Shown one piece after another: positions 1-20,000 of a DNA stretch of 20,000 nt. The DNA lies in NCBI GenBank assembly GCA_023150835.1, contig JAKLKB010000043.1, forward strand, positions 53,422-73,421, written 5' to 3'. Every line of letters begins with the position of its first letter. Within the stretch, counting starts at the first letter, position 1. The notes beneath the pieces are model-generated. The model had not been told where the DNA came from. It did no database searches and worked only from the letters and a program-made list of their open reading frames with translations. Made by a program: the position numbers and the translations under genes. The DNA is from Myxococcota bacterium (GTDB taxonomy: Bacteria; Myxococcota_C; UBA6777).

Positions 1-2
1 TG

Positions 3-248
3 ACGGCTTTTCGCCTCGGCCAGACCCATATCCAACTGTCCCTTCCAAGCCAGATCACGCTCCGCCTCCAAGTCCTCCAACACAACCGCGTGATCGAAGA
101 AGCCGAGTTCAAGCATCAAAGCTCCGCAGAAATTATTGTGAACCCCGAAGTGCGCTTGCGTAAAGATGCGTACGGACTAGGGAAACTGATCGCAAGCTAC
201 CTTGATCGGCGTATGCGCGGGCTGGGTCCCCCCGATGACGAGACTTGA
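3..248 (+). CDS. 3' end of an unknown protein (truncated by the window edge)
   Basis: Open frame from position 3 to TGA at 246-248 (TAFRLGQTHIQLSLPSQITLRLQVLQHNRVIEEAEF...GPPDDET*), protein-like and co-oriented with the next gene. No family recognised. Confidence 0.6.
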   Translation, partial: TAFRLGQTHIQLSLPSQITLRLQVLQHNRVIEEAEFKHQSSAEIIVNPEVRLRKDAYGLGKLIASYLDRRMRGLGPPDDET

Positions 249-375
249 CGCGAACGCAGATCTAGGCGTTTCATGGAAAAAGCATCAAAAGATCGCAGCC
301 CTGTCATCAGATCGTCACACCCCCACACGATATCTCGCTGCGTTTGTATCTTGTGCAACAAAGGAGCGTTCACGC

Positions 376-921
376 ATGGCTCACCCCCCTCCCCCCCAAA
401 GCATCGGTCTGTGGCAACGTGTTGTGTTGATGGATCGTGCGATCTTACGGCGTGTTCGCACATGGGAGCGCGATTGGGTCACTCCGTTGATGCGCCTTGC
501 AACCCGCGCAGGCGACGCCTCCAGTTGGATCCTCCTCACGCTGCTGATCTTTGCGATGGGCGAAAACATGCGCCATTACTTTTGGTTGTTGACCTACGCC
601 ACACTCTGTTCGACCTGCATCGCACACGCACTCAAACGGATCTTCCGCCGCAAACGCCCTTGCCTTGAGCACATCGGCGTCGAAGCATTGGTCGTCTACC
701 CTGACCAATACTCCTTTCCCTCAGGTCACACCACCACCGCTTTTGCCGTCGCTGCGATCCTCCTTCACGAAGGCTCGTACCTTGGCGCAGGCAGCACCAT
801 CGCCGCCCTTTGGATCGCCTCTTCGCGGATCTATCTCGGAGCCCACTATCCCCTCGATGTCTTTCTCGGCGCGGCCATCGGCTCCACCGTCGGTCTGACC
901 CTCCGCATCCTTTTCTTTTAA
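376..921 (+). CDS. PAP2-family membrane phosphatase (undecaprenyl-diphosphatase-like)
   Basis: PAP2 motifs KRIFRRKRP, SFPSGH and SRIYLGAHYPLDV plus hydrophobic helices. ATG at 376 is preceded by AAGGAG at 361-366. Confidence 0.93.
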   Translation: MAHPPPPQSIGLWQRVVLMDRAILRRVRTWERDWVTPLMRLATRAGDASSWILLTLLIFAMGENMRHYFWLLTYATLCSTCIAHALKRIFRRKRPCLEHIGVEALVVYPDQYSFPSGHTTTAFAVAAILLHEGSYLGAGSTIAALWIASSRIYLGAHYPLDVFLGAAIGSTVGLTLRILFF

Positions 922-1016
922 TTTTGCTCGTATCGCCCCTTCCTTCCGCCCTCTCTCAAAACAAACTCGTCAGTCGGTTTTTTACAAAGAAGGTTTCTGC
1001 GATCGGTGTTTGTGGG

Positions 1017-1230
1017 GTATTACCCCCCCACAAGATCGATGCGATCTGTTGTAGACGCCCTGTTTTTGGGCAGCCACGGGGGGCTGCCCCTACGTTTTGC
1101 GCACACACTACAGGCGGATTTCGTATTCCCCCCCCACAAACACCGATGCGATCTGTTGTAGACGCCCTGTTTTTGGGCAGCCACGGGGGGCTGCCCCTAC
1201 GTTTTGCGCACACACTCTACGGATTTCGTA
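1017..1230. repeat. Tandem pair of ~107-bp units, each with a GTAG-type REP palindrome (family 3)
   Basis: 1037-1109 is identical to 1144-1216. The minus strand reads GTAG-GGGCAGCC-CCCCGT-GGCTGCCC at 1068-1093 and 1175-1200. Both units end in CGGATTTCGTA. Confidence 0.9.
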
Positions 1231-1231
1231 C

Positions 1232-1393
1232 GACGTAGTGGCCCAAAAAAGCCGTGTTCGCGACGCTTCAAGCGAGAGAGCCGTCTGTGTGAAAAGCTTG
1301 CGATCTTTTCGCCGATACGGGGTCAAGGGGGCCGCGCTAAGGGTGTGGGGTGTGGGGTGAAACCCCACCAAACCATTCAACTGCGGAAGTCCT
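1232..1393 (+). mobile_element. Family-1 MITE-like element, copy A
   Basis: Shares the core AAAAAA-CCGTGTTCGCG-TTCAAGCG-TGAAAA-TTCGCC-GGGGTCAAGGG-GTGGGG..CCCCAC with copies B-D. Right end ACTGCGGAAGTCCT matches the family TIR; left end is degenerate. Confidence 0.75.
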
Positions 1394-1396
1394 GCC

Positions 1397-3019
1397 CTAC
1401 ACAGATTTGGTTTTCCACAGGTAATAGTCGTAATCGCCTTCGTAGACGCGGAGTTCGTGGCGGTCGATCTCGAAGACGCGGGTAGCGAGGGAGCGCAAGA
1501 AGTGGCGGTCGTGGCTGACGAGGATCACAGTGCCAGTGAAGTGCTTGAGTGCTCCAAGCAGGATATCGCGGGACTGGATATCGAGGTGGTTGGTGGGTTC
1601 GTCGAGGATCAGAAAGTTCAGGGGTTTGGCCAAGAGGATCGCCAGAGCAACTCGACTTTTTTCACCGCCCGACAAGATCGAGATATTCTTTTCCACCTCG
1701 TCGCCTTGAAACAAAAAGGCGGCAGCAAGGTTGCGTACAACGCCGACATTCATCTCGGGCATGGCTTCTTGAAGCGTGTCGACGATGCTTTTGTTGGGGG
1801 AGAGCGTTTCCATCGCGTGTTGGCTAAAGTAGCCGACGTTAACGCCCGTCCCAAGGGTAAAGACGCCACTTGTCGCTTCAGTTTGGCCAGCGAGGATCTT
1901 GAGGAAAGTAGACTTTCCTGCGCCGTTGACACCGACCACAGCGATCTTGTCGCCGCGTCGGATCATGCCGCTTGCACCGCGAAAGACGAGTTTTTCGCCA
2001 CCTTGCATCAGCGGCCAGACCTTGGAGAGGTGGTCGAATTTGACGACTTCATCGCCGCTGCGCGGGGGGGGATTGAACTGAAAGCGCACAGTGCGTTGTT
2101 CTGCGGGGATCTCGATCCGTTCGATCTTGTCGATCTTTTTGATGCGGGATTGCACTTGGGCAGCATGAGAGGCTCGCGCCTTAAATCGCGCAATGAAGGC
2201 TTCCTCTTTGGCCAGTTTTTCTTGTTGGCGATTGAAGCTGGCGACCAAGTTTTCTTTGCGGATCTCGCGCTCACGTTCGTAAAAGTCGTAGTTTCCCGTG
2301 TAAGAAGTGACCGTCTGGTTTTCGATGGCGACGATGGTCTTGATCAGGCGATTCATAAATTCGCGGTCGTGGCTGGTCATCACCAACGCACCTTCGTAGG
2401 TATTGAGCAGCCAGTCTTCGAGCCAGATGATCGACTCGACATCCAAGTGGTTGGTGGGTTCATCCAAAAGCAACACATCGGGATTTTGAAGCAGCACCCG
2501 CGCCAAAGCGATGCGCATCTTCCATCCGCCGCTGAAAGACTCGACAGGTCGGTGATAATCGTCAGGGCCGATCCCCAGCCCTGTAAGAATCGTCTGTGCG
2601 CGCACTTCAAGGTCGTAGCCACCGCGCTTTTCGAATTGCTCCATCGCTTCGCCATAACGCTCCAACAATTTTTCCATCGCATCGGCATCCATCGGCTTGC
2701 TCATCGCGGCTTCCATCTGCGCGATCTCTTGGCCGAGGCGCACCACATCAGCAGAGACTGCCTTGACCTCTTCGAGCGCCGAACGACCGGCCATATCGCC
2801 CACGCTTTGCGAAAAGTAGCCGATCACAGTCTGTTTGGCGATGCTGACTTCGCCCTCATCGGGCGCTTCTTGTCCCACGATCAAGCGAAAGATCGTACTT
2901 TTTCCTGCGCCATTGGGTCCCACCAGACCGATCCGACTGTGCGGCAAGATCTGAAAGTTGGCCCCAGAAAACAACACTTGCGCCCCATGACGCACCGTCA
3001 CTTGATTGATGTGGATCAT
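1397..3019 (-). CDS. ABC-F family ATP-binding protein (ribosome-associated, two ABC domains, no membrane domain)
   Basis: Two Walker A motifs (GPNGAGKS, GVNGAGKS), signatures FSGGW and LSGGE, LDEPTNHLD twice, SHDR twice, and a GNYDFY linker. ATG at 3019 has a GGAG RBS. Confidence 0.95.
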   Translation of the reverse strand: MIHINQVTVRHGAQVLFSGANFQILPHSRIGLVGPNGAGKSTIFRLIVGQEAPDEGEVSIAKQTVIGYFSQSVGDMAGRSALEEVKAVSADVVRLGQEIAQMEAAMSKPMDADAMEKLLERYGEAMEQFEKRGGYDLEVRAQTILTGLGIGPDDYHRPVESFSGGWKMRIALARVLLQNPDVLLLDEPTNHLDVESIIWLEDWLLNTYEGALVMTSHDREFMNRLIKTIVAIENQTVTSYTGNYDFYEREREIRKENLVASFNRQQEKLAKEEAFIARFKARASHAAQVQSRIKKIDKIERIEIPAEQRTVRFQFNPPPRSGDEVVKFDHLSKVWPLMQGGEKLVFRGASGMIRRGDKIAVVGVNGAGKSTFLKILAGQTEATSGVFTLGTGVNVGYFSQHAMETLSPNKSIVDTLQEAMPEMNVGVVRNLAAAFLFQGDEVEKNISILSGGEKSRVALAILLAKPLNFLILDEPTNHLDIQSRDILLGALKHFTGTVILVSHDRHFLRSLATRVFEIDRHELRVYEGDYDYYLWKTKSV

Positions 3020-3148
3020 CGAAATACTCCATCCATACGGCAAGATCGCGTTTCAACAACAACGCTTGTTCCCCAAAATCGCCGCATCATACAAATGCCC
3101 CCCCTGTATGACAAGCACAAAACGCCTTGGGTGCTTTTGATGGCGCGT

Positions 3149-3312
3149 AGGAGTTACGCAGTCGGATGATCTTGTGGGGCGAGGTACCATACCCCGCCAT
3201 AGAACCCCCTTGACCCCGTGATGGGCGAAAAGCTCACCGTTTTTCAAGCCAACGACTCTGTCACTTGGACGGCCGCGAGCACGGGGGTTTTTTGGCCGAC
3301 TGCGCAAATCCT
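3149..3312 (-). mobile_element. Family-1 MITE-like element, copy B (best-preserved TIRs)
   Basis: AGGAGTTACGCAGTCGG (3149-3165) and CCGACTGCGCAAATCCT (3296-3312) form a 15/17 inverted repeat. The interior is the reverse complement of the family-1 core. Confidence 0.85.
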
Positions 3313-3320
3313 CTCCGCGT

Positions 3321-5270
3321 TTAGGGCGTTTCGATACCGGTGAAATCGCGGCAGATCCCCATCGCTTCGGTCACGATGTCATGTTGTTCGCGTGTCAGCG
3401 TGCGATAAAATCCATCGGAGGCGACACGATAGGCTTCTTCGGGAGTCATACCGATGGCTTCAAGCCGCGCAGCATCTTCGCGGATGGTCTGCTGGACGTG
3501 TTCGCGTAGCTGGGCTTTGGCGTGTTCACGATCGGATTGGCTGTCAAAGATGTTGCCGATAAAAGAAGCGATGGTTCCGCCGATCACAAGGGCCACTCCA
3601 AATGGAGCGCCCACGCCCGTTGCGATCATCGCGGCCCCCACAAGCGCCGCGCCATTGCCGATCACTTCGGCTGCGGCTCCTGCGTTGGGGTTGCTTTGAT
3701 AATCGCCGATGCTCATCGCAAAGCCCAAGCCAGCACCGAGCGGGCCAAGAACCTTGCTTGCGGTACTCGCAAACCCCGCAACAGTAGCGGCTGAGTTCAC
3801 AAACCGCCCAGAGTTGGCCAGATACGTCGCTGCGGCTCCCACGATATCTGCACCAGAAGCCGCTGTTTGGACCATGCTGGTGATCGCAGCGTCCCACTGG
3901 CCTTTTCCAACAGAGTCGATGGTTCCGGCGATGCCAAACACAAGGCCCGCAGACGCAAGCCCCACCCCCAGAGGCGTATTGCCGAGTTCACCAAGCGCCG
4001 CCGTCATCTCCGAAGGACTCAAGAACTGGCCTTGCGCCATCGGCGCAAAGATCGCATGGGCTTGTTGCAACGCCACCCCAAGACTGGTCGCCGCTGAGCC
4101 TGTTCCTGAGACAGTCTCCAACAACGACGGATTTTGCTGGAGTTGCTCGATCAGCGTCGTCATCTGTGCAGCCGCTGCGGCAGGATCTCCGCTCGCTAAT
4201 TGGAGATATTCGTTGGCCGCCGTCCCAAGGGCAGAACCAAGGATCTCCCCGTTGATCGAGGAAAGCTGATCGCGAAACACTTCGCGAAGGCGAGGATCGG
4301 CGTTGACGCTGTTGACCCATTGTGCTGTTTGTGCGCCAAAGCCGGGGGTCGAAGCAAGAGTCCGATATCCGTCCGCAATAAACGAAGCCATCTGTGGTTG
4401 AAACGTTGAATCCGACAGCATCGCTGTTTGGGCTTCGGAGAGCTCGCGTTGCAGGTTTCGGGCAGCTTGTTGTTGTGCATCGTAGAGAGGCTGATGTTCG
4501 CGACGGTATTGTTCGATATAGGCTTGTTGTTGGGTCGGCGTCAGATTGTTGCCAAACGAAGCGATATCACGGGCAAGATCAGCTTCTGCCTGTTTCACAG
4601 CGTCGTTGGCTGATTCGTAGCTCCGTTGCGCATTTTGCAATTCGTTGATGTGCTGCACATTCGCCGGAGGGCCCGGGACAACTGGCGTTGGTGGCGTGTT
4701 TGGTGGTGTGGTCGCAGGCGGTGTTGCCGTCGGCGGCGTAGTCGTCGTGGGTGGCGTCGTGGGTGGAGCTGTCGGTGTGGGTGGAGCTGTCGGTGTGGGT
4801 GGAGCCGTTGGTGTGGGTGGAGCCGTCGGTGTGGGTGGAGCCGTCGGTGTGGCCGTCGGTGTCGCGGTTGGTGTCGCGGTTGGTGTCGCGGTTGGTGTCG
4901 CGGTCGGTGTCGCGGTTGGTGTCGCGGTCGGTGTCGCGGTCGGTGTCGCGGTTGGTGTCGCGGTTGGTGTGGCCGTACTGGGTGCAGAAGTTTGGCGGGA
5001 TTGAAGGCTTTGGGAGAGCTGCTTCGAGAAAAATTGAGCGGTGTTTCGCACGTCACCAAGGCTGTGTTGTGCGGCTTTGCGCAGCCCACCGATCTGCTCG
5101 GAAGACAGGCTTTGGGACGAAGATGGGGGGGGATTTTGTTTGGCTTGTTGAGTGGCTTTCTGAGCTTCGGCAGCTTTTTGGGCTTCCGCAGCACGGCGAG
5201 CTTCGGCAGCTTTTTGGGCTTCCGCAGCACGGCGAGCTTCATCGGATCGAGAAGAAGAAACTTTTGACAT
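3321..5270 (-). CDS. Hypothetical 649-aa protein: low-complexity N-terminus, Pro/Thr repeat, coiled-coil, Gly/Ala-rich hydrophobic C-terminus
   Basis: ATG at 5270 with GGAGG 6 nt upstream. Long ORF, no signal peptide, hydrophobic segments such as GAALVGAAMIATGVGAPFGVALVIGGTIASFIG. Confidence 0.85.
   Translation of the reverse strand: MSKVSSSRSDEARRAAEAQKAAEARRAAEAQKAAEAQKATQQAKQNPPPSSSQSLSSEQIGGLRKAAQHSLGDVRNTAQFFSKQLSQSLQSRQTSAPSTATPTATPTATPTATPTATPTATPTATPTATPTATPTATPTATPTAPPTPTAPPTPTAPPTPTAPPTPTAPPTTPPTTTTPPTATPPATTPPNTPPTPVVPGPPANVQHINELQNAQRSYESANDAVKQAEADLARDIASFGNNLTPTQQQAYIEQYRREHQPLYDAQQQAARNLQRELSEAQTAMLSDSTFQPQMASFIADGYRTLASTPGFGAQTAQWVNSVNADPRLREVFRDQLSSINGEILGSALGTAANEYLQLASGDPAAAAAQMTTLIEQLQQNPSLLETVSGTGSAATSLGVALQQAHAIFAPMAQGQFLSPSEMTAALGELGNTPLGVGLASAGLVFGIAGTIDSVGKGQWDAAITSMVQTAASGADIVGAAATYLANSGRFVNSAATVAGFASTASKVLGPLGAGLGFAMSIGDYQSNPNAGAAAEVIGNGAALVGAAMIATGVGAPFGVALVIGGTIASFIGNIFDSQSDREHAKAQLREHVQQTIREDAARLEAIGMTPEEAYRVASDGFYRTLTREQHDIVTEAMGICRDFTGIETP
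4680..4980 (-). repeat. Intragenic 12-bp (TATP) and 18-bp (TAPPTP) tandem repeats
   Basis: Plus strand shows repeated GGT(T/C)GGTGTCGC and GTCGGTGTGGGTGGAGC units, in frame with the 649-aa protein. Confidence 0.95.
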
Positions 5271-5461
5271 AGCGAACCTCCAAAGAACGCAAAGAACCTG
5301 CCCGATATCGACAAGTTTTGCTTTGTTAGCGAAGCGATCATCAACACCAAAAAGGCGAATTGAACGAGCTTTGGATGAGAAGCTATCACGCCAAAAAGAT
5401 ATCAAACACACCTTTCGTTCAAGGCCAAAGCGACACCGAATCAAGAGAGAAGTAAATACAA

Positions 5462-5624
5462 GTTGACTTGTTAACAAAAAACCCCGTGTTCGCGCCACTT
5501 CAAGCGGCAGCGCTATCGGTTTGAAAAACGCCTGTTCGCCCCGCCAATGCAGGGTCAAGGGAGCGCGCTCCCTTGTGGGGTGTGGGGTAAAACCCCACAA
5601 AAACCATCGAACTGTGCAAGCCGT
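5462..5624 (+). mobile_element. Family-1 MITE-like element, copy C
   Basis: Family core with hairpins AAGGGAGCGCGCTCCCTT and GTGGGGTAAAACCCCAC. Degenerate right TIR CGAACTGTGCAAGCCGT. Left boundary is approximate. Confidence 0.75.
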
Positions 5625-5642
5625 ATCGGCTCCAAGAGCCGA

Positions 5643-6782
5643 TCACCCGATCCCAAAAGAGCGCATCAGCACCCAATAGAGGGCGATAGCAAGAACAACA
5701 GCGTTGAGGAAGCGTTGCCAGCGCCGTCCATCTTTGGCGAGCAGTAGGCGTTGCAACAGCGGAAAGGCGACCACTACGATCGCGATCTGGCCGATCTCGA
5801 CGCCTAGATTGAAAGAGAACAGGGCAGGCAAAAGCCCTTGGGCTTGGGGATGGATCTTGTCTCGCAGGACATAAGAAAAACCGAAGCCGTGGATCAAGCC
5901 GAACACAGCAGCCATCCACGCTCGAAGTTTCATGGAAGGCGCATCGCGCCAGATATTTTCTGCGGCGATTAGGGCGATAGAAAGAGCGATCACCACTTCG
6001 ACAGGGCGTTCGGGTAGTGCGAGGATTTGAAGGGCACTCAAGATCAACGTGACGCTGTGGCCAAGTGTAAAGGCCGTAATAATCCAGAGCAATTGACCAA
6101 GGCGAGCCACCGCAAACAACAAGACGATCAAAAACAAGACGTGATCGTAGCCGATCCAGATATGCCATATGCCTTCCCAAAGAAAGGCCCCGATCAAGGC
6201 ATGGCCTTGTGGAAGCGTGGATTTCGTCGGTGGGTGGGGCGATGTGGAGGTCGGAGTAGTTGTGGGCGGATCAAAGTGCAGCGTGTATGTTGGGAAAAAC
6301 TGGGAGATGACGGTGCGGCGGGCAGGTTTTCCATCGATCTCGATCTGGACGTAATGGCGATGGCCGCCCTGATCCTCAAGCAAGATCTTGTTTTCGATCA
6401 AGACCGAACCAAGGGGCTTTGTGCAAGCGCGCTTTTGGAAGAACAAGATCCGCCGCCCACCTTGTCCCCAACGCATCTGTTGTTCGTACACGCGGCACAA
6501 AGCGTCGTTGTTACTGATCAAGAGGCGACTTGCGAGATAACGCTCGATCGGATCACGCGCCGCCTCAAGCGATCGCAGCGGGACGCGCTTGGTTTGGGGA
6601 TCTTCGAGTTTGAGATAAGAGCCGACATCTTGGGCGCTCACCGAAAGTCCTACCGAGATATCCGCCTGAGCGGTGTCGATCTTGAGGCGCATCTGCCCGG
6701 GAGAAGTCATGTGTGCTTGCGCATCAGCGGCCCCTCCAAAGAAGACGAGCGCCCCGAGGACAAAAGAAAAAATCTTGATCAT
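5643..6782 (-). CDS. HupE/UreJ-family membrane protein (putative Ni/metal transporter) with N-terminal exported domain
   Basis: Signal peptide ending AQA-H. Motifs GIWHIWIGYDHVLFL, TAFTLGHSVTL, VEVVIALSI, FGLIHGFGF and FNLGVEIGQ. Confidence 0.92.
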   Translation of the reverse strand: MIKIFSFVLGALVFFGGAADAQAHMTSPGQMRLKIDTAQADISVGLSVSAQDVGSYLKLEDPQTKRVPLRSLEAARDPIERYLASRLLISNNDALCRVYEQQMRWGQGGRRILFFQKRACTKPLGSVLIENKILLEDQGGHRHYVQIEIDGKPARRTVISQFFPTYTLHFDPPTTTPTSTSPHPPTKSTLPQGHALIGAFLWEGIWHIWIGYDHVLFLIVLLFAVARLGQLLWIITAFTLGHSVTLILSALQILALPERPVEVVIALSIALIAAENIWRDAPSMKLRAWMAAVFGLIHGFGFSYVLRDKIHPQAQGLLPALFSFNLGVEIGQIAIVVVAFPLLQRLLLAKDGRRWQRFLNAVVLAIALYWVLMRSFGIG

Positions 6783-6784
6783 GT

Positions 6785-7232
6785 AGAACTCACGCAATTG
6801 GTTTGTTGGATGGGGCGCTGCCCCATACGCGCCTTGTTAAGGTGGAAACCTCGTAGAGTCGGTCTTGATCGCCTTTTTTTTTGTTCTCCCCCCCTCAATC
6901 CCCCCGTGAACGGGGGGAAGTTGGAACGGGCAGCGTCTGCATTTCGTGCATACAGCGTGCGTCATGAAAAAACAAAATCCCCGATGCTTCCGACTTTCGC
7001 TCCCTCCCCTGTTCACGGCGACTTTCGCTCCCTCCCCTGTTCACGGGGGAGGGCGGGGTGGGGGGCTTTCCTCCGCTTCACCCAACGCCTATGGGGCGCT
7101 GCCCCAAACCCCGCAAGGGAGCGCGGCTCCCTTAACCCCGTGTTGGCGAAGAGAACACTGTTTTTCACACCAACGACTCTCTCGCTTGATGCCACACGAA
7201 CGCGGGTCTTTTTTTGCAACGGCGTCACTCAA
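6785..7232 (-). mobile_element. Family-1 MITE-like element, copy D, interrupted by a family-2 element
   Basis: TIR-like AGAACTCACGCAATTGG at 6785-6801 has the same 9-nt spacing to TGGGGC as copy B. The family core resumes at 7094-7232. Removing 6824-7104 restores an intact copy. Confidence 0.8.
6824..7093. mobile_element. Family-2 non-autonomous IS4/IS231-like element (270 bp) with 11-bp target-site duplication
   Basis: Ends CATACGCGCCTTGTTAAG and (reverse complement) CATAGGCGTTGGGTGAAG. Flanked by direct repeats GGGCGCTGCCC at 6813-6823 and 7094-7104. Internal 28-bp tandem duplication at 6991-7018/7019-7046. Confidence 0.85.
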
Positions 7233-7233
7233 T

Positions 7234-8559
7234 TCACGGATGCCTTGGGAGGTAGGAGCGCGGGTTGATGGGGTGCTTGTGCAAAAAGAGTCCGAAGTGC
7301 AAGTGAGGCCCCGTGGAGCGGCCCGTCGATCCGATGCTGCCGATACGTTGTCCCGAAGAGACAGGATCTTTGGGCGTTGCAAGGATCTGCGAAAGATGGC
7401 AATACAACGTGCGATAACCACGCGCATGTTCGAGAAGAACCCCCATTCCACACGATCCCATCCATCCTGCGTGCAAGACGACTCCCTCCGCTGCCGCAAA
7501 GACCGGACTTCCAAACGGTGCCACGATATCGATGCCCTGATGAAAGCGCTGTTTCCGATGAAAAGGATCGCTGCGCAAACCAAAACCACTGCTGATCGCG
7601 CCACGTGCAGGCCAACGCAAAAACGAAGTCGGTTCTCGAAAGCGATCGAGGTCTCGCTCCGTAAAGACCAACGGTGGGCGTGTATCGCTGTCCAACGCAT
7701 CTCCTTTGGGCGCGTTGTGCATCGAAGAAGTCGTGGGCGCTGAAGATATCGCAGAGGCCGATGATGTCGATGGTTCAGGGGAGTTCATACGGTAGGTTTG
7801 GGTCAACAGCAAGGAGTTAGGGGGGGGGTGAGTTTGCGCGGTACGGGAGGGCGAGATCGTGCGAGAAGGCGTGAGCCTTGGAGGCGATGGGTGGTATCGA
7901 AGATCAAGAAGCATGATTGTGCGGACGATCCGCAACGAAAGAGATTCGGGGAAGCCTGAGAAGCGGTTGCGATCGCGATCTCCTTCGATCTCAAGCAGAT
8001 GTCGATAGGCTTGCCAAGCGGCTGCCGTCAGACAACGGCTCGGCTGTCCAAGGCTGTTAAGCAAAGAGAACCAGCGTTGTTGTCGCGCAGAAGGCGTATC
8101 GACGGCCAATAACGCACACACCCGCCGCTGAAGCCCAAGTAAAGCTGCTTTACAGATCTTCTCGTGTGCGTGGGCCTTCAAAACGATGCTCTTATCGGTT
8201 GTGTGGGTCTTATCGGTTGTATGGGTCTTATCGGTTGTGTGGATCTTGTCGGTTGTATGGGTCTTGTCGTTTGTGTGGATCTTGTCGTTTGTGTGGATCT
8301 TGTCGTTTGTGTGGGTCTTCAAAACCATGCGGCGACAGACAGCCGAAAGAGGATGAGCAGGAGACAGCGTTTGAGACGGAATAACCGAGGAAGAACGAGC
8401 GGCGGTGTGAGCGGATCGATCATGGGGATAGGCTTTTGTGGAGAGAAGCGGAGCGTTGGGGTGGATGGTGTGCGAAGGCGTACAAGCGGAAGATATCAAC
8501 GCGAAGAAGGCAAGGAAAAGAAAGGCAGGGGAGTTGAAAGAAAGGTGTGACACAAACAT
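7234..8559 (-). CDS. M23-family metallopeptidase, probable lipoprotein
   Basis: C-terminal M23 motifs WPARGAISSGFG, FHQGIDI, YCHLS and GSTGRSTGPHLHF. N-terminal hydrophobic stretch ending ISSAC (lipobox-like). Confidence 0.92.
   Translation of the reverse strand: MFVSHLSFNSPAFLFLAFFALISSACTPSHTIHPNAPLLSTKAYPHDRSAHTAARSSSVIPSQTLSPAHPLSAVCRRMVLKTHTNDKIHTNDKIHTNDKTHTTDKIHTTDKTHTTDKTHTTDKSIVLKAHAHEKICKAALLGLQRRVCALLAVDTPSARQQRWFSLLNSLGQPSRCLTAAAWQAYRHLLEIEGDRDRNRFSGFPESLSLRIVRTIMLLDLRYHPSPPRLTPSRTISPSRTAQTHPPPNSLLLTQTYRMNSPEPSTSSASAISSAPTTSSMHNAPKGDALDSDTRPPLVFTERDLDRFREPTSFLRWPARGAISSGFGLRSDPFHRKQRFHQGIDIVAPFGSPVFAAAEGVVLHAGWMGSCGMGVLLEHARGYRTLYCHLSQILATPKDPVSSGQRIGSIGSTGRSTGPHLHFGLFLHKHPINPRSYLPRHP
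8191..8316 (-). repeat. Seven 18-bp tandem repeats encoding (T/I)HT(N/T)DK
   Basis: Directly visible units, in frame within the M23 gene. Confidence 0.95.
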
Positions 8560-8646
8560 GGTGTATCCGTGTATGTTTGAAGAAACGCCAAGATGCAGAG
8601 TGTATCCGAGGGCAAAAGCGAAGACAAGAGAGGCAGAGAGGCAGAA

Positions 8647-10083
8647 ATGCAGGAGAGATCCAAGCAGAGCGGTTGGAAACTGTTATTTGATGGGGGGACG
8701 GTGATCTTGGAAGCCCCCAAGGATCTAGGGGGATCGCCACCACCGCCTGAGCTGCGGTACGACGAGCGGATCGGGTATTATCGGGCGCGGGGGATGGATT
8801 ATCGGCGGGTTCGGACATGGGTGCATCGGCTTGGCGTCGATTACACCGATGAAGCCGAACAATACAACCGATTGGAGTTAAAGCCACATTACAAGCGAGA
8901 GGCTCGGCCCTATCAGGCCGAAGGTATCGCTGCATGGAAGGCCGCAGGAAAGCGGGGATTGATCTTGTTGCCGACGGGGACAGGGAAATCCTTTGTGGCG
9001 GAGTTGGCGATGATGGAGACCCAACGTTCGACGTTGGTGGTGGCACCCACGATCGACTTAATGAACCAATGGTACGAGATCTTGTCCTCTTCTTTTCAGC
9101 GGAGTGTCGGGCTTTTGGGGGGAGGTTATCACGAGATCGAAGATATCACGGTGAGTACATACGACTCGGCTTATCTGCACATGGAACGGCTCGGAGGGCG
9201 TTTTGGGCTGTTGATCTTTGATGAAGTGCATCACTTGCCGGGGCCGAGTTATCTGTACGCAGCGGAATGTTGTATTGCGCCGTTTCGGCTCGGACTGACG
9301 GCGACACTCGAACGCCCCGATGGTCGGCATCAATTGTTGGATGAGGTCGTGGGTCCGATCGTGTATCATCGCTCGATTCGAGAGTTGGCGGGTGAGTACC
9401 TTGCGGAGTACGATGTGGAACAGATCACGGTGGAGCTCGATCCTGACGAGTTTATCGAGTACACCGAAGCGCGTGAAGTGTACCGAAGCTTCGTGAGAGA
9501 AAAAGGGATCCGATTTGGTGGTCCGCAAGGATGGGGACAGTTTGTGTTGGTGAGCAGCCGAAGCGCAGTGGGTCGGCGGGCAATGAAAGCCTACCAAACC
9601 GCCCGTCGATTGGCGCTTTCAGCGCCATCCAAGCTGCGCGATCTGGAGGGCTTGTTGCGGCGGCACAAAAAAGACCGTGTGATCATCTTTACAAATGACA
9701 ACGACTCGGTCTATCGGATTAGTCGGCGTTTTTTGATTCCTGCGATCACGCATCAAACCGATGCGAAGGAGCGCAAAGAGATCCTCAGCCGCTTTAATGA
9801 AGGGATCTACCCTTGCTTGGTGACTTCTCGCGTGTTGAACGAAGGCGTGAACGTGCCAGACGTGAACGTCGGGATCATCTTGAGCGGGACAGGAAGCGTG
9901 CGCGAACATGTGCAGCGGTTGGGGCGGATCTTGCGAAAGCAGCCCGACAAACGCGCAACCCTCTACGAGATCGTCACCGCCAACACCGTCGAGCAGTACG
10001 TCAGCGAACGGCGGCGCGAACACGACGCCTACCGCCGAGACGAAGAACAAGATCCCGAGCCTGAACCTGATATGCAGGACTGA
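8647..10083 (+). CDS. XPB/Rad25-like superfamily 2 DNA helicase
   Basis: RPYQ Q-motif, LPTGTGKS Walker A, DEVHHL, LGLTAT, VLNEGVNVP and QRLGRILR. N-terminal LLFDGGTV...YDER..YRA resembles the XPB damage-recognition domain. An alternative start exists at 8593. Confidence 0.92.
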   Translation: MQERSKQSGWKLLFDGGTVILEAPKDLGGSPPPPELRYDERIGYYRARGMDYRRVRTWVHRLGVDYTDEAEQYNRLELKPHYKREARPYQAEGIAAWKAAGKRGLILLPTGTGKSFVAELAMMETQRSTLVVAPTIDLMNQWYEILSSSFQRSVGLLGGGYHEIEDITVSTYDSAYLHMERLGGRFGLLIFDEVHHLPGPSYLYAAECCIAPFRLGLTATLERPDGRHQLLDEVVGPIVYHRSIRELAGEYLAEYDVEQITVELDPDEFIEYTEAREVYRSFVREKGIRFGGPQGWGQFVLVSSRSAVGRRAMKAYQTARRLALSAPSKLRDLEGLLRRHKKDRVIIFTNDNDSVYRISRRFLIPAITHQTDAKERKEILSRFNEGIYPCLVTSRVLNEGVNVPDVNVGIILSGTGSVREHVQRLGRILRKQPDKRATLYEIVTANTVEQYVSERRREHDAYRRDEEQDPEPEPDMQD

Positions 10084-10183
10084 GTGCAGATGCCGCAAAG
10101 AGCGAAGCACCGCCATTCGAAAGAGGTGAACAAGCCGATGGGAACGAAGCGAACAAGCCGATGAGATGGAGGAGAAAGAGCGG

Positions 10184-11410
10184 ATGTTGACAACGGATCT
10201 GATCCGCGTGAGCGAAAAAGGCGAGAGCATCGAGCCGCGCTACATCAAGATAGAGAAGTTAAAGTCCTTTGAAAAAGTCGAACGGCTGATCGAGGCATAC
10301 CGCGCACACGTCGGCAAGCCGAGGGGCGCGTTGGAAGAAGAGCTGAAAGATATCATTGGGGACGGAACGGACTTTCTCATGCAACGTGGCCTCGCCAAAC
10401 TGCTTGCGGATCGCTCAGAGTTTGTCGTGGTTTCCCCGCTTTCTCCGATCGAGTTGCGCCGAAAGATCTTTGAGACGGTTGCTCAGGTGCATCCTGTGAC
10501 GCAAACCCCCGATCTGCACCACCCGACCACACGCGAAGGGATCTTGGGCCAAGTAGCCGAAGAGTTGGGCGTGACCGAAGAAGTGATCGAACAGGCGTTG
10601 TATGCGGACTTGCAGGACGCTTACATCTTGGAGCGTTTTGAGGATATCGAAGCGGAAGCGCTCTTGCATCGGTACAATCTGGCCCTTGCGCAGGCGGTGT
10701 TGTTTCGGGCCAGCAAGATGCAAGTGTGGCTGCGCCAACCCGACGCCAAGCGGTTAAAGCAATTGATACGTTATCTGAAGTTCTTTCGGCTGATCGCGAC
10801 GGCTTCTTATGAGGGAGAAGATGTGCAGATCACGATCGATGGGCCGTCTTCGATGTTTCGGCTGAGCCAAAAATATGGGCTACAGATGGCGAACTTTTTA
10901 CCGGCTCTGTTGCTTTGTGAAGATTGGACGATGCGAGCGGATCTGTTGTGGGAAGAACGACGCGAACCGCGTGTTTTCTATCTCGACAGCCAGTGCGATC
11001 TGCATAGCCATTACCCCGATACAGGGGCTTATTTGACCGAAGAAGAAGAACACTTACGCCAACGTTGGGGGCAGTTGAAACTCGACTGGGAGCTTGTGCC
11101 ATCGAGTCGGGTGTTGCGACAAGGTAGCCGAGACGTGTGTGTGGTCGACTATCGCCTTGTTCATCCCGATGGACGGGAGGCATGGTTGGAGTTGTTGGGT
11201 TTTTGGCATCGCGATTCTTTGTTGAGACGCCTCGAACACCTGCGCATGTACGGCCCTTCTCACTTGATGGTTGCGGTGTCGACGCGGATGCGTGTGTCGG
11301 AGGAGGATTACGCCGATATCCCAGAGCAGGTGTATCTTTACAAGGATGTGATGCACCCCAAGCGCTTGGCCGAACGAGCCGAACAGATCGCAACCAAAGT
11401 GCAGGATTGA
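10184..11410 (+). CDS. DUF790 / Bax1-like endonuclease
   Basis: MLTTDL start, ALYADL, RYNLALAQAVLFRA, IDGPSSMF..SQKYG and nuclease-like VVDY...LELLGFW. Lies directly downstream of the XPB-like helicase, as in xpb-bax1 operons. Confidence 0.88.
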   Translation: MLTTDLIRVSEKGESIEPRYIKIEKLKSFEKVERLIEAYRAHVGKPRGALEEELKDIIGDGTDFLMQRGLAKLLADRSEFVVVSPLSPIELRRKIFETVAQVHPVTQTPDLHHPTTREGILGQVAEELGVTEEVIEQALYADLQDAYILERFEDIEAEALLHRYNLALAQAVLFRASKMQVWLRQPDAKRLKQLIRYLKFFRLIATASYEGEDVQITIDGPSSMFRLSQKYGLQMANFLPALLLCEDWTMRADLLWEERREPRVFYLDSQCDLHSHYPDTGAYLTEEEEHLRQRWGQLKLDWELVPSSRVLRQGSRDVCVVDYRLVHPDGREAWLELLGFWHRDSLLRRLEHLRMYGPSHLMVAVSTRMRVSEEDYADIPEQVYLYKDVMHPKRLAERAEQIATKVQD

Positions 11411-11445
11411 GCCAACGCACAACGCACGCAAACAAGATCAAGATA

Positions 11446-11474
11446 TTGACTTTTGGCGCGCTTCGGGGTCTGAT
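11446..11474 (+). promoter_or_regulatory. Possible sigma70-type promoter for the PDE-folC unit
   Basis: TTGACT at 11446-11451, 17-bp spacer, weak -10 TCTGAT; about 100 bp upstream of the ATG at 11574. Confidence 0.3.
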
Positions 11475-11573
11475 ACAGCGTTTGGATGAGCCATGTGCGG
11501 TGGATGGCGTGTGTTCGAACGCACGCATAGCCCATGCTGCTTGAATGCAGCAGACGACAAACCGAGGACAAGG

Positions 11574-12356
11574 ATGGATCTGCATATTTTGGGTGCAGAA
11601 GGCGGAGAGCTTTTTGGATACAAACCCGCCAGCTTTCTGTTTCAAGAGGATCTGTTGATCGATGCAGGTTCGATATGCTCGACGTTGCGCCTTGAGGCGC
11701 TGTTGCAGATCGAACACGTTTTTTTGAGCCATACCCACCTCGATCACATCAAAGATCTGGGCTTGTTGGCGGACCTGTTGACGGGCTTGCACTCCAAGCC
11801 GCTCAAGATCTATGGAACGGCTGATGTCCTCAAAACGCTGCGCGAACACTACTTTAACAATAAGATCTGGCCGGATTTTACGCAGATTCCGCCGCCGCCG
11901 ATGATGCCAGTGCTTGAACTGGTCGAACTCGAACCGATGGTGACAGTGCATCTACCGGGCGATCGAAGTGTTTTGCCGATTCCTGTGCATCATACCGTCC
12001 CAACATGCGCCTTTTTGGTGATGTGGCCCGGGCATAGTTTTCTCTATAGCGCCGATACAGGCCCCACAGATCTGTTGTGGCAAGTCGCCAACCAACGCGA
12101 CGATCTGCGCGGACTGATCTTGGATGTCGCGTTTCCGATCCGTATGCAGATGATCGCGAACCTCGCCAAGCACCTCACCCCCCAGACCGCCAAAGAAGAA
12201 CTGCGCAAACTCAAGCGCGATATCCCGATCTATTATTTCCATCTCAAGCCGGCCTTTTACCAAGAGATGGTCGATGAGATGGCGCAGATCTTACCGGGAA
12301 TGGGGACGATCTTGCGATCAGGGCAAGAACTTTGGTTGGGGTCCGGACCCGCTTGA
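11574..12356 (+). CDS. MBL-fold hydrolase, class II 3',5'-cyclic-nucleotide phosphodiesterase-like
   Basis: ILGAEGG, LLIDAGS, FLSHTHLDHI, HYFNNKIWPDF, VHHTVP, YSADTGPT, KHLTP and FHLKP motifs. GAGGA RBS upstream. Confidence 0.85.
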   Translation: MDLHILGAEGGELFGYKPASFLFQEDLLIDAGSICSTLRLEALLQIEHVFLSHTHLDHIKDLGLLADLLTGLHSKPLKIYGTADVLKTLREHYFNNKIWPDFTQIPPPPMMPVLELVELEPMVTVHLPGDRSVLPIPVHHTVPTCAFLVMWPGHSFLYSADTGPTDLLWQVANQRDDLRGLILDVAFPIRMQMIANLAKHLTPQTAKEELRKLKRDIPIYYFHLKPAFYQEMVDEMAQILPGMGTILRSGQELWLGSGPA

Positions 12357-12394
12357 AAAAATATCGCAAAAACGAGGATGCTGCCCGCGCCTCA

Positions 12395-13747
12395 ATGGAT
12401 ATCGATCCGATAACGCCGCCCGTCTTTGACGAGATCACCTATCAAACCCAACTCAAGGGTCTTTTTGAGCTACGACGCGGCGTAGAGTCGCGTGGACTCG
12501 AAGGGATGCGTGCGCTCTGGGACGCGCTCGGACGTCCAGCCGAGGGGATTCCTTGTATCCAAGTTGCGGGAACCAACGGCAAAGGCTCCGTGTGTGCGTG
12601 GCTTTCTTCGATATGTTGCGCAAGCGGCGTGCGAGTGGGCTTGTTCACAAGCCCCCACCTTGTACATTTTCGAGAGCGCTTTCGCATCAATGATCGCGAT
12701 GTATCGGACGAAAGGATCGCTCACCACCTTCCTCGCATCCTTCAAGTAGCCCACGAAACGGGCTACCCTCCGCTGTTTTTCGAGATCGTCACCGCGCTAG
12801 GTTTGTGCTTATTCGCCGAAGCCCAAGTCGAATGGATCATCCTCGAAGTGGGGCTTGGAGGGCGCCTCGACGCAACCACCGTGTTTCCTGCGGTCGCGTC
12901 AGTGATCACCTCGATCGGGCTAGATCATTGTGCTTGGCTTGGCGATACACACGCAGCGATCGCACGAGAAAAAGCCGGAATCTTTCGCCCCAACGTCCCT
13001 GCATGGATCGGTCACGTCCCCGAAGAGGCCGCCACGATCATCCAACAAGAAGCCCTCGCGCACCAAGTCTCCGCCGTCCAATGGGCAGGCGTAGACTTTT
13101 GCGTTGACGCCCGACCTTCACAGATCCCCACAGCAGAAAGCCTCTGCTTTGTTGGAGAAGGCGAAGTGATCGAGGGCTTGTGTGTCCCACTTCGCGGCGA
13201 GCACCAGCACCGCAATCTTGCGCTTGCGTTGGCCGTCGCGTTGGGGCAACGCAAACAAAACTGGCGCATCACCGAAGAAGCGTTGCGTCAAGGCGTCCAA
13301 CAAGTCCGATGGGCCGGTCGCTTGCAACGGATCGAATGGAAAGAGCGGGTGGTGTGGTTAGATGGTGCGCATAACCCTGAAGCAGCGGTTGTTTTGGCCG
13401 ATGCGCTGGTTTCGATTCGACCCGCTGTGCTGATATTTGGCGCGATGCAAGACAAAGATATCCACGCAACGCTGCGCCCGCTGCTGGGCTGTGTCCGTCA
13501 CACCATCTATTGCGCCGCCCACAGTCCACGCGCATGGTCGGCCTCTTCACTACAACAAGTGGCCCAAGAGATCGATTCATCCCGAACAAGCGAAGTATCC
13601 GACGATCTCGCCGATGCGCTGAACAAAGCCCACACACAAAGTCAAAAAGGCGATGCCATCGTCTTGGCGGGTTCGTTGTATCTTGTCGGCGAAGCTCTCC
13701 AACTGCTTCTTGGTGCTTCACCCTCTCCCACACAACACACCGCATAG
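12395..13747 (+). CDS. folC: Bifunctional folylpolyglutamate synthase/dihydrofolate synthase
   Basis: VAGTNGKGS, FTSPHL, ERFRIN, FFEIVTA, EVGLGGRLDAT, IAREKAGIF, WAGRLQ, LDGAHN and AGSLYLVGE. Confidence 0.96.
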   Translation: MDIDPITPPVFDEITYQTQLKGLFELRRGVESRGLEGMRALWDALGRPAEGIPCIQVAGTNGKGSVCAWLSSICCASGVRVGLFTSPHLVHFRERFRINDRDVSDERIAHHLPRILQVAHETGYPPLFFEIVTALGLCLFAEAQVEWIILEVGLGGRLDATTVFPAVASVITSIGLDHCAWLGDTHAAIAREKAGIFRPNVPAWIGHVPEEAATIIQQEALAHQVSAVQWAGVDFCVDARPSQIPTAESLCFVGEGEVIEGLCVPLRGEHQHRNLALALAVALGQRKQNWRITEEALRQGVQQVRWAGRLQRIEWKERVVWLDGAHNPEAAVVLADALVSIRPAVLIFGAMQDKDIHATLRPLLGCVRHTIYCAAHSPRAWSASSLQQVAQEIDSSRTSEVSDDLADALNKAHTQSQKGDAIVLAGSLYLVGEALQLLLGASPSPTQHTA

Positions 13748-13979
13748 CCCGCAACACACTCGGAGCGGGCACGAGATCGGCAAACGTCGATCTAGGCGGA
13801 TACACCGCAGATCGCATAGCCCGCAGCACGCTTGGATCGAGCAAAGATGGATTTTCCATGCTTCGTGTTGCAACAGCGCCGCCTTGGTGGTAGATTCCTG
13901 TGCTTGTTGGGTCAGAGGTTTGGATGCAGACAAAGCGTTGAAGAAAACAACGACAGCACGGTGGCTAGAGGCGTAAAAG

Positions 13980-16814
13980 ATGGCAGAGCGAGATTGGTTG
14001 ATCGGTAGAGTCCTTGGAAAGTACCGGCTGGAAAAACAGATCGGCGCAGGTGCTTTTGCAAGCATCTACGAAGCGATGCACATCCACTTGCATGTCCCCT
14101 TTGCGATCAAGATCTTGCACCCGGCCTTTGCCAACGAAGACGAAGTCTTACGGCGTTTCTTTCGAGAGGCTCGCGCAGCAAGCCAACTTCAGCACGAAAA
14201 CGTCGTGTTTATCGCAGATTACGATGTCGAAGAAGGCGTCGGCCCCTACATCGTGATGGAATACCTCGAAGGCGACACACTCAAAAAATTCCTGAGCCAA
14301 CACCGCCAACTCCCGTTGGATTTAGTGGGCGAGATCGCACGTCAGATCTGCCTTGCTTTGGGACAAGCCCACCGAAAAAACATCGTCCACCGCGATCTCA
14401 AGCCAGAAAATATCTTCTTGGTGCAACGCGAGATGGGGCGCGTCTTGGTCAAAGTCCTCGACTTTGGCATCGCTCACCTCGGAAAAGTTGCCGACGCCAT
14501 CACAGGTTCGCGCTTGATCGGAACTCCCGTATACATGGCCCCTGAGCAGTTTCGTGGCGTCGCTCAGTCCCCAAGCATCGATATCTACTCCTTTGGCGTC
14601 ATCCTTTACGAGATGCTCACCGGGCAAACTCCCTTTATTGGACACAATGTCCAGCAACTCGGGATCGAACATATCTTGATGCCCGCTCCCGAACTTGCCG
14701 ACGGGTTTCCCCCCGGACTGCGCCAACTCCAAGCCCGCCTTCTCGGAAAAACCCCCGAAGAACGGCCATCAAGCATGGAAGAAGTCTGGATGTTGATGGC
14801 TCCCGCTCTCGATCCCGAAGGGCGCTATCCTCATTGGCATCGCCAAGATCAACACATCTTTACAGGCGCGCTGATGCCCGCTGTTTCGCTCTCTTCTCCC
14901 GAAGCGATCAGCTATCCGCGCATCGATAACGGCAACCGCCATCCGATCCCCGTTTCTGTAAGCGACACCCAAGATCAAGCCCCCCAATCCGTCAACGACA
15001 CACACGACGGACCCGATCAACTACCCGATGCTGCCGCCTTCTCCGAAGATATCCGCCCCACCTCTGTCGGCCCGCTCCCTTCGGGTTCTGCCAGCGATCT
15101 GCTCGCTTCTCTCCGTCCCTCCGAAGAAGAAGACATCTTCGAAGGGGCCGAAACCATGGTCGGCCCCCTGCGCAACCCGCTCTCAGATCATCCAAGCAGC
15201 GGCCAAGTCTACCAAACCCTGCGTATGCCAAGCTACACAGACGATCACGACCTCTCCACCAACGATATCCCAACCACCGAATTTTCCACCGATCTGAACT
15301 TGCCCGTCTACGGCGGTGCAGCGGGCCGAAACCACGCCTCTCCTACCCCGCCACCCAGCCAAGACGAACAAGCCAACAAGAAGGCTCTCGCCCAAAAAAG
15401 CGGCACTTACGCTAGACCTCCCATGCTTCCGGACTTTTTGCAAGCCGATACCAAAGACTCATTCCCACCGCCAACTCGCCCACCCCACCGCTCAGAAAAT
15501 GAACAAGCCCTCTCCGCCGAAGACCTGCTCGACGAAGAGACCCCCAACCCGACGCTTGGGGAGCCGCCTTTGCCCGCAAAACCCCCGATGCTCGGGAAAT
15601 CACCTTTGTCCGAAAAACCCCCGATGCTCGGGAAATCACCTTTGTCCGAAAAACCCCCGATGCTCGGGAAATCACCTTTGTCCGAAAAACCCCCGATGCT
15701 CGGGAAATCACCTTTGTCCGAAAAATCGTCTTTGCTTGAAGAGTCCGACTCCTTCTCTCTCGAAGAAAGCGCCCTTGTCATCGAAGAAGACAAGCCTCCC
15801 CCAAGCGCCCCCCATCTTGCCGCCCTGCGCGAAGCCCAAGACCTTGATCTTGTGATCCACGATATGGGCGATCAACTCTGGGAAGATCACGATCACGAAG
15901 ACGCCGTCGGACCTGAGATCCCGATCAAGCGGGTCCCACAGATGACCAACGGCAGTGCAGACGATGTTCCGCAACTGACCGAGATATCCACGCACGCACA
16001 TCGCCATGCCCCTGACAACCCCGATGAAGATAGCCTGCAAGTGACCGAGATATCGATGCACTCGAATTATGCGATGGGCGGGTTCTCTCCCGCCCCTGCC
16101 TTCGCCACTTCGGCCAGCTTTCCCGCTCCGCCCAACGCACGTGTCTCTTCCGACTTTTCCCAACTCTCTACCGTCCGCACGCGCAATCCCCTAAGTACCC
16201 CTCCCCCCAACGATACAGTCGCCGAACTCGATATCCTCCCCTCCCCCACCCGCAGCGCCCCACCGCGAAATGTCCCACCACCCAAGATCCCGCTCACCGT
16301 CGGTGTTGCCGGCCTCCCATCCACTCGCGTGTACGCAGACACCACCCCCGACCCACACGATCCACACGATTGGCAGCGTGAACGCCTTCCCTCCGTCCTT
16401 CGGCCCGTTTGGGATTTCTATCGACGCATGAACCCTCTCGAACGCCGTCTCCTGATGATGGTTTGGGTTGGTGTGGTCTTGGTGATCTTGAGCGTCCTTT
16501 GGCTGCTTTGGCCCGAAGTGTCTCCTCCATCCAAACCCGAGCCACCCCCTCGTGCGCGCATCACCCGCCCCAATCAAGAGATCGAGATCCGTTTCATCTC
16601 GGGCTTGATCGGCCGACAACCCATCAAAGTCTTCAGCGAAAATGGCCGCTATCTCGGAACGACGCCCATGTCCGTTCGCGGACGCCCACAAAAAGTCATC
16701 CGCTATCGCCTCGAACCTTCCGATCCCAACGAACGCCGCTATCAAACCACACAATGCGATATCCTGTTCGATCCCAACAAAACTCAGATCACCCTCGAAC
16801 TCACACCACGCTAA
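13980..16814 (+). CDS. Hanks-type Ser/Thr protein kinase with long Pro-rich linker, one TM helix and a PEGA-like C-terminal domain
   Basis: IGAGAFASIY, FAIKIL, RFFREA, VHRDLKPENIF, VLDFGIA, GTPVYMAPEQ and DIYSFGVILYEMLTG. TM segment LLMMVWVGVVLVILSVLWLLW; YLGTTPM near the C-terminus. Confidence 0.96.
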   Translation: MAERDWLIGRVLGKYRLEKQIGAGAFASIYEAMHIHLHVPFAIKILHPAFANEDEVLRRFFREARAASQLQHENVVFIADYDVEEGVGPYIVMEYLEGDTLKKFLSQHRQLPLDLVGEIARQICLALGQAHRKNIVHRDLKPENIFLVQREMGRVLVKVLDFGIAHLGKVADAITGSRLIGTPVYMAPEQFRGVAQSPSIDIYSFGVILYEMLTGQTPFIGHNVQQLGIEHILMPAPELADGFPPGLRQLQARLLGKTPEERPSSMEEVWMLMAPALDPEGRYPHWHRQDQHIFTGALMPAVSLSSPEAISYPRIDNGNRHPIPVSVSDTQDQAPQSVNDTHDGPDQLPDAAAFSEDIRPTSVGPLPSGSASDLLASLRPSEEEDIFEGAETMVGPLRNPLSDHPSSGQVYQTLRMPSYTDDHDLSTNDIPTTEFSTDLNLPVYGGAAGRNHASPTPPPSQDEQANKKALAQKSGTYARPPMLPDFLQADTKDSFPPPTRPPHRSENEQALSAEDLLDEETPNPTLGEPPLPAKPPMLGKSPLSEKPPMLGKSPLSEKPPMLGKSPLSEKPPMLGKSPLSEKSSLLEESDSFSLEESALVIEEDKPPPSAPHLAALREAQDLDLVIHDMGDQLWEDHDHEDAVGPEIPIKRVPQMTNGSADDVPQLTEISTHAHRHAPDNPDEDSLQVTEISMHSNYAMGGFSPAPAFATSASFPAPPNARVSSDFSQLSTVRTRNPLSTPPPNDTVAELDILPSPTRSAPPRNVPPPKIPLTVGVAGLPSTRVYADTTPDPHDPHDWQRERLPSVLRPVWDFYRRMNPLERRLLMMVWVGVVLVILSVLWLLWPEVSPPSKPEPPPRARITRPNQEIEIRFISGLIGRQPIKVFSENGRYLGTTPMSVRGRPQKVIRYRLEPSDPNERRYQTTQCDILFDPNKTQITLELTPR
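15579..15722 (+). repeat. Four identical 36-bp tandem repeats encoding KPPMLGKSPLSE
   Basis: AAACCCCCGATGCTCGGGAAATCACCTTTGTCCGAA x4, preceded by one degenerate unit. Confidence 0.97.
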
Positions 16815-16856
16815 ACGCCGCTGCTCTAGCCTCCTACGATCTCCCAAAGAGCTCAC

Positions 16857-16966
16857 ACGAAATCCGAATGATGTATACACAAAAGAGAGTACGTAGACGC
16901 CCTATTCTTGGGCAGTCACAGCGGGCTACCCCTACGTTTTACGATCACGCACCCTGCGGATTTCGT
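16857..16966. mobile_element. Family-3 element: 110 bp, 10-bp TIRs, degenerate GTAG REP cargo
   Basis: ACGAAATCCG (16857-16866) and CGGATTTCGT (16957-16966) are a perfect inverted repeat. Interior 16893-16940 is a diverged copy of 1051-1098. Flanks read CTCAC and CTCAG. Confidence 0.7.
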
Positions 16967-16967
16967 C

Positions 16968-17558
16968 TCAGTCGTCGTCTTCGTGTTCGTGTTTTCCTTG
17001 GCGGACAAGAACGACTTCGAGCTTTTGCACGCGGATGCCTCGGCTGTGCAAGTGATCTTTGAGGGCAGGAAGCCGTTGTTTGAGGGTGTGGCGCACTCCT
17101 GCATTCGGTGCAAGCAACGTTGCAGAAAGAACTTTGTTTTGAAAAGAGATGCGGATCTGCAAACCTCCTAAAACCTCTTGCTTGAGTTCGATCCAGTATT
17201 CGTGCGCTCCTTCGGCGGCTTGGCCGACCAAGACTTGCCCGCCGAGCTTGGACATGACGTCTTGTGGGTTTGGAGCCTCACGCTGCGGGAGGCTGTGTAG
17301 CACATCACCTCGTGGACTGAGCAGATCGATATCTTGGATGCCCCCACGCGCATAAGGATCGCTGTACGCCGTCGGCACGCTGTGCGCTCCCACCCGCACC
17401 AAGGCGCTCGGAGATACCACCACTTCAGGAGGTTTGCGCAACGTCGGATTGCCCGTCATAAACGGATCGATCGCTTCGCTTTCGACCTCCAAGGCACGTT
17501 GCTCTTGATGTTTCTTCTGAAGAGAGCGGGATATCCGCCCGCTCGCCTTACGCGCCAT
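16968..17558 (-). CDS. FliK/SctP (hook/needle length-control) C-terminal-domain protein
   Basis: C-terminal IELKQEVLGGLQIRISFQNKVLSATLLAPNAGVRHTLKQRLPALKDHLHSRGIRVQKLEV fits the Flg_hook/T3S4 pattern. Disordered N-terminus; GGAGG RBS. Confidence 0.75.
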   Translation of the reverse strand: MARKASGRISRSLQKKHQEQRALEVESEAIDPFMTGNPTLRKPPEVVVSPSALVRVGAHSVPTAYSDPYARGGIQDIDLLSPRGDVLHSLPQREAPNPQDVMSKLGGQVLVGQAAEGAHEYWIELKQEVLGGLQIRISFQNKVLSATLLAPNAGVRHTLKQRLPALKDHLHSRGIRVQKLEVVLVRQGKHEHEDDD

Positions 17559-17603
17559 GCTCGCCTCCCTCTCGCCTCAACACTTCCCGTCGCACGGCAG
17601 AGA

Positions 17604-18731
17604 CTAAGCACGCATCAAAGAGCGTGCGATCACGATGCGCTGCACTTCGCTGGTTCCTTCGTAGATGGTCGTCACTTTGCAATCCCGCAATCGGCGTTCG
17701 AGCGAATGAAGCTGCGTGCAGCCTTCTTCTCCAAGCAATGTGACGGCTTGTTGGCAGATACGGTTGGCTGACTCCGTCGCAAAAGCTTTTGCCATCGCAG
17801 CTTGGGCGGAAAAAGGCTTACGTTGATCCTTCAACCACGCCGCCCGCAAGATCAGCGCTCGCGCAGCCAAAAGCTCCGACTCCATCTGAGCGATCTGTGC
17901 GCGCTCTTCGCCAAGCAACGAACGCCCTTGTTGTCGCAGCCCTTCGCGCAAATCCTCCATCGCCCCTTTTGCGATGCCCCACGCTTGCGAAGAAACACCG
18001 ATCCGACCGCCATCAAGCGCAGTCATCGCGATCCGAAAACCGCCACCTTTTTCGCTCAAACGACGCGCTTCCACAGGGATCGAACAGTCCCCGAAGTGCA
18101 GCGAAACCGTCGAGGAGGCGCGCAGCCCCATCTTGTCTTCCTTGCGACCGATCGAAAAGCCTACATCATCGGGCTGTACAAGCACCGTACTGATCCCTCG
18201 GCTGCCTTCACCATTGTCGCGCACCCAGACCACAAACACCCCTGCATGCGTTCCCGAAGAGATCCATGTCTTTTCTCCGTTGATGATCCCGCACTCTCCG
18301 TCGATCTGCATCTGCGTTCGCAACGACGCCGCATCCGAACCCGCACCCGGCTCCGATAACGCGAATGAACCCGCGACAAATCCCCCCGACAAGATCGGCA
18401 AAAGATAACGCGCTTGTTGTTCGGGTGTCGCAAAACGCGAAAGCACCTCGGCCACCATACTGCTCACCGCCACCGTCACCGCCGTCGCGCTACACGCCTG
18501 CGCCAACTCCATAATCGAGAGCGCATACGCCACCGTCGTGGCCCCCGGCCCTCCACAGGCTTTTGAGACGGTCAGTCCGACCAATCCCTCCCGCGCATAC
18601 GCCTGCAACGTCTCCGCTGGAAAGTGTTCTTGTTGTTCCCAACGCCCCGCATACGGCGCAACCGCGCTGCGCGCAAAAGCCCGCGCACGCCTTTGTATGT
18701 CCTGTTCTTCCGAAGATATCTGGAAATCCAT
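17604..18731 (-). CDS. Acyl-CoA dehydrogenase
   Basis: FALSEPGAGSDA, INGEKTWIS, KEDKMGLRAS, ALDGGRIGV and TIYEGTSEVQRIVIAR. Confidence 0.96.
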   Translation of the reverse strand: MDFQISSEEQDIQRRARAFARSAVAPYAGRWEQQEHFPAETLQAYAREGLVGLTVSKACGGPGATTVAYALSIMELAQACSATAVTVAVSSMVAEVLSRFATPEQQARYLLPILSGGFVAGSFALSEPGAGSDAASLRTQMQIDGECGIINGEKTWISSGTHAGVFVVWVRDNGEGSRGISTVLVQPDDVGFSIGRKEDKMGLRASSTVSLHFGDCSIPVEARRLSEKGGGFRIAMTALDGGRIGVSSQAWGIAKGAMEDLREGLRQQGRSLLGEERAQIAQMESELLAARALILRAAWLKDQRKPFSAQAAMAKAFATESANRICQQAVTLLGEEGCTQLHSLERRLRDCKVTTIYEGTSEVQRIVIARSLMRA

Positions 18732-18789
18732 CGCTCTCTCCACCTCTACCGACGCGCCCTATGTCGGCGCGCAAAACACAAGGCCCCCA

Positions 18790-19695
18790 CTATACCTGCC
18801 CCGCCCTCGGTTGCAAAGATGATCGCGCCATGCGCACTTGCACCAACACGATCCCACACAAGATCAATACCCCACCCAACAACAAACGCCCGTCGATCAC
18901 TTCACGCAAAAAGATCGCCCCCAAAGCCACACCCACCGGGGGCATCGCATACGTCACCAACGAAGCTCGCGGCCCCCACACCGCAACAAGGCTGTAAAAC
19001 AGAAAATACGCCACCACCGTATGAATCAAGCTCAACGCAATCGTCACCCACCATGCCCATCCCTCGGCCTGAGACAACACCCGCCAAGGCTCCGCACCCA
19101 ACAACAACGGCGGGATCATCGCCAACGCACCAATCAACAACGTCGTCCCCGCGATCACCAACGGCTCCACATGCTTGAGATATCGGCGGATCACGATCAA
19201 GCTCGACGCATAACACGCCGCTGCCCCCATCACCGCAAACTGACCCGCCAACGCATCCCCCCCCATCTGCAACGCCCCCATCGTCCGCAAACTCAAGATC
19301 ACCACCCCCGCAAATCCCAACAACAAACCACCCAGTTTTTGCCATGTCAGCCGCTCATCTTCCACCAAAAAATGCGCCAACAACAAACTAAAAAACGGCG
19401 TCGTCGACGTTAAGATCGTCCCCAAACTGCTATCAATGAACTGTTGACCCCACGACACCAACCCAAACGGCAACGCCGTATTCATCACCCCCACATAAAT
19501 CAACGCCAAACGCCCTTTCTCAGGCCAGATCACCCGCCCCGTCCAACGCAAATACACACAAAATACCGCCGCTGCCAACGTCAACCGAAACCACACCAAT
19601 GTGATCGGATCGATCTGCTTCACGACCAACTTGATCAACACATACGAAGATCCCCAGATCAACGCCAGCGCCACAAAACGCAACCATGCTTGCAT
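18790..19695 (-). CDS. EamA/DMT-family transporter
   Basis: ALIWGSSY, LVWFRL, SSLGTILTSTTPFF, EDERLT, LVTYAMPPVGVALGAIFLRE; about 10 hydrophobic helices. Confidence 0.94.
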   Translation of the reverse strand: MQAWLRFVALALIWGSSYVLIKLVVKQIDPITLVWFRLTLAAAVFCVYLRWTGRVIWPEKGRLALIYVGVMNTALPFGLVSWGQQFIDSSLGTILTSTTPFFSLLLAHFLVEDERLTWQKLGGLLLGFAGVVILSLRTMGALQMGGDALAGQFAVMGAAACYASSLIVIRRYLKHVEPLVIAGTTLLIGALAMIPPLLLGAEPWRVLSQAEGWAWWVTIALSLIHTVVAYFLFYSLVAVWGPRASLVTYAMPPVGVALGAIFLREVIDGRLLLGGVLILCGIVLVQVRMARSSLQPRAGQV

Positions 19696-19873
19696 CGTGC
19701 TTCTTATCCCATCCATACGAAAAAAAGGCATCCCCCCACATCCTTTTCGGGGCTTGCCAAAAGAGGCGCACAATGTGTTTCTTGGGAGGATTCTTGGCAA
19801 GTGGCCCCCACTCTCCTGTTTTTGTGATGCGTTCTGTTTTTGTGATGCGTCCTGTTTTTGTGGGGCGCTGCCC

Positions 19874-20000
19874 CATACGCGCCTTGTTAAGCGGAGGAAA
19901 GCCCCCCACCCCGCCCTCCCCCGTGAACAGGGGAGGGAGCGAAAGTCGGAAGCATCGGGGATTTTGTTTTTTCATGACGCACGCTGTATGCACGAAATGC
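19874..20000. mobile_element. Family-2 IS4/IS231-like element, second copy (truncated by the window edge)
   Basis: GGGCGCTGCCC (19863-19873) followed by CATACGCGCCTTGTTAAG. 19889-20000 is the reverse complement of 6939-7078, identical except for the 28-bp duplication. Confidence 0.85.

Follow-up and report, generated by a model that had tools for sequence, protein, structure and literature searches.

Insertion sequences (ISs) of the IS4 family have as their hallmark target duplications of about one helical turn, and Table 1 of PMC2266710 gives 4–6 bp for the related emerging families. In the parts of that paper used here, the IS231 subgroup has ends of the form CAT-------AA--TAA---, direct repeats of 10–12 bp and clear target specificity, and as of 2008 it was almost confined to the Bacillus cereus group. 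The same parts describe an ISH8 subgroup whose ends also begin with CAT, whose repeats are 10 bp long and which shows no apparent target specificity, and they name ISRm22 as an IS4-family member with marked target conservation. For IS231A in particular, Table 1 of PMC2577343 lists a target-site duplication of 11 bp and the target GGGNNNNNCCC, credited to Hallet 1994. An annotated IS231F-family copy on plasmid NC_010076 is 1655 bp long, has ends CATGCCCATCAACTTAAG and is flanked by an 11-bp duplication (12 bp for a second copy), and its best NCBIfam model is NF033592 (353 bits). A first-pass annotation of the DNA studied here had credited IS231A with CAT-initiated ends, a duplication of about 11 bp and a GGG(N)5CCC target, all of which agrees with these two papers, as far as the cited parts go, and with the IS231F copy.

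The DNA in question, which we call the window, is a stretch of 20,000 nucleotides (positions 53,422–73,421 of contig C199) from a 7.56-Mb, 239-contig genome bin that is 93% complete. Its organism belongs to a small uncultured phylum (Myxococcota-labelled; only six species genomes in GTDB), so the earlier expectation of a lineage distant from Bacillus is borne out. The window contains a copy of a mini-element family, MITE-A, which we consider likely to be a miniature, gene-less derivative of an IS4-family IS resembling IS231A, moved in trans and surviving mainly in intergenic hairpin repeats.

The window copy is a 270-bp element without genes (6824–7093, + strand) with 18-bp, CAT-initiated inverted ends. 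Its left terminal inverted repeat, CATACGCGCCTTGTTAAG (6824–6841, +), is the commonest variant in the genome, and its right one, which reads inward as CATAGGCGTTGGGTGAAG (7076–7093, −), is one base off the common variant CATAGGCGTTAGGTGAAG. The 11-mer GGGCGCTGCCC, of the type GGG-N5-CCC, lies immediately to the left (6813–6823) and again, as an exact match, to the right (7094–7104). These coordinates agree exactly with the first-pass annotation, which had described a 270-bp element with CAT-N10-T(T/G)AAG ends and an exact 11-bp duplication, and the paired internal palindromes that it mentioned are present as CCCCCCGTGAACGGGGGG (6900–6917) and CTCCCCTGTTCACGGGGGAG (7032–7051). It was also right to call the element non-autonomous: no ORF in the window copy matches a family, and the overlapping ORFs, including a spurious one at 6027–7268, have no Pfam match.

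Canonical MITE-A copies are about 240 bp long, and the window copy is longer because it carries a perfect 28-bp tandem duplication (6991–7046, +, with units at 6991–7018 and 7019–7046), which occurs only here and in one close relative on contig C185. This tandem duplication is absent from the first-pass annotation. A second copy, partial and inverted relative to the first, occupies 19874–20000 (+) and ends where the contig, and hence the window, ends; it carries a "left-type" end on the right-hand module and adjoins the same target 11-mer, GGGCGCTGCCC, at 19863–19873. The DNA fold of MITE-A with its duplications has a z-score of −2.98, a modest value of the sort that any element with inverted repeats should give. 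Rfam at gathering thresholds gave no hits in the whole window, and scans of 6600–7400 for promoters and terminators gave none of either.

Across the genome, an end pattern that tolerates up to one substitution finds 303 MITE-A termini, i.e., about 150 elements, most of them about 240 bp long. The 18-bp ends are imperfect and come in two main variants, CATACGCGCCTTGTTAAG and CATAGGCGTTAGGT(G/T)AAG; the first is present as an identical 18-mer at 122 of the 303 termini, and the variants CATAGGCGTTAGGTGAAG and CATAGGCGTTAGGTTAAG are present at 63 and 53. The exact degenerate pattern has 265 matches in this genome, 47 in a congener and none in four other relatives, and a reversed control pattern is absent from every genome scanned, so the end signal is far beyond chance. 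A BLAST search of the genome with the 270-bp element yields 280 alignments, of which many lie at contig ends, and about 100 of the genome's contig ends fall in the repeats described in this paper. CAT marks a sharp homology boundary across the listed copies, which is where the first-pass annotation had placed it.

Neighbouring ends face inward in 69 pairs, the majority 160–280 bp apart. An alignment of 63 pairs reveals a single architecture in which the inner modules on the left and right can be exchanged; some copies are shortened by internal deletions, to as little as 161 bp, others have small tandem expansions, and rare derivatives of 661–893 bp carry a minisatellite. Among 61 assembled copies, the best full-copy pair is 98.75% identical, the median nearest neighbour is 95.6% identical and none reaches 99%. 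On this count the family may be old, although a short-read assembly would merge copies that are nearly identical. Small non-coding size, terminal inverted repeats, a duplication of fixed length and dispersed copies make MITE-A a MITE. We found no mention of it in the literature on MITEs in Myxococcota or on IS4-family MITEs.

Duplications of 10–12 bp had been predicted at other copies, and tabulating them genome-wide gave an exact 11-bp direct duplication in 46 of the 69 end pairs. One further pair has a 10-bp duplication, six have one mismatch, five have two, ten have at least three (in some of these the two ends clearly come from different elements) and the last runs into a contig end. Among the duplicated 11-mers are some with asymmetric loops (e.g., GGGTTTCACCC), which are repeated directly and never as the complement.

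The target is equally well defined. As the first-pass annotation had proposed, GGG-N5-CCC adjoins the element: it is found at 268 of the 302 termini with a full flank, with 1.6–1.8 bits at each of the six G/C positions, and the wider preference is (G)TGGGG[C/T]NNN[G/A]CCCCA(C). The genome holds 3112 GGG-N5-CCC 11-mers in total. Those in which the fourth bases also pair (i.e., hairpin-type) are occupied in 245 of 1450 cases, compared with 21 of 1662 among the remainder. Roughly nine tenths of the termini fall within hairpins of two other abundant repeat families, here called family-1 and family-2. Sorted by flank, 80 termini adjoin the inner side of family-1 and 111 a TTTGTGGGG-type outer side, while the two sides of family-2 account for 60 and 22; another 29 adjoin other sequence, and a single flank is too short to class. 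There is no orientation bias across these classes. Two pairs of elements are spaced by exactly one 11-mer, as expected if a duplicated target is hit again. The suggestion that MITE-A uses another repeat family as a safe-haven target is partly supported: other repeat families are its main landing sites, but "safe haven" may amount to nothing beyond the target motif together with selection against insertions in genes.

BLAST finds 592 hits for family-1, whose conserved part spans about 135 bp; in this core, a hairpin near one end is followed by a CAAGGGAGCGCG...CCCTTG palindrome, a long stem and a T-run. We saw no terminal inverted repeats in it. At the fourth stem pair of its hairpin, 347 copies divide into 147 with C-G, 121 with T-A, 14 unpaired and 65 with no match to the motif. 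Family-2 gives 732 hits and is a palindrome framed by GTAG...CTAC. Both consist of hundreds of short, extragenic, G+C-rich palindromes, as REPs and REPINs do, and both look REP-like rather than MITE-like. The first-pass annotation's name for family-1, "another MITE", is for the same reasons (no inverted ends seen, closer to a REP) unjustified. The genome also has a RAYT-like ORF of 254 aa, which scores 58 bits with NF047646, below the 80-bit cut-off, and is interrupted by an (IGQAQ)n repeat.

In the window, MITE-A splits the hairpin of one of these dispersed repeats, family-1 copy D. The outer part of copy D, as far as the split hairpin, lies at 6786–6823 (+), and the inner part, with the other hairpin half, the CAAGGGAGCGCGGCTCCCTT palindrome, the long stem and then the T-run, at 7094–7238 (+), where the far boundary is ambiguous by 3–4 bp because of a short TGA/ATGA repeat. 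When 6824–7104 was removed by script, the remaining sequence was colinear with the family-1 copies at about 1240–1380 (−), 3165–3300 (+) and 5470–5610 (−) and also with the consensus of 150 genomic copies, so the earlier claim that excision restores a colinear copy holds beyond the window. The block is flanked by a gene for a HupE/UreJ-domain protein with a signal peptide (5643–6785, −) on its downstream side and an M23 peptidase gene (7234–8559, −) on its upstream side, and the stop codon of the latter now lies within the inserted block.

A related genome provides the empty sites that the first-pass annotation had suggested looking for. In the same-genus genome G001, both flanking genes are present at 90–93% identity and abut directly, the M23 peptidase stop overlapping the ATG of the next gene (ATGA), and all of the roughly 450 bp between 6786 and about 7238 (copy D, including its outer part, plus MITE-A) are absent. 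This comparison shows that family-1 is gained or lost as one piece. In G002, a third congener, the locus holds a different tandem hairpin array. On contig C8, a whole nest of about 600 bp is absent from G001, and on contig C6, a family-1 hairpin that MITE-A occupies in this genome is uninterrupted in G001, with the qualification that the hairpin sequence itself differs there, making the orthology good but imperfect. Uninterrupted hairpins hold one 11-mer and occupied hairpins two. Public reads were uninformative on empty alleles: in short-k contigs of 4 of 24 runs, none spans the element or the nest, and those that enter MITE-A from its left side end after 16 of its bases, too few to count as bridging. 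The runs that hold the locus belong to nine studies, one of them perhaps the source, and are labelled as metagenomes of activated sludge, sludge, wastewater, bioreactors, soil and aquatic settings.

How closely does MITE-A resemble the described subgroups? Its ends share CAT and the TTAAG at positions 14–18 with the IS231F ends, and 11 of 18 bases overall. Of the IS231 end consensus, MITE-A has CAT and also the TAA at 15–17, both in the left-type end and in the TTAAG right-type end, whereas positions 11–12 are TT or AG instead of AA. Its 11-bp duplication falls within the 10–12 bp of the IS231 subgroup, and its target is that of IS231A. Of the ISH8 features, it has CAT, but its 11-bp repeats and strong specificity do not fit. 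The first-pass assignment to an IS231/ISH8-type element therefore stands as far as ends, duplication and target match IS231A; no transposase was found to go with it, and membership of the IS231 subgroup is unproven. Its resemblance to IS231A and to IS4-family elements in general would lead one to expect an IS4-family enzyme with cut-and-paste chemistry.

The first-pass annotation had also proposed a search for an IS4-family DDE transposase bounded by the same terminal inverted repeats, and ours found none in this fragmented, 93%-complete genome, in five relatives or in metagenome and viral scans. The end pairs longer than 280 bp (343, 661, 893, 1035 and 1653 bp) contain no transposase; we rejected them as autonomous ISs, since they hold minisatellites, unrelated DNA or, where two distinct elements had been paired, a YebC-like gene lying between them, and a 17-kb pairing proved to be two unrelated elements. 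Five solo ends (C214:30458, C235:15075, C99:84544, C194:41127 and C9:25877) run into ordinary genes. Five PF01609 loci in this genome were also discarded as cognates: one is IS982-like, one is of IS4_2 type with 15-bp CT-type ends, one is IS1182/IS5-like and two are broken, and none has CAT ends. The same is true of 13 PF01609 loci in the relatives, even with four mismatches allowed. G001, which does have MITE-A, gave no PF01609 hit, and neither there nor in this genome did NF033592 or NF033590 yield anything over cut-off; three contig-end fragments from that search are part of a different IS.

With the IS231F transposase as query, the phylum's six genomes gave no match at E ≤ 1e-5, and tblastn gave none better than E = 5.9 in this genome. 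Scanning genome contigs for the end pattern gave at least 28 loci, and among the matches listed these were copies in one MAG and single chance matches in three unrelated MAGs. A scan of metagenome contigs gave 15 loci, which are MITE copies in one metagenome and otherwise chance matches, and viral-contig scans gave two chance matches in coding sequence and then none. This fragmented bin has visibly failed to assemble another IS4-family IS, one whose ends are different, so the absence of the transposase from the assembly is weak evidence.

A congener offers the nearest autonomous counterpart. G002 (L018) carries an intact IS4-family IS of 1392 bp with CAT ends CATCTGTTCCAACTAATT, flanked by a 10-bp duplication inside a G+C-rich hairpin, GGGCGGGC-CTCTGT-GCCCGCCC. 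Its transposase (429 aa) has the YREK motif, Y-(2)-R-(3)-E-(6)-K, that goes with the single-ORF DDE transposases of the IS4 family's IS231 subgroup. It passes NF033592 at 144.7 bits, the model best matched by IS231F, and over 75 residues it shares only about 30% identity with IS231F. Beside it lies a 196-bp derivative with the same ends and duplication. This IS is absent from our genome by tblastn, a BLASTN search with it found nothing meaningful in the MITE-A copies or in this genome, and its ends agree with those of MITE-A at only 8 of 18 positions. MITE-B, a second small family of mini-elements here, shares 16 of 18 end bases with this IS. The genus thus has circulating IS4 elements with CAT ends that insert into hairpins and give rise to miniature derivatives.

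On the reading we prefer, a DDE transposase supplied in trans would bind the 18-bp CAT-initiated ends and excise MITE-A. The element would then be pasted into a target that is cut at GGG-N5-CCC, on its outer Gs, with a stagger of 11 bp, and repair of this stagger would leave the 11-mer duplicated. Hundreds of (G)TGGGG[C/T]-NNN-[G/A]CCCCA(C) hairpins in two intergenic repeat families would both fit the motif and tolerate insertions, which would account for most surviving copies being nested there. At the window locus, a family-1 repeat would have inserted between the M23-peptidase and HupE/UreJ genes, and MITE-A would then have entered its hairpin.

Several other explanations deserve to be weighed against this one. 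It is conceivable, and we take it seriously while leaning against it, that MITE-A belongs to an IS4 subgroup other than IS231 (ISH8-like, like the G002 IS, or undescribed), and that its target motif reflects family-level ancestry or convergence. The sole intact CAT-ended IS seen in the genus, that of G002, duplicates 10 bp, which is the value given for ISH8 in the cited part of PMC2266710, and its transposase is distant from IS231F; the "AA" of the IS231 consensus is missing from the MITE-A ends; and the range reported for IS231 in 2008 was almost wholly the B. cereus group (PMC2266710, same part). Against this, MITE-A duplicates 11 bp and not 10, it has TAA at 15–17 and exactly the IS231A target motif, and an ISH8-like origin fits poorly with its high specificity, as PMC2266710 reports none for ISH8. 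A mover from outside the IS4 family, i.e., a different DDE enzyme or another recombinase that makes 11-bp duplications by chance, seems very improbable to us. The enzyme itself is unseen, and the genome does contain a REP-associated, tyrosine-transposase-like ORF and other unassembled ISs, which leaves some room for such a mover. Tyrosine HUH transposases, though, are not known to make target duplications, which speaks against the ORF as the source. The CAT ends with TTAAG at 14–18 also match a real IS231F copy, and duplications of around one helical turn are an IS4 hallmark, compared with the 4–6 bp that Table 1 of PMC2266710 gives for the emerging families.

Two further readings concern whether MITE-A moves, or ever moved. 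It could be a fossil whose transposase has been lost from the lineage, leaving immobile copies as neutral passengers in repeats, and we regard this as rather unlikely. The failure to find a cognate transposase in this genome or five relatives is what one would expect of a fossil, as are the lack of full-length copies at least 99% identical, the decayed or chimeric flanks of 22 of the 69 pairs and the many derivatives with internal deletions and tandem expansions. Yet perfect 11-bp duplications survive in two thirds of the pairs, the termini vary very little (the identical 18-mer at 122 of them), and occupancy differs between congeners whose flanks are 90–95% identical; moreover, in a 93%-complete bin of 239 contigs with about 100 contig ends in repeats, a multi-copy IS could simply be unassembled. 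That no transposition took place at all, with flank identity a by-product of hairpin symmetry or recombination between repeats, we find scarcely credible. The sites are indeed palindromic hairpins in repeat families, where flanks are similar everywhere. Symmetry, however, predicts flanks that are reverse complements, and since asymmetric loops such as GGGTTTCACCC are repeated directly, hairpin symmetry cannot explain the duplications. Moreover, the 11-mer is single in uninterrupted hairpins and double in occupied ones, and homology stops sharply at CAT.

Beyond the miniature IS4 derivative moved in trans that we favour, a broader reading joins these observations, and we offer it only as an unlikely one. 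IS231A-type target recognition might be an ancient trait of one IS4 lineage, reaching far beyond Bacillus, and might have built a three-layer repeat ecosystem here whose transposase is off-chromosome or limited to some strains. REP-like hairpins, possibly spread by the RAYT-like enzyme, would then serve as renewable landing pads for at least two families of CAT-ended mini-elements, and because each insertion would regenerate two targets, elements could stack.

The IS231A insertion signature extends to an uncultured, Myxococcota-labelled lineage of activated-sludge metagenomes, and the approximately 150 insertions make a clean natural data set on how an IS4-type enzyme would read a palindromic target. 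The repeats explain much of the poor assembly of this genome, about 100 contig ends falling in them. Repeat families can also act as landing pads for one another, which matters for the annotation of intergenic DNA and for interpreting presence/absence differences between metagenome-assembled genomes.

Set beside the known systems, MITE-A is most like IS231A and its subgroup (as described in the parts of PMC2577343 and PMC2266710 used here), with which it has in common CAT ends, TTAAG or TAA within positions 14–18, an 11-bp duplication and the GGG-N5-CCC target. It differs from them in being known without a transposase, in lacking AA at 11–12, in its size (240–270 bp as opposed to 1.4–5.4 kb) and in its host, which belongs to a small uncultured phylum and not to Bacillus. 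The MIC231 cassettes, as far as the portion of PMC6199540 used here describes them, are likewise non-autonomous, with IS231-type ends, modular interiors and presumed mobilisation in trans, and several MITE-A inner modules share the same ends. According to the same portion, however, they are 0.7–3 kb long and carry passenger genes, whereas MITE-A is about 240 bp, gene-less and present in about 150 copies. Like MITE-A, the REP-targeting ISs (ISPpu9/10, ISPa11, ISPsy8, ISRm19, ISRm22 and IS1397, in the passages drawn on from PMC1525189) have extragenic palindromic repeats as hot spots; they are autonomous and mostly of other families, whereas here the invader is a MITE, its motif is of IS231A type and the repeats that it enters belong to two families. 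The G002 IS resembles MITE-A in its CAT ends and its insertion into a hairpin repeat, giving an autonomous/miniature pair in the same genus, but differs in ends (8 of 18 bases alike) and in duplicating 10 bp and not 11. MITE-A is therefore not a new kind of system: its components, namely MITEs, IS231-ended cassettes moved in trans (MIC231) and ISs that target REPs, are all known in kind.

The hairpin repeat that hosts MITE-A in the window (family-1) is about 135 bp long and occurs at about 590 places across the window's own genome, with copies in the window at 1240-1380, 3165-3300, 5470-5610 and 6786-7238. It contains a hairpin whose stem covaries (C-G in 147 copies, T-A in 121), then another palindrome and a long stem that runs into a stretch of Ts. 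A comparison with Rfam gave no match for family-1, whose candidate identities are a terminator module, a REP-like element and a structured RNA. Mini-elements have their second main landing site in family-2, a palindromic repeat framed by GTAG...CTAC with the core GGGCAGCC-N6-GGCTGCCC, which is found at about 730 places across the genome, including 1023-1109, 1130-1216 and 16865-16951 of the window.

In a same-genus relative (L057 280-300), the stop codon of the M23 peptidase gene overlaps the start codon of the HupE/UreJ-domain gene as ATGA, and in the window the family-1 block is placed exactly at this overlap (6782-6785 / 7234-7242). Both reading frames are unbroken (...RHP* in both genomes) because the block provides a new TGA for the M23 peptidase gene. 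At the same intergenic position, the congener G002 (L058, contig C4, approximately 2640-2880) carries a tandem array of ~60-bp hairpins (GGGGCGGCCACGGAGGGCCGCCC...), and different species therefore gather different repeats there.

A multi-copy IS4-family IS, unassembled in the window's genome, was seen at contig ends (C117:1-140, C169:1-140 and the last 140 bases of C161). Its transposase matches NF033590 over the C-terminal 29-30 residues, and the IS has the end GCTTTCTCTTGGACACTT. In two of these three places it sits at the CAAGGG... palindrome in the middle of family-1, and in the public sequencing run X15 a loose end at window position 7119 leads to the same IS at the same palindrome in copy D, the family-1 copy split by MITE-A. 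This IS would be a second invader of family-1, besides MITE-A.

MITE-A ends also bound longer derivatives of 661 bp (C169:29265-29925) and 893 bp (C117:9074-9966). Both contain a minisatellite of the (CACGGAAAG)n type, and an exact 11-bp duplication flanks the 893-bp derivative. The window's three tandem-repeat arrays (4699-4980, 8172-8333 and 15548-15736, with periods of 12/18, 18 and 36 bp, respectively), at least two of which lie within long ORFs, are unrelated to the MITE-A finding. Elsewhere in the genome, locus L093 (contig C113) holds a 254-aa ORF resembling REP-associated tyrosine transposases (1450-2214, minus strand); it scores 58 bits against NF047646, under the cut-off of 80, and an (IGQAQ)n tandem repeat breaks up its middle.

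A second family of CAT-ended mini-elements, MITE-B (192-311 bp), was also observed in the window's genome (C109:178-488, C180:2650-2960, C120:14957-15265 and C197:32434-32625). Its copies lie in the hairpins of family-2, a 9-bp duplication (CCACAGGGG) flanks one clean copy, and no matching transposase was found in this genome. G002 carries an intact 1392-bp IS4-family IS (L018, contig C12, 971-2362) with ends CATCTGTTCCAACTAATT, which lies within a G+C-rich hairpin repeat and is flanked by a 10-bp duplication (GCCTCTGTGC). Its 429-aa transposase contains the YREK motif and matches NF033592 at 144.7 bits, and a 196-bp MITE at L018 565-760, a mini-derivative of this IS, has ends and a duplication identical to those of the adjoining IS. 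The MITE-B ends, CATTTGATCCAAC(T/G)AATT, are the same as those of the G002 IS at 16 of 18 bases.
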